A stretch of DNA of 63,139 nucleotides, filler included, from Parachlamydiales bacterium (GCA_020051075.1; 4 parts of 4 records of this genome joined end to end with filler, not necessarily neighbours in it), one strand, 5' to 3'; counted from the first letter of the whole stretch, positions 1 to 63,139 are shown. Numbers and translations are program-made. The notes: a model not told the origin generated them from the sequence alone.

Positions 1-120
1 ATAGGCAGGATAGAGAAATATATTTTTTCTCTATCCTGCCTATCTTGCCGCGAAGCGATCCTGCCTATCCTGTTTCTTCTCTCCTGTCTATCTTGATTTT
101 TGCTATCTTGTTTATCCTGT
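1..120. repeat. Family A palindromic intergenic element (partial, cut by window start)
   Basis: TATCCTGCC 9-mer units plus core GCCGCGAAGCGATCCTGCC as in copies at 34.0, 44.0, 48.0, 53.7 and 62.6 kb. Confidence 0.85.
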
Positions 121-130
121 CGCGCCTCTG

Positions 131-916
131 CTAAAATGCAGGTAATACTGCCCCTTGATACTTCTGCAAAATGAATGCTCGCATCTTTTCCGATGTCATC
201 GCTTGTTTTAACGCTTCTATTTCAGGGCGGTTTTCCTCTCCTTGTCGGACGGCAATGACGTTAGCGTAGGGGGAGTCGCTGTCCTCGATGGCTAGAGCAT
301 CTGTCAGGGGGGACAAGTTGGCTTCGAGGGCATAGTTGGTATTAACCGCAGCTGCATCGACATCGTCTAAAGAACGGGGGACCATTGCAGCATCGACTTC
401 AATAAACTTCAGATTTTTTGGGTTGCGGACAATATTCAATACCGTCGACTGTAGATTGCTTGAGTCCTCTAATTGAATCAACCCATGCTTTTGAAGCAGC
501 AATAAAGCTCTCGCTTCATTTGTCGGGTCGTTTGGAACGGCAATAGTGGAATTGTCATTTAATTCTGAGAGGGAATGGATTTTCTTGGAGTAGATCCCTA
601 ACGGCTCGATCTCAATTTTAACCAGGCTCTGAATGGGATAATGGAAGTGTTTAACTTGCTCATCCAGAAACGGAATATGCTGAAAGAAATTGGCATCAAC
701 CTCATGATTGGCTAGTGCCCGATTTGGCATGTTATAGTCATCGGAGACAATGATGACAAGGTCGATGCCTTGTTTTTTTAGATCTGGTTTAATCGTTTCC
801 AGGATTTGTGCATGCGGCACGGAGCTTGCAGCGACTTTTAATTGGTCTTTGCTGTCTGAAGAGCAGCTTGAAAGCAGTAACAAAGCACAGAAGAGAGGGA
901 AAAGAAATTTAATCAT
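131..916 (-). CDS. metQ: Methionine ABC transporter substrate-binding lipoprotein
   Basis: Lipobox LSSC; NFFQHIPFL, VPNDPTNEARAL and SPYANVIAVR motifs; operon with metN/metI. Confidence 0.95.
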   Translation of the reverse strand: MIKFLFPLFCALLLLSSCSSDSKDQLKVAASSVPHAQILETIKPDLKKQGIDLVIIVSDDYNMPNRALANHEVDANFFQHIPFLDEQVKHFHYPIQSLVKIEIEPLGIYSKKIHSLSELNDNSTIAVPNDPTNEARALLLLQKHGLIQLEDSSNLQSTVLNIVRNPKNLKFIEVDAAMVPRSLDDVDAAAVNTNYALEANLSPLTDALAIEDSDSPYANVIAVRQGEENRPEIEALKQAMTSEKMRAFILQKYQGAVLPAF

Positions 917-1601
917 GCGAGAACTTGCCTCTTTTTTTGTTGATTGTTTTGACGATATAACCTCCTAGCCACTGCACAAACTGCACGAGGAAGATGAGGA
1001 GGATCACTGTGGATATCATGATGAAGGTGTTGAATCGATTGTATCCATACTGAATCGCGACTTGCCCCAAGCCGCCTCCTCCCACTAACCCTGCCATCGC
1101 GCTGTAACCGATGAGGTTGATGATGGTTAGGGTGATGTCTGATACGATTGAGGGCAGGGCTTCAGCGAGTAATACTTTGGTGATGATTTGCCATGTGTTG
1201 GATCCCATCACAATCACAGCTTCAAGGATATGACGATCGACAGCCTTCAGACTCGTTTCAATGAGTTTAGCAACGAAAGGAGCGGCAGCGATCGTCAAAG
1301 GGACAATGGCAGCCGTGGTCCCTAAACTTGTCCCTACAATCCATCTTGTTACTGGAATGAGGGAGACCATGAGGATTGCAAAAGGGAAGGAACGGCCGAT
1401 GTTGACAATGGCTTCTAAAACTTTGTAGATCGTGACATTTTCCTTGATATGGCCTTTGTCAGTGATCGTGAGGATGACCCCTAGAGGCAAGCCAATAAGA
1501 ACGGAAAAGAACCCTGAAACAACAACCATGTAGATGGTATTCCATAGCTGCAGCGGTAAAAGCTGAAGAGCGAGTTGAATATTTTCACCGTTCATTTTCA
1601 A
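909..1601 (-). CDS. metI: Methionine ABC transporter permease
   Basis: RSFPFAIL, GYSAMAGLVGGGGLG and YGYNRF motifs; hydrophobic. Confidence 0.95.
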   Translation of the reverse strand: MKMNGENIQLALQLLPLQLWNTIYMVVVSGFFSVLIGLPLGVILTITDKGHIKENVTIYKVLEAIVNIGRSFPFAILMVSLIPVTRWIVGTSLGTTAAIVPLTIAAAPFVAKLIETSLKAVDRHILEAVIVMGSNTWQIITKVLLAEALPSIVSDITLTIINLIGYSAMAGLVGGGGLGQVAIQYGYNRFNTFIMISTVILLIFLVQFVQWLGGYIVKTINKKRGKFSHD

Positions 1602-2610
1602 TCACCTCGTAATAGACCGATTTTTCTAGGAGGTATCTCAAGGCGTTTTCGATCCCTTCGGGAGTCCCTGTGATTTCGATGATCAACGTCCCTACAATCA
1701 TTTCTTGCAGCCGATCGACCCATCCGAGCAAAATGTTTGTGTCGACGTTGAACTTTCGTACGACGTCGGAGATGATCGGTTCGCCTGCAGCTTTTCCTTT
1801 GAATTTTAGTCTTAGGAGCTTTCTATTGGGAGAAGACTCTTTGAAAAACTCTTCTGGGATCTCATGAGAAGCGCTTTGTAGGAAATTCTTGGTGGTGCCG
1901 TGTTGAGGATCAGAAAACACTTGCGAGACCAGCCCCTCTTCGACAATGCTTCCATTTTCGATCACTGCAACTTTATTGCAAATATGTTGGATCACGTCCA
2001 TCTCATGGGTAATGAGGACAATCGTCACCCCTAACTTCTTATTGATCGCTTTTAAGAGGTTGAGGATCTCTTTCGTCGTCTGAGGATCTAGGGCTGATGT
2101 GGCTTCATCGCAGAGCAGTACCTCAGGCTGATTGGCCAGCGCACGGGCAATGCCAACCCGCTGTTTCTCTCCTCCACTCAGTTGAGAAGGATAGCTCTCC
2201 CGTTTCTCAGTCAATCCGACTAAGCCGAGCAACTCATCGATCCGCTGCTTCTGTACTGTGAGGGGGACTTGTGCTATTTCCAAGGGGTAGGCGATATTGC
2301 CTGCTACAGTTCTTGAGCTGAGCAGATTGAAATGTTGGAAGATCATCCCGATCGTTTTTTGGAAATTGCGAAGTGCTTCTGCTTCCATTAAGGCGATGTC
2401 ATCGCCATGAAAAAAGATCTGCCCTGAGGAAAGGGTGACAAGCTTGGAAAGGGCGCGGATGAGTGTCGATTTACCCGCGCCGCTCAGACCAATGATCCCA
2501 TAAACATCCCCACGTTCAATCGTTAAAGAAACCTCACGCAAAGCATGGACAAGCTTATCCGCTTGTTTATAACATTTTGAAGCTTTGATGATGTCAATGA
2601 TTGTCGGCAT
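1585..2610 (-). CDS. metN: Methionine ABC transporter ATP-binding protein
   Basis: Walker A GLSGAGKST, LSGGEKQRVGIARAL, LLCDEATSALDP, C-terminal NIL-like domain. Confidence 0.95.
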   Translation of the reverse strand: MPTIIDIIKASKCYKQADKLVHALREVSLTIERGDVYGIIGLSGAGKSTLIRALSKLVTLSSGQIFFHGDDIALMEAEALRNFQKTIGMIFQHFNLLSSRTVAGNIAYPLEIAQVPLTVQKQRIDELLGLVGLTEKRESYPSQLSGGEKQRVGIARALANQPEVLLCDEATSALDPQTTKEILNLLKAINKKLGVTIVLITHEMDVIQHICNKVAVIENGSIVEEGLVSQVFSDPQHGTTKNFLQSASHEIPEEFFKESSPNRKLLRLKFKGKAAGEPIISDVVRKFNVDTNILLGWVDRLQEMIVGTLIIEITGTPEGIENALRYLLEKSVYYEVIENER

Positions 2611-2659
2611 ATGATTTCAGCAGTGAAAATAATTTTATTCTATCGAAATGAAAGGTTAT

Positions 2660-2848
2660 TCTCAATTAAATGTTTTACCACTGAGTTCACAGAGATCACG
2701 GAGAGGGAGGGAAATGCGCAATTGTCTTGAAAAACTATTATAAAGAGGCTTGCGCATTTTCCTCCCTCTCCGTGATCTCTGTGAACTCAGTGGTTAAGTA
2801 TTTGGAGTTTTGCATATTACGGTTCTTTTCGATTTATGCAACAACTCC
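2660..2848. repeat. Partial MITE copy carrying a 45-bp-arm inverted repeat (family C)
   Basis: Arms 2677-2721 and 2750-2794 (1 mismatch); flanks match the MITE at 20710-20835; right end ATTTATGCAACAACTCC. Confidence 0.8.
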
Positions 2849-2929
2849 ATGCGGAAGTCCTTGATTAGCAGTTGATTTCTTGCATTTTGTTGTGTAAACT
2901 CATAGATGTTTATGAGAGAGGGGTGTACC

Positions 2930-3973
2930 ATGTCACGAAAGAAGATTTGCCTTGCTAGCGATAATTGGGCTCCAGCTCATCCTTCAGTGATAAAAGCTGT
3001 AGTTGAAGCCAATGAGGGACATGCTCCCTCCTATGGACCTGATCCATGGACTGAGAAAGCGGAACATGTGATTCAAGAAATATTTAAAAGCCAATGCAAG
3101 GTCTTCATGGTCCCCACAGGGACAGGAGCAAACATCTTTGCGCTTAAACTTTGTTGCCGAAGTCATGAATCGGTCATTTGCACTGACATCGCTCATATCC
3201 ACTACCAGGAATCCGGCGCTGCAGAATCAATCATCGGCTGCAAACTTCTGACAGTCCCTCATCTGGAAGGGAAAATCACTCCGGATGCCATAGTGAGAAA
3301 GTTGAAAAGTGAAAGAGCTTTCGGGAAACATTCGACTTCTCCTCGCGTCCTCTCCATTACCCAACCCACAGAAGTAGGAACACTCTATAGCCTTGAAGAG
3401 CTAAAATCTTTATCCAACCTATGCCAAGAAGAAAATCTGCTTCTTCACATTGATGGCAGCCGTTTCTATAACGCAGCAGAGAGCCTTAAGATGAATTTGC
3501 ATGAGGTTGTTCATTCGATTCATTTGGATATCTTATCGCTTGGTGGAACTAAAAATGGGTTAATGGGAGCTGAATCCATACTTATTTTCAATCCTGCCTT
3601 GTACGAAGGGAGCAACCACCTTCAGAAACAAACGTTGCAGCTTCTCTCGAAAATGCGCTATCTTTCAGCACAGTATCTAGCCCTTTTTAAGGACGAGTTG
3701 TGGCGTACCCTTGCGATGCATGCCAATCAACGAGCTCAGGAAATAGCCGATATCATTAAAGCAATCCCCGACCTTAATCTGAGTTATCCTGTTGAAACAA
3801 ATCAGATTTTTTTCACTGCACCAGCTTCTTGGATTCCACATATTCAGAAAGAGATTTTTTGTCATCTCTGGAATCAGGAAAAGAACGAAATCCGATTTAT
3901 CGCATCTTGGAATACATCAGAACAAGATGTAAAAGATGTGCAAACAGTTCTTAAAGAGATAAAGATTTCATGA
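2930..3973 (+). CDS. ltaE: Low-specificity L-threonine aldolase (PLP-dependent)
   Basis: ASDN, SYGPDPWT, TGTGAN, ITQPTEVG, HIDGSR, GGTKNG (PLP Lys); start set at MSRKK. Confidence 0.9.
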   Translation: MSRKKICLASDNWAPAHPSVIKAVVEANEGHAPSYGPDPWTEKAEHVIQEIFKSQCKVFMVPTGTGANIFALKLCCRSHESVICTDIAHIHYQESGAAESIIGCKLLTVPHLEGKITPDAIVRKLKSERAFGKHSTSPRVLSITQPTEVGTLYSLEELKSLSNLCQEENLLLHIDGSRFYNAAESLKMNLHEVVHSIHLDILSLGGTKNGLMGAESILIFNPALYEGSNHLQKQTLQLLSKMRYLSAQYLALFKDELWRTLAMHANQRAQEIADIIKAIPDLNLSYPVETNQIFFTAPASWIPHIQKEIFCHLWNQEKNEIRFIASWNTSEQDVKDVQTVLKEIKIS

Positions 3974-3988
3974 GAAAGAGGTGAGAGT

Positions 3989-4324
3989 ATGAACACTATT
4001 GAATGGGATGAATTCGAAAAAGTTGAGCTTCTGGTTGGGACGATTGTAGAAGTGGAAGACTTCCCCGAAGCGAGAAAACCCGCCTACAAGCTGACGATTG
4101 ATCTTGGCCCGAAAATAGGGTTGAAAAGATCCAGTGCCCAGATTACAAAACTTTACGTTAAAGAAGAACTCCTTGGAAAGCAGGTCATTTGCGTGGTCAA
4201 CTTTAAACCAAAGAAAATCGGACCCTTCATTTCAGAGGTGCTGACAACAGGTTTTGTTCTAGGAGAAGAGGTCGTTTTGGCAATCCCAGAGCGTCGCATT
4301 CCAAATGGTTCAAAGTTGGCATGA
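3989..4324 (+). CDS. csaA: tRNA-binding/export chaperone CsaA
   Basis: [37 protein letters not shown]. Confidence 0.9.
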
Positions 4325-4465
4325 ATAGGAGTAATGAAATGATGCTAACGTCTTTCCTTTTTTTAACGCAAAGGCGCAAAGAAGGGTCAAATTCTTTCAT
4401 CATTTTTCATACTTAATTTTTTCAGCTTTCATTTTATACCCACATTCGTTCCTGGGATAACGAGA

Positions 4466-4582
4466 GGGCTTGGCCTTGGCCTCGCCATCGTTAAAGCTGT
4501 TGTGGACATCCATCAAGGCAGAATCGAAGTAAAAAATCGTGAAGTGAAAGGGACCGAGTTTTCTCTGATCCTGCCTATATAA
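4466..4582 (+). pseudogene. Orphan C-terminal fragment of a histidine kinase HATPase domain
   Basis: Translates GLGLGLAIVKAVVDIHQGRIEVKNREVKGTEFSLILPI* (G2 box) with no upstream kinase. Confidence 0.8.
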
Positions 4583-4595
4583 TCTGAAACAAACA

Positions 4596-5048
4596 CTACT
4601 TCTTGTCTTGAGGTTGAATTTGAGATGAGCTGTTGAGCGGTGTGAGTAATTCTGTTGTTTGATTCTCCATTTCAACAATCCTATTCAAAGCTTTATTATA
4701 GTTTATTTTTAAGAAAATAGCTGACACAATTAACAATAAAGCTGATACTTTTGGACTACCGTTCAAGAATTTATCAATTGCAAACAAAGTTATTGCAACA
4801 TTCAGAAATCTACCAACTGCATCGATAAAGATCATTCGACGTGGGTTTGCTCTGAAATAGTGGGTGTTGAGTGTATTTAAATTAGTAAGACTTCCAAAAC
4901 CTATAGAAAGGATCAGTAATAGACGTGCCAGATCTGATTGTCCCATTTTACTGAGTACAAAAGATCCTGCACTGCCTCCTCCAACCACATAAGCAGTGTC
5001 TTTACAAACTTGTTGCCAAGTTGGGGGGATATTTGCGAAAGATAACAT
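4596..5048 (-). CDS. Hypothetical multi-pass membrane protein
   Basis: ORF with several hydrophobic segments, start set at MLSFAN; AT-rich; flanked by 79-bp direct repeats. Confidence 0.6.
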   Translation of the reverse strand: MLSFANIPPTWQQVCKDTAYVVGGGSAGSFVLSKMGQSDLARLLLILSIGFGSLTNLNTLNTHYFRANPRRMIFIDAVGRFLNVAITLFAIDKFLNGSPKVSALLLIVSAIFLKINYNKALNRIVEMENQTTELLTPLNSSSQIQPQDKK

Positions 5049-5190
5049 AAGAATAAACTCCACATTAAATGGTTGGTAAAAAATTGAATTCATTTTATCA
5101 TAATGAGAAAATATTTTCAATATTAAAAAATTACGAAGGCTTTCCCTGACTCATCATCATCTCTAAGTTGGAGTCAGGATTTGTCCATTC

Positions 5191-5265
5191 ATTCATCAAG
5201 GAAAAATCGAAGTGAAGAATCGCGAAGTGAAAGGGACAGAGTTTTCTCTGATCCTGCCTATATAA
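5191..5265 (+). pseudogene. Second copy of histidine kinase C-terminal tail
   Basis: IHQGKIEVKNREVKGTEFSLILPI*; 72/79 nt identical between 4508-4586 and 5191-5269. Confidence 0.8.
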
Positions 5266-5289
5266 TCTGTTTAATGAAAGGATAAACCT

Positions 5290-5694
5290 ATGCCCGATGT
5301 ATCTGCCTCTGCTAACTTAGGTTTCGATGCCTTAGAGACCCTCAACACGATTCTCGTTATCATTAAACATCTGATGGCTCTTTTTGGGGCTCTCGTTATT
5401 CTTACAGGGGCTGTATTTGTCATCGGCCATTTTCTCTACCGGCTCATTCAAAGCGGCCGCTATCAGCTTCTCGATTTCGATATGATGCGGCTCGGGTTGA
5501 CTCGCTCTCTAGCGTTGGGACTCGAATTCATCATCGCTGCGGATGTCATTCAAACATTGACGACTCCTGATTATTATGCTGTGGGGATACTGGCGTCTTT
5601 AGCCGTGATTCGAGCCTTTCTTAATTATTTTCTGAATAAAGAACTCGACGATCTTGTCAAACGGGAGAACCAGTTGCAAAAACCGCCACAATGA
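5290..5694 (+). CDS. DUF1622 family membrane protein
   Basis: RLGLTRSLALGLEFIIAADVIQT and IRAFLNYFLNKE signatures. Confidence 0.85.
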   Translation: MPDVSASANLGFDALETLNTILVIIKHLMALFGALVILTGAVFVIGHFLYRLIQSGRYQLLDFDMMRLGLTRSLALGLEFIIAADVIQTLTTPDYYAVGILASLAVIRAFLNYFLNKELDDLVKRENQLQKPPQ

Positions 5695-5695
5695 T

Positions 5696-7135
5696 CTATT
5701 CTTTGTTGAGGAGTTCGCTAAAATCTATTATTTTAATGAAGTAATCGCTTTGTTTTATAGACTCGCTTATACCATTAACGTGGATGAGAACCGGACGGCA
5801 GGACATATAGTTTTTTCTTTTAAGTCGATTGATTTTTTCTTTAACTTCGGTAATGACACTTGCGGCAAGAGGGTCTTTTCTGAATTTTATTTCGCACACA
5901 TAAAGATTCCCATCTTTGGTTTGGATGAGGAAGTCAATTTGACATTTAAGCCTTCTAGTCGTTGGAGTTTGTAGAAAAGGATTTGCGTGGATAATACTAT
6001 CCAAGGGGATGCCTAAGAGTTCATATATTTTTAAGCGATTGTTTTTACTTAAGACGAGATTTTCAAACTGCAACCCGATAATAGAATCCCAACCTTGTGG
6101 TAATGATCGCATGGTATCCGCTGAAATTTTTTCCCTATTCGGTTCTATAAATTTTAAATAGAATCTGATGTAGTTATCACTCAGCCTAAACATGCTTGTT
6201 CTGGACTCTTTGCCTGTTTCCAGGTCCCAGGTGTAATCTCGTGTCACAAAACCAACATTGCAGAGATCTTCCAAATATTCACTCACATCCCCACTAGATC
6301 GTTTTCGGCCAATTGCATGAGCAACTTCAGCGAGTGTGGATTTTTTGTCGGCCAGATGTTGTACAATAGCTTTATAATGCTCACTATTTTTAGAGAGTGA
6401 ATCTGAAAAAATATCTCCAAATTCATGAAACAGAAGACCTTCTTTTCTAAAGCAAAGTCTTTTGATGTTTTCTTCTGCAGTTTCATAGGGAGCGATTTCC
6501 TCTAGATACCTTGGAATCCCACCGGTGATAGAAAGAAGTTTGAATTTTTCAAAAGGAGAAACATCTTCTCCATGTTTACCCCAGAATTTATTACTTTCTG
6601 ATAGAGAAAGCTCTTCCAGAGTTAGTCTATACGATATTCTTCCCACAAATCCTGTGTCGTTCAGGATGTTTTTTTCAATCCATGTCGAGTTGGATCCTGA
6701 GAGAATTAATACGAGGTTTGGGTTCTTTTTGAATCCTAAGTCCCAAGAATTTTTTAGTTTTGCGAGAAATGATTTTTCACCATGGCCCATCCAAGAAATT
6801 TCGTCTAATAAGATGAGGATTTTACCATCTTTACAAGCATCAGCAAGATCATCAAATAGGCTGCCCCAGTCGTTATCTCCCAGACTACGGATTCCTTGTC
6901 GCCGCATTTGACGAAGAAATTCGGCCTTCTGTTCTCCGCTTGTTGTGGCTTGGCTTGGTGCTAAACCGGCAAATACATAATGTTTATCGAAATATTCTCC
7001 AAACTCTTCGGCCAAGCGAGTTTTACCGATTCTTCGTCGTCCCTTTATTACCACAAGGCTTGCGCTTTTCTTTTTCATTAAGCTTTTCAGACCTTCGATT
7101 TCTTTTTTTCTTCCAATAAATCTACTAGTTGTCAT
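5696..7135 (-). CDS. AAA+ ATPase (archaeal-ATPase type) with winged helix and C-terminal PD-(D/E)xK-like domain
   Basis: FIGRKKE, GRRRIGKT Walker A, ILLDEISW Walker B, LSGS, TGGIPRY, C-terminal QIDFL...CEIK. Confidence 0.85.
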   Translation of the reverse strand: MTTSRFIGRKKEIEGLKSLMKKKSASLVVIKGRRRIGKTRLAEEFGEYFDKHYVFAGLAPSQATTSGEQKAEFLRQMRRQGIRSLGDNDWGSLFDDLADACKDGKILILLDEISWMGHGEKSFLAKLKNSWDLGFKKNPNLVLILSGSNSTWIEKNILNDTGFVGRISYRLTLEELSLSESNKFWGKHGEDVSPFEKFKLLSITGGIPRYLEEIAPYETAEENIKRLCFRKEGLLFHEFGDIFSDSLSKNSEHYKAIVQHLADKKSTLAEVAHAIGRKRSSGDVSEYLEDLCNVGFVTRDYTWDLETGKESRTSMFRLSDNYIRFYLKFIEPNREKISADTMRSLPQGWDSIIGLQFENLVLSKNNRLKIYELLGIPLDSIIHANPFLQTPTTRRLKCQIDFLIQTKDGNLYVCEIKFRKDPLAASVITEVKEKINRLKRKNYMSCRPVLIHVNGISESIKQSDYFIKIIDFSELLNKE

Positions 7136-7167
7136 GACATCTCCTGTGGTTGAACTTAATTATAGCA

Positions 7168-7264
7168 TAAACCCCCCCGCGAAATCAACATTTTGTCGAT
7201 TTCGCGGGGGTTTTACTGGATGCAAAAATCCACGCGAAATCAACGTTTTGTCGATTTTGCGGGT
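7168..7264. promoter_or_regulatory. Two related palindromes upstream of the AAA ATPase (candidate operators)
   Basis: CCCCCGCGAAATCAAC-ATTTT-GTCGATTTCGCGGGGG and CGCGAAATCAAC-GTTTT-GTCGATTTTGCG. Confidence 0.55.
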
Positions 7265-7338
7265 CTGTTATCCGGATCTCTCTCTCGAGATTTTCGCTCA
7301 AATTCGGGAATGAATTTCCGTTTTTTTTATTCAAACGA

Positions 7339-8196
7339 TCACTTGAGTGGATTTTGGAGTAATTCGCAAAATTTTACTGCATGAGGATTTTGCAATTTAT
7401 TTTTCTTGAAAATAGCATAGATTGTATAAGGAGTGGGTTCAAGATCTGGAAAAACAACATTGAGCCGTTTCTCCCTCTTTCTTGCAACATAGTCTGGAAA
7501 TAGGCCTACTCCCAAACCTGCTTCCGTGAGGTTTGCAATCACTTCCCAACTCGATACTTCCATGGCAATAGGAAGTTCTTGTTTGTATTTTTCTAAATAA
7601 CGCCGTTTCAAAACATTCGTTTCCTTTCGTTCGTCTGAATCTAAGAGGAATCCCAGTGTAGAGAGATCTTTATGTTGTTTTGCAGCATATAGGAGAAAGC
7701 GTCCTTGATAGATTTTCTTACAGTCGAAGAGAGAAAGATCATCATTATCCAATAAAATCCCGAAGTCGATGATCCCCTTCTTCAACCATTCCTTGATATC
7801 GAAATAGTGTCCCAGTCGGAAATTAATTTTTAATGAGGGCAGGGATTGTCGTGCTTGTTTTAAGTATTCTGGTAAAAGTCCAACAGCAAAGCTATGTGTG
7901 CAGCCAAAAGTCATGTGTCCAACATCTTGTTCTAGGGCAATATTCTCAACTCTTTGTAGGATTTGAAAAATCTCACGAGCTCCTTCAAAAAGTTCTAGTC
8001 CTTTTTCAGTGACTTTGCAACGTCCGGGTTGGTGAGAGACGAGCTGGCATTGAAGTGTCTCTTCTAGTTTTGCAATGCCTTGGCTTATCGCTGATTGACT
8101 GACATGATTAAGTTTGGCTGATTCGCCAAAACTCCCTGTCTTAACGACGTCAAAAAAATATTTTAAATTAATGAGATTGTAGTGAAGTTTCATCAT
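7339..8196 (-). CDS. LysR family transcriptional regulator
   Basis: N-terminal HTH GSFGESAKLNHVSQSAISQGIAKLE; C-terminal AGLGVGLFP. Confidence 0.92.
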   Translation of the reverse strand: MMKLHYNLINLKYFFDVVKTGSFGESAKLNHVSQSAISQGIAKLEETLQCQLVSHQPGRCKVTEKGLELFEGAREIFQILQRVENIALEQDVGHMTFGCTHSFAVGLLPEYLKQARQSLPSLKINFRLGHYFDIKEWLKKGIIDFGILLDNDDLSLFDCKKIYQGRFLLYAAKQHKDLSTLGFLLDSDERKETNVLKRRYLEKYKQELPIAMEVSSWEVIANLTEAGLGVGLFPDYVARKREKRLNVVFPDLEPTPYTIYAIFKKNKLQNPHAVKFCELLQNPLK

Positions 8197-8288
8197 TAGC
8201 CTATCTTATGTTTTATATAATATATGTTAATTTTACTTATTTTAAGGTCAAGGATAAAATCAGAGGTTTGATCAAACAAGGAGGATAT

Positions 8289-9302
8289 ATGTGCCAAAGA
8301 ACTGCTATTCCATTAGAGGAGGAATGTAAAATGAATTGTTCTCTCGATAAAATGGTTTCTTTTTTGCATCAAGCAGAGAAGTTGAAATGTGAATTGAGGC
8401 ATAGCTGGCTTTCGTCCGGCCGGCAGGAGAGTGTTGCAGAGCATGTGTGGCGTACTTCTTTAATGGCTTTACTCTTTTCTCATCATGTCAGTGAAGAAAT
8501 TGATCTATGTAAGGCTCTAAAAATGATTATCATTCACGATCTCGTCGAAATCGAAGCGGGTGATACTCCGGTTTTCATGCAAGATGAAAACGGCGTATCT
8601 CAACGAGAATTACAGGCCATTGAAGAGATCAGAACACTGATTGGAGATGAAATCGGTGAACAGATCTATGCTCTGTGGCATGAATTCAATCAGAGAAAAA
8701 CCGTGGAAGCACGGTTTGTATATGCATTGGATAAGTTGGAGGCAAATTTGCAGCATAATGAGGCTGATGAGCGTACGTGGACGCAAGAGGATAAAAACCA
8801 AGTTTTTAAAATCGATCACGCTTGTGATCATGATCCATTTCTTTCCAGTGTCAATGAACGTATCAAGAAAGATGCAAAGCAGCGCCTCCATCCAAAAATA
8901 GGTTGTGGAGTGTTTGTGATCAAAGATGGGAAGGTGTTAATGGGGAAAAGGAAAACAAAGCATGGATGCGGACAATGGGCTTCACCAGGAGGGCATTTAG
9001 AATATGGTGAAGAACTTGAGGAATGTGCGAAGAGGGAGGTTGAAGAAGAAACAGGGTTGCGAATCAAAAATATTCGACAGGCCGCTTATACAAATCATCT
9101 CTTTGAAGGGACTGCAAAACACTACGTGACTCTTTGGATGGTGTCGGAGTATGCAGGCGGAAAGTTAGAATTGAGAGAACCAGATAAATTTGAAAAATGG
9201 GATTGGTTTGACTGGGATAATCTACCCTCTCCACTTTTTACGGAAGAGACGCTCGTCAAAAGTGCTTTTAATCCCCTGAGATTTATTGAGAAGTATTCGT
9301 GA
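8289..9302 (+). CDS. HD-domain phosphohydrolase (HDDC2/YfbR-like) fused to NUDIX hydrolase (NUDT15/MutT-like)
   Basis: ESVAEHVWR, IIHDLVEIEAGD, ALDKLE; Nudix box GGHLEYGEELEECAKREVEEETG, HYVTL, EPDKFEKWDWF; SD AGGAGG before 8289. Confidence 0.9.
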   Translation: MCQRTAIPLEEECKMNCSLDKMVSFLHQAEKLKCELRHSWLSSGRQESVAEHVWRTSLMALLFSHHVSEEIDLCKALKMIIIHDLVEIEAGDTPVFMQDENGVSQRELQAIEEIRTLIGDEIGEQIYALWHEFNQRKTVEARFVYALDKLEANLQHNEADERTWTQEDKNQVFKIDHACDHDPFLSSVNERIKKDAKQRLHPKIGCGVFVIKDGKVLMGKRKTKHGCGQWASPGGHLEYGEELEECAKREVEEETGLRIKNIRQAAYTNHLFEGTAKHYVTLWMVSEYAGGKLELREPDKFEKWDWFDWDNLPSPLFTEETLVKSAFNPLRFIEKYS

Positions 9303-9345
9303 TATATTTATATTGGATGGAAATTTTATTAAAATAGAGGAACAT

Positions 9346-9963
9346 ATGAAACAAAAATTAGCGATATACCTGGCTGGAACGATCAAGAAAGAGCATGAAA
9401 ATCTGGATGAATCTTTTTGGACAGAAGAAGATATGCGTATTTTAAGCGATCATCTTCCAGAGTTCGACGTATCTTATTTAAATCCTGCCTTGAGATCCGA
9501 CGATCTCTCCGATCAATTTTCTGTATTTGGGAGAGACATGCTGCAGGTGTTTTGTAGCGACATCGTCTTTGTCGATGCGAGAGAGCGCCGTGGGCTTGGA
9601 GTGGGAGCTGAAATGATGTGGGCCAAATTAAATAAAATCCCTGTGATTGTGTGGGCTCCGCAAGATACTCATTATCATAAAAGCAATGCAACAGTTTTGG
9701 GAGTGCCTGTAGCAAATTATGTGCATCCCTTTGTGGCAAGTTTGAGCGATGCAATGGTTCGAGATATGGTGGAGGGAGCACATTCGATTAGAGCGCTTAG
9801 ATCTAATCCGCAGGACGGGATAAAAGGAAGAGAGCATATTGAAGCGGCGATGAAGCATTATCAGTCGACTCAGCTGGAAAATGACGAGCCGATGCAGCAA
9901 ATCATCAACACTCACGATGCCCTCAGACATCGAATTCAGCATCGTCTGTTATCGCTTTATTAA
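9346..9963 (+). CDS. Nucleoside 2-deoxyribosyltransferase / nucleotide N-glycosidase-like protein
   Basis: IYLAG, LNP, FGRD...SDIVFVD and GVGAEMMWA pattern of the NDT/RCL(DNPH1)/MilB fold. Confidence 0.65.
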   Translation: MKQKLAIYLAGTIKKEHENLDESFWTEEDMRILSDHLPEFDVSYLNPALRSDDLSDQFSVFGRDMLQVFCSDIVFVDARERRGLGVGAEMMWAKLNKIPVIVWAPQDTHYHKSNATVLGVPVANYVHPFVASLSDAMVRDMVEGAHSIRALRSNPQDGIKGREHIEAAMKHYQSTQLENDEPMQQIINTHDALRHRIQHRLLSLY

Positions 9964-10010
9964 ACGCTAAATCTCCAACACCTCCTGCTACAAACTTCTC
10001 AGCGCTCAGA

Positions 10011-10193
10011 GTGGTTCATAGCTTCTATTAAACGCAAAGACGCGAAGTCTCAGAGGCGCAAAGGAGCGAATAGTTAAATTGGAAATAGACCAAGAAATTC
10101 AGATGGAAAACGATGAAAGAATTAGTTTTATATCTTTCCCTTCTTTGTCTCCGTGCCTTTGCGTCTTTGCGTTTAATAGAAGCGATGAACCAC
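10011..10193. repeat. Family E palindromic element (AACGCAAAG units)
   Basis: 33-bp arms 10011-10043 and 10161-10193 (1 mismatch); half copies near 4365 and 51137. Confidence 0.8.
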
Positions 10194-10320
10194 CGCGCAT
10201 CACAAATGCTTATATCCTTAAATCTTGCTTCCTTCTTCTTTGCCGTATAACAATTTTATTGCAATCATTGAGAGGAATGTGATAGTTATTCAAATAATTT
10301 ATTGCAATACAGGTGCATTG

Positions 10321-11799
10321 ATGAGTTCTCGTTTTTGGACCAGATTCCTTTGGATGGCGCTATTTCTAGCCACCACTATGATGAACACAATTGTTGGAGT
10401 CATTCCCCCAGAATTGCAAAATCTATCTTATGGGATATATCCGAATAGCCTCGAATACAATACTGCGCGGTTTAATTTTAACAAGCGCTTTAATATTTTC
10501 CCCCAAGCCATCTTTGCCCCCACCACTAATGATGAGCTTATTTATGTGATGCAGAATATTAAAAAGTTTGACCTTTGTTTTTCTGTAAGATCCGGGGGGC
10601 ATTGCTTTGAACCTGGGTCTTTATCTTCGAACTATGTTGTCGACCTGAGCAATTTCAATTCCATTATTCCAAATTTGATGCAAGGCGAGGTTTACATTGG
10701 AGCAGGATGTTTGCTGAAAAATGTCATAGCGGCATTGGGTGCGTTCGATTACGCGATTCCAACCGGAACTTGTCCATCCGTTGGAGTGACAGGGTTAACC
10801 TTGGGAGGGGGGATAGGACTTCTTAACCGTTATCTCGGACTTACCTGCGATTCAGTTAAAAGTATCACATTTCTGACGGCAGATCTTGAAATCATAGAAG
10901 TCAATGAGGCCAATGATCCCGACTTGTTTTGGGCACTTCGCGGGGGAGGAAACGGATCGTATGGAATCGTCCTTGGATTTACCTTTAACATGCATTACAT
11001 CCCTGAAGTCACCTTCTATGAGCTGATTTGGGAATGGGATTATGATAAGATTATTCCTATCATGAAAGCTTGGCAATTATGGGTAAACAATTTGCCTGCG
11101 AATATTTCGTCTACACTGGGGATACGCCATCCTAACTTTATGTGTTCACATCCGGAAGAGACACCGCCTTTAGTCATACGGGTTTTTGGCCTTAAAGTGG
11201 GGCCAGGTGATTTTACAGAATGGGAGAAAGCCTTTAAAGATCTCAAGCCTTCGGTTAGAACAATTCATGGGCGGTATATTGATACTGTAAAATTTTGGTC
11301 TTTTGAATCTGATCTTCCTTTTAATAAACTCAAGTCAAGAATACTCATGAAGCCCGTGACAAGAAACGTGATGAGAGGAGTGAGAAAATTTTTTATCAAT
11401 TTAGAAAAACACCACGACAACTTTTTGGCTTATTTCAATTTTGAAGCTTTTGGAGGAAATCTTCCATCCTTTCATACGGCATTTTTCCCAAGAGATGCCT
11501 TTGCGTGGTGGGAACAAGCTTATTATTGGGCACGTGAAACTCAAAATGAAGAAGTGTTAACCCTTAGCCGTAAGTTCTATGCACAGATTCCCAAGGAGGT
11601 ATCGCAATATTGCTATGCAAATATTGTCGATTACGACCTTGGAAAACGGTATCTGAAAGCGTATTATGGAGACCATGTCGATCGCCTGATCAAAATTAAG
11701 AATAGGGTTGATCCGACAAACCTCTTTCGCTGGAAGCAGAGCATTCCCTTAAAGAAAAGGCACTCCCACCCTTACGGCATCTTATTATCCAAGCTGTAA
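10321..11799 (+). CDS. FAD-binding oxidoreductase, berberine-bridge-enzyme-like
   Basis: RSGGH, GTCPSVGVTGLTLGGGIG, DLFWALRGGG, C-terminal YANIVD...YYG...DPTNLF. Confidence 0.9.
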   Translation: MSSRFWTRFLWMALFLATTMMNTIVGVIPPELQNLSYGIYPNSLEYNTARFNFNKRFNIFPQAIFAPTTNDELIYVMQNIKKFDLCFSVRSGGHCFEPGSLSSNYVVDLSNFNSIIPNLMQGEVYIGAGCLLKNVIAALGAFDYAIPTGTCPSVGVTGLTLGGGIGLLNRYLGLTCDSVKSITFLTADLEIIEVNEANDPDLFWALRGGGNGSYGIVLGFTFNMHYIPEVTFYELIWEWDYDKIIPIMKAWQLWVNNLPANISSTLGIRHPNFMCSHPEETPPLVIRVFGLKVGPGDFTEWEKAFKDLKPSVRTIHGRYIDTVKFWSFESDLPFNKLKSRILMKPVTRNVMRGVRKFFINLEKHHDNFLAYFNFEAFGGNLPSFHTAFFPRDAFAWWEQAYYWARETQNEEVLTLSRKFYAQIPKEVSQYCYANIVDYDLGKRYLKAYYGDHVDRLIKIKNRVDPTNLFRWKQSIPLKKRHSHPYGILLSKL

Positions 11800-13286
11800 C
11801 TATTCAGACGCACTCTAGCTCGCATTTCAGCTGTACGTGTGAGGACCCAAGCAGAAAACAGCGCTGTGATGAACCAGGTCCAGCGGACTCCCTTGGCTAA
11901 ATCGAAGGATTGAACCTCTTGCGATATATTTCCGATTAAGATGATCCCCAGCAAAGCAGGAGCAATATACTTTAAACAGAAGGTATAAGGGCGCAAACGG
12001 TTTCCTTTCATCCAAACAGAATCATTCTTGATTTCCCGCGATGCATATTGAAAGACGATGATCAATGCCAATCCGCCGATCAACATATTCGTTCCCATGA
12101 CCATAGGGACTAAAGCATCAATCAAGTGAGAGGCATTTCCCATGCAGAACAACATGGCAATCATTGTCACCGCAAAAATTGTGGCGGACACAGCTCGTTT
12201 GCGAGAGGTCTGAAATTCAACCTCTATATTCCCTGCAATACTTTCGACGATCGAAAAAACTCCTGTTATTCCAGCAATGAAAATGCAGAAGAAGAAAATA
12301 ACCCCGACCAGTTGTTCTAAAAATGGTCCGAAAAATTTCAATATGTGCGGGAAGACAATGAATCCGATCTCGAACGTTGAGTCACTCGTCAATATGGATT
12401 CAAACGGGATCTGTTGTATATAGCTGACGTGCGCTAAGCAGCCGAAGATGACAGATCCGGCAATAAATGAGACTGCAAAGTCGCCTAAAGCGACATACAT
12501 CATCGCTTTTGGAACATTGATTGTTTTACCGGTGTGCCGAGAATAGCCTACAACGATCCCTAAGCCCAATGACAGGCTGAAAAACAGCTGTCCAAAGATA
12601 TCTCTCCACAGTCCAGGATCGGACAATTTTGTGAAATCGGGCTTCAAGTAATAATACCAGCCATCAATCCCACCAGGCAGGAAATTCACTATAATGGCGA
12701 ATACAGTCATGATGACAACAAGCAAAGGCATAAAAACGGAGCAAATGCGCTCTATTCCATCTCTGACATTTCTCGATAATACAAACCAGGTCACCACCGC
12801 AACAGCTATCGTTGAGATGAAGATGGGGATCGAGAGCTGTCCAAAATCTCCAATGCCTGATGTTGTCTTCAGGAAGGAATGAATAAAAAAGCTCTTCGCA
12901 TCTTCAGGAATGGCATTGACAGCAGAAAAATAGGTATAAGCGACGGAATAGCCAGTTAAAACGATATAAAATCCACCAATAGACAAGCAAGCCAGCACAG
13001 CGAGCCATCCCAATGTCTTTCCAGCCCTTCCCCAAACACTGCCATAAGCTGACACAAGAGGAGATTTCATCCGATGGCCAATGATCCCTTCTAAAATCAG
13101 TAAAGGGACGCCTAAGATGAACAGAGCCATGCAGTAGGGGATGAGGAAGGCTCCGCCGCCATTTTTGTATACTTGCGCGCTAAAGCTGAGGATATTGGCA
13201 AATCCAACGGCAGATCCGATTAATGACCAAATAAACCCTGCCTGACTTCGCCATGTGGTGTCAGCACTATTTTTATTGTTCGACAT
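11772..13286 (-). CDS. Sodium-dependent transporter, NSS/SNF family (probable amino-acid symporter)
   Basis: GSAVGFANI, NGGGAFLIPY, QLFFSLSLGLG. Confidence 0.92.
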   Translation of the reverse strand: MSNNKNSADTTWRSQAGFIWSLIGSAVGFANILSFSAQVYKNGGGAFLIPYCMALFILGVPLLILEGIIGHRMKSPLVSAYGSVWGRAGKTLGWLAVLACLSIGGFYIVLTGYSVAYTYFSAVNAIPEDAKSFFIHSFLKTTSGIGDFGQLSIPIFISTIAVAVVTWFVLSRNVRDGIERICSVFMPLLVVIMTVFAIIVNFLPGGIDGWYYYLKPDFTKLSDPGLWRDIFGQLFFSLSLGLGIVVGYSRHTGKTINVPKAMMYVALGDFAVSFIAGSVIFGCLAHVSYIQQIPFESILTSDSTFEIGFIVFPHILKFFGPFLEQLVGVIFFFCIFIAGITGVFSIVESIAGNIEVEFQTSRKRAVSATIFAVTMIAMLFCMGNASHLIDALVPMVMGTNMLIGGLALIIVFQYASREIKNDSVWMKGNRLRPYTFCLKYIAPALLGIILIGNISQEVQSFDLAKGVRWTWFITALFSAWVLTRTAEMRARVRLNSYSLDNKMP

Positions 13287-13463
13287 ATGAAACCCTTATA
13301 CAAATTCTAGTTAAAAAAAACACTTAAGCAATGTGAGCACCTAAGGTGCATAATACTTCAATATGTTCTTGCAAGCGTTGCAAGTAAAACTATTCGCAGA
13401 AGAAGCGGTTTGCTCATTCATGAAATAGGGAAAAATGATTCAACAAATAATGAGAATTTAGCT

Positions 13464-13580
13464 TTATAAGCTAAGAAGGAAAAGAGAGAGAAGGGGTAGA
13501 GACAAGGCACAAAAAGAACTCGACGTGGATTTAGAAGGTATTGATTGCTCAAATACTTTTGTAGAATTAATAGTAGACAT
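13464..13580 (-). CDS. 38-aa Ser/Leu-rich small ORF (candidate leader peptide or small membrane peptide)
   Basis: MSTINSTKVFEQSIPSKSTSSSFCALSLPLLSLFLLSL*, preceded by AAGGAG; below the ORF-track size range. Confidence 0.45.
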   Translation of the reverse strand: MSTINSTKVFEQSIPSKSTSSSFCALSLPLLSLFLLSL

Positions 13581-13649
13581 AGCCTTAAACTCCTTAATTT
13601 AGCTCCTGAATTATACTAGTTTATTGCTATTTTTGTCTACACATTTTTT

Positions 13650-14717
13650 TTATTCTAACAGATAAGCTTCCAGAAGAGTTGCGCATTGTTCCAAACTTTT
13701 TTGATGGGTAATTTCATATCCATGAGTGTTTTCAACAGGAAAACAGAGTAATGCCGCTTTAGCTGTCTGCCCTCTGCTGTAAGCTAGAGAGGCATCAGAC
13801 CCATAGCCTTCCCATATGGCACATTGTGGTTCCAGGCCAAGAGTCTTTCCTAAGAACATCAGCCTGTCGCTGATTTCTTTATCGTATAACGCAACAGAAT
13901 CTTGATAGACAACAATTGGGGAGGGGCTGAGTACAGTTTGATATTCCTTGGCGACAGGACCAACATCGACAGCAAGTGTGATTTCTCCTGGGAGGGTGCG
14001 CGCAGCGTAGGAAGCTCCATGGGCTCCAATTTCTTCGGAACAGGTAGCCACAAAGTAAATATCTCTCTTAGGCTTCCTTTTGCTTGAGTGCATTTTTTTC
14101 AATGCTGTTAAAGCAATGAAGATAGCGGCTCGATTATCCAAAAAATAGCCAGCTACGCAATCTTCGAAGAGATGTAGTTGACGCCTCGATTGAGCAATGA
14201 CCACTCGTGTTCCTGGGTGAACTCCTGCATCTTTAAGTTCGCTTGGAGTTTTTCGAGTCACAACAGTCACATCAGCCCAAACGGGGGTTTTACCCTGACC
14301 TCTGTTTTCTTCGGGGACCATTTTATTAATCGTGGGAGATTCTTTCGAAGTATGCATGCAGCCAAAAGAAAGGACTCCGGAAGAGAGTTCATTATCCCCT
14401 AAAATATCTACAGGGCCCTGTCCAAACGTGAAGGGGAAAATCCCTCCTAACGGGTTGACTCTAAGGGAGCCGTCTTCATTAATTCTCTTGACAATCAGTG
14501 AAAGCTCGTCCATGTGTACCATGACGCGTATCGCTTCAAGATTTTTTTCACTTCCTGAAATTTTACCAATCACATTTCCTGCAGGGTCAATCCAGGTGTC
14601 ATCCACGAGAGATTTGAGTTGTTTATGACACAACGTACGCACTTCATCTTCTTCTCCAGAAGGACCTCGAGCACTCACTAATGCTTGCAATAGCTTGATG
14701 TTTTCTTCACTTTTCAT
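13650..14717 (-). CDS. M42 family metallopeptidase
   Basis: GPSGEE, VHMDE, FLDNR, SEEIG, VDVG, GSDA, NTHGYE; start set at MKSEEN overlapping trpS end. Confidence 0.88.
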   Translation of the reverse strand: MKSEENIKLLQALVSARGPSGEEDEVRTLCHKQLKSLVDDTWIDPAGNVIGKISGSEKNLEAIRVMVHMDELSLIVKRINEDGSLRVNPLGGIFPFTFGQGPVDILGDNELSSGVLSFGCMHTSKESPTINKMVPEENRGQGKTPVWADVTVVTRKTPSELKDAGVHPGTRVVIAQSRRQLHLFEDCVAGYFLDNRAAIFIALTALKKMHSSKRKPKRDIYFVATCSEEIGAHGASYAARTLPGEITLAVDVGPVAKEYQTVLSPSPIVVYQDSVALYDKEISDRLMFLGKTLGLEPQCAIWEGYGSDASLAYSRGQTAKAALLCFPVENTHGYEITHQKSLEQCATLLEAYLLE

Positions 14718-15987
14718 GCGATGATTCTCCTGTGGGTCGATGCCTTCCAAAATAAGGATCGAAATGAAAACCTAGATGCTGTTCATCATGAGAATGATCA
14801 ATAGATTCCCTAGAGTGACGTGAACGATCAAAATCGCGATGAGGGTTCATAAATAATTCAACTATTTCATCAGTGATGAGGGCGCGTGCTTCTTGATGCT
14901 CTTTTACAACCTCCCAGATCACTTCAGTCACTCTTTTTTTAATCTCTGAAGTCATCATTCGTCCTGACTGGTACTCGTGGGCGATATGTTTTAGTTCAGC
15001 ATCATCATCAAGAAAATAGAGCAGGTAATGATAAGGGACATCAACAGCAAGATTAGCTCCTTTTTCAATGTGCTCTTGTTTTGTCATCCCTCCGCCTGAA
15101 AAAGCTTTTTCACGAATTTTCTTAGCCACGGTTTCGCGGGGGTCGTTCATAAAAATGACCTCTTTTTCTCCAGTAGAGCTGGCTTTGTCGTGGGCTTGTT
15201 CGAGGCTGGGAAGAAAACGGGATTGAATCGTCGCAGGCTTTTTAAAACCGAGCTTCTGACCAATTTCACGGGCCATTTTAAAATACGGGTATTGATCTAT
15301 CGCCATAGGAACCAGGCAGAATATCTGCTCCCCTTTGAAGATATTGTCAAAAGAGGTGCTGAAAGCTGGGGCAGCTTGAAAACAAGGCCAGCTGAATTGA
15401 CCGACGCTGTTGTTGTAGTCCAACCCATAAATTCCATGAATCATATTTCCTGACGTCTGCTTCATGATCAGCACAATATTGCGATAGAGGGACCCTCCAA
15501 CCGTTTCCAAATTAGAAAAAATCCAAGTTTTCTTTGGATTGAATCCGCAAGCGATAATATCTTTCGCATTTTGTCGAGTCAGCCGGTTAGCTTCTTCGAG
15601 GGAAAGAGAATCTTTGAAGTAGTATTTTTCATCATCAGTCATCTGAACGACTACAATGGCGTTGAAGGCCTCTTGGAGATATTTTGTGAACATGAAAGGG
15701 ATCATATGTCCGAGATGCAGCGATTCAGAGCTTGGCCCTCGGCCTGTGTATAAGTAAATTTCTTCTCCACGCTCATATGCATCAAGGGCAAGATCGAGAT
15801 CTTTGTGAGAGAAGAAGATTCCACGGCGCAACCATGGATGCGCGTGCATTTTCGTCACTTTTTCAAAACGACGTATTAATTTCCCATCGATAGGTTGACA
15901 ACCAAATTGGTTGATCAATTTCAAATAATCAATCCCTGTTGTCGATGTTACTTCCCAAGGGGTAATTTTTGTATTTTCTTCCATCAT
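14707..15987 (-). CDS. trpS: Tryptophanyl-tRNA synthetase, eukaryote/archaea type
   Basis: LYTGRGPSSESLHLGH, QMTDDEK, AIDQ, AFSGG, GRMMTSEIK. Confidence 0.92.
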   Translation of the reverse strand: MMEENTKITPWEVTSTTGIDYLKLINQFGCQPIDGKLIRRFEKVTKMHAHPWLRRGIFFSHKDLDLALDAYERGEEIYLYTGRGPSSESLHLGHMIPFMFTKYLQEAFNAIVVVQMTDDEKYYFKDSLSLEEANRLTRQNAKDIIACGFNPKKTWIFSNLETVGGSLYRNIVLIMKQTSGNMIHGIYGLDYNNSVGQFSWPCFQAAPAFSTSFDNIFKGEQIFCLVPMAIDQYPYFKMAREIGQKLGFKKPATIQSRFLPSLEQAHDKASSTGEKEVIFMNDPRETVAKKIREKAFSGGGMTKQEHIEKGANLAVDVPYHYLLYFLDDDAELKHIAHEYQSGRMMTSEIKKRVTEVIWEVVKEHQEARALITDEIVELFMNPHRDFDRSRHSRESIDHSHDEQHLGFHFDPYFGRHRPTGESSHEK

Positions 15988-16122
15988 TAAATCCTGCTGT
16001 CTCTCTTGAAAACTAAGTGATGACTTGTCATAATGCTATTGGCTTCCGGTAAGCCAGAAGGTGGATTGTACCACAATGATGCCATTGTCAGAAAGGCGAA
16101 ATCATAACAAGATGGGGAGAGT

Positions 16123-16524
16123 ATGAAAAAAATAGCATGGGAAAAATCACCACAGAAATTAATCGATAGCTTTTATCATGTCATGGAGTCATTTCCAGAT
16201 GCTGAATTACGGAAAATGTTTGGCTATCCCTGTGCATTTTTTAATGGAAATATGTTTGTAGGATTACATGAAGACAATTTAGCGGTAAGACTTGATGTTG
16301 AGGAACGTGAAAAGGCATTGCAAGAGGGGTGGGGGAATGTATTTGCTCCTATGGCTGGCAGAGTTATGAAAGAATATGTCGCGCTCTCGGAAGAAATGAT
16401 TAATAGCAAAGATGATTTGAGAGAAGTGATTGAAAAATCATTTAATTACGTTAAAACTATCCCAGCAAGGATAAAGAAAGAAAAAACCAAATCGATCTCA
16501 AAAAAGAAGATATTATTTAAATAA
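16123..16524 (+). CDS. TfoX N-terminal domain-like protein
   Basis: RKMFGYPCAFFNGNMFVG and GRVMKEYV. Confidence 0.8.
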   Translation: MKKIAWEKSPQKLIDSFYHVMESFPDAELRKMFGYPCAFFNGNMFVGLHEDNLAVRLDVEEREKALQEGWGNVFAPMAGRVMKEYVALSEEMINSKDDLREVIEKSFNYVKTIPARIKKEKTKSISKKKILFK

Positions 16525-16568
16525 TACTATTAGGTATCATAAGTCGAATCAATATAAGGTAAAATAAA

Positions 16569-16937
16569 ATGTCGAATGAAAGACTTACTTCTTTAGGGGT
16601 ATCGTTAGTTGGTTCAATGATGGTAGCCATTGTTGCTCGAAATACTTATTCAATGGCACCTCAAGTTTTTTTAGTTTCAGCGGTTGCGGGCTTCATCTTT
16701 GGTGTGATTTCCAGTCTATGCATTAATTTCAGACTCCCTAAACTTGGGCATTTCATCTATCCGCTGGGTATCGGTTTTTCGGCAATAACATCTCTTGACA
16801 TGTTCGGTCGATTACATGGAAGCATCATTGGCAATTGGGAATTTTTCCAGAATCGAGTCATTAGCAATGTAGGAGCAGTTACAGGTTTTACAGCAGGTTT
16901 TCTTTTAGGACACGTTGCTCTCAACTGCCAAGGATAA
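16569..16937 (+). CDS. Hypothetical small membrane protein
   Basis: Four hydrophobic stretches; AAGG upstream of ATG. Confidence 0.6.
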   Translation: MSNERLTSLGVSLVGSMMVAIVARNTYSMAPQVFLVSAVAGFIFGVISSLCINFRLPKLGHFIYPLGIGFSAITSLDMFGRLHGSIIGNWEFFQNRVISNVGAVTGFTAGFLLGHVALNCQG

Positions 16938-16951
16938 TTGCCCTGGAAGTC

Positions 16952-17275
16952 TTAATCTACAAAATTCTGTAACATCTTGGTGATATAGTTGTTTAGGCTT
17001 TCTCCTTGAAGCTGAGCGGCAAGAGACAGCTTGGCGTGCAAGTTAGGAGGGATGCGTAGATTGAACTTCCCTGAAAATGGTCTCTCCGGTTCTTCATCCC
17101 TTTCCTTGCAAAAAGCAAGATAGTCATCGACAGAATCTTTAAATGCTTGTTCTATCTCATCAACAGTTGTTCCCTGGAAAGTGACCACATCTTTAATGCC
17201 AAGCACTTTTCCATGAAAGATTTTAGCCTCATCATCATATTCAACATGACCTGTATAGCCTTTATATTTCATCAT
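16952..17275 (-). CDS. hicB: HicB family antitoxin
   Basis: MKYKGYTG, FKDSVDDYL, PFSGKFNLRI, SLNNYI. Confidence 0.92.
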   Translation of the reverse strand: MMKYKGYTGHVEYDDEAKIFHGKVLGIKDVVTFQGTTVDEIEQAFKDSVDDYLAFCKERDEEPERPFSGKFNLRIPPNLHAKLSLAAQLQGESLNNYITKMLQNFVD

Positions 17276-17313
17276 GGTTTTGCTTCTAGTGTGCGCTGGT
17301 GTTTCTTGTTCAT
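17272..17313 (-). pseudogene. hicA: HicA toxin remnant with near-complete internal deletion
   Basis: MNKKHQRTLEAKP*: HicA-like N-terminus joined to final KP*, with ATGA overlap onto hicB retained. Confidence 0.7.
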
Positions 17314-17498
17314 ACCTTTGTAGTACCAAATTTTAGTATTATCGTCAAATTCAGATATAGCAAAAATCAAAAAGGAGTCAATAAGTTCGCCGTCAGTTCC
17401 TATTTTTTCACCGTCTCATCTCATTCCTGGACAGCTAAATTCTTACGCTGTAACCTGTATCTGACCTAGATTAAGATATTTTAAGGAAATCATTGCTC

Positions 17499-18137
17499 AT
17501 GGAGAAACTCATTGCAGGCATTCACAAGTTTCGGAAGGAAGAGCTTGGGAGGTATCAGAGGTTATTCCACCGCCTCTCGCGAGAAGGGCAAAATCCTCAC
17601 ACACTATTCATTACCTGTTCCGATTCACGGGTATTGGCGGAGTTAATCACACAAAGCCAACCGGGCGATCTCTTTGTTGTGAAGAATGTCGGCAATATTG
17701 TTCCTCCTGCCGATGTTCGTGGCAGCACGAATTCAACAGCTGCTGCCATCGAATTTGCCGTGCAAACGCTTGGTGTCAGCGATGTGGTCGTTTGTGGGCA
17801 TTCGTTATGCGGAGCGATGGCAACATTGCTGTGCGGCATACCTGAGGATGAGGCAATGCCGCATTTGCATGACTGGCTTGAATTGGCATCGCCGGTGAGG
17901 AAGCTCATCGAGAATGACTATGGGCATCTCACCGACCACGATGCACGTACAACCGCCGCTGCGGAGGAGAATGTGCTGTTCGCTCTAGAAAATCTGCATA
18001 CCTATCCAGTGGTGGCAAACCGATTAGCAGAAGGGACGCTTCGCCTGCATGCGTGGTTTTTCAAGATTGCAACTGCCGAAATGTTTGCTTACGACCCTTC
18101 GATTCAGCAGTTTCTGCTTATCGAAAGCCAGACATAA
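17499..18137 (+). CDS. Beta-class carbonic anhydrase
   Basis: CSDSR and GHSLCGAM zinc ligands, NVGNIVPP. Confidence 0.93.
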   Translation: MEKLIAGIHKFRKEELGRYQRLFHRLSREGQNPHTLFITCSDSRVLAELITQSQPGDLFVVKNVGNIVPPADVRGSTNSTAAAIEFAVQTLGVSDVVVCGHSLCGAMATLLCGIPEDEAMPHLHDWLELASPVRKLIENDYGHLTDHDARTTAAAEENVLFALENLHTYPVVANRLAEGTLRLHAWFFKIATAEMFAYDPSIQQFLLIESQT

Positions 18138-18145
18138 CTGCAATT

Positions 18146-18542
18146 TCAACTAGAGGCCGGTAGAGTCAATAAATTTTGCATGATTGCCTCATCATAGAGA
18201 GCATCAGCTGCAATATTGCCTCGCAGCCTTGTTTGATCTGATAATACCGCTACAGTGACACCATGAGCTAAGAAAGCGGCGAAGTGGGCAGAGCCTAAAG
18301 AGGATGCACCATTATGTTCCACAATTCCGTCGTGGTAAAATTCTCTACCATATTTTTCTAACAATTGATGTAAAGAGGTTGCTTGTTTCGGATCCTCTTG
18401 TTGATACTGTCTGCAAATGAATACCCCAAATTTATTTAGATCTTTAGCTGTTAGCCAGTACCCTCCAGCGGGTCCACCATATACATAACTATTGGGGTCA
18501 TTAGGATCATAGTGGGCACCTGCAGGGGCTTTCTCTGCAAAG
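18146..18542 (-). CDS. Serine hydrolase (beta-lactamase-like) C-terminal part, truncated by contig end
   Basis: Open frame to the contig edge: PAGGYWLTAKDLNKFG ... HNG ... VTVAVLS. Confidence 0.65.
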
Positions 18543-18642
18543 NNNNNNNNNNNNNNNNNNNNNNNNNNNNNNNNNNNNNNNNNNNNTTAATTAATTAANN
18601 NNNNNNNNNNNNNNNNNNNNNNNNNNNNNNNNNNNNNNNNNN
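18543..18642. other. Artificial contig spacer
   Basis: N-run + TTAATTAATTAA + N-run, 100 nt. Confidence 0.99.
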
Positions 18643-18734
18643 ACAGCGGGCAAATGCGTTTGAGAGTTATTATGAAGTATGTGTATAATTGTAAATTATT
18701 AAAATTAGGTGTATTATGTTAGCTTAACGCGTAT

Positions 18735-18925
18735 GAAGAGGCCTTCCGCACTCCAAACGCTTCGCGCTGAAAAAATGTGTAATGGTAAGGCCCGTTAGAC
18801 CTGGGAATACTCAACCCCAAATGATGAGCCCTTAAAGGGTGGCACAACCCTTTCCAGATTAGACTCAAAAGATGTGGGTACAAGTATGGGGTGAAGGGAG
18901 CCCCGCGACCGGAACGTGAGGTCAA
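18735..18925. repeat. Family B composite REP-like element
   Basis: Reverse-complement homologue of 27971-28130 and 30703-30850; end CGCGACCGGAACGTG shared with 62870-62894. Confidence 0.85.
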
Positions 18926-19134
18926 AATACTCAGGAATAGGCAATAAAAAATTTCGAAAATGTGACCAGAGCAAGTCTCGCACCCATGGTTTTACCCGAA
19001 TTCGAAAGTAAAATTTGAAGCTTCAGTACTTGGCGATACGCTGCAATTATTCTCGCTTTGAGGCCAATGTTGTGTTATGTTTCTCTGTAGAAATTTTAAA
19101 GAAATTCAAAATGATATCCATAAGTTGAATTTAC

Positions 19135-20724
19135 ATGAGACTTGAGACAGAGAAACTTACTTTGCGCGAATTTACCTTGAATGACTTGGATGCCTTTGCT
19201 TGGCTAATGGCTGACCCCGAAGTCATGCGGTTTTCACTTAGCGGTCCAATGAATAGAGAGCTGGCAAGTGAATATCTTCAAAAGAGAATATTGGATCATT
19301 ATGTCAAGTATGGATACGGGCTCTATGCTGTCGTTCAGAAAGCAGATAACTGTTTAATAGGCTTTGTAGGACTGATCGGCCAAAATATCGATGGGGAAAG
19401 CAAAGTCGAATTGGGATATCGTCTCCACCCAAAGTATTGGGGCAAAGGACTTGCTACCGAAGCCTGCTTAGCCGTGTGTCAGTATGCCTTTACCCAATTA
19501 GGCATGGATGAGCTTATCTCTATCATTGATCCTAAAAACACACGCAGTCTTGAAGTCGCTAAGCGAGTGGGGATGAAATATTTAAAAGAGGCTTCTTTTC
19601 ATCATATTCCCGTTCAAATTTACATGATCAAAGCCCCCGAAAGCTGTCAAAAACTCGTTATTAGGAATTTGCAAGTCGAGGATCTCAATAAGCTAGCCAA
19701 TACGTTTACATTTCCTTGGAGCAGTTTTGAAGCCACTTTAAAGCTATGGGAGCAATGGTTTAAAGAGCATCAAGAAGGCATTCGTACTGTTTGTGTTTTA
19801 GAAAGACAAAACCGATTTTTGGGGTATGGGAGTTTGCTAAGAGTTTCTGAATATCCTTTTTTCCGAGAAAAAGGTATTCCAGAGGTCAATGCAATATGGA
19901 TAGATGAGCCATTCAGAAAACAAGGGTTAGGAAAAAAGCTTATTGAGCACTTAGAAAGCATGGCACGCCAAGAAGGTTATAAGACCATTGGTATCGGTGT
20001 TGGCCTATACAAGGACTATGGTCCGGCGCAAAGACTGTACTATAAAATGGGCTATCAACCGGATGGAAACGGCATTTCCTATAAAGGTCATTGGGTAGTT
20101 CCAGGAGCACAGCATCCGATAGATGATGACTTGCTCCTTTGGTTTACTAAGTCTTTAGCCACGTCTAAACCTTCTTTTCATTTTAAACATGTTGACGCAA
20201 CAGAGCGTTCGCTTGTTCATCATTGGCTTTTGCAGCCCCATGTGGCCCAATGGTTTTATGGACAAGGTCTTGAAAATACATTTAAGCATTTAGATGAATT
20301 TTTAGCGGGCTCATCGTCTGCTCAATATTGGTTGGCATTCGATAAAGGTCATCCGTTTGCTTTTCTGATCACTTCCCACGTGGATAAGCCTCATGATGAG
20401 CTTGCAAAATGGTGCAATTCCGATGGACAAGCTATGACTCTTGATATGTTGATCGGTGATCCAAGTTATTTGGGTAAAGGTTACGCCGTTCAAGTGATCC
20501 ATCAATTCCTGCTCAGTCAATTTTCCAATGTAAACGAGGTTCTGATAGACCCTGAAGCAACCAATGCAAAAGCCATCCACGTTTATCAAAAAGCTGGTTT
20601 CAACAAATTAGATGAATTTATTCCCTCACACAGCCCTCATCCTCATTACATGATGAAACTCAATTTACAAGAGCTGAGAAAACAGCAAGGAAAGCTGGGG
20701 GATTCAAAGAGCGTTGTTGCATAA
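19135..20724 (+). CDS. Three-domain GNAT acetyltransferase fusion (RimJ/RimL-like + GNAT + AAC(6')-like)
   Basis: ELGYRLHPKYWGKGLATE; FRKQGLGK; YLGKGYA...DPEATNAKAIHVYQKAGF. Confidence 0.9.
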   Translation: MRLETEKLTLREFTLNDLDAFAWLMADPEVMRFSLSGPMNRELASEYLQKRILDHYVKYGYGLYAVVQKADNCLIGFVGLIGQNIDGESKVELGYRLHPKYWGKGLATEACLAVCQYAFTQLGMDELISIIDPKNTRSLEVAKRVGMKYLKEASFHHIPVQIYMIKAPESCQKLVIRNLQVEDLNKLANTFTFPWSSFEATLKLWEQWFKEHQEGIRTVCVLERQNRFLGYGSLLRVSEYPFFREKGIPEVNAIWIDEPFRKQGLGKKLIEHLESMARQEGYKTIGIGVGLYKDYGPAQRLYYKMGYQPDGNGISYKGHWVVPGAQHPIDDDLLLWFTKSLATSKPSFHFKHVDATERSLVHHWLLQPHVAQWFYGQGLENTFKHLDEFLAGSSSAQYWLAFDKGHPFAFLITSHVDKPHDELAKWCNSDGQAMTLDMLIGDPSYLGKGYAVQVIHQFLLSQFSNVNEVLIDPEATNAKAIHVYQKAGFNKLDEFIPSHSPHPHYMMKLNLQELRKQQGKLGDSKSVVA

Positions 20725-20835
20725 ATGTTTTTCATCTAACTATCTCTCAATTAAATGTTTAACCACTGAGTTCACAGAGATTAAGTCTTTGGAGTTTTGT
20801 ATGTTAAGGTTCTTTTCGATTTATGCAACAACGCC
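20710..20835. mobile_element. 126-bp MITE with 17-bp terminal inverted repeats and 9-bp target-site duplication
   Basis: (A)GCGTTGTTGCATAAAT ... ATTTATGCAACAACGCC; GATTCAAAG at 20701-20709 and 20836-20844. Confidence 0.85.
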
Positions 20836-20846
20836 GATTCAAAGTC

Positions 20847-21731
20847 CTAGAACGTGATTTCTTGAATAATTTCCTTCCATCGTTGAGTATTTAAAAATAC
20901 AGGTCTTCCATCATGCAGCTGAATGCTGTGTTTCCTAAAATACATTGTGGGATATCCAAAAACATTAATCAATTCTGAATGATAGTTTCCAAGCATTTTT
21001 TCTTCAGAAAATTTAATCATTTGATTTTTGATATCTTCCGAAAATTCAACAGGATGATGTTCTAAAGGGACGCCAATGATTTTTTCTATCTCTTCGCGAA
21101 TCCGTGACTTCACTTCAGAAGAAGATAAATTGTTGGTGTTAATAGTCACGATGGGACATGTCGCGAATTGGATGAGTTCTTCAGTATAAAACCTTCGCAA
21201 TTCTTCAAGAAAACCGATCTCAGACCAAGGAAATGTAATCATGTCGCCCAACTGGTGCCTACGCAAAAGTCCGATCTCAGGACTAACATCGAGAAGAATA
21301 ATAAGAGAAAATTGCTTATCTCTCAAATCATTATTAAAAATTTTAATATACTCATCATAAAAATTCGTGCCACAATGTCTATCTGATGCATATTTATAAG
21401 CAAGGTTTGAATAATAAGAACGATCAAAGAGAAGGCATGGCACTTTTTCTGACAAAGCGATTGCAAGATCCATTCGTGTTGTCCAGATTTGATGAAAGAT
21501 ATCTCCTTGATCGCTTGGAGAAAAACCTTGCCATTCAGAATTAGGTTCAGGATTGGTTTCAGAAAAGAGAATGCACCGATCGCTAAACTCGGAAATGAGG
21601 TCAAGCAAACTGGTGCTTTTTCCAGCGCCAGGCATGCCCTCAATTGCAATTTTATGGGTGGCTAAGCAACTTCCCGTAACAAAAATTGCGATACATATGC
21701 AAACCGTAATAAATTTATTAAAATATATCAT
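20847..21731 (-). CDS. Thymidylate/deoxynucleoside kinase-like P-loop protein with hydrophobic N-terminus
   Basis: IAIEGMPGAGKST, FDRSYYSNLAY, IILLDVSPEIGLLR. Confidence 0.75.
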   Translation of the reverse strand: MIYFNKFITVCICIAIFVTGSCLATHKIAIEGMPGAGKSTSLLDLISEFSDRCILFSETNPEPNSEWQGFSPSDQGDIFHQIWTTRMDLAIALSEKVPCLLFDRSYYSNLAYKYASDRHCGTNFYDEYIKIFNNDLRDKQFSLIILLDVSPEIGLLRRHQLGDMITFPWSEIGFLEELRRFYTEELIQFATCPIVTINTNNLSSSEVKSRIREEIEKIIGVPLEHHPVEFSEDIKNQMIKFSEEKMLGNYHSELINVFGYPTMYFRKHSIQLHDGRPVFLNTQRWKEIIQEITF

Positions 21732-21883
21732 TGAGACAACCTCTTAAACATGTTATTCTTTTTAAATCGCTCGAACACGTCCTATTTATACAGAAACACG
21801 GAAATCTGTGCAAAGGAGTTATGTTTCTTATTGAGGTGGTGATTCATTTTTGATACTCTACCAACTTTGAAATCTACTATATA

Positions 21884-22339
21884 ATGGATGCGATGCTTCG
21901 AAAAAATCGGCAAAAATTTGCAGCTGTAAAAAAGCTCAACCTTCCAATTGGTCAATATGCCATCACAGGTAGTGGAGCGCTTGGCATTCGAAATTTAAGA
22001 GAGATAGGCGATATCGATATTATTGTCACTGCCGATTTGTGGAACGTTCTTGCTGCAAAATATGGCGTTACAGACGAAATAGGGGTTAAAAAGATAGTTT
22101 TCTCCGATGGAATTGTTGAAGCACTTGGAGAATGCTCATTTGATACCGAAAAGCAAGATCCTGACGCACCAACAATAGCTGATCGTATTGCAAATGCTGA
22201 AATTATTGAAGGCCTTCCTTTTGAATCAATCGATCACGTCCTGTACTATAAGCGTAAAATGGGTAGAGAGAAGGATATACGTGATGTACTGATCATTGAA
22301 GAATGGCAAAAGTCGAAACGAGTGAATCAAGTTCTTTAA
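21884..22339 (+). CDS. Nucleotidyltransferase-like hypothetical protein
   Basis: ITGSGAL...GDIDIIV motif; C-terminal GREKDIRD. Confidence 0.65.
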   Translation: MDAMLRKNRQKFAAVKKLNLPIGQYAITGSGALGIRNLREIGDIDIIVTADLWNVLAAKYGVTDEIGVKKIVFSDGIVEALGECSFDTEKQDPDAPTIADRIANAEIIEGLPFESIDHVLYYKRKMGREKDIRDVLIIEEWQKSKRVNQVL

Positions 22340-22354
22340 TTCGATAAAAGGGTT

Positions 22355-23284
22355 ATGTCCATGAATCTGTCCGTTTTTAATAGCCTCTGCTACACAGCTG
22401 GTTGGTTTTGGTGTGTCCTTTTTGGTATTCATGGTCAATCCACTTTAGCGACTATCGGGGCTGTTTTTTTAATTTTATTTCAGCTCTATTGCACCAAAAT
22501 TAAAGATATGGCTTTATACATTCAAGACGTACTTTTAGTCGGTTTTTCCGTTCCATTAGGAACACTTTTGGAAGTGTTTTTTATTCAAACAAACCTTATC
22601 CACTATGCTAACGCAACTAAAACGCTTCCTCCAATTTGGATTGTTTGCCTTTATCCTCTCTTTTCGCTGTTGCTCAACCACTCCTTGAAAATAATCAAAA
22701 AGAACTACTTAGCATCTTTTCTGTTAGGGTTTCTAGGGGCTCCTTTGAGTTATATTGCCGGTCTTTCTCTAGGGGGATTAACTTTCCCCTATCCACTTAT
22801 TCAGACTTGGATCATTATTGGAACCTGCTGGGGTCTATTCCTTTGCCTTCTTAGTAAAATTGCGAATATCGTTGAAAAAGCCTCAGCAGAAACTTTAGAA
22901 GACCGTGATTCAAAAACTGATTTAGAGTTACTTTACGATGGTGAATGTCCAATCTGTAAACGAGAAATTTGCGTTCTTCAAAAAAAAGACAATCAAACCA
23001 AAATAAAGTTTATCGACATCTCTTCAAAAGAGTTTTCGCCATCTGAACATAACAATATTGACTATCACACCCTAATGTCCCAAATTCACGCTATTGATAG
23101 TCAAGGGAATCTTTTAGTAGGTCTACCAGCCTTCGCGGCCGTTTACGCACGCTGTCAGCTGTTGGTTACCTCAACTTTGCTGCGTATCCCTTTTATAAAG
23201 ACTCTCCTTAAACCACTTTACAACCTATTTGCGAAAAAACGTCTTTGGATGACAGGAAGAATTAATACCAATCTCAAAAAATAG
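22355..23284 (+). CDS. DUF2878 membrane domain fused to DCC1-like thiol-disulfide oxidoreductase
   Basis: N-terminal GWFWCV, PIWIVCL, GAPLSYIAG; C-terminal LYDGECPICKRE (DxxCxxC). Confidence 0.8.
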   Translation: MSMNLSVFNSLCYTAGWFWCVLFGIHGQSTLATIGAVFLILFQLYCTKIKDMALYIQDVLLVGFSVPLGTLLEVFFIQTNLIHYANATKTLPPIWIVCLYPLFSLLLNHSLKIIKKNYLASFLLGFLGAPLSYIAGLSLGGLTFPYPLIQTWIIIGTCWGLFLCLLSKIANIVEKASAETLEDRDSKTDLELLYDGECPICKREICVLQKKDNQTKIKFIDISSKEFSPSEHNNIDYHTLMSQIHAIDSQGNLLVGLPAFAAVYARCQLLVTSTLLRIPFIKTLLKPLYNLFAKKRLWMTGRINTNLKK

Positions 23285-23295
23285 CTGAGGATCAG

Positions 23296-23775
23296 ATGAA
23301 ACAAAAGCAGTTGTGGATTTCGTTCGTTATTTTTATCCTTGTTTGCTTTCTTGTGGAGATCATCGGAAGTTTCTGGACAAAGGAAACAGTTTCGACATGG
23401 TATCCTACACTAACCAAGCCTTCATGGACGCCCCCGGATTGGGTATTCGGGCCTGTCTGGACCTGTCTTTACGTTATGATAGCTGTTGCTGGCTGGTTAA
23501 TCTACCGAGCTGAATATTCGCATAAGCGGTCTGTTGCTTTGATGCTCTATGGTGGTCAGCTCGCCTTGAATTTTATCTGGTCATTTCTTTTTTTCTCTTT
23601 ACGCAGTCCTATCTTAGGATTGATCGATATCGTTTTGCTTTGCTTATTAATCAGCTTAACGATCATTAAGGCTTGGCCGGTGCGTCCTTTAGCAAGTCTT
23701 CTGCTGATTCCCTATTTAGTTTGGGTCATGTATGCGACATCACTTAATGCTGGAATCTGGCTGCTCAACAGATAA
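23296..23775 (+). CDS. tspO: TspO/MBR tryptophan-rich sensory protein
   Basis: WYPTLTKPSWTPPDWVFGPVWT, LNFIWSFLFF, PYLVWVMYATSLN. Confidence 0.95.
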   Translation: MKQKQLWISFVIFILVCFLVEIIGSFWTKETVSTWYPTLTKPSWTPPDWVFGPVWTCLYVMIAVAGWLIYRAEYSHKRSVALMLYGGQLALNFIWSFLFFSLRSPILGLIDIVLLCLLISLTIIKAWPVRPLASLLLIPYLVWVMYATSLNAGIWLLNR

Positions 23776-23784
23776 GCGTGAGAG

Positions 23785-24165
23785 CTAATGATCTTTGAGA
23801 AATGATCCAATGCAAATGACTATGCTAAAAAATAGCATGATTAAAGCTGGTAACAACTTCTTGAAAGGGTCTCTGACTTTTATGTGCATGCATACAGCTC
23901 CGAGCATCATGAAAGAAACGACAAGAGCTGCAGGAAAAACCAAGAAAGGTTGCCACAATCCTAAAAGAAGGAGGAGAGCTGCGCTGATTTTGATGAATCC
24001 AATAACATAGAAAGACCATAAGGGGAGGCCATATGCAGCGAATTCATTTTTTAAAGAAGTACCATCGGATCCTCGATAGGGTGTTTTTTGATTACTTCGG
24101 ATGAGCCACACGTTTAGCAAGCCGAATGCAACAATGAGTTGAAGCAATACTGTGATAGAATCCAT
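23785..24165 (-). CDS. DoxX-like membrane protein
   Basis: EFAAYGLP and MMLGAVCMHIKVRDP. Confidence 0.85.
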   Translation of the reverse strand: MDSITVLLQLIVAFGLLNVWLIRSNQKTPYRGSDGTSLKNEFAAYGLPLWSFYVIGFIKISAALLLLLGLWQPFLVFPAALVVSFMMLGAVCMHIKVRDPFKKLLPALIMLFFSIVICIGSFLKDH

Positions 24166-24344
24166 GGTAGATTTTACTCTTAAACGTTCATATCTTATTG
24201 GTCTTTAATATTGACTTGTAGACTCTTGATAATTGTATTTCAAGAGAAAAAGATTGATGCTCGTAGTTTTTAGCAAATCGCTAGACTTTTAGGTTTGGAG
24301 ATGATACTTAAAAGATAGACATAAAAAATTATAGGAAAGATCGT

Positions 24345-24740
24345 ATGAAAGGTTATATAATAAACATTGAAAAGGCTTCCCTTGAGAATGAATATTTCAG
24401 AAAAGTTTTATATACGGCTAAAAATAGTCAGCTTGTCGTGATGAGTTTGAGACCTGGCGAAGATATAGGGGAAGAAGTACACCTGTTGGATCAATTCATA
24501 AAATGTGAGGCAGGAGAAGGAGAAGCGATATTGGATGGGATCACACACAAGATAAGCAATGGGTTTAGTGTAAGTGTACCAGCTGGAGCAAAACACAACA
24601 TCATCAATACTTCTTCCGATAAATTTCTTAAACTTTATACCCTATATTCTCCCCCCAATCATCGTGATGGCATCATTCATAAAACAAAAACTGATGCTGA
24701 AATGAACGAAGAGCATTTTGATGGAGTAACCACTGAATAA
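24345..24740 (+). CDS. Cupin domain protein
   Basis: QLVVMSL, GEEVH, VPAGAKHNIIN, LYSPPNH. Confidence 0.9.
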   Translation: MKGYIINIEKASLENEYFRKVLYTAKNSQLVVMSLRPGEDIGEEVHLLDQFIKCEAGEGEAILDGITHKISNGFSVSVPAGAKHNIINTSSDKFLKLYTLYSPPNHRDGIIHKTKTDAEMNEEHFDGVTTE

Positions 24741-24741
24741 A

Positions 24742-24813
24742 GAACGCGATCTTACATTGAGTGAAATTTGGCATAACTTGATTTTAGAAAGATTTTTAGC
24801 TCGTCTCTGTCAA
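24742..24813 (+). pseudogene. N-proximal fragment of AbiEii-like nucleotidyltransferase
   Basis: ERDLTLSEIWHNLILERFLARLCQ; last 33 nt repeated at 26994-27026. Confidence 0.6.
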
Positions 24814-24928
24814 TATTTTGAACAAAATTCTCAGTACAAGCAGGGATCCAATGACTGGGATCAGCTGGAAGAAGCGCTTCATCTAAAATAGACAGAGCAA
24901 GCTAAAAAGAAATATACTCTACTCATCT

Positions 24929-25528
24929 TTAAAATGTATATCCGCAATGACAGGAAAGTTTTGTGTTTAATACAATAAATTTTCTGTTTGATAATTTGTC
25001 TTTAAAACAACAATAAGTAAAAGCGTTTTCGCATTGTTCATCGTTATAAGGAATGGTCTTAGATTCAATAAGTTCAATCCGGTTTTTATTAAAGAATATC
25101 GCATTAGTATCACTTCGACCCTCGTTCTGTCTTGTTTTCTCTCCATAATAACCGTAATCAGAACCTAAGACATTCATGACTTCTTGTATCTGATCTTCCT
25201 GGAGTTCCTGACTACCAATAACATCCGCCTTTGCGTAGGAAAGATATTCCAAAAGCCGTGGTTTACGATTGTTCCATTGATATTTGGATGGCAGCTTGTC
25301 TTCCGCATCTTTGGCATTATAAAGCATATTATAAGTCATTAAACGAAGCTTTTGAGCTTGCTTTTGAATGGCATGCTCCATAAGTTCTTTCTGCTTTGTA
25401 TTTACTTTTTGTCCAAAATCTTGATGATAAATGTTGTCCATTGAAGGAAGGATAGATTCTTCAACGGCAGCAGAAACTTGAAAAGCAGAACCTAGCAAGG
25501 CAAGAACAATAAAAAAATGCTTCATCAT
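24929..25528 (-). pseudogene. Endonuclease/exonuclease/phosphatase (EEP) protein, C-terminally truncated, with signal peptide
   Basis: LMTYNM, ADVIGSQE, NAIFF, then stop before the C-terminal GDFN/SDH half. Confidence 0.65.
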
Positions 25529-25600
25529 TTTACTCCTTTTCGTCTAAGCTATATACCGATAAAGAGTAGCATGTTTTTTTGAGAAATCCAAAGAAGAATC

Positions 25601-26749
25601 TCATAACCTATTTATAAAATTGATATCCCCTTGGATGACTTGACATCGGTTATCTATGAATTCTTTTAGCCATCCTAGAGAATATAGCGTCAAGCCCATT
25701 CCTTCCTTTTGTAAGATATCATCTACAGAAACACCTTCCATGATATATGCAGAACCCTTCTTAAGCGAACCTTCCAAAATGGAGTCCAGTTTACCTTGAT
25801 CTTTCTCATCTTGTCGCCCTATCCATAAAGTGGCTAAAAGAAAAGCTGTGACATCTTTGAAGAACAAAGTTTCTTTCAATTCCGATTCTTTGGGATCTCT
25901 TCCGAGGTACTGTTTCAACAAACCTTTAACTTGTTCATTATTCGCAGCTAAAAAGGTGGAGAGCCAGGCAATATCAAGAAATGGATGATCGATACTAGCT
26001 TGAGCCCAGTCAATAATATAGATATGCCCCTGATCTGTGACGAGGATATTCCGAGGATTAAAGTCTCCATGAGAGGGTCTATGCTCTCTCTTTAAGACAA
26101 CAAAATCATTTTGCAGGGTTCTATGCAATTGATCAAAACAACTTGGAAATACGACTCCCTTTTTATTGTATCGATCGTATAGGTCTTGGATAGCCCCAAC
26201 TTTTGTTCGTTTGACAAGTCGCCCTTCATCGGGATACTGATGAAATTTTTTTAACGCCTCCATAACTTCTTTGAAGATTTCAGCATTATTCAGGTCATCT
26301 CTAGTCAGAGTTCTTCCCTCAACAAGTTCCATTACCACAACGAGTAACAGTTGATCGACGTAAAAAATCTTTGGGGCGATCTGCAACTCTGCTCCAATCT
26401 TATGGGCGTTGAGTTCAGATCTTCTTCTTTCAATTGGCTGGTTCTCATCAAGAAGTCTAAGTACATATTTTTTATTCCCGCTATCAACACGGAATACTTT
26501 CGATTTCGTCCCACCTCCAAGGAGGGGAGTGACCTGAATGTTATCACCCACTTCTTCTGGAGCAATCAACGATAAGGCCTCATTGATTGGCAAGGCATAA
26601 TTTTCCGAAACAGCAGCCAGCACTTCTTTTATCGAATACGAGCTTGGTTCAAACCTATTATTCTGTACTGAAAGCAAAAGAGGGTTTGCTAAGAAAATAA
26701 ACACACTTAAAACTAAATTAAAAGAAAGAAACAATTTGAACCTTGTCAT
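25601..26749 (-). CDS. Choline/aminoglycoside phosphotransferase (APH/ChoK) family protein
   Basis: GGGTKSKVF, YVLR, SHGDFNPRNIL, IIDW. Confidence 0.85.
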   Translation of the reverse strand: MTRFKLFLSFNLVLSVFIFLANPLLLSVQNNRFEPSSYSIKEVLAAVSENYALPINEALSLIAPEEVGDNIQVTPLLGGGTKSKVFRVDSGNKKYVLRLLDENQPIERRRSELNAHKIGAELQIAPKIFYVDQLLLVVVMELVEGRTLTRDDLNNAEIFKEVMEALKKFHQYPDEGRLVKRTKVGAIQDLYDRYNKKGVVFPSCFDQLHRTLQNDFVVLKREHRPSHGDFNPRNILVTDQGHIYIIDWAQASIDHPFLDIAWLSTFLAANNEQVKGLLKQYLGRDPKESELKETLFFKDVTAFLLATLWIGRQDEKDQGKLDSILEGSLKKGSAYIMEGVSVDDILQKEGMGLTLYSLGWLKEFIDNRCQVIQGDINFINRL

Positions 26750-26866
26750 TATTTATTATTATTCCAAGCTGAGAACGGATATGTTTCTTCCATTAACTGC
26801 CTATTTTAGAAATCATTATACTTCTAATAGATAAATTTCCCAAGGGAAAAGCTTTGAATGGATCCA

Positions 26867-26962
26867 TTGAACACTTTCGGTCAAGATATTGACATTGTTG
26901 TTAGGCAAAAGCCTACAAATCGTAAACAAGCGCAGATTAACGTTTATCGATACTGGGTGTAG
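26867..26962 (+). pseudogene. Possible C-terminal remnant of an XRE/HigA-like antitoxin
   Basis: LNTFGQDIDIVVRQKPTNRKQAQINV resembles the tail of XRE-type HTH antitoxins. Confidence 0.4.
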
Positions 26963-26994
26963 GAGAAGCAGAACTAATCCTATGTGAGTAATAG

Positions 26995-27339
26995 ATTTTA
27001 GAAAGATTTCTTGCCCGTCTCTGTCAGTCTAAGTATAAGGGCAATTTCATTCTGAAAGGAGGTTCTCTTCTCGCTCGGTACATTCCCATAGGGCGTGAAA
27101 CAAAGGATTTAGATTTCTTGGTTGATAAACTGCAAAATACAGAAGAGTTTTTGAATAAAGCTTTCGATCACATTTGTAGCGTTCGCGTTGAAGATGGATT
27201 TGAATTTGAAAAAGTAAAAATCGGCAAACTCACACATCCACACATGGACTATACAGGCATTGAGGTTCTTTTATTAGCAAAGTTGGGTGGGCAGCAAACT
27301 TATATTCAGATTGATTTGGGTTTTGGAGATATTGTAGAG
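26995..27339 (+). pseudogene. AbiEii/AbiGii-type nucleotidyltransferase internal fragment
   Basis: ILERFLARL...FILKGGSLL...RETKDLDF...IQIDLGFGDIV; in-frame stop upstream, no start codon. Confidence 0.8.
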
Positions 27340-27555
27340 CTCATTCATATTCCTTCGGAGCAACCTCCAACTCATTTTCAATTGCACGGTCATGTCCACG
27401 ATAAAAAACCTAGAAAGATCATATCCAATCAACTCAATCTTTGTGTTGAGGTGTGGGATTATAAGCCTGTCGCTGAAAAAACTATTATTAGTCTTTTGGA
27501 GATAAAGCATCTAAAAATGAAATCAGTTGTGAGGCACCTAAAGGCAATCTTTTGA
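27340..27555 (+). pseudogene. C-terminal fragment of a metallophosphoesterase fused in frame to the AbiEii remnant
   Basis: LHGHVH...NLCVEVWDYKPV. Confidence 0.55.
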
Positions 27556-27970
27556 ATTAATGAAATCACCAAATCAATAATTCATGATTTGGTGACGTGT
27601 TTTTTCTCGATCGAACCAATCACCAAATCCAGAATTCTTTAGTTCATCAGTCTAGGATGATAAAAATGTCGGCATTTTTGCCTTTCTGTAGACATTTTTA
27701 TCATTGTGAATCTGGCATAATTCATAAGCAACGATGGATCAAATGGCTGCAAGAAGCCATTTCCAACTGTTCACTAAAACGCACTGTTCAACATATATTG
27801 AACAGTAAACATTCTGGCAAAATCCGTGGACCACTGGTGGACCAAATAGGGGCAGCAAGGGGCATGAAATGGCATCAAGTTGGTGTGGACGAAAAGGGCT
27901 TTTTCGCTATGGTTGCAGTCAGTTACTGTAACTGACGGTAGTTTAAGGAGAGGGGGTGGACAGTTTCACG

Positions 27971-28203
27971 CCATACTTGTACCCACATCTTTTGAGTCGA
28001 ACATGGGAAGGTTTGTGCCGCCCTTTCAGGGCTCACTTGAGGGGGGGGCTGTTCCCAGGCCTGACGGCCTTACCATAACCCATTTTTTCAGCGCGAAGCG
28101 TTTGGAGTGCGAAAGTCTTCTTTCGCTTTATTCTAGATCAATTTTTGAGACATTCGTGTCTTTTGAATTTTTCTACCGCTTCGCGCAGCGTTCAGTATCT
28201 CCT
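27971..28203. repeat. Family B composite REP-like element
   Basis: Highly similar to 30703-30925; contig breaks 14 nt later. Confidence 0.9.
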
Positions 28204-28217
28204 ACTTTTCTCTCAAG

Positions 28218-28317
28218 NNNNNNNNNNNNNNNNNNNNNNNNNNNNNNNNNNNNNNNNNNNNTTAATTAATTAANNNNNNNNNNNNNNNNNNNNNNNNNNN
28301 NNNNNNNNNNNNNNNNN
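28218..28317. other. Artificial contig spacer
   Basis: N-run + TTAATTAATTAA + N-run. Confidence 0.99.
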
Positions 28318-28661
28318 ACTTGAAGGATTTTCATCGGCTTATCATTGATTTCTCGAGATTTTGTGAGAATGATGTCGCGATGATTGAGCTCCCAATTGCT
28401 CCGCAGCGAGTTTGTATAGGTATGACCAATGACAAGCTGTTCAGGTCCAGGAATCACTAAATGTGTGGCCGAAATGATATATTCTCCGGTCATCGCACAG
28501 ACGGCCTGGTTGACGAGGCTTGAAGGCATGCATTCAGTCGCCGTCACCTCTTGGGCGCCGCCATATTCTTCAGCTGCCCCCTTCTCAGAACATGAGAGGA
28601 TGAGAAGAAAAAGCAGCCAAACGATTGACCTAAGAGATTTGCTGTACCAGATTTTTGACAT
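28318..28661 (-). CDS. N-terminus of probable RHS/YD-repeat protein (truncated by contig end)
   Basis: Signal/lipobox-like LSC; VCAMTGEY...LVIPGPEQL...HTYTNS...W resembles the pre-RHS DUF6531-like segment. Confidence 0.55.
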
Positions 28662-28782
28662 TGAACACCTATCTTTGCATAAGATTTATCCGGTATACAT
28701 GATGGAATCGTTTTAAGGAAACAGAAAATTTTAACTCGTGCTTAAAGTGGATGGGGAGGAGGAGGAGGAGCATGAGTAGATG

Positions 28783-30462
28783 TCAATGGGTCAAAGAGAG
28801 CTTGGCATAAGCTACTGCGGAATCTATTGAACTGAAAAGGTGGTTTTCTCCGACCTGTTTTGCAATGCTGGATTCCCTGAATAATCCTTGTTTAGATGAA
28901 TCCACATCCGAGATGAGAAAAGATATTCCATTTTTCTGACATTTGAGACTGAATTTTTTGATGGCATTGATCCCGGTTTCATCGATGAGCGGGACCTTAT
29001 TGACGCGGAGGATAAAGACTTTTGGTTTGGTTTCTAAACGGATCAGTGCTTCATCTAACAAATCGGCTACACTGTAAAAAAAGGGGCCGATTATCTGAAA
29101 GATCACTACATCTTGTGCGAGTTCGCTGCTTAGCAAAATTTCTGAATCTGTCGATTCAGAGCTCTCTCGCTCATCTTCGTTAACAATGATTTTGCAGGCT
29201 TCAACGGTGGTCTTGTTTGTCATCCTTTTGAGGAAAATCACGGCAGATAAAAGAACCCCCACCTGTACAGCGACAGCAAGGTCGATCAGGACTGTTAACA
29301 GAAAAGTGATCAACAATACAATAGCATCTCCTTTTTGTCCTTTCAACACCTCAATGAAGTGGGGGAGTTCACTCATATTCCATGCGACGAATATTAATAC
29401 CCCTGACAAGGCTGCCAGTGGAATCTTTCCTGCTAGAGGAGCGAGGAAAAGCATCAATAAAAGAAGGGTGATGGCATGAATGATCCCTGCCATCGGCGTC
29501 TTCGCTCCCATCCTGATATTGGCAGACGTTCTGGCTATTGCTCCAGTGGCTGGTATTCCGCCAAATAAGATAGAGCCGATATTAGCGAATCCTTGAGCGA
29601 CAAGTTCGCAATTTGATCGATGTTTATGCCCTGTCATCCCATCAGCAACGACGGCAGATAGCAGCGATTCGATCGCTCCTAATAAAGCGATGGTAATCGC
29701 ATCAGGAAACACAGCCTTTATTAGATCTAAAGAGATGTGAGGGAGAGATGGGTGGGGGAGTGTTCGAGGGATTTCTCCAAATTTGAGTTCAATCGTCTCT
29801 ATAGGTAGTTTGAAGAGATATGCTGTTAAAGTGGTGAAAATGATCGCAATAATCGCCCCAGGCAGCCTTGGATAAAACCGCCTGAATGAAAAAATCATCG
29901 CAAGTGTTGTGGCAGCGATGAGAAAAGCCCATCCATTGAAAGTGTGTGTAAAGTAGCAGTAAGCTGAACACTTCCCTAAAAACTCCGCGGGAAGATTTTC
30001 TATCTCTAGGCCGAAGAAATCTTTGATTTGTGATGAGAAGATGATGACAGCGATTCCTGTTGTGAATCCAACTGTGACGGGATAGGGAATAAATTTTAGG
30101 AAAGCTCCTAAACGGGCGAGTCCCATTAATATCATCAAGAGCCCTCCGATGAGCGTTGCTACAGCCAGGCCGTCATATCCGTGTTTTTGGATGATGGCAT
30201 AGATGACGACAACAAAAGCGCCTGTGGGGCCTCCTATCTGGACTCGGCTTCCTCCTAACAGTGAGATAAGGAATCCTGCTACAATGGCTGTAAATAAACC
30301 TTGTTCAGGAGCGACTCCCGAAGCGATGGCGAAAGCGAGTGCTAGAGGGAGGGCGATGATTCCTACACTGATGCCGGCAAATAAGTCATCAAGGAAATAT
30401 TGGCGGGTATAGCCTTCTTTAAAGCAGACAAAACTCTTCGGGATAAAGTCTTTGGGGTTCAT
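28783..30462 (-). CDS. SulP/SLC26 anion transporter with STAS domain
   Basis: ALPLALAFAIASG, QIGGPTGAF, IESLLSAVVADGM, ATGAIART, C-terminal STAS. Confidence 0.95.
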   Translation of the reverse strand: MNPKDFIPKSFVCFKEGYTRQYFLDDLFAGISVGIIALPLALAFAIASGVAPEQGLFTAIVAGFLISLLGGSRVQIGGPTGAFVVVIYAIIQKHGYDGLAVATLIGGLLMILMGLARLGAFLKFIPYPVTVGFTTGIAVIIFSSQIKDFFGLEIENLPAEFLGKCSAYCYFTHTFNGWAFLIAATTLAMIFSFRRFYPRLPGAIIAIIFTTLTAYLFKLPIETIELKFGEIPRTLPHPSLPHISLDLIKAVFPDAITIALLGAIESLLSAVVADGMTGHKHRSNCELVAQGFANIGSILFGGIPATGAIARTSANIRMGAKTPMAGIIHAITLLLLMLFLAPLAGKIPLAALSGVLIFVAWNMSELPHFIEVLKGQKGDAIVLLITFLLTVLIDLAVAVQVGVLLSAVIFLKRMTNKTTVEACKIIVNEDERESSESTDSEILLSSELAQDVVIFQIIGPFFYSVADLLDEALIRLETKPKVFILRVNKVPLIDETGINAIKKFSLKCQKNGISFLISDVDSSKQGLFRESSIAKQVGENHLFSSIDSAVAYAKLSLTH

Positions 30463-30702
30463 ATGTCTTCTGATGGAGTAGAGGTTGCATTTCTATCTGG
30501 TAATTCAGGAGTAGATTGGGACCCTGTATGCCAGAAATTGGATTGGGAATAATTAGTATAAGTGTTGTGTTCCACTCCCCATGGCCCCATACTATCCTCT
30601 CTTCCTCGATGTGATCTGGATTCTATGAAGTAATAAAAATATATCCAGCGCATTTATTAATCAATCTAGAATTGACATCTTTATAGAATTTAAGTCCACA
30701 CT

Positions 30703-31078
30703 TACTTGTACCCACATCTTTGGAGTCGGAAAAGGAAAGGGTTGTGCCGCTCTTTTAGGGCTCATCGTTTAGTATCCCAGGCCTGACGGCCTTACCATTA
30801 TCCATTTTTTCAGCGCGAAGCGTTTGGAGTGCGAAAGTCTTCTTTCGCTTTATTCTAGATCAATTTTTTGGACATTCGTGTCTTTTGAATTTCTCTCCCG
30901 CTTCGCGCAGCGATCAGTATCTCCTCATCTCGTGCTATCGCCTAAAACTAACTATAGTTTTTCCACAAGTTCTTACCAATGCTGTTCGTCGATAAAGCGG
31001 AAGAGGACTTCCGCACTCCAAACGCTTCGCGCTGAAACTTCCATTGAGCCCTGAAAGGGGGCGGCACAACACTTTCCT
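30703..31078. repeat. Complete nested family B REPIN-like element
   Basis: Outer arms GGAAAGGGTTGTGCCGC..AGGGCTCA / TGAGCCCT..GCGGCACAACACTTTCC; inner arms TTCAGCGCGAAGCGTTTGGAGTGCG.. / ..CGCACTCCAAACGCTTCGCGCTGAA. Confidence 0.85.
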
Positions 31079-31085
31079 GGTGCGA

Positions 31086-31940
31086 TTAAAACCTCTTCAC
31101 ATACGAGTGACAATAGGGGGTTTTGTTGTTCTTTTCATAGTAATTTTGATGATAAGGTTCTGCAGGATAGAAAGGCTGTGCTGGTAAAATCTCTGTGACC
31201 ACTTTGAATCCATTTTCTTGCAGTTGTTGTGATAGTTTTTTTCCGATTTCAGCTTGTTTAGAGGATAAATAGAAAATAGCTGAACGGTACTGATCGCCGA
31301 TATCAGGTCCTTGTCGATGGTGCTGGGTAGGGTCATGGATTTCAAAAAATAATTGAGCGACTTTTTCATAACTGACTTTATCGGGGTCGAAAATCACTTC
31401 AACACTTTCAGCATGGCCTGTTTTTCCTGTGCAGACTTCCTCGTATGTTGGATTTATTCTGCCCCCTCCCATGTATCCTGAAGTGACTCTAATGACTCCT
31501 GGAAGCTTTTTAAAGTGATATTCCACACCCCAAAAACATCCTCCAGAAAAAAAAGCTCTTTCGTAGCCTTCTGCGGTATAAGCAGGAATGAAGGAGAGAG
31601 AAATTGAATTCACACAATGCCTCAAATTTTTCTTTGTTAGGCTTTCACCTTCAAAGACATGTCCAAGATGGGCACCGCAAGCTTTGCAGAGGATTTCGGT
31701 CCTGTTGCCATCTGCATCTAGTTTTCGTTCGACTGCTCCTTGGAGCTCATCGTCAAAGCTTGGCCAACCGCAATGTGAAGAGAATTTATGCGAAGAGAGA
31801 TAAAGCGGTTTATCGCATCGGCGGCAGACATAAACCCCTGGCTCGTCATGTAAATAGAATCGACCGCTTCCAGGCGGTTCTGTTCCTTTATTTTCGATGA
31901 CATTTTTTTCTGATGGATTCAATGAATGATACTTATTCAT
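31086..31940 (-). CDS. msrAB: Bifunctional methionine sulfoxide reductase MsrB-MsrA
   Basis: CGWPSF, HLGHVF, RHCVNS (MsrB); GGCFWG, GHAE, YHQNYY (MsrA). Confidence 0.95.
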
Positions 31941-32664
31941 GCTTGATTTGCTCTGATTGTAATTGTTTGGATTGTTTGAAAAATAGCGGGATCACTGACA
32001 GCAGGGCAAGGCCTGCCAATCCCCATCCCAGCTGAGAGTTAAACAATGTGACCAAGCTAAAGGGATCTTGACTCTGTAAGAGAACTTCCAAGCCTTCTCC
32101 GGACTGTGTGAAAAAATAGACGGAAGGTATCATCCCCAAAACTGTTGTCCAGAAAAATGTGAAGAAAGAGACATTGAAAAAGGCGCCTGCAATGTTGACG
32201 ACCCAAAAAGGAAACAGCGGAATAAGCCGAAGGCAAAGGAGATAGTTAGCGGCATGTTTTTTAAACCCATTCTCCATCCTTTTCAAATGTTTTTCCGGAA
32301 TTTTATGGAGCAGGAAGCTCAAAGCCGACCGAGTCATGAAGAAGAGAAGGCAGCTCCCAGAGGTGGAGGCAATGAGGACATATAGCGTGCTATAGGGCTG
32401 AGAAAACAAATATCCTGCTAATAGCGACAAAAGAAAAATTCCGGGGATAGAGAGAAGGGTGCAGAGGATATATACTCCAATGAAAATCAAAGGAGTAGAG
32501 ACGGGATGCTGGTTGTGAAAAAATTGAATTTGCTGGTGAAGTTGGATATAGTCTTTGATGTTCCATTGCTCAGAAAAGGAAAAGATCAATACTGCAGCCA
32601 TAGAGAGGAGGACCAAGACTAGAGGAATGAGTGAATAGATTGACGGTTTTTTTGGCTTGTTCAT
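31933..32664 (-). CDS. TVP38/TMEM64 (VTT/DedA-like) membrane protein
   Basis: [24 protein letters not shown]. Confidence 0.88.
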
Positions 32665-32756
32665 TATCAGGAATATCGTTAGATTAATTTATTCTATATA
32701 TAGTATAGAAACAGCTTACTTATCCAACAATTTTATTAGAAGGGGGAGTATTTTTC

Positions 32757-33992
32757 ATGTGCCCGGCTCATAAACGAACCATTAATCCGAATATTTTCTT
32801 TGCGATTGCGATTGCATTAGGCGTGTTATGCGGCTATCTTCAATATCCTCTGTTCATTGTTGCCGCTGAAGCAATTTCGGAGATGTTTATCAACTTATTA
32901 AAACTCATCAGTTTGCCGATCATCTTTCTCTCCATTGTCTCGACTGTGTCGGGTATGGAGGGGGTGGATCAGGTGAAACGTCTTGCTCAGAAAGTATTAA
33001 AATATACCTTGCTGACGACGGTGTTAGCTGCCACAATAGCGTTGTTCCTCTTTATAGTCATTAACCCCATTGATCAATCGATTCTTTCTAAGCCGATTGA
33101 TGTTCAACCAGTTGTTGAGCAGTCGAGCTATTTATCTTTTTTTATGAAAATCATCCCCTCTAATCTCGTTCAACCATTCAATGAAAATCAAGTGATCAGC
33201 GTTCTTTTTTTGGCGATTCTTTTAAGCTCCGCTGTTATCTCCTTGCCTCAAGCACATCGAACAGTCCTCAATCAGTTCTTTGCAAGCCTTTATGCTGCTG
33301 TGATTGCCATCACTCGATGGATTGTGGCGATCATGCCTATTGCTGTTTGGGCATTTATCACTCTCTTCATGAGGGATTTGGATCAAGGCCTCGATATTGG
33401 AAGCCTTGCCCTTTACCTCGCCTGTGTTGTAGGTGCAAATCTCGTCCAGGCGTTTATTGTGTTGCCTCTATTGTTAAAGTATAAGGGAATATCTCCATTG
33501 AAGATGGTAAAAGGGATGTTTCCAGCTTTGTCTACGGCATTCTTTACAAAATCTTCCGCGGCAGCACTTCCGACTGCAATGCGATGTGCTGAAGAAAATG
33601 TTGGGATTTCCCGCAATGTTGCCAGCTTTTCTTTTCCTCTTTGCACCACGATCAACATGAATGCTTGTGCTGCCTTTATTTTGATTACAGTTCTGTTTGT
33701 CTCGATGAGTAATGGAATGACTTATACTTTCCCTGAAATGTGTTTGTGGATTATCCTTTCAACCATTGCAGCGATCGGCAATGCAGGAGTCCCAATGGGG
33801 TGTTATATGCTCGCGAGCGCTTTCCTTGCGGCAATGGGCATTCCTCTAAAAATCATGACTGTCTTCATTCTCCCTTTATATACATTGATCGACATGCTCG
33901 AGAGCGCGATTAATGTTTGGTCTGATGCATGTGTGACAGCTGTGGTTCAACAAGAGGTCACTGAGGAAACCGCTCAGGAAGTCCCCGCGTGA
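32757..33992 (+). CDS. Dicarboxylate/amino acid:cation symporter (DAACS)
   Basis: TKSSAAALP, PLCTTINMNA, GNAGVPMG, INVWSD. Confidence 0.92.
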   Translation: MCPAHKRTINPNIFFAIAIALGVLCGYLQYPLFIVAAEAISEMFINLLKLISLPIIFLSIVSTVSGMEGVDQVKRLAQKVLKYTLLTTVLAATIALFLFIVINPIDQSILSKPIDVQPVVEQSSYLSFFMKIIPSNLVQPFNENQVISVLFLAILLSSAVISLPQAHRTVLNQFFASLYAAVIAITRWIVAIMPIAVWAFITLFMRDLDQGLDIGSLALYLACVVGANLVQAFIVLPLLLKYKGISPLKMVKGMFPALSTAFFTKSSAAALPTAMRCAEENVGISRNVASFSFPLCTTINMNACAAFILITVLFVSMSNGMTYTFPEMCLWIILSTIAAIGNAGVPMGCYMLASAFLAAMGIPLKIMTVFILPLYTLIDMLESAINVWSDACVTAVVQQEVTEETAQEVPA

Positions 33993-33995
33993 CGA

Positions 33996-34262
33996 ACAAG
34001 ATAGGCAAGAAGGACAGAACATGATAAGCAGGATAGACAAGAAGGGCAAAACAGGATAGGCAGGATCGCTTCGCGGCAGGATAGGTAGGATAAAAATAGA
34101 AGATGATAGTCTTTTTCTTAGAACCTACTTGATCTTAATCCTATTTTTTTATCTTTTTCTATTCTTCCTATCCTCCCTATCCTGTTTTTTTTATCCTGCC
34201 TATCCTGCCGCGAAGCGATCCTGCCTATCCTGTTTTTTGCTCTATCTTGCCTATCCTGTTTT
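33996..34262. repeat. Family A palindromic element
   Basis: ACAGGATAGGCAGGATCGCTTCGCGGCAGGATAGG arm and its reverse complement around an AT-rich spacer. Confidence 0.9.
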
Positions 34263-34336
34263 GGATTTGCGGTTTGATTTTTTTTCCAATCTATTATATG
34301 GTAGTTGCATAATTAAGAGAATAACTCAGGATTTGC

Positions 34337-35353
34337 ATGACCGAGAAAGCAGATTATCATTTTTTTCAAGTCGATCGTCCCGATATCATAAAGAAATTAG
34401 GTCCACAGCCTCTTGTAGATTGTTTGAAAAAGATGTTGTTGATACGTAATTTCGAATTGCGTGCAGAAGCAGCTTATCAGCAGGGGAAGATAGGCGGTTT
34501 CTTTCACGCTTATATTGGTCAAGAAGCTGTACAAACTGCTGTCGTTCAAGCGATGGGGCAAAATAATTGGTTTGCTGCATCTTATCGCTGCCACGCCCTC
34601 GCTTTACTTCTGGGAGCAACGCCCAATGAACTGATGGCTGAACTATATGGCAAGGCGACAGGCAATGCAAAAGGAAGGGGAGGGTCGATGCATTTCTTTA
34701 CCGACCGCCTTCTTGGAGGCTTTGGAATAGTGACGGGTCAGGTTCCAATAGCCACTGGGGCAGCATTCACCCTTAAGTATAAAAACATTAAAGACGAAGT
34801 TTCAGTCTGTTTCCTGGGCGATGGAGCTGTTCCTCAAGGGGCTTTTCACGAGTCTTTGAACCTAGCTTCGTTGTGGGATCTTCCCTGCATTTATGTCATT
34901 GAGAATAACGAATGGGGGATGGGAACTTCTGTCGAGAAAGCAGTTTGTGTTCGACGATTAGCAGAGGATAAAGCCCCAGGGTATAACATGAATGGATATA
35001 CCATTGATGGAATGGATTTTTTTAGCTGTTATGGTGCCTTTGAACATATTTATCAAGAGGTCTTAGCCAGCAGCCGTCCAGTTTTAGTCGAAGTGCTCAC
35101 TCAGCGGTTCAAGGGCCATTCCATTTCTGATCCTGGCCTCTATCGGTCAAAAGAAAAGTTGAAGCAGGTGATGGAACGAGATCCTTTGATCATTATGCAG
35201 AATGCCCTCATCGAAGCAAAGATCATTTCTCCCGATCAAATAAAAATCTGGGATAAAGAAGCGCGTGAAGAAATTTTGACTTCATTAGAATTTGCAGAAA
35301 AAAGCCCTTGGCCCGATCCTTGCACCTTAGAAGAAGATGTTTTAGCTCCCTAG
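34337..35353 (+). CDS. pdhA: Pyruvate dehydrogenase E1 alpha
   Basis: GFFHAYIGQEA, GRGGSMH, GDGA...NN TPP motif, GHSISDP. Confidence 0.96.
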   Translation: MTEKADYHFFQVDRPDIIKKLGPQPLVDCLKKMLLIRNFELRAEAAYQQGKIGGFFHAYIGQEAVQTAVVQAMGQNNWFAASYRCHALALLLGATPNELMAELYGKATGNAKGRGGSMHFFTDRLLGGFGIVTGQVPIATGAAFTLKYKNIKDEVSVCFLGDGAVPQGAFHESLNLASLWDLPCIYVIENNEWGMGTSVEKAVCVRRLAEDKAPGYNMNGYTIDGMDFFSCYGAFEHIYQEVLASSRPVLVEVLTQRFKGHSISDPGLYRSKEKLKQVMERDPLIIMQNALIEAKIISPDQIKIWDKEAREEILTSLEFAEKSPWPDPCTLEEDVLAP

Positions 35354-35366
35354 GAGACCATTGATA

Positions 35367-36353
35367 ATGAATGAAAAAAAACAAGTTATAGAACTCAGAG
35401 AGGCTTTAAGACAAGCCCTTGACGAAGAAATGGAAAGGGACAGCGCTGTCTTCATTATGGGAGAAGAGGTGGGGGAGTATAATGGAGCCTATAAGGTGAC
35501 AAAAGGGATGCTGGACAAATGGGGTCCTAAACGGATTATAGATACACCCATTTCTGAATTAGGCTTTTCCGGATTATGTATTGGGGCTGCTATGACAGGC
35601 CTTCGCCCTGTTGTTGAATTTATGAGCTTCAATTTCTCTTTTGTGGCTGCCGATCAGCTGATCTCTAATGCGATAAAGATGTATTATATGTCGGGGAACC
35701 GCTTTAAAGTCCCCATTGTTTTTAGAGGACCTAATGGGGCTGCAGCGCAGGTTTCAAGTCAACATTCTCATTGCGTCGAAGCCATTTATGGCAATCTTCC
35801 TGGTTGGATCATCCTCGCTCCCAGCAATGCTTATGATGCAAAAGGATTGATGAAATCAGCGATTCGAAGCAATAATCCGGTGTTGTTTTTAGAATCGGAG
35901 CTTTCATACGGCGATAAGATGGAGATTCCTGTCGAGGAATATCTCGTTCCTATCGGGAAAGCAAAAGTGATCGTAGAAGGAAAAGACGTCACTCTTATCT
36001 CCCATAGCCGTATGGTCAATGTTTGTAAAACCGCTGCTGAAGAACTCCTCAAAAAAGGAGTGCGAGCAGAAGTCATCGATTTACGCACAATTAAGCCTTT
36101 AGATATTGCAACCCTAGCAGCTTCGATCAAAAAAACTAATCGAGCAGTTATCGTCGAAGAGGGGCACATTTTTGCCGGTATAGCTTCTGAAATTGGCTTT
36201 CAAATCATGGAATATTGTTTTGATTTCCTTGATGCTCCTCTAGAGAGGGTTTGTCAACTCGAAACTCCTATGCCTTATTCGAAAGTTTTGGAAAAAGCGA
36301 CGCTTCCAAATGTTGAGAGAATCATCGCTGCTGTCTATAAAACGCTCAAATAA
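35367..36353 (+). CDS. pdhB: Pyruvate dehydrogenase E1 beta
   Basis: GEEVGEYNGAYKVT, DTPISE, SQHS. Confidence 0.96.
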   Translation: MNEKKQVIELREALRQALDEEMERDSAVFIMGEEVGEYNGAYKVTKGMLDKWGPKRIIDTPISELGFSGLCIGAAMTGLRPVVEFMSFNFSFVAADQLISNAIKMYYMSGNRFKVPIVFRGPNGAAAQVSSQHSHCVEAIYGNLPGWIILAPSNAYDAKGLMKSAIRSNNPVLFLESELSYGDKMEIPVEEYLVPIGKAKVIVEGKDVTLISHSRMVNVCKTAAEELLKKGVRAEVIDLRTIKPLDIATLAASIKKTNRAVIVEEGHIFAGIASEIGFQIMEYCFDFLDAPLERVCQLETPMPYSKVLEKATLPNVERIIAAVYKTLK

Positions 36354-36372
36354 TCGATGAGGAGAATATAAA

Positions 36373-37686
36373 ATGCCTTTTACATTAAATATGCCAAAAC
36401 TGTCACCGACGATGGAAGAAGGAACGATTGTCAGATGGCATAAAAAAGAAGGGGATTCTGTTCAAGTTGGCGATGTGCTCTTTGAAGTGGCTACCGATAA
36501 AGCGACAGTCGAGCACCAGGCTCTCGATGAGGGATGGTTGAGGCAAATCCTTGCGAAAGAGGGTGGAGAGGTCGTGATTAACCAGCCCGTTGCGATTATG
36601 ACTCTTGAACAAAACGAATCGATTGCAGGATATAATCCTTTAGAGATTTTCCTTAAAGAAAAGGAAGCTGGCCGTCAAGTTATTGCATCGGCGCCGGTGC
36701 CTTCAGAGTCGAAGGCTATAGAAGAAGAGGGGGGAAAGAGAATGGGTGGAGGTTTGCAGCAACCACAATTTTCTCCTGAGCCGCCGCTCACTGACTATGT
36801 TTTTGATTATCCAAGTGCGATACCTAAAAGAATTCAAGCGTCTCCTTTGGCTAAAAAATTGGCTAAAGAGAAGGGCTTAGATCTGACATCGGTGAAGGGG
36901 AGCGGTCCGCATCAGCGGATTGTCAGTCGAGATCTGGAAAAGGCGCAACCGCTGGTGTTGGGAAAATTTCGGAGATGGGAAGCTCCACAAGATGTTCCTG
37001 GTTCTTATTCCTCCATTTCACTCTCGCCGATGCGCAAAACGATCGCACAAAGGCTGCAGGAGTCGAAAACGTTTATTCCGCATTTCTACGTGAAGCAGGT
37101 CATCGATGCTGAGCCATTGATAGAGATGAGAGATCAGTTAAACGCCCATCAAATAAAATTTTCAGTTAACGATTTTATTGTTAGAGCTTGTGCGATGGCA
37201 TTGCGCGAGCATCCTTCAATCAATAGAGGTTTTGACACAGTCAACCAAAAGCTGATACAATTCCACACCATCGATATTGCCATTGCTGTCAGTCTTGAGG
37301 CTGGCTTGATTACCCCTATCTTGAGGCACGCTGACTACAAAAATTTATCTGAGATCTCTACCGAAGTGCGTATGCTTGCCCAAAAAGCGAGAAAGGGTCA
37401 GCTAAAGCCAGAAGAGTATAAAGGAGGATCATTTACAATTTCGAATTTAGGGATGTATGGAATATCTGATTTTCAAGCAATCATTAATCCTCCTCAAGCA
37501 GCGATTGTCGCGGTGAGTGCGATACAAGATGTGCCTGTTGTAAAGAACCATTGTGTTGTTCCTGGAAAGACTTTAACTTTGACGTTGTCGGTGGATCATC
37601 GGGTGATTGATGGGATTGATGCTGCATTATTTCTTCAAACGCTAAAGAAATTATTAGAAAAACCATCTATATTAATTATTTTGTAG
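36373..37686 (+). CDS. pdhC: Pyruvate dehydrogenase E2 dihydrolipoamide acetyltransferase
   Basis: Lipoyl motif ATDKAT, ASPLAKKLA E3-binding, DHRVIDG. Confidence 0.96.
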   Translation: MPFTLNMPKLSPTMEEGTIVRWHKKEGDSVQVGDVLFEVATDKATVEHQALDEGWLRQILAKEGGEVVINQPVAIMTLEQNESIAGYNPLEIFLKEKEAGRQVIASAPVPSESKAIEEEGGKRMGGGLQQPQFSPEPPLTDYVFDYPSAIPKRIQASPLAKKLAKEKGLDLTSVKGSGPHQRIVSRDLEKAQPLVLGKFRRWEAPQDVPGSYSSISLSPMRKTIAQRLQESKTFIPHFYVKQVIDAEPLIEMRDQLNAHQIKFSVNDFIVRACAMALREHPSINRGFDTVNQKLIQFHTIDIAIAVSLEAGLITPILRHADYKNLSEISTEVRMLAQKARKGQLKPEEYKGGSFTISNLGMYGISDFQAIINPPQAAIVAVSAIQDVPVVKNHCVVPGKTLTLTLSVDHRVIDGIDAALFLQTLKKLLEKPSILIIL

Positions 37687-37891
37687 ATTTTTTTTATTAA
37701 AAAGTTTATTCTACATGTGTTGTTTACATTGCTTTAATACAATATTAACATTGTTTGATTAATATTTTGTCATTAAATGAAATGTTTTTCAAATAGGTAA
37801 GCTTGTGAAAATGACGGTGAACGCTCCCGAGAAAACCAAAAGAGCGGCACTGAGAGATTTCGAGAGCTGGACCCCTAATTAGGATGTATTT

Positions 37892-38623
37892 ATGAATAGT
37901 AGTAGTAGAATCTCTAAAAGCCCCTGGTCCTCCGGCACCTGGCCAGCCGACGTCAATCCCCAACGCAAGCCAGTGTCAGAATTGGAAAGACAAGAAGTTG
38001 TTGAGCATCTTTTAAACGTGCTTGGAAATAAAAATGTTACTATCAATGAACTCGTTGATCGAAATATTGTAGATGACTTCGATCTATATGGAGAAAGTAG
38101 AAGTCATTATTTTTCTGCTTCAACTTCTGGCGTCTTCTCATACTTTCAAAAAGACACGTCGGATTTCCTTGATAATGCTCCATTAGGAAAGTCTTCTTCA
38201 AAAGATATTGCCCAACTTTTAAGTCATATCAAGACAGCAGCTAAAAAAATATTTATCGGTGAAGGTAATTATCGAGCGGAAAAACTAAAGTTAGACACTG
38301 CATCATTGGCTAATTCACGTTATCTAGCGCCATTTATGCTTGATCCGTTAATACATCCATTGAACATTGCGCAAAAACTCATTCAAACAAGAACAACTTA
38401 TTTTCATTCGAGTTTTTCAGCCCGCATGTTTTTAGTTATCACTGCCTGCATGGCTGCGACTGGTAAAGCATTGCATCGACCGATTCTCATGAAGAGCAGC
38501 ATTGCGTTAATGACTGTAACGTCTCTATTTATGATTGCTCTTTATTATCGTTTCTCTATGAAAGAAGAAAGTGAAGTATTTAATTTGAGATGGGATCTGG
38601 AAAGAGCTGTTAGGCTAAGGTAA
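37892..38623 (+). CDS. Hypothetical protein with C-terminal paired hydrophobic helices
   Basis: 243-aa ORF, Ser-rich N-terminus, bilobed hydrophobic C-terminus. Confidence 0.65.
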   Translation: MNSSSRISKSPWSSGTWPADVNPQRKPVSELERQEVVEHLLNVLGNKNVTINELVDRNIVDDFDLYGESRSHYFSASTSGVFSYFQKDTSDFLDNAPLGKSSSKDIAQLLSHIKTAAKKIFIGEGNYRAEKLKLDTASLANSRYLAPFMLDPLIHPLNIAQKLIQTRTTYFHSSFSARMFLVITACMAATGKALHRPILMKSSIALMTVTSLFMIALYYRFSMKEESEVFNLRWDLERAVRLR

Positions 38624-38637
38624 ATAAACGTAACCGT

Positions 38638-39681
38638 TCACGAGGTTATATCATTAACTTTTTTTTCTAAATCTTTCAATCTGGTTATCAATTGCTGGAT
38701 ATTGCGTACGTGTACTTGAGTACGGTTATATTCGTGCAGGGGAATTGCAGGGATGCCCCCATATTTACCTGTTGAAAGTGATTTTGTTACCCCGCTTTTG
38801 CCGGCAACTGTGACCTTATCCTCTAAGTGTAGATGCCCTGCAACGGCAACTTGGCCTGCTAGAACTACATATCGACCAGTCGAGGATGACCCAGCTATTC
38901 CAGTTTGAGCGATAATGATGTTGTGAGGGCCAATTTGAACGCCGTGGCCAATCTGCACCAGATTGTCCAATTTGCTCCCTTTTCCTATTCGAGTACTTTT
39001 AAAACGGGCCCGATCGATTGTTGTATTAGCTCCAATTTCGACATCATCTTCAATGATCACATTCCCAGCTTGATTGAGTTTAATGTGATTTCCTTGTTCG
39101 TCAGTGGTGTAGCCAAAACCACATGAGCCTATCACGGCTCCTGGTTGAATGACGACCCGATTCCCGATGATGGAATCTTCCCTGATGACCACTCTTGGAT
39201 GAATCAAACACGACTCACCTATTGTTGTCCCAGGACCCACATAGGAGCCTGCCCCAATGAATGTATTCGCTCCAATCTTGACTTCCTCATCAACAGTGCA
39301 ATGCGGTCCGATGGAGACGTTCTCACCAAGTTGAGCAGTTTCATGAATGACAGCAGTTGGGTGGATCCCGTTAAAAGCGGAGGAAGAGCTGCGAGGAGGG
39401 TGGAAGGTATCGATAAGCTGCTGAAAAGCTCTTGAAGGGTCTTTGGAAATGAGATAATTCTTTCCCTCTTGGTGCAGCAGCATTTCATCTATGAAGACAA
39501 CGCCAGCTTGAGTATTTTGTAAAGCATGGAGGTATCTAGGATTAGAAAAAAAAGAGGCGTCATTTGGAGAAGCGGATTCCAAATCAGCGACGTTGGTAAT
39601 GTGATGATTTGGATTACCAACTAATTTACAGTTTGTTATTTCAGCAATATCTTGCAATGACAGCGATATTTTTTTATTCAT
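38638..39681 (-). CDS. lpxD: UDP-3-O-acyl-glucosamine N-acyltransferase
   Basis: Hexapeptide repeats, GSCGFGY, EIGANTTIDRA, DNLVQIGH. Confidence 0.96.
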   Translation of the reverse strand: MNKKISLSLQDIAEITNCKLVGNPNHHITNVADLESASPNDASFFSNPRYLHALQNTQAGVVFIDEMLLHQEGKNYLISKDPSRAFQQLIDTFHPPRSSSSAFNGIHPTAVIHETAQLGENVSIGPHCTVDEEVKIGANTFIGAGSYVGPGTTIGESCLIHPRVVIREDSIIGNRVVIQPGAVIGSCGFGYTTDEQGNHIKLNQAGNVIIEDDVEIGANTTIDRARFKSTRIGKGSKLDNLVQIGHGVQIGPHNIIIAQTGIAGSSSTGRYVVLAGQVAVAGHLHLEDKVTVAGKSGVTKSLSTGKYGGIPAIPLHEYNRTQVHVRNIQQLITRLKDLEKKVNDITS

Positions 39682-39736
39682 ACCATTTACTCAAAAACTA
39701 ATAAAAATTTGACACACAATCTTTTGTAAACTAACC

Positions 39737-39913
39737 CGAGCCCGAATTGCCTTCTCGTGCCCGTGCCCCTGCCCGTGCCCGAATGTCCCTTCTCGAGAAC
39801 GAGCCCGAGTACGAAATTGCCTGAGAAACTTTGGAATATGGTTCACGACAAATTCGGGCATGAAAAGGGACAATCGGGCACGGGCAGGGGCACGAGAAGG
39901 CAATTCGGGCACG
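39737..39913. repeat. Family D palindromic element (CGTGCC/CCTGCC hexamer units)
   Basis: Inverted arms CCCGAATTGCCTTCTCGTGCCC..GCCCGTGCCCGA / TCGGGCACGGGC..GGGCACGAGAAGGCAATTCGGG; half copy at 43076-43117. Confidence 0.85.
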
Positions 39914-39917
39914 ATGG

Positions 39918-40526
39918 TTATTTTTTCTGATCCATATCAAATTGTTCATTCATTTTTTTGATGACCCATTCTGAAACGTCTAATGAAGGGGCATAATAAG
40001 TTGTCGCTTCATCGGTAAAGATTGCATCATAAACTTGTCCGGACGGATTGTCGAGAGCGATTGCAGTAGAAGCTTTTGCTATTGCATCTGTCAATTTCTT
40101 AATGATGCGCATATTCTCTTCTTGCAAACCTCTAAGATATTGGTTTTGTAGTTGCATGCCTTCGTTTCTGATTTGTCGTTTCTTGCGAGTGAGTTCTCTG
40201 GCAGCCTCGTCTGAGATACTGTCCATGTAGTCATCGTCATTAAGTTTGCTTTCAATCTCTTCTAAAAGACTCTCTTTCTCTTTCAGGATGGATTCCATCT
40301 GCCCTTTCTTTTTTTCTAAATTGACCTGTTCTTGTTTCCCCAATTTTGATTCTTCAAGGCATTTTTTTGTATTTACAATACCGGTTTTTGTGCCTTTAAA
40401 TTGAATAGGGGATGAACTCACTGTTGATACTTGTTTGGCTGCAGTTTCTTGAGCCATTATTTGTGTGCTCATCAGGATGCTTGTTAAGACAAATCCTTGT
40501 AGCCAGGTGTTGTTCTTTTTCATCAT
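39918..40526 (-). CDS. ompH: OmpH/Skp periplasmic chaperone
   Basis: GIVNTKKCLEESKLGK as in chlamydial OmpH; between bamA and lpxD. Confidence 0.9.
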   Translation of the reverse strand: MMKKNNTWLQGFVLTSILMSTQIMAQETAAKQVSTVSSSPIQFKGTKTGIVNTKKCLEESKLGKQEQVNLEKKKGQMESILKEKESLLEEIESKLNDDDYMDSISDEAARELTRKKRQIRNEGMQLQNQYLRGLQEENMRIIKKLTDAIAKASTAIALDNPSGQVYDAIFTDEATTYYAPSLDVSEWVIKKMNEQFDMDQKK

Positions 40527-40561
40527 GTTGCTCCTTTTTTTGTAAGCTTTAACGAGGTATT

Positions 40562-42973
40562 TTAAAAATTTCCACCAAATGAAAAGAAGAATTTCTTTAC
40601 ATCACCCCGGTGATGGGCATTCAAGGGGTAACCCATCCCTAACGTTACAGGCGGAATGCTGTCAATGAGTTTGAAACGAGCTCCATAACCAATGGAGACT
40701 GCCAATCGACCAAAGTCCCATGTTCCAGCAGACAGGTGTCCTGCATCGAGGAATGTAAAGAGTTCGAAATCTTCCATAATGCGCCGCAACATTTCCACCG
40801 AATAGAATTGGAGTGAGAGACCACCTCTAGGCACGTTTCGGTGATGTGGATAAGTCGGACCAGCACGATAGGGGCGGAATCCTCGAATATTGAATTCACC
40901 ACCCAGGAAAATTCTCTCATCTAAGGGGACCGTCTCATAACGGGTGCCAAATAATGGCTGTATAAATCGGAAATCGGCTCGATATTTAATTGTTGTACGG
41001 CTTCCAACGGGAAAGTAGTAACTGTTTAAGTAAGCAAAGTTGAAGAAATAGTGGTCTCCTCCAACACCAGCATATTCGAGAAATAACCTTGAGCGAAACC
41101 CTTGAGAAGGCTTGATCGGGTGGTCTGTGTTATCATAGGTCAGAGATGTTCCAATTGCCGAAATTAAGCCTCGAATATTCGCCTCTCTTTCTAACTCAGA
41201 GATCTCTTTGCCGTGGTGAACCACATTGACAAAGCTATTTTTCAGGCGATATTGGACCCCAAAGCGGAGGAATGAATTGATATTATAGTTAGCTCTTAGC
41301 AGGAGACTGGTTGATTGGAGATCATAATCTTTCGAGATGTAGCGTGCGCATGCGTTAGAAAGATCGAAACCAATCGTCCACTGTGAATCCATGAAATAAG
41401 GCTTTGTCCATGAAAGGGTGTAGTTTCGACTTTTTTGACCGATTTGAGAGGTGAAGTTGGCGTATTCGCCCCCTCCTCGGAATCCCCTTAAACCATCTCG
41501 TTTAAAATAGTAGAAGCCTTCATGGTTAAAATTGTTTTCTGTGATATTGAACCCTGCAAAGAGATCTTCGGCATTACTATAACCTAAAAAAGCACTGAAT
41601 TGTCCAGTATCTGTTTCTTCGACTTCAATATAGACATCGCGATAGTCGCCTTGCAGAATGGAGGATTCGGTTCCTTTGACGATATAGACGTTGACGTTCT
41701 TGAAGTAGCGCGTATTCATTAGACGGCGCTCCGAAGCTTTCAATTTCAACGTATTGAAAATTTCGCCAGGGATCATGAGTGTTTCATGGAGGATGACAGA
41801 GGTTTTTGTACAGGTATTCCCAAAGACTCTGATCAAGCCAACGCGAAATTGTTGCCCTTCTTCGATTTTAAAATGGATATTATAAACATACTGATCTGGA
41901 GTGAGCTCTGCGTCGAAATCGATGAGTGCGTCAACATAACCTAGGCGTCCATAGGCATCCCCAAGGAGTTCTATCATCCCTTTTAGCCTCTCCATGGAGA
42001 AAGGTTGGCCTTTGCGAATCAAGAACAGTCGATCAACCTCTTCATCAGCCATCACTGTATTGCCTTCAAAGGAGAGATCTCCGAATGTGTACAATTCTCC
42101 CTTGCAAGCGATTATGGTGACAATGATTCGATTTGTGGAGCATGATTCAGCGACATTGATTTCCACTTGTGCGTCTGCATACCCTCTGTTCTGTAAGTAG
42201 TTGGTAATGACGAGCTTGTCTTGTTGAATAGCCTCTTCATTATAGATGCCTTGATTATTATACCAGCTTAAGAAGAGGTTGTATTTTTTCGTTGCCATCT
42301 CCTTCAGAAGTTCACTTTCTTCTTGTTCGGTGAAGTTGATGAACTCAATCTTTTGGATTTTTCCAGAACGGCCTTCAATCACTTCTATTGTGATGGTGAC
42401 TTCGTTTGTGCATTCGTCTATCTCAAGGTTGTAGTCTAGGATGGCTTCGAAGAACCCTTCTTGCATGTAGTAGGCTTTTAATTTATGAAAAGCGATGTTA
42501 AAAGCCTGTCGGTCAAAAACTTCGAAACATTTAATCCCCAATTCATTTTGGAGATCAGATGTTTTAATTTGTTTGTTTCCACACCAACGCATGGAACGGA
42601 TCGTTGCTTTAGGCCATAAGTGTATGGTCAGGGCGATTGTTTCATTCTCTTCATCGATTTGAACGGTGGGTTCTATCCGATCAAAGTCGCGAGCAAGAAG
42701 CTTCAGATCTTCATCAAATTCGTGTTGCGAAAAATAGGCATTTTGTTTGGAGGCCATCCGAGCTAAGGTGGCTTGGTTGTCTGTAACAGTTCCAGCACCA
42801 GAATGGATGATAAGATTGAGGCAAGAAATCGTATGATTTTCGAGCTGCAACGCCTGCCCGAATAATTGAATATTGGCAAGTAAAAGGCAGATGATGAAGA
42901 ACTTGTAACTTGCTCTAAAAATTGTTGTCATACGACTTGTTAGCCATGTAAGAGAAAAAAGCATGTGATCCAT
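40562..42973 (-). CDS. bamA: Outer membrane assembly factor BamA (Omp85)
   Basis: POTRA repeats, FLGGEFNIRGF (VRGF-like), C-terminal FFFSFGGNF. Confidence 0.95.
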   Translation of the reverse strand: MDHMLFSLTWLTSRMTTIFRASYKFFIICLLLANIQLFGQALQLENHTISCLNLIIHSGAGTVTDNQATLARMASKQNAYFSQHEFDEDLKLLARDFDRIEPTVQIDEENETIALTIHLWPKATIRSMRWCGNKQIKTSDLQNELGIKCFEVFDRQAFNIAFHKLKAYYMQEGFFEAILDYNLEIDECTNEVTITIEVIEGRSGKIQKIEFINFTEQEESELLKEMATKKYNLFLSWYNNQGIYNEEAIQQDKLVITNYLQNRGYADAQVEINVAESCSTNRIIVTIIACKGELYTFGDLSFEGNTVMADEEVDRLFLIRKGQPFSMERLKGMIELLGDAYGRLGYVDALIDFDAELTPDQYVYNIHFKIEEGQQFRVGLIRVFGNTCTKTSVILHETLMIPGEIFNTLKLKASERRLMNTRYFKNVNVYIVKGTESSILQGDYRDVYIEVEETDTGQFSAFLGYSNAEDLFAGFNITENNFNHEGFYYFKRDGLRGFRGGGEYANFTSQIGQKSRNYTLSWTKPYFMDSQWTIGFDLSNACARYISKDYDLQSTSLLLRANYNINSFLRFGVQYRLKNSFVNVVHHGKEISELEREANIRGLISAIGTSLTYDNTDHPIKPSQGFRSRLFLEYAGVGGDHYFFNFAYLNSYYFPVGSRTTIKYRADFRFIQPLFGTRYETVPLDERIFLGGEFNIRGFRPYRAGPTYPHHRNVPRGGLSLQFYSVEMLRRIMEDFELFTFLDAGHLSAGTWDFGRLAVSIGYGARFKLIDSIPPVTLGMGYPLNAHHRGDVKKFFFSFGGNF

Positions 42974-43075
42974 CTATTAATCGATTAGCGAAGGTAAGTG
43001 ATTGTAGGAGAAAGACGGCTATTTTGCAATTTATAAATTTCGGCTATACTATAGACATCACGAGTATTGGTAAAT

Positions 43076-43235
43076 CGTGCCCGTGCCCCTGCCCCTGCCC
43101 GTGCCCGATTGTCCCCGTCCTTCCTATCTTTCCCATCCTGTAAAAATTAACAGGATGGGAAGGATAGGGAAGATAAGAAGGGTTCGTTAAGTTGTTCACT
43201 ATCTTGCCATATCCTTCTTATCCTGTTAATTTTAT
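43076..43235. repeat. Family D half element joined to a family A-variant palindrome
   Basis: CGTGCCCGTGCCCCTGCCCC then TCCCATCCTGT-AAAAATTA-ACAGGATGGGA. Confidence 0.7.
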
Positions 43236-43396
43236 AGTTGAGAGGAGTGCTCGTAAGGCTTGCCTCATTCACATCGCAGGATAAACGGGATAGAGAAAAG
43301 TTTGCGATGATTAAACTGTGATACAATGCTCTAGATAACATTGCGTAAATTTCAACTCTTCATCTATGATGTTCATCATTTTAACTAGGATTGAAT

Positions 43397-43993
43397 ATGC
43401 GATATCCAGATCATCTTCTCAAGTTGATTCAGGTGTTAAGGCGATTGCCGGGCGTGGGCAATAAAAGTGCTGAACGCTTTGCTTTTCATCTGCTGAACTG
43501 GCCAGAAGAGCATTTGCGAGAATTTGGCGAAGCTGTGGCAGTGACTAAATCGAAGCTTAAGCAGTGCTGTGCCTGCGGATGTTTAGCTGGCGAAGAAGGT
43601 TGCTTTTTTTGCCATCATCCTCACAGAGATTCTCGTGTCATCTGTGTGATTTCTTCTCCCCGCGATGTTTTCGCTATCGAAGAAACTCGAGAATATCGTG
43701 GGCTTTATCATGTGTTGGGCGGGCTGCTATCGCCTTTAGAGCAGAGAGGTCCCGACCAACTGTCCATAAACCTGTTAAAAAACCGTGTCGATACCCTCAA
43801 GATCAAAGAGCTGATCATCGCCTTGGATTCTACCTTAGAAGGGGATGCAACGGCGTTATATCTCAAGCAAGAGTTCTCCTCTTTTCCGATTCAGATTTCA
43901 CGCTTGGCTTTTGGTCTGCCGATGGGAAGCTCTCTTGATTATGTCAATGGAGGAACCTTGGCTCGTGCGTTTAGCGGCCGCGGCGAATTTTAA
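43397..43993 (+). CDS. recR: Recombination mediator RecR
   Basis: LPGVGNKSAERFA, C4 zinc finger, YHVLGG, EGDATA, RLAFGLPMG. Confidence 0.97.
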   Translation: MRYPDHLLKLIQVLRRLPGVGNKSAERFAFHLLNWPEEHLREFGEAVAVTKSKLKQCCACGCLAGEEGCFFCHHPHRDSRVICVISSPRDVFAIEETREYRGLYHVLGGLLSPLEQRGPDQLSINLLKNRVDTLKIKELIIALDSTLEGDATALYLKQEFSSFPIQISRLAFGLPMGSSLDYVNGGTLARAFSGRGEF

Positions 43994-43998
43994 AAGGA

Positions 43999-44262
43999 AA
44001 CAGGATAAGCAGGGGCAACACAGGATAGGCATGATAGAGCAAAAAACAGGATAGGCAGGATCGCTACGCGGCAGGATAGGCAGGATATATAAAAGATGAT
44101 CATCTATTTCTTTTATTACTCAAGAAAAGACTTTTTTTCCATTTTATTATCTTTTCCTATCCTTCCCATCCTCCTTATCCTGTTTTTTTTATCCTGCCTA
44201 TCCTGCCGCGAAGCGATCCTGCCTATCCTGTTTTTTGCTCTATCGTGCCTATCCTGTGTTGT
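43999..44262. repeat. Family A palindromic element
   Basis: Inverted arms with GGATCGCTACGCGGCAGG / CCTGCCGCGAAGCGATCC. Confidence 0.9.
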
Positions 44263-44289
44263 CTCTTTTGCTGATCTTGTTAAGAATGG

Positions 44290-44655
44290 CTAATGTGAAG
44301 CGTCATCTGAGGGAGGGCGGCTGCGCAGCTGCTTTTTCTTTGAGTGTTTGGCTTTCGTATCGAGGATTTTACTTTTGGCTGTTTTGGACATCCGGGTCGG
44401 AACCCTGACTGGGCGGCGGTAGTTCAATTTTTCTACCTTCTTCCGCAGCTTCTCAATGCATTCTTGTTTATTTAAGTATTGGCTCCGCCCTTTTTGAGAG
44501 GTGACGGTGATTCCTGTTGGCAGGTGAATCAGCCTGACCGCGCTATCAGTGACATTGACATGCTGTCCGCCGCTGCCGCTTGCCCGAAATGCACTCACCC
44601 TGCATTCTTTGAGTAATTCAGCTGTTGATTGAGGGAGGGCGATTTTCTTATGCAT
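44290..44655 (-). CDS. Release-factor-like peptidyl-tRNA hydrolase (ArfB/YaeJ-like)
   Basis: [12 protein letters not shown] motif, RSQYLN, basic C-terminal tail. Confidence 0.85.
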
Positions 44656-44658
44656 AAA

Positions 44659-45813
44659 TCACAGCTGCTTGAGGCATAGCAGGGTCATGTCATCTGAGAT
44701 GGGGGCCCCTGCAGTAAACGCAGCGACATCATCTAAAATCTGTTTTGTAAGAGACGGCAAACTTCCCTGGGGCCATTTTAGTAGACTCTCTTCAAACCTT
44801 TTTTGCCCAAACTGTTCATTGGCATATGTCATGGCTTCTGTGATTCCGTCTGTATAGAGAATTAACGTATCGGTCGGGTTGAGTTTGATGGTCTGCTTGA
44901 TATATTGGGTTTGTTCTTGGACTCCAAGGGGAATCCCTTCGTTAGGAGCGATCAACTGAATGGTTTGATCAGCTTTCAGCAAAAGAGGAGGGTTGTGTCC
45001 TGCATTTGAACATTCGATCGTTTGGGTTTGGCTGTCATAAACGCCATAAAATGTTGTGACAAACATACAGGTGTCATTGTCGATGCAGAGCATCTGGTTC
45101 GCCTCTTTTAAGCATTCTTCTGGAGAAGTGGCTCTAGGGGCTATTGTCCGTATAATCGCACGACTCATCGCCATAAAAAAAGCTGCAGGGATTCCTTTTC
45201 CAGACACATCGGCGATCAAGAAACCAATTCGTTTATCATCGAGAGGAAAGAAGTCGAAGAAGTCTCCCCCCACCATCTTTGCTGGGGTCATGCTACCAAA
45301 GATCTCAAAAGATTTAATCGAGGGGAGAGGGGTAAATTGGTGGGGGATGACCGCCTGTTGGATACTGCTGGCGATGGCAATTTCTTTTTCTAAACTTGAT
45401 AAGGTCAGCGCTGCTTTTAATGCATTATCAAGAGTAATATATTGCTTAATCGTATTCGCAATCGTAATTTCTAAATCAGAGAAATCAATTGGCTTGGTGA
45501 TGAAGTCGCAAGCCCCTTGATTCATGGCTCGTCGGATGTTAGACATATCGCCATAGGCGGAGACAATAATTGCTTTATACAGCCGGTTAAGTTCAGGGAG
45601 GTGGGATAAAAGGACAAGTCCATCCATCTCAGGCATGTTAATATCAGTCAGGATGATGTTGATGTCTCGATTATCTGCTAAAATCTTCAGAGCCTCTTTG
45701 CCATTAGCCGCGAAGAGAAAGTCAAATTCTTTGGATTTGATCTGCTTAGAAAATTTTTGCCTGATCAGCAGTTCGACGTCAGGTTCATCGTCGACAACAA
45801 GAATCTTAGTCAT
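44659..45813 (-). CDS. Response regulator receiver fused to PP2C/SpoIIE (RsbU-like) phosphatase
   Basis: ILVVDD, TDINMP, TKP; VGGDFFD, ADVSGKG, NAGH, YTDGITEA, DDMT. Confidence 0.93.
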   Translation of the reverse strand: MTKILVVDDEPDVELLIRQKFSKQIKSKEFDFLFAANGKEALKILADNRDINIILTDINMPEMDGLVLLSHLPELNRLYKAIIVSAYGDMSNIRRAMNQGACDFITKPIDFSDLEITIANTIKQYITLDNALKAALTLSSLEKEIAIASSIQQAVIPHQFTPLPSIKSFEIFGSMTPAKMVGGDFFDFFPLDDKRIGFLIADVSGKGIPAAFFMAMSRAIIRTIAPRATSPEECLKEANQMLCIDNDTCMFVTTFYGVYDSQTQTIECSNAGHNPPLLLKADQTIQLIAPNEGIPLGVQEQTQYIKQTIKLNPTDTLILYTDGITEAMTYANEQFGQKRFEESLLKWPQGSLPSLTKQILDDVAAFTAGAPISDDMTLLCLKQL

Positions 45814-45841
45814 GTCCTTTCTCCTTAAATTGTACTGGCAT

Positions 45842-47929
45842 CTAGTCGATGGGCAGAGCGATGACAAACTCTGCATACTGTCCTGGTTCACTATTGACTG
45901 TTAGGGTGCCATGATGTCCTTGTACGATGACATTATAGCTCAGAGAGAGTCCCAATCCGGTCCCTTCACCGCTTGGTTTCGTAGTAAAAAATGGGGTGAA
46001 TAGATGAGACTGCACCTCTTGAGACATTCCTATACCATTATCCCGAATTTTTATCACGACATGTTCCCCTTGCGTCTCTGTTGTGATCGTAAGGGTTGGA
46101 TCATAGGAGGGAGGGCTGGATAATTTTTTTTGGTAGAGGGCATAATAGGCATTGTTTAATAAATTGATGATGACGCGGGAGATCTCTTGTGGAACAGCAG
46201 AGACTTTAGGGAGATCAGGATCGAAGTTCTTTTCGACTTTGACATTAAATCCTTGGTATTGTGCCCGCATCCCATGATAAGCAAGGGAGACGTACTCATC
46301 GATAAGGGGGTTGAGATTAATTTTTTCAATATGTCCCGGAGCGGCTCTCGAATGTTGTAACATGTTTTTGACGATACTGTCAGCTCGTTTTCCATGCTCG
46401 TAGATCTTTCCGATGTCAAGTTTTAGGGTGTCCAGCAATTCAGTGATTTTCTCTTGTTGTTCTTTTGGAATGCAATCGTGAATTTTTACGCATTCTTCAG
46501 CGAGTTCACCCTGGATTTGAGAGGTGAGTTCTGCAAAATTGTTGATAAAGTTCAGTGGGTTTTTAATTTCATGTGCAATTCCTGCTGTCAATTGTCCTAG
46601 AGAAGCGAGCTTTTCTTGAAAAATGAGTCGGTCTTGAATCTGTTCTAATTTATGGATGGCCCGCTCGAGTTCGGCATTTTTCTCTTCATATTGCTTGGTT
46701 CGTTTTTCGACAAGAGAGTCTAAATGTGTGACGAGGGAGTGTAATTTAGAGGCCATGTCGTTAAAGGATTGACCTAACATCCCGATTTCATCTTCCCTCT
46801 TTATCTCGATGCGTTGAGACAAATCTCCTTCAGCTAAGAGCCGTGTTTTTTCTGTGAGTGCCAAGATGGGTTGGCTGATCCGGCGAGCTAAGAATGAAGC
46901 TAAAATGATGATAGATCCAGATGTCAGGGCAGCTAGAATCCAAAACAGCCTTTTGAGACTTTGAATTGGAGCTAATATCTGCTCTATAGTGACGATATTG
47001 ACAATCGCCCAATTCAGAGAAGATTTGAAATGTCTGGAGATCATCATCGTCTCTTTGTTGCGAAAGTTAATGATGTCAATAAGGGTTCCTGGCTGGTGGA
47101 TGGCTTTTTGAATAAACGCTCGAAAATCTGTTTCTTCTCCCTCGATAAGCTGTAGTCCGACTTTATCTTCAGCAAGATGTTTTGGTGTCATGACGTAGAG
47201 GTCCTTCCCGACCTTTGTCACAGTGATGACGGTGCTGGCAGGGTTGCCATGTTTCAAGACAATTTCATTGCTTTCGGCAAGGACCTGATAAAATGAAAAG
47301 GCATCAAAAACTGCAATCCCATAACCGAATGTTTCATGACCTATCGATAATGGGAGTGTCGTAAGTGCAAAATAATCGGTGGGGAATTCTTCCAGATAAA
47401 TCGATTCGATCGTGATGTGTCCGGCTTCTTTGGCACTTTTAAAGTAGTTGCCAAATTCAGTCGTGTTCAGGTGATGCAGATAAGAGCTGAGCGTTTTTAA
47501 ATAATCATTTTTTGTTCCTTCTCCTAAAGCTGCGACCTCATCTCTGATCTCCCCATTAGGGGTGACTAGGAAGAGATAGCTGTAGTTGAGAACTTGAAGC
47601 TGCTTAGCAAGATTAGGATGGAGTTGTTTTGTGGCTGACATGAGTTTTTCTGGAGAGAGTGGTTCCAGCTGTAAAATTGTTTGTACTGCATCGATGGCGG
47701 ATGGTGCAGTCAGGTCGTCGATGATTTTCTCTCCTTGGGCGGTTCTTATGTTGATGAAATGGTCTAATAGATTCGCTTGTTTGATGATGCTCAACTCAAG
47801 GTCCCGTTTTGTCTGCTCAAAGAGAATGTTTTTACTGAACTGATAGGTGAAAAAGATTGTTGAGCAAAGAGGGACGAGCGTCAGCAATAAGAGCCAAATG
47901 GTTAGCTGTGTCCGTAGATTAAATTTCAT
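45842..47929 (-). CDS. Membrane sensor histidine kinase with HAMP domain
   Basis: Two TM segments, DEIGMLGQSFN, AHEIKNPLNF, NLLNNA, DNGIG, FFTTK, GTGLGL; start moved to MKFNLR because the upstream part is repeat-derived. Confidence 0.93.
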   Translation of the reverse strand: MKFNLRTQLTIWLLLLTLVPLCSTIFFTYQFSKNILFEQTKRDLELSIIKQANLLDHFINIRTAQGEKIIDDLTAPSAIDAVQTILQLEPLSPEKLMSATKQLHPNLAKQLQVLNYSYLFLVTPNGEIRDEVAALGEGTKNDYLKTLSSYLHHLNTTEFGNYFKSAKEAGHITIESIYLEEFPTDYFALTTLPLSIGHETFGYGIAVFDAFSFYQVLAESNEIVLKHGNPASTVITVTKVGKDLYVMTPKHLAEDKVGLQLIEGEETDFRAFIQKAIHQPGTLIDIINFRNKETMMISRHFKSSLNWAIVNIVTIEQILAPIQSLKRLFWILAALTSGSIIILASFLARRISQPILALTEKTRLLAEGDLSQRIEIKREDEIGMLGQSFNDMASKLHSLVTHLDSLVEKRTKQYEEKNAELERAIHKLEQIQDRLIFQEKLASLGQLTAGIAHEIKNPLNFINNFAELTSQIQGELAEECVKIHDCIPKEQQEKITELLDTLKLDIGKIYEHGKRADSIVKNMLQHSRAAPGHIEKINLNPLIDEYVSLAYHGMRAQYQGFNVKVEKNFDPDLPKVSAVPQEISRVIINLLNNAYYALYQKKLSSPPSYDPTLTITTETQGEHVVIKIRDNGIGMSQEVQSHLFTPFFTTKPSGEGTGLGLSLSYNVIVQGHHGTLTVNSEPGQYAEFVIALPID

Positions 47930-48022
47930 GAAATAGCTCTGGGGAGGAATTTTATTATTGTGATGACTTGATTCACTATTTACCACAAATGATCTTGGCA
48001 ACGAAAGATAAAAAAATGATAG

Positions 48023-48315
48023 AAACAAGATAGACAGGATAAACAAAAAAACAGGATGGGCAGGATCGCTTCGCGGCAGGATAGGCAGGATAAACAAAAA
48101 AACAGGATAGATAAAGATAGTTAAAAATAGGAGAAAGGAACAGATGAAAATGATATATTTTTTTTATTTAACCTATCCTTTCCATCCTCCTTATCCTGTT
48201 TTTTTTATCCTGCCTATCCTGCCGCGAAGCGATCCTACCCATCCTGTTTTTTTGTTTATCCTGTCTATGTTGTTCTCTCCGTGCCCCTCTGTTCCTCTGT
48301 GTTTATCAGCGTTAA
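48023..48315. repeat. Family A palindromic element plus family C/E-like tail
   Basis: Inverted arms with the CGCTTCGCG core; CTCCGTGCCCCTCTGTTCCTCTGTG..GCGTT tail. Confidence 0.88.
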
Positions 48316-48395
48316 AAAGGGGGGAAGAGTTTTTTGCAGAAATTAATCTAGTATCGCCGTATAATTCCCTTTTTGTGAATATGAACGGATAGGAT

Positions 48396-49394
48396 ATGTC
48401 ATCTTCAACTGTAGCTCGGATCATCGGCTTAGGCTCTTATCTTCCCAAGCGAGTATTGACCAATCGCAATCTCGAAGAGATTGTTGAGACTTCGGACGAA
48501 TGGATCGTCACACGGACGGGGATAAAAGAACGGCGGATCGCAGACCCGGACGAGTTTCCCTCTACCATGGGAGCCCATGCAGCCAAACAGGCTTTATCCC
48601 AGGCAGCAATCTCTCCTGAGGATGTTGGAATGATTATCGTTGCGACGATGACCCAGGATTACATTTCTCCAAGTACGGCTAACCTTATTCAAGCAGATAT
48701 CGGAGCAACTAACGCCGCTGCAATGGACGTTCAAGCTGCATGTTCGGGATTTTTATATGCTCTATCGATCGCTAAGGCTTATATTCAAGCGGATATGTTT
48801 CAGAATGTTTTAGTGATTGCCTCTGAAAAGATGTCGGCTTTCATTGACTACGAAGACCGTTCGACTTGTGTTCTCTTTGGAGATGGTGCTGCAGCAGCTG
48901 TCGTTTCCAATAAAGGAGCTGGGCTGGCGATTACAAACATCAGCCTCGGTTCTGATGGACAGCTGTCTCACCTGGCGATGATTCCTGGAGGAGGCTCAAG
49001 GCATCAAGCGACACACGAAACAGTAGATGAGCGAAAGCATTATTTCAAGATGTCTGGCAGCGAGGTTTTTAAACATGCAGTCCGGCGCATGAGCGCTGCT
49101 TCAAAGGTCTGTCTTGACAAAGCCGGTCTTGAAGCATCTGATATCAGCTGGCTGATTCCCCACCAGGCCAACAAACGGATCATCGATGCAATAGCGAAGC
49201 AATTCAATATGCCTGAAGAGAAGGTCTATCAAACAGTTCACAAATATGGCAATACCTCAGCTTCCAGCGTTGCCATTGCTCTGCACGAGCTTGTACAAAC
49301 ACATCAAATAACAGAGGGAGAACACCTTCTATTGACAGTATTTGGAGGGGGTTTAACCTGGGGCGCATCGCTCCTGACTCAAATGAAAGGATGA
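48396..49394 (+). CDS. fabH: Beta-ketoacyl-ACP synthase III
   Basis: AACSGF, LFGDGA, PHQAN, GNTSAS, FGGGLTWG. Confidence 0.97.
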   Translation: MSSSTVARIIGLGSYLPKRVLTNRNLEEIVETSDEWIVTRTGIKERRIADPDEFPSTMGAHAAKQALSQAAISPEDVGMIIVATMTQDYISPSTANLIQADIGATNAAAMDVQAACSGFLYALSIAKAYIQADMFQNVLVIASEKMSAFIDYEDRSTCVLFGDGAAAAVVSNKGAGLAITNISLGSDGQLSHLAMIPGGGSRHQATHETVDERKHYFKMSGSEVFKHAVRRMSAASKVCLDKAGLEASDISWLIPHQANKRIIDAIAKQFNMPEEKVYQTVHKYGNTSASSVAIALHELVQTHQITEGEHLLLTVFGGGLTWGASLLTQMKG

Positions 49395-50362
49395 TTATGA
49401 CTAAATTTTATAAAAGAATCGCTTGCTTGTTTCCTGGACAGGGGGCACAATACGTTGGAATGGCTTCCGATTTTTGCAGCAACTTCTCTGCGGCTCGGCT
49501 CACCTTCGAAGAGGCCGACACCCTCCTTGACCGTCCTCTCTCTTCGGTCATCTTGAATGGACCTGAAGATTCTCTCACAGAAACACGAAATAGCCAGCCG
49601 GCGATTTATGTTGCCAGCATGGCGATCTTCAGAGTTATTCAAGAGCTATTTGAGATTAAACCTTACCTGTGTGCTGGATTGAGTTTAGGGGAATATACAG
49701 CTCTGACAGCAGGCGGATGGCTCTCTTTTCTTAAAACACTCCCTCTCGTTCAGATGAGGGGGGATTTTATGAATGAAGCATGTGAAGCGACCAAAGGGAC
49801 AATGGCTGTCGTGATGGGGTTGGAGGGGGAAAAAGTCGAAGAGATCGTCCACGCTCTCAATATGCCGCATGAATTATGGATTGCCAATTATAACTGCCCT
49901 GGGCAAGTTGTCATTTCAGGGACAGCCAAGGCTATCGATGCTGCAACAGCAGCGGCTAAAGCAGGGGGAGCTAAAAGAGTTCTTCCTCTTCAAGTTCATG
50001 GCGCTTTCCACAGCGGGTTAATGCATCTGGCAGAAAACAAGCTCTCTCCATATATCAAGAACGCTTTCTTCTTGCAAGGCGAATCAGCCTTGGTGATGAA
50101 TGTTCCCGGAGATTTTGTTTCTGATTTAACACAATTGCGTCACAATCTCACTAAGCAGGTGACGCATTCAGTCCGCTGGGAACAGGGGATCCGTCGAATG
50201 GAAGATGACCACGTTGACCTCTATGTTGAGATAGGACCAGGAACCACCTTGTCAGGAATGAATAAACGGATTGGCGTTAAAGCACCAACGGTTTCGATCG
50301 GGACTGTTAAAGATCTCGATCAGCTCTCAAAGATGATCAGAGAAGGAGATCATGCACGATGA
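49391..50362 (+). CDS. fabD: Malonyl-CoA:ACP transacylase
   Basis: FPGQGAQ, GLSLGEY, GAFHS. Confidence 0.97.
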   Translation: MIMTKFYKRIACLFPGQGAQYVGMASDFCSNFSAARLTFEEADTLLDRPLSSVILNGPEDSLTETRNSQPAIYVASMAIFRVIQELFEIKPYLCAGLSLGEYTALTAGGWLSFLKTLPLVQMRGDFMNEACEATKGTMAVVMGLEGEKVEEIVHALNMPHELWIANYNCPGQVVISGTAKAIDAATAAAKAGGAKRVLPLQVHGAFHSGLMHLAENKLSPYIKNAFFLQGESALVMNVPGDFVSDLTQLRHNLTKQVTHSVRWEQGIRRMEDDHVDLYVEIGPGTTLSGMNKRIGVKAPTVSIGTVKDLDQLSKMIREGDHAR

Positions 50363-51111
50363 ACGATCTTTTAAAAGGCCAAGTGGCGATTGTGACCGGG
50401 GGTAATGCTGGAATAGGAAAAGCAATCTCTCAAAAATTAGCCGCTGAAGGAGCTCGGCTTGTCATCTTAGGAACCAATCAAGAGACAGGCGATGCTGCAG
50501 CAGCAGAAATTCGACAGCTTCACCCTGCTTCAGAAGCAAAATTTTTTTCTGTCGATATCTCTAAAACCAACTCTGTTGACGAAATCATCAAAAATGTCGT
50601 TGAGACTTATGGCCAAGTCGATATCTTAGTCAACAATGCAGGAATCACTTCCGATCAGCTTTTGATGAAGATGAGTGAAGAGGAGTGGGATCGGGTGCTC
50701 GATATCAACCTCAAATCGTGCTATAATACATGCCGCGCTGTTGTCCGTTCTATGATGAAGGCCCGCAAAGGGAAAATCATAAATATCAGTTCTGTTGTAG
50801 GGTTGATGGGCAATGCCGGACAGGTCAACTATGCCGCTTCGAAGGCAGGGATGATCGGGTTCACAAAGGCTCTCGCCAAAGAACTCGCCGCACGTAATAT
50901 CCTTGTCAACTGCATTGCTCCGGGGTTTATCCAAACGCGTATGACCGATGCCTTAAATGAGGCGCAGAAAACGTCTATTCTCCAACAGATTCCTCTCGGT
51001 AAAATGGGGCAGGTCGACGACATCGCCAATACCGTCTGGTTTCTAGCGACTCCTTTATCCAATTATATTACAGGTCAAGTCATCACCGTTGACGGGGGAC
51101 TCGTGATGTGA
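50359..51111 (+). CDS. fabG: 3-oxoacyl-ACP reductase
   Basis: TGGNAGIG, NNAGIT, YAASK, VDGG. Confidence 0.96.
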   Translation: MNDLLKGQVAIVTGGNAGIGKAISQKLAAEGARLVILGTNQETGDAAAAEIRQLHPASEAKFFSVDISKTNSVDEIIKNVVETYGQVDILVNNAGITSDQLLMKMSEEEWDRVLDINLKSCYNTCRAVVRSMMKARKGKIINISSVVGLMGNAGQVNYAASKAGMIGFTKALAKELAARNILVNCIAPGFIQTRMTDALNEAQKTSILQQIPLGKMGQVDDIANTVWFLATPLSNYITGQVITVDGGLVM

Positions 51112-51303
51112 GCGGTTCTAAGCTGAAATCTTTTTTAACGCAAAGAGGCAAAGAAGACGCAAAGAGGACCGGGATGGAATTTTAAATGGTATGGTAACAG
51201 TTACCCGATGGCCTGTAATTTATATTTTAACTTATCTTATTTCATTGACAGGTTAAATGCTTTGTTTTTAATATAGTTTTTTTCTTTGTCGGAGCAGAGG
51301 CTT

Positions 51304-53049
51304 ATGTTTAATTCTGTCAATTTATCAGAGATTCAAAGATTTGCTTCTACAACTTTACCTGATTTTTTTCGAGTGACCATCCCCATTAAATTTCATGGTG
51401 CACGAGAGATCGTCTTTAGCAAATTTGCGAATGCTAAGCCACAACAACAAAAAATTACGATTGTCGCTTTGGTTATCCTAACAATAGGGATTGTTTACTT
51501 AACGGCTGCATTTATTTGGAGAACTTTCCATCAACAAGGATCGAGCTTGTTGCCAGTTCTTCCATTACCGCAATCAACTTCACCACAACCTGCAGTCAGT
51601 CGACCACTTCCGAATTCGAACGCGCCCACCACAAGTTCAGCAGGATCTGGATCAGGGGCCGCAATAAAGCCGCCAGAACCGCCGAAACCTGTTGAGAAAA
51701 CAACACCGCCTCCTCGTCCATTAGAGACATCAACTTCATCTCAACCTGCAGTCAGTCGATCACTTCCGAATTCGAGTACGCCCACCACAAGTCCAGCAGG
51801 ATCAGGACCAGGGGCCGCAGTAAAGCCGCCAGCACAACCGAAACCTGCTCAGGAAACAACACAGCCCTCTCGTCCATTAGAGACATCAACTTCATCTCAA
51901 CCTGCAGTCAGTCGACCACTTCCGAATTCGAGCGCGCCCACCACAAGTCCAGCAGGATCAGGACCAGGGGCCGCAGTAAAGCCGAAACCTGATCAGACAT
52001 CTTCGCCCCCTCTCCCACCAAAGCCTGATGTGAGTCAATTGGGATTATGGTTTACAGTAAAGCCGGAACAAGCATCATCGAAACCTGATCAGACATCACC
52101 ACCCCCTCTTCCACCCAAGCCTGCAGTGATTCCATTGGGGTCTACTGTAAATCCGGAACAAGCACCGCCGAAACCTGATCAGACATCACCGCCCCCTCTT
52201 CCACCACAGAGAATCAATTCCATTCCACCACAGCCTACGGACAGTCAAAACGAACTGGGATCGACCGTGCCTGGTTCAAATTCAACGACATCATTGCCAG
52301 AACTTATTCTAGACGGTGACAAACCTCTTGCTGAGGTTTTAGGCCTAACGATTTCTGAAGTCCCATTCGTGTATATAAAAAAACCCAAGAGGATTGCTAA
52401 ACTCACTAACAAAATAAGACTAAAGCCGAAAGCAGATAAAAAATCTCCAGAGCAGAAACTTTCTGATGCATTTGAATGCCTTGCTCATCGGATTTTAACA
52501 AAAACTTCTTTCAAAGACTTCGAGAAAGAGGGATTAGTCCGCATTTCTCCACAAAAAGATGAGAAGGCTCGTTTGAAGGGGGCTTTGATCAACAATCGAC
52601 TGTTAGAAATAGAATTCAATGAGATTGAATTGGAAATGGCCATAGCTATTCTTAAGGATATCACTAGAGAGATGAATTTGTTGGGGGGAGATTTGCATAG
52701 CCGCGTGATCGAGTTGGGAGACAATTTCCTAAAACTCGAGTTGGAAGACAATCTCCAAAAAGAGGAAAGTGAAATTATTAGACAATTGCAAAAATTAGTT
52801 GATGCGTTGCCGACTGATCCGATTGATACGAAAAACCATTTAAAATTATTTATCTCTATTCTTTATGGTGTAAGTTTATCCTCTGAAAAAAATAGGATGC
52901 CAATTCGAAATATCGCTATCTCGATTAACGACGCATTAAGTTCACTTGATCTTTCGTCGCCGTCATGTTTAGATGACATGGAAAAGGTCCAGAAGTTCAC
53001 AGCAATGTTGATCACCTACTATCGTCAAGTCTTTCTTGAACAAAGTTAA
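51304..53049 (+). CDS. Membrane-anchored proline-rich protein with C-terminal RhoGAP-like domain (candidate effector)
   Basis: TM helix; 52-aa repeats; PPLPPKP motifs; EGLVRIS (Arg finger-like), ILKDITRE, SEKNRMPIRNIAI resembling RhoGAP blocks. Confidence 0.75.
   Translation: MFNSVNLSEIQRFASTTLPDFFRVTIPIKFHGAREIVFSKFANAKPQQQKITIVALVILTIGIVYLTAAFIWRTFHQQGSSLLPVLPLPQSTSPQPAVSRPLPNSNAPTTSSAGSGSGAAIKPPEPPKPVEKTTPPPRPLETSTSSQPAVSRSLPNSSTPTTSPAGSGPGAAVKPPAQPKPAQETTQPSRPLETSTSSQPAVSRPLPNSSAPTTSPAGSGPGAAVKPKPDQTSSPPLPPKPDVSQLGLWFTVKPEQASSKPDQTSPPPLPPKPAVIPLGSTVNPEQAPPKPDQTSPPPLPPQRINSIPPQPTDSQNELGSTVPGSNSTTSLPELILDGDKPLAEVLGLTISEVPFVYIKKPKRIAKLTNKIRLKPKADKKSPEQKLSDAFECLAHRILTKTSFKDFEKEGLVRISPQKDEKARLKGALINNRLLEIEFNEIELEMAIAILKDITREMNLLGGDLHSRVIELGDNFLKLELEDNLQKEESEIIRQLQKLVDALPTDPIDTKNHLKLFISILYGVSLSSEKNRMPIRNIAISINDALSSLDLSSPSCLDDMEKVQKFTAMLITYYRQVFLEQS
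51574..52207 (+). repeat. Intragenic tandem repeats
   Basis: 156-nt units starting 51574, 51730, 51886; three AAACCTGATCAGACATC units near 51985, 52081, 52171. Confidence 0.9.
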
Positions 53050-53153
53050 ATAAGCAAAAGTCTAAATAGGGCCTGAACCTGCTTGAGCTTAGCTATCACA
53101 CCCCCAACCAACTTTTTTAAGCGCACAGGTTCTGATCAACATCCTTTGGCGGA

Positions 53154-53191
53154 AAAGCGAAAGGGGGCTTTCGCACTCCAAACGCTTCGCG
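53154..53191. repeat. Family B REP-like hairpin
   Basis: AAAGCGAAAG-GGGG-CTTTCGCACTCCAAACGCTTCGCG near the contig end. Confidence 0.8.
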
Positions 53192-53216
53192 TATCCAACA
53201 AATCGTCTTGAATACG

Positions 53217-53316
53217 NNNNNNNNNNNNNNNNNNNNNNNNNNNNNNNNNNNNNNNNNNNNTTAATTAATTAANNNNNNNNNNNNNNNNNNNNNNNNNNNN
53301 NNNNNNNNNNNNNNNN
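53217..53316. other. Artificial contig spacer
   Basis: N-run + TTAATTAATTAA + N-run. Confidence 0.99.
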
Positions 53317-53363
53317 AAAGGGGAGGCGTGAATAGTGAACTTAAAGTTTAACCAAGGAAAAAT

Positions 53364-53741
53364 ATGAAAGCCAAGTTTTATACATTTTTATCCATTTTCT
53401 TTTCAGCATTATCCGGTAATGTCTTTGCCGAAGGGGAAGAGAGTGTTCCCATGCCTCCAGATCAGAGTATTTGGCAAACGGTTGTCATGATAGGCATCGC
53501 TTTTCTCTTTTTTTATATCATTCTATGGAGACCGGAACAAAAGAGACGGAAAGCTCTTGAAGAGCAGCGGAGTTCCTTGAAAAAAGGGGATCGTGTTGCT
53601 GCAATGGGGATTATCGGTACCGTTGTTAACGTAGGTGAACAAACTGTGATTTTAAAAATGTATGACGGCGCTAAGTTGGAATTTTATAAGGCTGCCATCT
53701 CAGATATCTTGCCAGAAGGTGAAGAGGCCAAAAAAGAGTGA
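53364..53741 (+). CDS. yajC: Preprotein translocase subunit YajC
   Basis: FFYIILWRPEQKRRK, LKKGDRV..GIIGTV. Confidence 0.93.
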   Translation: MKAKFYTFLSIFFSALSGNVFAEGEESVPMPPDQSIWQTVVMIGIAFLFFYIILWRPEQKRRKALEEQRSSLKKGDRVAAMGIIGTVVNVGEQTVILKMYDGAKLEFYKAAISDILPEGEEAKKE

Positions 53742-53745
53742 CAGA

Positions 53746-54001
53746 AACAGAATAGGCAAAAGGACAAAACAAGATAGGCAGGATCGCTTCGCGGCAGGAT
53801 AGGCAGGATAATGATGCAATCTTATCTCCCATTCTCCCTATCTTCCCCATCCTGTCAATTTTACAAGATGGGAAGGATAGGAAAGATAATGATGTTCACT
53901 TGAATGCTTCTATTATCTTGCCTATCCTGCCGCTTGCGATCCTGCCTATCCTGTTTTGCCCTTTTGCCTATCGTGTTTTGTTCCTTTTGCCTATCCTGTT
54001 A
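53746..54001. repeat. Family A palindromic element with nested inner palindrome
   Basis: Outer arms with CGCTTCGCG/CGCTTGCG core; inner CCCATCCTGT..ACAAGATGGG. Confidence 0.88.
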
Positions 54002-54018
54002 CGGCTTGCGCAGAGGGG

Positions 54019-56271
54019 TTATTTAGACTGTGTTGGAAAGTAATGAGAGATTTCTTTATCTTTAATCTGGTCTAGGAAGTCATTTGCCTCAGCAGTATAC
54101 AAGTCATTGATCGCTGAAAGCCTTGAGCTCTTCACCTCACCGAAAGGTGCACCATCTTCTGATTCGTGAATTCCTAAATCTAAGTGGCGGTTGAGGAATT
54201 CTACGACGTCTTTAGGATAATATTTTATATTCCCCTTTGCTAAGGTAGATTTGATCGTCTCAATCGCATTGATATTGTTGTTGTTTTGATCTTTTCCTCC
54301 AGAATGAGGAGAGAGGGCACGATCAAAATCTCTAAGTTTTAAATCATTAATCAGCGCTTCTACCGCTTTGCTACTTTCTTTGACTCTCTTATTAAAATTG
54401 TCTCGCTTTGCTGTGATGGTTGCATACTTGTCGTTATTTCTTTCAACTCTGCCCCTGTGAATCACTTTTTCATCCAAAGCGGTTCTTAAGGATATGAATA
54501 TTTTTTTAGATGCAAAGTAAACGTTATTGATCGATTTTGAAAGTTGTAGTCCTTTCAGTAATATTTCATAATACAAACCGTCGAGACTGAACTCATTAGG
54601 CTTGTAGAAGCGAGAGAAAGAGAACTTGATGACAGCTAAAAGTATATTTACGACTTGAAAAGTCATGTCTGCAATAAATGAAAAGAATGACATGGCTGGA
54701 GCGAGGTAAGATTTCTTTATCAAATCCGATAGAATGAGTTCAATGATATTTTTAAATTGTTTAGTGAAGCCAACAAAACTCAAATAGCTCGCGACGAATT
54801 GAGCCGTCTTTGTTAATATAATCGCGAACGATTCAAATATCGCATAAAAAAAGAAAGGTCTCTCAAGTTGATGTTTAACGAGCAGGGTTTGCCTTACAGC
54901 CAGCTGTAATGAATGAGCTTCTGCTTCGATCGTTGAAAGCTTTGCTTTAGCCATTTCTTTGATGAGATCATCATTTGGTGTTGTTTCAAACCATTCGTCT
55001 ATATCAACTATTGGATCTTCTAATTTGGATAGATCTATTTGTATATCATTAAAGTGTTTGACTATTGATTCGAAATCATTATATTTTTGACATTCTTGAA
55101 TTTCTTTTAAAATTTCAATTTGCAGTAAATTTAATTTTTCTTGATGCTCTTGATGTCTTTTTTCTAATAGAGTATTGACATACTCTCCATTCACATAGGG
55201 TTTTTTTCCTGGTTGGTTACTGAGGTGATATTGGAAAGTACGAGAAAAGAAGGAATTTTTTCGCATTCCATACTCATACTTCTCTATCAGCAAGTTTTGA
55301 TATCGCTTGGTCTTGAGTAAGTATTGAAACTGCTTAATATCAGTTGGAATAACGAGGTCGATTCCAGCAGCTTTCATCTCTTTCTTAACGCTCGCGATGT
55401 TTTTACACCGTTGCAGTTTTTTCAGAAATTTTCCAGCTTCATTCGATTCCGAAGAGGCTTTTCCACTTTTATCAATAACGATATCAGTCGTTAGAGAAGA
55501 AGTGTATTCGTGTTGCTTGTTAATTTTAGATATTGTTATGTATAATTTGATAAGTTCTTTCAAAGAAGAAACAAATAACTTGTAGATAGGTTTGGCCAGA
55601 CCGTCTTCTAAAATTTTTGCTGCTACTACAATACTATAGGTGAAATATGGAACAGCTTTCACGAAAATTTGAATGATTTTTTTTGTTATCTTCTCTTTGT
55701 TTTTTAATGCTAATAACTGCAGTTGATTAATATTTTCTCTTGCAATTTTGTAAGATTCTTTTCTATCGGGCAATAATGTGACGGAGCGCGTTGAATAAAG
55801 ATTTGGATGTTGGTTATGAATTTGCTGTATATTTCTCTGAAGATCAGAGTTGATTCCTCTAAGCCTAAAGAGCAGGGCGACTCTTAAGATTGGGCTGATA
55901 AAAGTTAATGCATATTCAAGTTGCTCCGCCGCTGATGTTAGGGTTTCTGAGATGCGAGCTGTTAAATTACTGTTGGATTCAACCCATTTGATTGCCTTAA
56001 CGAAATTTTCAAAGCAATTCAAAAATGCAATTGTCGGACGAGACCGATCAGAGTATCGATCTTTCACGAGTTTGATTTTTTTTGAAATAGAAGAATGAAC
56101 CGATTCTTTTTTGTTTGATTTCTTTAATCGACTGACTTTTATATCTGTTTTATACGTGGTTGCATAGTTTTTTCTTGTTGTGGGTAATTTTGTGTAAACT
56201 GGATTGAGCTTAGCATAAGGGGGATTGTGTTGAACTCCTCCGCGAAAATGATTTGATATCTTACTAGACAT
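54019..56271 (-). CDS. Hypothetical helical membrane-associated protein (paralogue 1)
   Basis: Shares HLSNxPxxxPYxNGxY, KHxxERxF, YKPNE, FLNRHLDL with 56538-58913. Confidence 0.8.
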   Translation of the reverse strand: MSSKISNHFRGGVQHNPPYAKLNPVYTKLPTTRKNYATTYKTDIKVSRLKKSNKKESVHSSISKKIKLVKDRYSDRSRPTIAFLNCFENFVKAIKWVESNSNLTARISETLTSAAEQLEYALTFISPILRVALLFRLRGINSDLQRNIQQIHNQHPNLYSTRSVTLLPDRKESYKIARENINQLQLLALKNKEKITKKIIQIFVKAVPYFTYSIVVAAKILEDGLAKPIYKLFVSSLKELIKLYITISKINKQHEYTSSLTTDIVIDKSGKASSESNEAGKFLKKLQRCKNIASVKKEMKAAGIDLVIPTDIKQFQYLLKTKRYQNLLIEKYEYGMRKNSFFSRTFQYHLSNQPGKKPYVNGEYVNTLLEKRHQEHQEKLNLLQIEILKEIQECQKYNDFESIVKHFNDIQIDLSKLEDPIVDIDEWFETTPNDDLIKEMAKAKLSTIEAEAHSLQLAVRQTLLVKHQLERPFFFYAIFESFAIILTKTAQFVASYLSFVGFTKQFKNIIELILSDLIKKSYLAPAMSFFSFIADMTFQVVNILLAVIKFSFSRFYKPNEFSLDGLYYEILLKGLQLSKSINNVYFASKKIFISLRTALDEKVIHRGRVERNNDKYATITAKRDNFNKRVKESSKAVEALINDLKLRDFDRALSPHSGGKDQNNNNINAIETIKSTLAKGNIKYYPKDVVEFLNRHLDLGIHESEDGAPFGEVKSSRLSAINDLYTAEANDFLDQIKDKEISHYFPTQSK

Positions 56272-56537
56272 GACTTATATAATAGTTAAATTATTTGTTT
56301 ACATCTATTATTATACAGTATTTATTAATAATAATCAGCAAATAAATGTTAAAATAATTGTAAAGTTAGAAATTAGTAGTAAATAAAGATGATTGAAGTA
56401 GTCTAAATAGACAGTTATGGACTATATGGATGAAAATTAGCCTGATGCGTATGGGATGGGGAGGATAAGAAAGATAAGGCAGGGATAGTGTGTTACTCAG
56501 GGATTAATAAATTCTTCATGCAATTGCCCTGAAGAGC

Positions 56538-58913
56538 TTAGTGACTGATGAATGGGTGGAGAGCTTGATTTTCTTGGTGTACTCTGATAAATGTTTCCCC
56601 TTCAGAGGTGAATAGTTCTTTGACTTTGTCGGCTATTTTCACTTGTGTGCGCGTCGTGCTGCCATCTTGCCGTATTGCTAAATCTAAATGACGATTAAGA
56701 AAATCCTGGACTTCTTGTTGATAATATTGAAAATCTTCTTTATCGAGAGTCGAGATGATCGTTTTGATTGCGTCTAGACTTTCTCCCTCTATGTTCTTAC
56801 CTTTACTGTTTGGGTTTAACATGAAGTCAACATCTTGTGTTTGTAGGGTCTGATAAGCCTCATCTAAGGGATTCTTTTTTTCTCTGAAATCTGTCTTGCT
56901 CTGTTGCCAATCTGTTTCGATCTCGTCATATCGGGGGTCATTCGCCTGAATTTCCATCTTCATGATTCGAGCTTCGATCAAGTTGATGTCTACCCAGAGA
57001 AAAGTTTTTTGGAAAAAGAGCATAGCCAAATAGAAATAGTGGATGGCGGTTAACACGCCTATTTTTAAGCCAAGTTTGTAACCTTCAGCACTATATTCAT
57101 TAGGTTTATATTGTTTAGAGAAAATATGTTTTGCTATAGCTAGGAAAATAGCAAGAACTTTAATGCTAGTCTTAGGAAAAAGAACAAATATTAGGCCAAT
57201 GTTCGGGAGATTAATCAAGTTTTTAGAAAAAGACTTGATCAAAGTTTCAGAAAAGAAGGACTTAATTTTTTGAGAAAAAACGCAAGAAATCTCTATGCCT
57301 CCAAAAAGAGCGCTTATTGTTGACGTCAACACAGTGAACTTAAGAAAATCTCTTTCTTCTGGATGCTTACTCAATAAAGTGGCTCTTATTGCATGGACGA
57401 CGCTACTGGCTTTTGTTTCAATTGCTGATAATCGGGATTTTGCAAGTCGTTCCATTAACTGATCGTCATTTTTCGCTAGGAGTAATAGATCTCGGTTAGT
57501 CACCGGTTGGTTATTCACCTGTATGTCATCAAGATCAATGGAGAGTGCTTTGAAATACGTTTTAATAGGTTCAAAGCTCTGAGTGTTGGCAGTAGCGTCG
57601 ATTTTATTTTTGATATCTTGTTTCATCGAAGCGATTTTGGTCTCAACTTCTATTTGCCGTCTTCTAAGTAATTGTTCAATGTATTGGCCATTAGCGTAGG
57701 GACGGGCGATGGGTGTGTTGCTCAGATGAGGTTGAGAGAGGCGAGTAAAAGGAGATTTTCTTTGAAGAGAGTATAGATAACGGTTGCTGATGTCGTTTTG
57801 ATATCGAGCGTTGTGTTCCATCAAAAATCGGAATTGTTCAAATTGCTCTGGGAGAATTTCTTCGTTGATGTCTGCGGATTTAAATTCGTCTTTAACTTCT
57901 TGGAAGTTTTGGCATTTTTTAAGTCTATCCAAAAACTTTGACACAGCATCAGTTTGAGAAAGGTCTTGGATAGGGTTTAAGCTGTAAATCAGCTCTTTTT
58001 GTTTGGTTAACAATGAACGAGAAACGTAGATCTGATTGAGACTCTTCACGATTTCAATCAGTGGTTTCTTTGCTCCTTTAGCAAGAGGAGTCAATTTGAT
58101 GACAAAAGCTAGGATCACATTAGGAAGTTCCTTGATGAGAAATTGACCTATCGACTGATGGAATCCTTTCCTATCAACAGCTTGTCTTCTTTGGACGTAA
58201 ACCCAGTCTGCTTGGGCAGATATTCTCTCAGGTTGGAGAGCGGTGGAAGCAGCCGTTTCTGATTGGGGAATTGCTTGATTGCTAAAAGTTTGTGCAATGG
58301 AGCTGTTATCAAGCTTTGATTTGAATGTGGAGTTTTTTATGAAGAAAGAAATATGAGTAGCAGCTTTGATGATTGGAGGGATGAGGGCATAGGCTGCATA
58401 GGTAAAATGATTCATCTCAACAATGGAAGAGATGAACGGAATGTTTTTCTTACACCGATGAAGATAACTGAAAATATTAGAAACAAGTTTAGCCAGACCT
58501 TTAGCGTTCTCCACACCCTCGGCATATTCCTTTTGGGCAGCTTTGATCTCATCAAGAAGTGAATTGTGAGGAGCAGGTTGAAGTAGAGGCGAGGATTCAG
58601 TGGATGAAAGGGGGAGCTGAGCAGCAAGACTATCGCCGAATACCCGGCCTCGTTCATACAGAATTGATGTTATGGGCGGAAGAGTTTCGGGTGATGCCTC
58701 TTCGCCAACTCCGTTGCCTCCGTCTCCGCCGTTGCCTCCTCCTCCCGAACCAATGACAGTGACTTCAAAAATAGGTTTTTGAGGACCATGTAAGATGGCA
58801 TCGATGAGGGCTTGTGCTTCAATCGTTATGTTTTTTTTGAGGCTGGGGGGAGCAATGCTTTGTTCACCATGAGTCCGATGAAAGGGAGAAGATATGTTAG
58901 CAAGAGTCAGCAT
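56538..58913 (-). CDS. Hypothetical helical membrane-associated protein (paralogue 2)
   Basis: Same shared motifs; low-complexity Gly/Ser/Pro N-terminus. Confidence 0.8.
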   Translation of the reverse strand: MLTLANISSPFHRTHGEQSIAPPSLKKNITIEAQALIDAILHGPQKPIFEVTVIGSGGGGNGGDGGNGVGEEASPETLPPITSILYERGRVFGDSLAAQLPLSSTESSPLLQPAPHNSLLDEIKAAQKEYAEGVENAKGLAKLVSNIFSYLHRCKKNIPFISSIVEMNHFTYAAYALIPPIIKAATHISFFIKNSTFKSKLDNSSIAQTFSNQAIPQSETAASTALQPERISAQADWVYVQRRQAVDRKGFHQSIGQFLIKELPNVILAFVIKLTPLAKGAKKPLIEIVKSLNQIYVSRSLLTKQKELIYSLNPIQDLSQTDAVSKFLDRLKKCQNFQEVKDEFKSADINEEILPEQFEQFRFLMEHNARYQNDISNRYLYSLQRKSPFTRLSQPHLSNTPIARPYANGQYIEQLLRRRQIEVETKIASMKQDIKNKIDATANTQSFEPIKTYFKALSIDLDDIQVNNQPVTNRDLLLLAKNDDQLMERLAKSRLSAIETKASSVVHAIRATLLSKHPEERDFLKFTVLTSTISALFGGIEISCVFSQKIKSFFSETLIKSFSKNLINLPNIGLIFVLFPKTSIKVLAIFLAIAKHIFSKQYKPNEYSAEGYKLGLKIGVLTAIHYFYLAMLFFQKTFLWVDINLIEARIMKMEIQANDPRYDEIETDWQQSKTDFREKKNPLDEAYQTLQTQDVDFMLNPNSKGKNIEGESLDAIKTIISTLDKEDFQYYQQEVQDFLNRHLDLAIRQDGSTTRTQVKIADKVKELFTSEGETFIRVHQENQALHPFISH

Positions 58914-59074
58914 TCCATTTTCCTAATAGTTCAAAATTTATGATCTTACTCGCCTCAGTGTGAGAGATCATTGGTCTGATTTTGAAGAATGGGCCATTTC
59001 AGCTTAGGATATCGGAAATCAGTATTTTTGAATAGAGAAAACAGCAGGAAGGGAAAAAACCATTGCAAATCAGC

Positions 59075-59617
59075 TTATGAAGGATGGGAAGATGATTTGA
59101 ATTTACTGACAATTTCGCTGAGTAAGTCATTAAAAGTTGAAGATCCTTTCGCGATAGATTCGATGGTGTCGGAGAAGAGCATGAGGTTTAGGGTGAGGGC
59201 GTTTAAGAGTGTGATGATTGAGATTTTATCGAGATGAAACGGGGATGTTAGCCATACATAGCGGTATATCACACGCCCTTCAAGTTCATCGAGTCCAAAC
59301 CCTGGTAAATCAATGGATTGATTAAGAAAATGTAGAAGCGAAGAGGTGTCGTTGAGTGAAGAATTTTTCACTTTAAAGGGAAGAATGAGACGGAATTGAA
59401 TCTTGCTAGGGAGGGGTTGGTCTGCGGAAGCGGCAAATTTAGGAAGAACAGGAAGCGCATGTTCGGTGACTTCGACCTTTAATTCTCTTTTGTTTTGATC
59501 GACTCCAAGTGAGACGAGGAGTCTTTCGTAAGGAATTTTATCTGTAGCAGAGACGTGGAGGAACGGGTATTCCTCTTCTTCTAATAGCGTCTGAATTTGT
59601 GCCAAGAGTGGGAGCAT
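59075..59617 (-). CDS. Putative class I type III secretion chaperone (CesT/YbjN-like)
   Basis: Small acidic protein; LPF..LLHFLNQSIDLPGFGLDE..VIYRY pattern; lies among effector-like genes. Confidence 0.6.
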   Translation of the reverse strand: MLPLLAQIQTLLEEEEYPFLHVSATDKIPYERLLVSLGVDQNKRELKVEVTEHALPVLPKFAASADQPLPSKIQFRLILPFKVKNSSLNDTSSLLHFLNQSIDLPGFGLDELEGRVIYRYVWLTSPFHLDKISIITLLNALTLNLMLFSDTIESIAKGSSTFNDLLSEIVSKFKSSSHPS

Positions 59618-59632
59618 TGTTGTGTCTGTCTG

Positions 59633-62419
59633 TTAAGGGGTTATTAGGTTAGGGTTTGCTGTATTGGGAACAATTCCTCCAACAGGATTTGGGATTAGGT
59701 CGAGTTTCATTCTTGCGGTTTGCCTTGCAATGAATCGTAAAATCTCATCCTGCTTTAAAACAGAAAATTTTTGCAAGAGTAATTCGAGAGAATTTCCTCC
59801 CTCGCTGATCATAGATTGCAGTTCGGTTTTGCGTATCCCTAATTGTGATTCCAGGATATAGAGCGTTTCATCGCTGAGCAGGTCGAAATCGCTATTCTTT
59901 AACGCGTCATTGAAAGCAGTGAGGCTGTCAAAAGCCTCAAGTCTTTCACGAGTAGGGTGGATTGGACCAATAAAAGGATTCTGAGGAGAGTCCGCTTCTT
60001 TTCGCGCTTTACCAATCTGTAATGAGGCATTTTTTGCAAAATCTTGCCAGCCGAGGCTTCCCAATTTCTTCTCTAAATTATCCACTCGTTCGGTCCATTT
60101 AGCAGCAGAAATCTGACTTGCTTCATAATCAGCTTTAGCTTTTTGGAAGTTTGTACTCGCTTCCCTGAGGTCTGCTTGATGTCTTGGATCATTTTGCAAA
60201 TTTTGAGTCGAAACCTGAGTCAGACTATCAATCAAAGCGGCTTGTGTCTTAACTTTTTCAGCTTTCGAGTTCATCCTGCTGACAGCAAGCCCTTTCATCA
60301 GACGGTTGGTGATGAGTTTAAAACTCAGTCCTTTATAATGGGCTAGTGTTGTTGCAGGCTTCTTTCTGTAAGATAGAACAAGTTCGGCAACCCAAAAGCC
60401 TAAGCTTAGGGCAATAGGTGCTGCGGCGACGAGCATCAAGATTGCACCAACGCCTCCCAGTGGGAGGGTAGCCAATCCAACAATGAACAATCCGATGCTG
60501 ATTATTGCACAGGCTGTCGTTACTCCAAAAGTGGCTTTTGCTTCCTTGAGGCTCAATTTGATAAATTCGTTTTCGATTTTTAGTTTGTGATCTACGACCT
60601 CTCTGAGAGAGTGTTTCAACGTTTGTTCAATGGTCTGATGTTTGTCGATATATAGTTTGATTAAATCTTCTTTATTCGATGTTTCTAATTGCCCAAACCA
60701 ATCATCGTAAGCTCCTTCCAGAGCTTCTGCATTTTTCAGGAGATATTGCACGACTTCTTTGTACTCTTTCTCTTCCTCAATACTTAGCTCTTGAGTACCT
60801 TCAGTAATCAATTTAAGTTTGATCAGGATCTTCAGGGTATCGGCGTCTGGATTTAATGCCTCTTCTAACGATTCTTTGTAGTAAGACTTCAAGGCTTCAT
60901 AAATTTTTTCTCGTTTTTGTTCAAATTTTGGAAGGAGAGCAGCCGCTTTTTCTTGTGTCACATTCTTTCGTTTTGCTAATAAATCTTCAGCTGGCACAAC
61001 TCCGGTATTCGTGATCCCTTGATGTTGAATGGTTAATTTGATTAATTCATCTGGGTTAGTGGCTTTTGTTTGATCAAACCAAGTTTGATACCAAGTGTCG
61101 AGATATTTTATACTTGCTGGATTTGATGGGACGACACTTAGTCCTTGTACGATTTCACGAAATTTTTTAAGATCGCCAGCAGATAATTTATCTTTAGATT
61201 TGATAATTTTTAATTCAATTAACTTGTTTAGTAATTTTGTGCTTGGAAGATATGCTGCTTCTTCTAAAGAACTCTTGTAATATGATTTCAGGCTTGTGCG
61301 CATCATTGATTTGGTTCGTTCATCATCCACATGGGTGGTTTTGAAGGCCTGAACCTCTGCGTCTGACACTGTTTTGGAGGTAGACAACGCTGAGAGGCTG
61401 ATACTTGTAACGCGAAACTCATGATCCAGTTCTTGATTTGCCTTTGCGTTTGGATTCTTTAGGCTCTCCAATTCTTCTTCTGTGAGGTCGATAGTCCGGC
61501 CCTCGAATTGGGCGATAGCTTGTTTTTGCCAAGCAGAGAATTCAGCTTGCCATGCAGAAAACGTTTGATCGTCTTCTATTTTTTCTTTCATTTCCAAATA
61601 AGCGTGTACTGCCAGAGCTGAAGCTCCTACTGCTTCCAGACCTGGAATGAGTTTTGAACCTGCATGAACACCTGCAATCCCTGCGCTAGCAAATTCTGCT
61701 AGAGAGCCGACTCCTGAGGCGATTGCTTGGCCGATGAATAAATTAAATTCGCCTTCAAAAAGTTCTGTTTCGGCATTCAGTGCTGCACTCCATTCATTAA
61801 TTCCTCTTTTTGCATTTTCAAATTCTTGTTCAGTAAGTTGGTTTGCTTGACGCAGTCTAGTGATTTCGGTTTTAGCTGCATTAAGGGCACTACCCGATGC
61901 ATCGAGCAATTTTTGCTTATAATACAAAACGGCTATCCCAGCACCGGTGTTAGCGACCTCGATCAAGGCAGCACCTAAGACGGCAATATTTTTTGTGATT
62001 TCAAAAAAGTCTTGGACTCTACCCAGTTCTGCCATTTCCGGAGGAAGGATGCTTTCTAAAAATTCCAAGCCGCTCTTTACCGCTTCTGTGCCATTCCCTG
62101 CATAGAATTCGAAAAGCTCGCGCAACTCTGAAGACATTATCGCAATATCTCCACCATTTTCTAAGATAGAGAGCATTGCTTCGCATTTTTCGACTGTTTG
62201 ATTGTCTCCTGTATCAAGAGCGGCTGCTTTCTTTAGTTCAAGTTGTTTAATGACCAATGCAGGGAGGGGCTGTGATGTTGCTTCTGTTGAAGTTGGATGA
62301 ATGCCATGTGTATCGTCAACTGGAACTAGATTAGTCTCCGTAGGAGTTGTAATGACCTGAGTAGATTGGAATATGCTATTGTTGTTTAATGGACTATTAA
62401 CTGATGTTGAATCTTGCAT
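59633..62419 (-). CDS. Hypothetical large protein with hydrophobic hairpins and internal duplication (distant paralogue 3)
   Basis: S/T/N/P-rich N-terminus; LKSYYKxSLEEA duplicated; hydrophobic hairpin then RKKP. Confidence 0.8.
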   Translation of the reverse strand: MQDSTSVNSPLNNNSIFQSTQVITTPTETNLVPVDDTHGIHPTSTEATSQPLPALVIKQLELKKAAALDTGDNQTVEKCEAMLSILENGGDIAIMSSELRELFEFYAGNGTEAVKSGLEFLESILPPEMAELGRVQDFFEITKNIAVLGAALIEVANTGAGIAVLYYKQKLLDASGSALNAAKTEITRLRQANQLTEQEFENAKRGINEWSAALNAETELFEGEFNLFIGQAIASGVGSLAEFASAGIAGVHAGSKLIPGLEAVGASALAVHAYLEMKEKIEDDQTFSAWQAEFSAWQKQAIAQFEGRTIDLTEEELESLKNPNAKANQELDHEFRVTSISLSALSTSKTVSDAEVQAFKTTHVDDERTKSMMRTSLKSYYKSSLEEAAYLPSTKLLNKLIELKIIKSKDKLSAGDLKKFREIVQGLSVVPSNPASIKYLDTWYQTWFDQTKATNPDELIKLTIQHQGITNTGVVPAEDLLAKRKNVTQEKAAALLPKFEQKREKIYEALKSYYKESLEEALNPDADTLKILIKLKLITEGTQELSIEEEKEYKEVVQYLLKNAEALEGAYDDWFGQLETSNKEDLIKLYIDKHQTIEQTLKHSLREVVDHKLKIENEFIKLSLKEAKATFGVTTACAIISIGLFIVGLATLPLGGVGAILMLVAAAPIALSLGFWVAELVLSYRKKPATTLAHYKGLSFKLITNRLMKGLAVSRMNSKAEKVKTQAALIDSLTQVSTQNLQNDPRHQADLREASTNFQKAKADYEASQISAAKWTERVDNLEKKLGSLGWQDFAKNASLQIGKARKEADSPQNPFIGPIHPTRERLEAFDSLTAFNDALKNSDFDLLSDETLYILESQLGIRKTELQSMISEGGNSLELLLQKFSVLKQDEILRFIARQTARMKLDLIPNPVGGIVPNTANPNLITP

Positions 62420-62569
62420 AATACAACCTATAATTTAAATTACTGTCTGCTTATTTCAATATAACTATTATAACAGTGTATTATTTGGTTTTTTTAAAGG
62501 TGTGTATAAAGATCTTAATAATGAGATTTTTTGCCGATGATAAACGCAGATGTGGGGAGTCGCAGAGGA

Positions 62570-62745
62570 ACAGGATGAGCAAGATCGTCACAAGATAAGC
62601 AGGATCTCCACTTCCAAAGACATAAAAACGGGATAGGCAGGATCGCTTCGCGGCAGGATAGAGAGGATAAATAAGATAAAGATTTTAGACAAAGTTAAGA
62701 GAAAAAATGAAAAAAGCTATTTTTTATCTTCCCCATCCTTCCCAT
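62570..62745. repeat. Family A element (left arm, degenerate right arm)
   Basis: GGATAGGCAGGATCGCTTCGCGGCAGGATAG at about 62631-62661. Confidence 0.8.
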
Positions 62746-62869
62746 ATGCATAGCAGGCTAATTTAGAGAAATCGGATTTAAACAGTTTATAATATCTGGT
62801 TTAAACGCGGGTTTTGGATAAACTGTCACTCTTTCGCTGCTACCGCAGCTCTCTATTGTCTTGGGTCTT

Positions 62870-63065
62870 GACCCCACGTTCCGGTCGCGAAGCTCGCTAC
62901 AAGCGGGGCTTCCCACTTGAGTCGCTACCGCGACAAGCATAACTCTTCAGCACCTATTGCAATAATGACTGATGTGGGTTTGGGAAACAGGAGAATTGTT
63001 GTTTGTCGCGGTAGCGACTCAAGTGGGAAGCCCCGCGTGTAGCATACTTGTACCCACATCTTTTT
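62870..63065. repeat. 41-bp-arm inverted repeat flanked by family B end sequences
   Basis: Arms 62896-62936 and 63003-63043 (1 mismatch); followed by TACTTGTACCCACATC. Confidence 0.85.
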
Positions 63066-63139
63066 GCCATGCGCATCAGTCTAAAACCTTTGCCCTCTTG
63101 CAACCCTTCAGGCTGCGATATTTAACTTATTCATACCCA

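Follow-up and report, generated by a model that had tools for sequence, protein, structure and literature searches.

Can an environmental chlamydia switch off the Rho GTPases of its host with a GTPase-activating protein of the host's own kind? The question is raised by an open reading frame (ORF) at 51304-53049 (+ strand), which encodes 581 amino acids without internal stops, in a Parachlamydiales bacterium (GCA_020051075.1). The window, i.e. the whole stretch of 63,139 nucleotides that was analysed, consists of four contigs (C2, C3, C5 and C7) of one Parachlamydiaceae assembly (2.94 Mb, 99.9% complete, 5.7% contaminated), separated by N spacers. A sequence-only reading had taken the product for an inclusion-membrane effector that recruits host SH3 proteins and inactivates Rho or Rac, an interpretation that is partly supported by the present analysis.

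Our search, which was confined to the open-access literature, returned no paper devoted to a chlamydial RhoGAP. The term "RhoGAP" does not occur in the text supplements of PMC11077975, figure S4 of which may name chlamydiae; "Rho" does not occur in the main text of the Chlamydiae gene-gain paper PMC9816063, nor "GAP" in the body of the Legionella genus preprint. Database annotation assigns a RhoGAP domain to proteins of Simkania sp. (WP_420422533.1), Chlamydiales (MFI5343716.1) and the cultured species Parachlamydia acanthamoebae (WP_013924142.1), and the chlamydial domain is thus annotated there but apparently unstudied.

Genomic setting of the gene

The features of the gene and its flanks are collected in Table 1. 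The gene follows fabG, as the earlier reading had it, and the best named relatives of this FabG (77% and 74%) are both Parachlamydiaceae records. A scan for promoter-like sites of the type listed gave 2 observed versus 1.2 expected in shuffles. Contig C5 ends 167 nt past the RhoGAP gene; therefore, yajC and the later genes are not its neighbours, and we rejected the genes past 53216 as such, the DNA there being another contig. Nine of the 16 matches of the repeat that closes C5 lie near contig ends, and the fragment folds no better than shuffles (z -1.2). A second, short family of dispersed non-coding repeats flanks the gene at 51112-51175, with 44 matches on 28 contigs.

Table 1. Features of the RhoGAP gene and its flanks, in window coordinates
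Feature	Position	Strand	Remarks
fabG (3-oxoacyl-ACP reductase), upstream neighbour, closes fabH-fabD-fabG	50359..51111	+	Pfam adh_short_C2 224 bits
Promoter-like site, sigma-70 type, TTGACA-18-TAATAT, 10/12	51245..51274	+	30 nt 5' of ATG; hint only
Whole gene P0001: leader, anchor, stalk, RhoGAP	51304..53049	+	ORF call; single RhoGAP copy of the genome
N-terminal leader, aa 1-85, predicted helical	51304..51558	+	common to three other genes; model helices 7-42
Predicted transmembrane helix, single, aa 51-72, not bilobed	51454..51519	+	hydropathy; model helix 46-77, pLDDT 87-92
Pro/Ser/Thr repeat, 156 nt (52 aa), 2.6 copies, 91% match; predicted disordered spacer	51573..51984	+	pLDDT ~42-58
Second repeat, 90 nt (30 aa), 2.4 copies, three PPLPP cores	51981..52206	+	two cores match PxLPxK
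PPLPP cores	52003-52023, 52099-52119, 52189-52209	+	within 30-aa repeats
Short ordered segment, aa 341-350, predicted packing on GAP domain	52324..52353	+	block pLDDT 80, bridge near residue 402
Polybasic segment right before GAP domain	52375..52440	+	aa 357-382: 11 K/R, 1 acidic; absent from the sequence-only reading
RhoGAP domain, aa 384-581	52453..53046	+	R413 finger (52540), K451, R455, N536, I539 kept; D543 at Pro398 position
Dispersed non-coding repeat closing contig C5; ~200 nt in mid-contig copies	53054..53216	.	16 matches of at least 100 nt, 16 contigs

On contig C7, nested inverted repeats with arms of 43, 24 and 22 nt follow yajC (53745-54000), and text resembling them lies at about 48140-48390 (look-alike shadow ORFs). 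Farther along the same contig (54019-62419, - strand), three big helical ORFs of 750, 791 and 928 aa have no Pfam match above cut-off, and a 180-aa gene amid them gives a weak CesT-like match (E 0.009); this stretch is a possible chaperone-effector cluster. A Pfam match to CdvA was discarded as lying below cut-off.

The contamination of the assembly and the closeness of the gene to a contig end would be expected if it were host DNA or a chimera, misassembled or misbinned. This is extremely improbable, however, as the gene is contiguous with chlamydial fabHDG and lacks introns, its leader is found on three genes of two other contigs and its flanking repeat on 16 contigs, the GC3 of the domain fits the genome (0.39 vs 0.42 +/- 0.08), and its sequence nests among chlamydial RhoGAPs. 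In addition, two other public DNA runs contain near-identical pieces of 223 nt and 151 nt at low depth. No RNA data set containing the gene was listed, plasmids gave no match to the protein, and NCBIfam has no family for it.

The position of the gene appears to reflect a rearrangement. Of the 20 family relatives compared (20 of 56 matches), 18 have fabG next to acpP and the other two have genes inserted between; adjacency is likewise seen in 50 of 54 named chlamydial loci, a set that overlaps with those 20. In this genome the junction is broken, and acpP lies on contig C63 after two helix-bearing PP2C genes. Genes are inserted at the junction in genomes G009 and G157 as well, so that it may be an insertion hot spot. 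In three relatives (three of five loci), a RhoGAP gene is found downstream of ccoN-ccoO at a distance of one to four genes; the ccoN-ccoO of this genome, on contig C93, is without RhoGAP trace. We infer that an old family gene moved to a rearranged junction and that its stalk was gained by tandem duplication. As to the acpP locus itself (G000:C63:56917-64942, L058), the flanking genes are effector-like: the two PP2C genes upstream have a single helix each and are accompanied by a CHLPS/hydrolase gene, and three related short genes without Pfam match lie downstream.

Membrane anchor and proline-rich stalk

The transmembrane helix that had been proposed for the protein coincides with its only hydrophobic uncharged run, 22 aa long (residues 51-72), flanked by a charge of +3 before vs +1 after. 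Inc proteins are defined by two helices or a bilobed hydrophobic domain (PMC3048545). A bilobed hydrophobic domain of 40-60 aa, with two helices less than 30 aa apart, is not present in the RhoGAP protein, and with its single helix it is therefore not a classical Inc.

The stalk (aa 80-335) is composed of 25% Pro, 16% Ser and 10% Thr and is without structure in the model. The 52-aa repeat is as the sequence-only reading had counted it, and its copies 1 and 2 differ by 14 non-synonymous and 2 synonymous codons. Contact of the polybasic segment with acidic lipids is possible, a role that we draw from p190/DLC1.

Three proline-rich cores are present as claimed, although not all of them as PPPLPP(K/Q): they read SPPLPPK, PPPLPPK and PPPLPPQ, so that only two contain PPPLPP and only two end in K. 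The latter, at aa 235 and 267 in a region modelled as disordered, match PxLPxK, the CrkII N-SH3 consensus (PMC10279719), and are thus of the class II ligand type. Two copies of this motif occur in only this ORF among 2430; these two are duplicates of each other, and one such motif arises by chance in 7.7% of 20,000 shuffled stalks. No other of the 47 complete family proteins has at least two PxxPx[RK] motifs, and a long SH3-ligand stalk is found in none of the 46 others. Between copies 2 and 3 of the 30-aa repeat, the cores differ by 2 synonymous and 0 non-synonymous changes and the flank by 2 and 7; between copies 1 and 2, the cores differ by 3 and 2 and the flank by 1 and 6. This distribution is a weak hint that the cores may serve as SH3 ligands. 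As for the SH3 recruitment asserted earlier, the match of two motifs to the CrkII consensus stands, but the claim goes beyond that match and the relatives lack the repeats. Recruitment of host SH3 proteins via PPLPPK is thus a tentative idea, rather doubtful at present, and the weakest step of the reading.

Fold of the C-terminal domain

The blocks EGLVRIS, LKDITRE and NRMPIRNIAI, on which the RhoGAP assignment had been founded, start at residues 409, 450 and 530. The match to the Pfam RhoGAP model (PF00620) reaches 32.3 bits, the cut-off being 24.5 (E 1.1e-7), and so places the domain beyond chance; relatives score up to 86 bits, which makes 32 bits low within the family. A single-sequence search of solved structures barely matches (ArhGAP20, E 0.49), but with a profile built from 37 family rows 43 PDB sequences are matched, every one of them RhoGAP or RhoGAP-like.

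The structure model of aa 384-581 reaches a pLDDT of 94 and a pTM of 0.90. The top Foldseek rows are all RhoGAPs, the best being Cdc42GAP/p50RhoGAP (1grn, TM 0.72), and a second structural aligner gives ArhGAP20 at Z 19.9 with an rmsd of 2.3 over 174 residues; a feature search of the ESM Atlas concurs (best 0.91, eukaryotic RhoGAP cluster). Across 1grn, 1tx4, ArhGAP20 (3msx) and GRAF (1f7c), the predicted fold, all-helical and of about 190 residues, is shared at Z 18-20 and rmsd 2.2-2.9. The Z-scores are lower for inactive RhoGAP-like domains (OCRL 15, p85 12-14), which does not show activity, and the next non-RhoGAP fold stands at 5.4. Therefore, the fold on which the sequence-only reading had staked its case is borne out by the model.

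The fold of YopE, SptP and ExoS is unrelated to that of RhoGAP and convergent with it in function. No YopE-type GAP domain is listed among the Pfam matches, the Foldseek chains or the rows of the second aligner, and the RhoGAP fold covers the entire C-terminal domain, in agreement with the contention that the protein is unlike this type. At the level of sequence family and predicted fold, the domain is thus confirmed as a RhoGAP of the eukaryote type. It differs from the eukaryotic RhoGAPs in being encoded by a bacterial gene, in its identity of about 20% and in the replaced PEPL, and a transmembrane helix and 250-aa stalk stand where the eukaryotic proteins have PH, BAR or SH3 modules.

Catalytic and GTPase-binding residues

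A review quoting Amin et al. 2016 names Arg282, Lys319, Arg323, Asn391, Val394 and Pro398 as determinants of p50RhoGAP (PMC8305018). We mapped these residues by hand via the profile alignment to 1ow3, in which R85 is Arg282. Five of the six are kept: R413 corresponds to the arginine finger Arg282, K451 to Lys319, R455 to Arg323 and N536 to Asn391, all four shared with eukaryotic RhoGAPs, and I539 is conservative for Val394. At the sixth position the Pro398-Asn pair is replaced by D543-A544, and GIF reads GLV.

To place these residues in the family, we counted the determinants on the 52 rows that were left when 3 duplicates and 3 rows taken to be eukaryotic had been dropped from 58 aligned ones. 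Retention is 48 for the finger, 49 for the lysine, 36 for R/K at 323, 43 for the Asn, 34 for V/I/L and 29 for the Pro. The retention of the finger in 48 of 52 rows points to selection on catalysis, and from these residues GAP catalytic activity appears probable.

The exceptions deserve attention since they would also suit an exported pseudo-GAP, i.e. a protein that binds to a host GTPase in its GTP-loaded state, or to some other partner, with no hydrolysis taking place, and acts as a trap or scaffold like p85 and OCRL. Asp stands at the Pro398 position both here and in the three closest homologues, GIF has changed to GLV, only 15 of the 52 rows keep all six positions, and p85 is inactive despite retaining an arginine, its determinants having been lost (PMC8305018). 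However, p85 is without most of the determinants, whereas this protein is without one of six; the model is closer to active GAPs (Z 19.9 vs 12-15 for p85/OCRL); and the Pro is missing in 23 of 52 rows, the finger in only 4. We therefore regard a pseudo-GAP as unlikely and retain an active GAP as the preferred assignment.

The RhoGAP family in chlamydiae

Of the 401 genomes of the phylum that were searched, 38 match PF00620 and 34 do so above cut-off, this genome among them, so that similar RhoGAP heads are present in roughly every twelfth chlamydial genome covered; these counts describe samples in which related genomes are not independent. The matches within its own family come from 9 of 46 genomes. 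Above cut-off, no match was found in 251 and 401 genomes of the phyla of the Verrucomicrobiales and Magnetococcales control genomes, respectively.

The best homologues are three metagenomic proteins, 34, 33 and 31% identical, all of which have one N-terminal helix and a short stalk at most; the leader matches the closest homologues weakly (E 0.002 and 0.016 in 189 sequences). In a quick core-domain tree, made without bootstrap and with an unresolved backbone, the RhoGAP protein groups with these three (SH-aLRT 97), and beside the group stands the RhoGAP of G009, the genome whose FabG is closest (SH-aLRT 87). A helix is predicted before the domain in 11 of the 47 complete family proteins, and 2 look bilobed. 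A word-based protein search for close relatives returned only the RhoGAP protein itself, and none of 167 candidate stretches in metagenome contigs is a close relative. Elsewhere in the family, L011, L018 and L022 (family f35) are RhoGAP proteins of ~800 aa with repeat-like N-terminal regions, and L027 (G225) and P0006 are among other architectures, namely two tandem RhoGAP domains and an Inc-like bilobed RhoGAP.

A reused N-terminal chassis and its export

The leader and helix recur in three further genes, two on contig C129 and one on C88 (phmmer E 3.9e-17, 3.6e-12 and 6.1e-9 among 2430 ORFs). An N-terminal helix with a Pro/Ser/Thr-rich follow-on is found in 14 ORFs, six of which carry RhoGAP, OTU, HECT, DSPc or PP2C (two); the remaining eight are ClpB-like, OmcB-like and, in six cases, without Pfam match. 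A single N-terminal helix occurs in 11 of 17 PP2C, OTU, HECT, DSPc and RhoGAP ORFs vs 73 of 1636 others, a comparison in which the five enzyme families were picked after seeing them, paralogues are not independent, and the count without the six seed ORFs is 6 of 11. PP2C and DSPc are found in ordinary bacteria too. OTU, HECT and RhoGAP are absent from 14 control genomes, and all six ORFs with these domains have a single N-terminal helix, two of the HECT matches lying below the Pfam cut-off.

Several side observations were made among these genes. The leader-sharing genes lie at G000:C129:14819-16150 (L059) and C88:1439-2596 (L060). One, of 96 aa, holds little besides the helix; another, of 318 aa, has an acidic Pro/Thr stalk and a CaaX-like box at its end, and is a possible two-membrane tether; the third, of 386 aa, has an unrecognised C-terminal domain of ~130 aa. 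CaaX-like ends number 5 among the 2430 ORFs vs 1.4 expected, and two large patatin-TPR proteins (G000:C50:5674-10059, L158; C53:12527-16177, L159), one with ankyrin repeats, both have them. Four HECT-like proteins, three of them in tandem, have one N-terminal helix each (G000:C34:1155-7039, C46:1060-2655).

Enzymes of the OTU, HECT and RhoGAP type need eukaryotic substrates, from which we infer that the C-terminal head faces the host cytosol. The three matches to PF00071 in the genome are IF-2, Der and LepA; thus, no small GTPase substrate of its own was found. A type III export gate is encoded on contig C38 (SctV, 888.8 bits vs a cut-off of 692), this being the sole subunit looked at, and export of the RhoGAP protein by the type III route seems highly probable. 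A second export-gate gene, above the FlhA cut-off, lies at G000:C107:38163-40133.

If the protein were instead retained, its helix would sit in the bacterial inner membrane, the domain would have no substrate, and the gene would be a drifting relic. The charge difference across the helix suits inner-membrane insertion, and both the mostly non-synonymous changes of the 52-aa repeat and the divergence of the domain (34% to its best match) would fit drift; yet the reading frame is uninterrupted, the catalytic residues are retained, the model of the fold is of high confidence, members of the family survive in 34 of 401 genomes, and the OTU and HECT proteins, which need host ubiquitin, have the same layout. 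Retention in the bacterium is accordingly judged very unlikely.

Discussion

On balance, we favour the explanation that the gene encodes a protein with a single membrane pass, exported through the type III system, and that its RhoGAP head likely turns off host Rac/Rho near the vacuole from the cytosolic side. Once secreted, it would lodge in a host membrane, most likely that of the inclusion, with the head turned to the cytosol, and would there accelerate GTP hydrolysis by host Rho/Rac GTPases. Around the vacuole, Rac/Rho would then be locally inactive, and actin assembly or phagosome maturation would be damped in a protist host. The stalk would extend the range of the head, and the polybasic patch would direct it to acidic lipids.

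A precedent for the layout is provided by Cdu1 and Cdu2 of C. trachomatis (ChlaDUB1/2; CT868/CT867), which are also non-Inc proteins that couple a single N-terminal transmembrane helix to an enzyme directed at the host, and whose linker is proline-rich. The RhoGAP protein has the same order of N-terminal helix, low-complexity linker and C-terminal host-directed enzyme; the Cdu enzyme is a deubiquitinase, not a GAP, and the likeness is one of layout, taken from descriptions. With this helix at the N-terminus, both Cdu proteins get to the host cytoplasm and are located at the inclusion membrane (PMC6717882). By their example, one N-terminal helix would suffice for an inclusion-bound enzyme, and the inclusion is slightly favoured over another membrane as the site. 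The effector role at the inclusion membrane that had been proposed thus stays plausible by analogy with Cdu1/2, although the bilobed Inc hallmark is absent.

C. pneumoniae SemD likewise joins a membrane anchor, a proline-rich SH3 ligand and a Rho-pathway module on flexible linkers (PMC11344771). SemD mimics active Cdc42, turns actin assembly on and uses an amphipathic helix, whereas the chlamydial RhoGAP would switch the GTPase off. Since SemD pairs its anchor and SH3 ligand at entry, and Cdu2 reaches the plasma membrane too (PMC6717882), an active exported GAP might also work at the entry stage or at another host membrane (plasma membrane, ER or mitochondrion). It might as well have a non-classical target: the changed helix 540-545 sits in the GTPase-binding face, and one RhoGAP-family protein is described as acting on ARF6 instead (PMC8305018). 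However, K451, R455 and N536 correspond to Rho-binding determinants (PMC8305018, PMC12240320), and a true transmembrane helix suits the Cdu1 precedent better than the amphipathic helix of SemD. We consider this group of alternatives decidedly unlikely, and Rac/Rho at the vacuole remains the preferred target and site.

Among other bacteria, a gene with a RhoGAP motif is described in Legionella micdadei (lmi0037; PMC4256840) and Sec7-RhoGAP proteins in non-rickettsial bacteria (PMC11077975). The GAPs of YopE, SptP and ExoS and Coxiella CirA are injected and switch off host Rho GTPases by an arginine finger, and the known bacterial Rho GAP effectors are described as YopE/SptP-like (PMC6021133). 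If the chlamydial protein is active, a bacterial GAP of eukaryotic fold would be a second route to the same end, by acquisition of the host's regulator.

It is conceivable, if a little short of probable, that chlamydiae possess widespread unstudied effectors that silence Rho/Rac by the host's RhoGAP fold, with a shuffled chassis that puts RhoGAP, OTU, HECT and phosphatase heads on the vacuole and, in this protein, with SH3-binding repeats directing the GAP to actin adaptors of the host. If so, single-pass inclusion effectors would form a class discarded by the bilobed-Inc rule: Inc searches drop single-helix proteins (PMC3048545), which suggests that enzymatic effectors of the vacuole may be missed. 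The homologue in cultured P. acanthamoebae makes the family testable now. With members in 34 of 401 genomes, it is common enough to bear on the ways in which environmental chlamydiae govern actin and escape digestion in protists.
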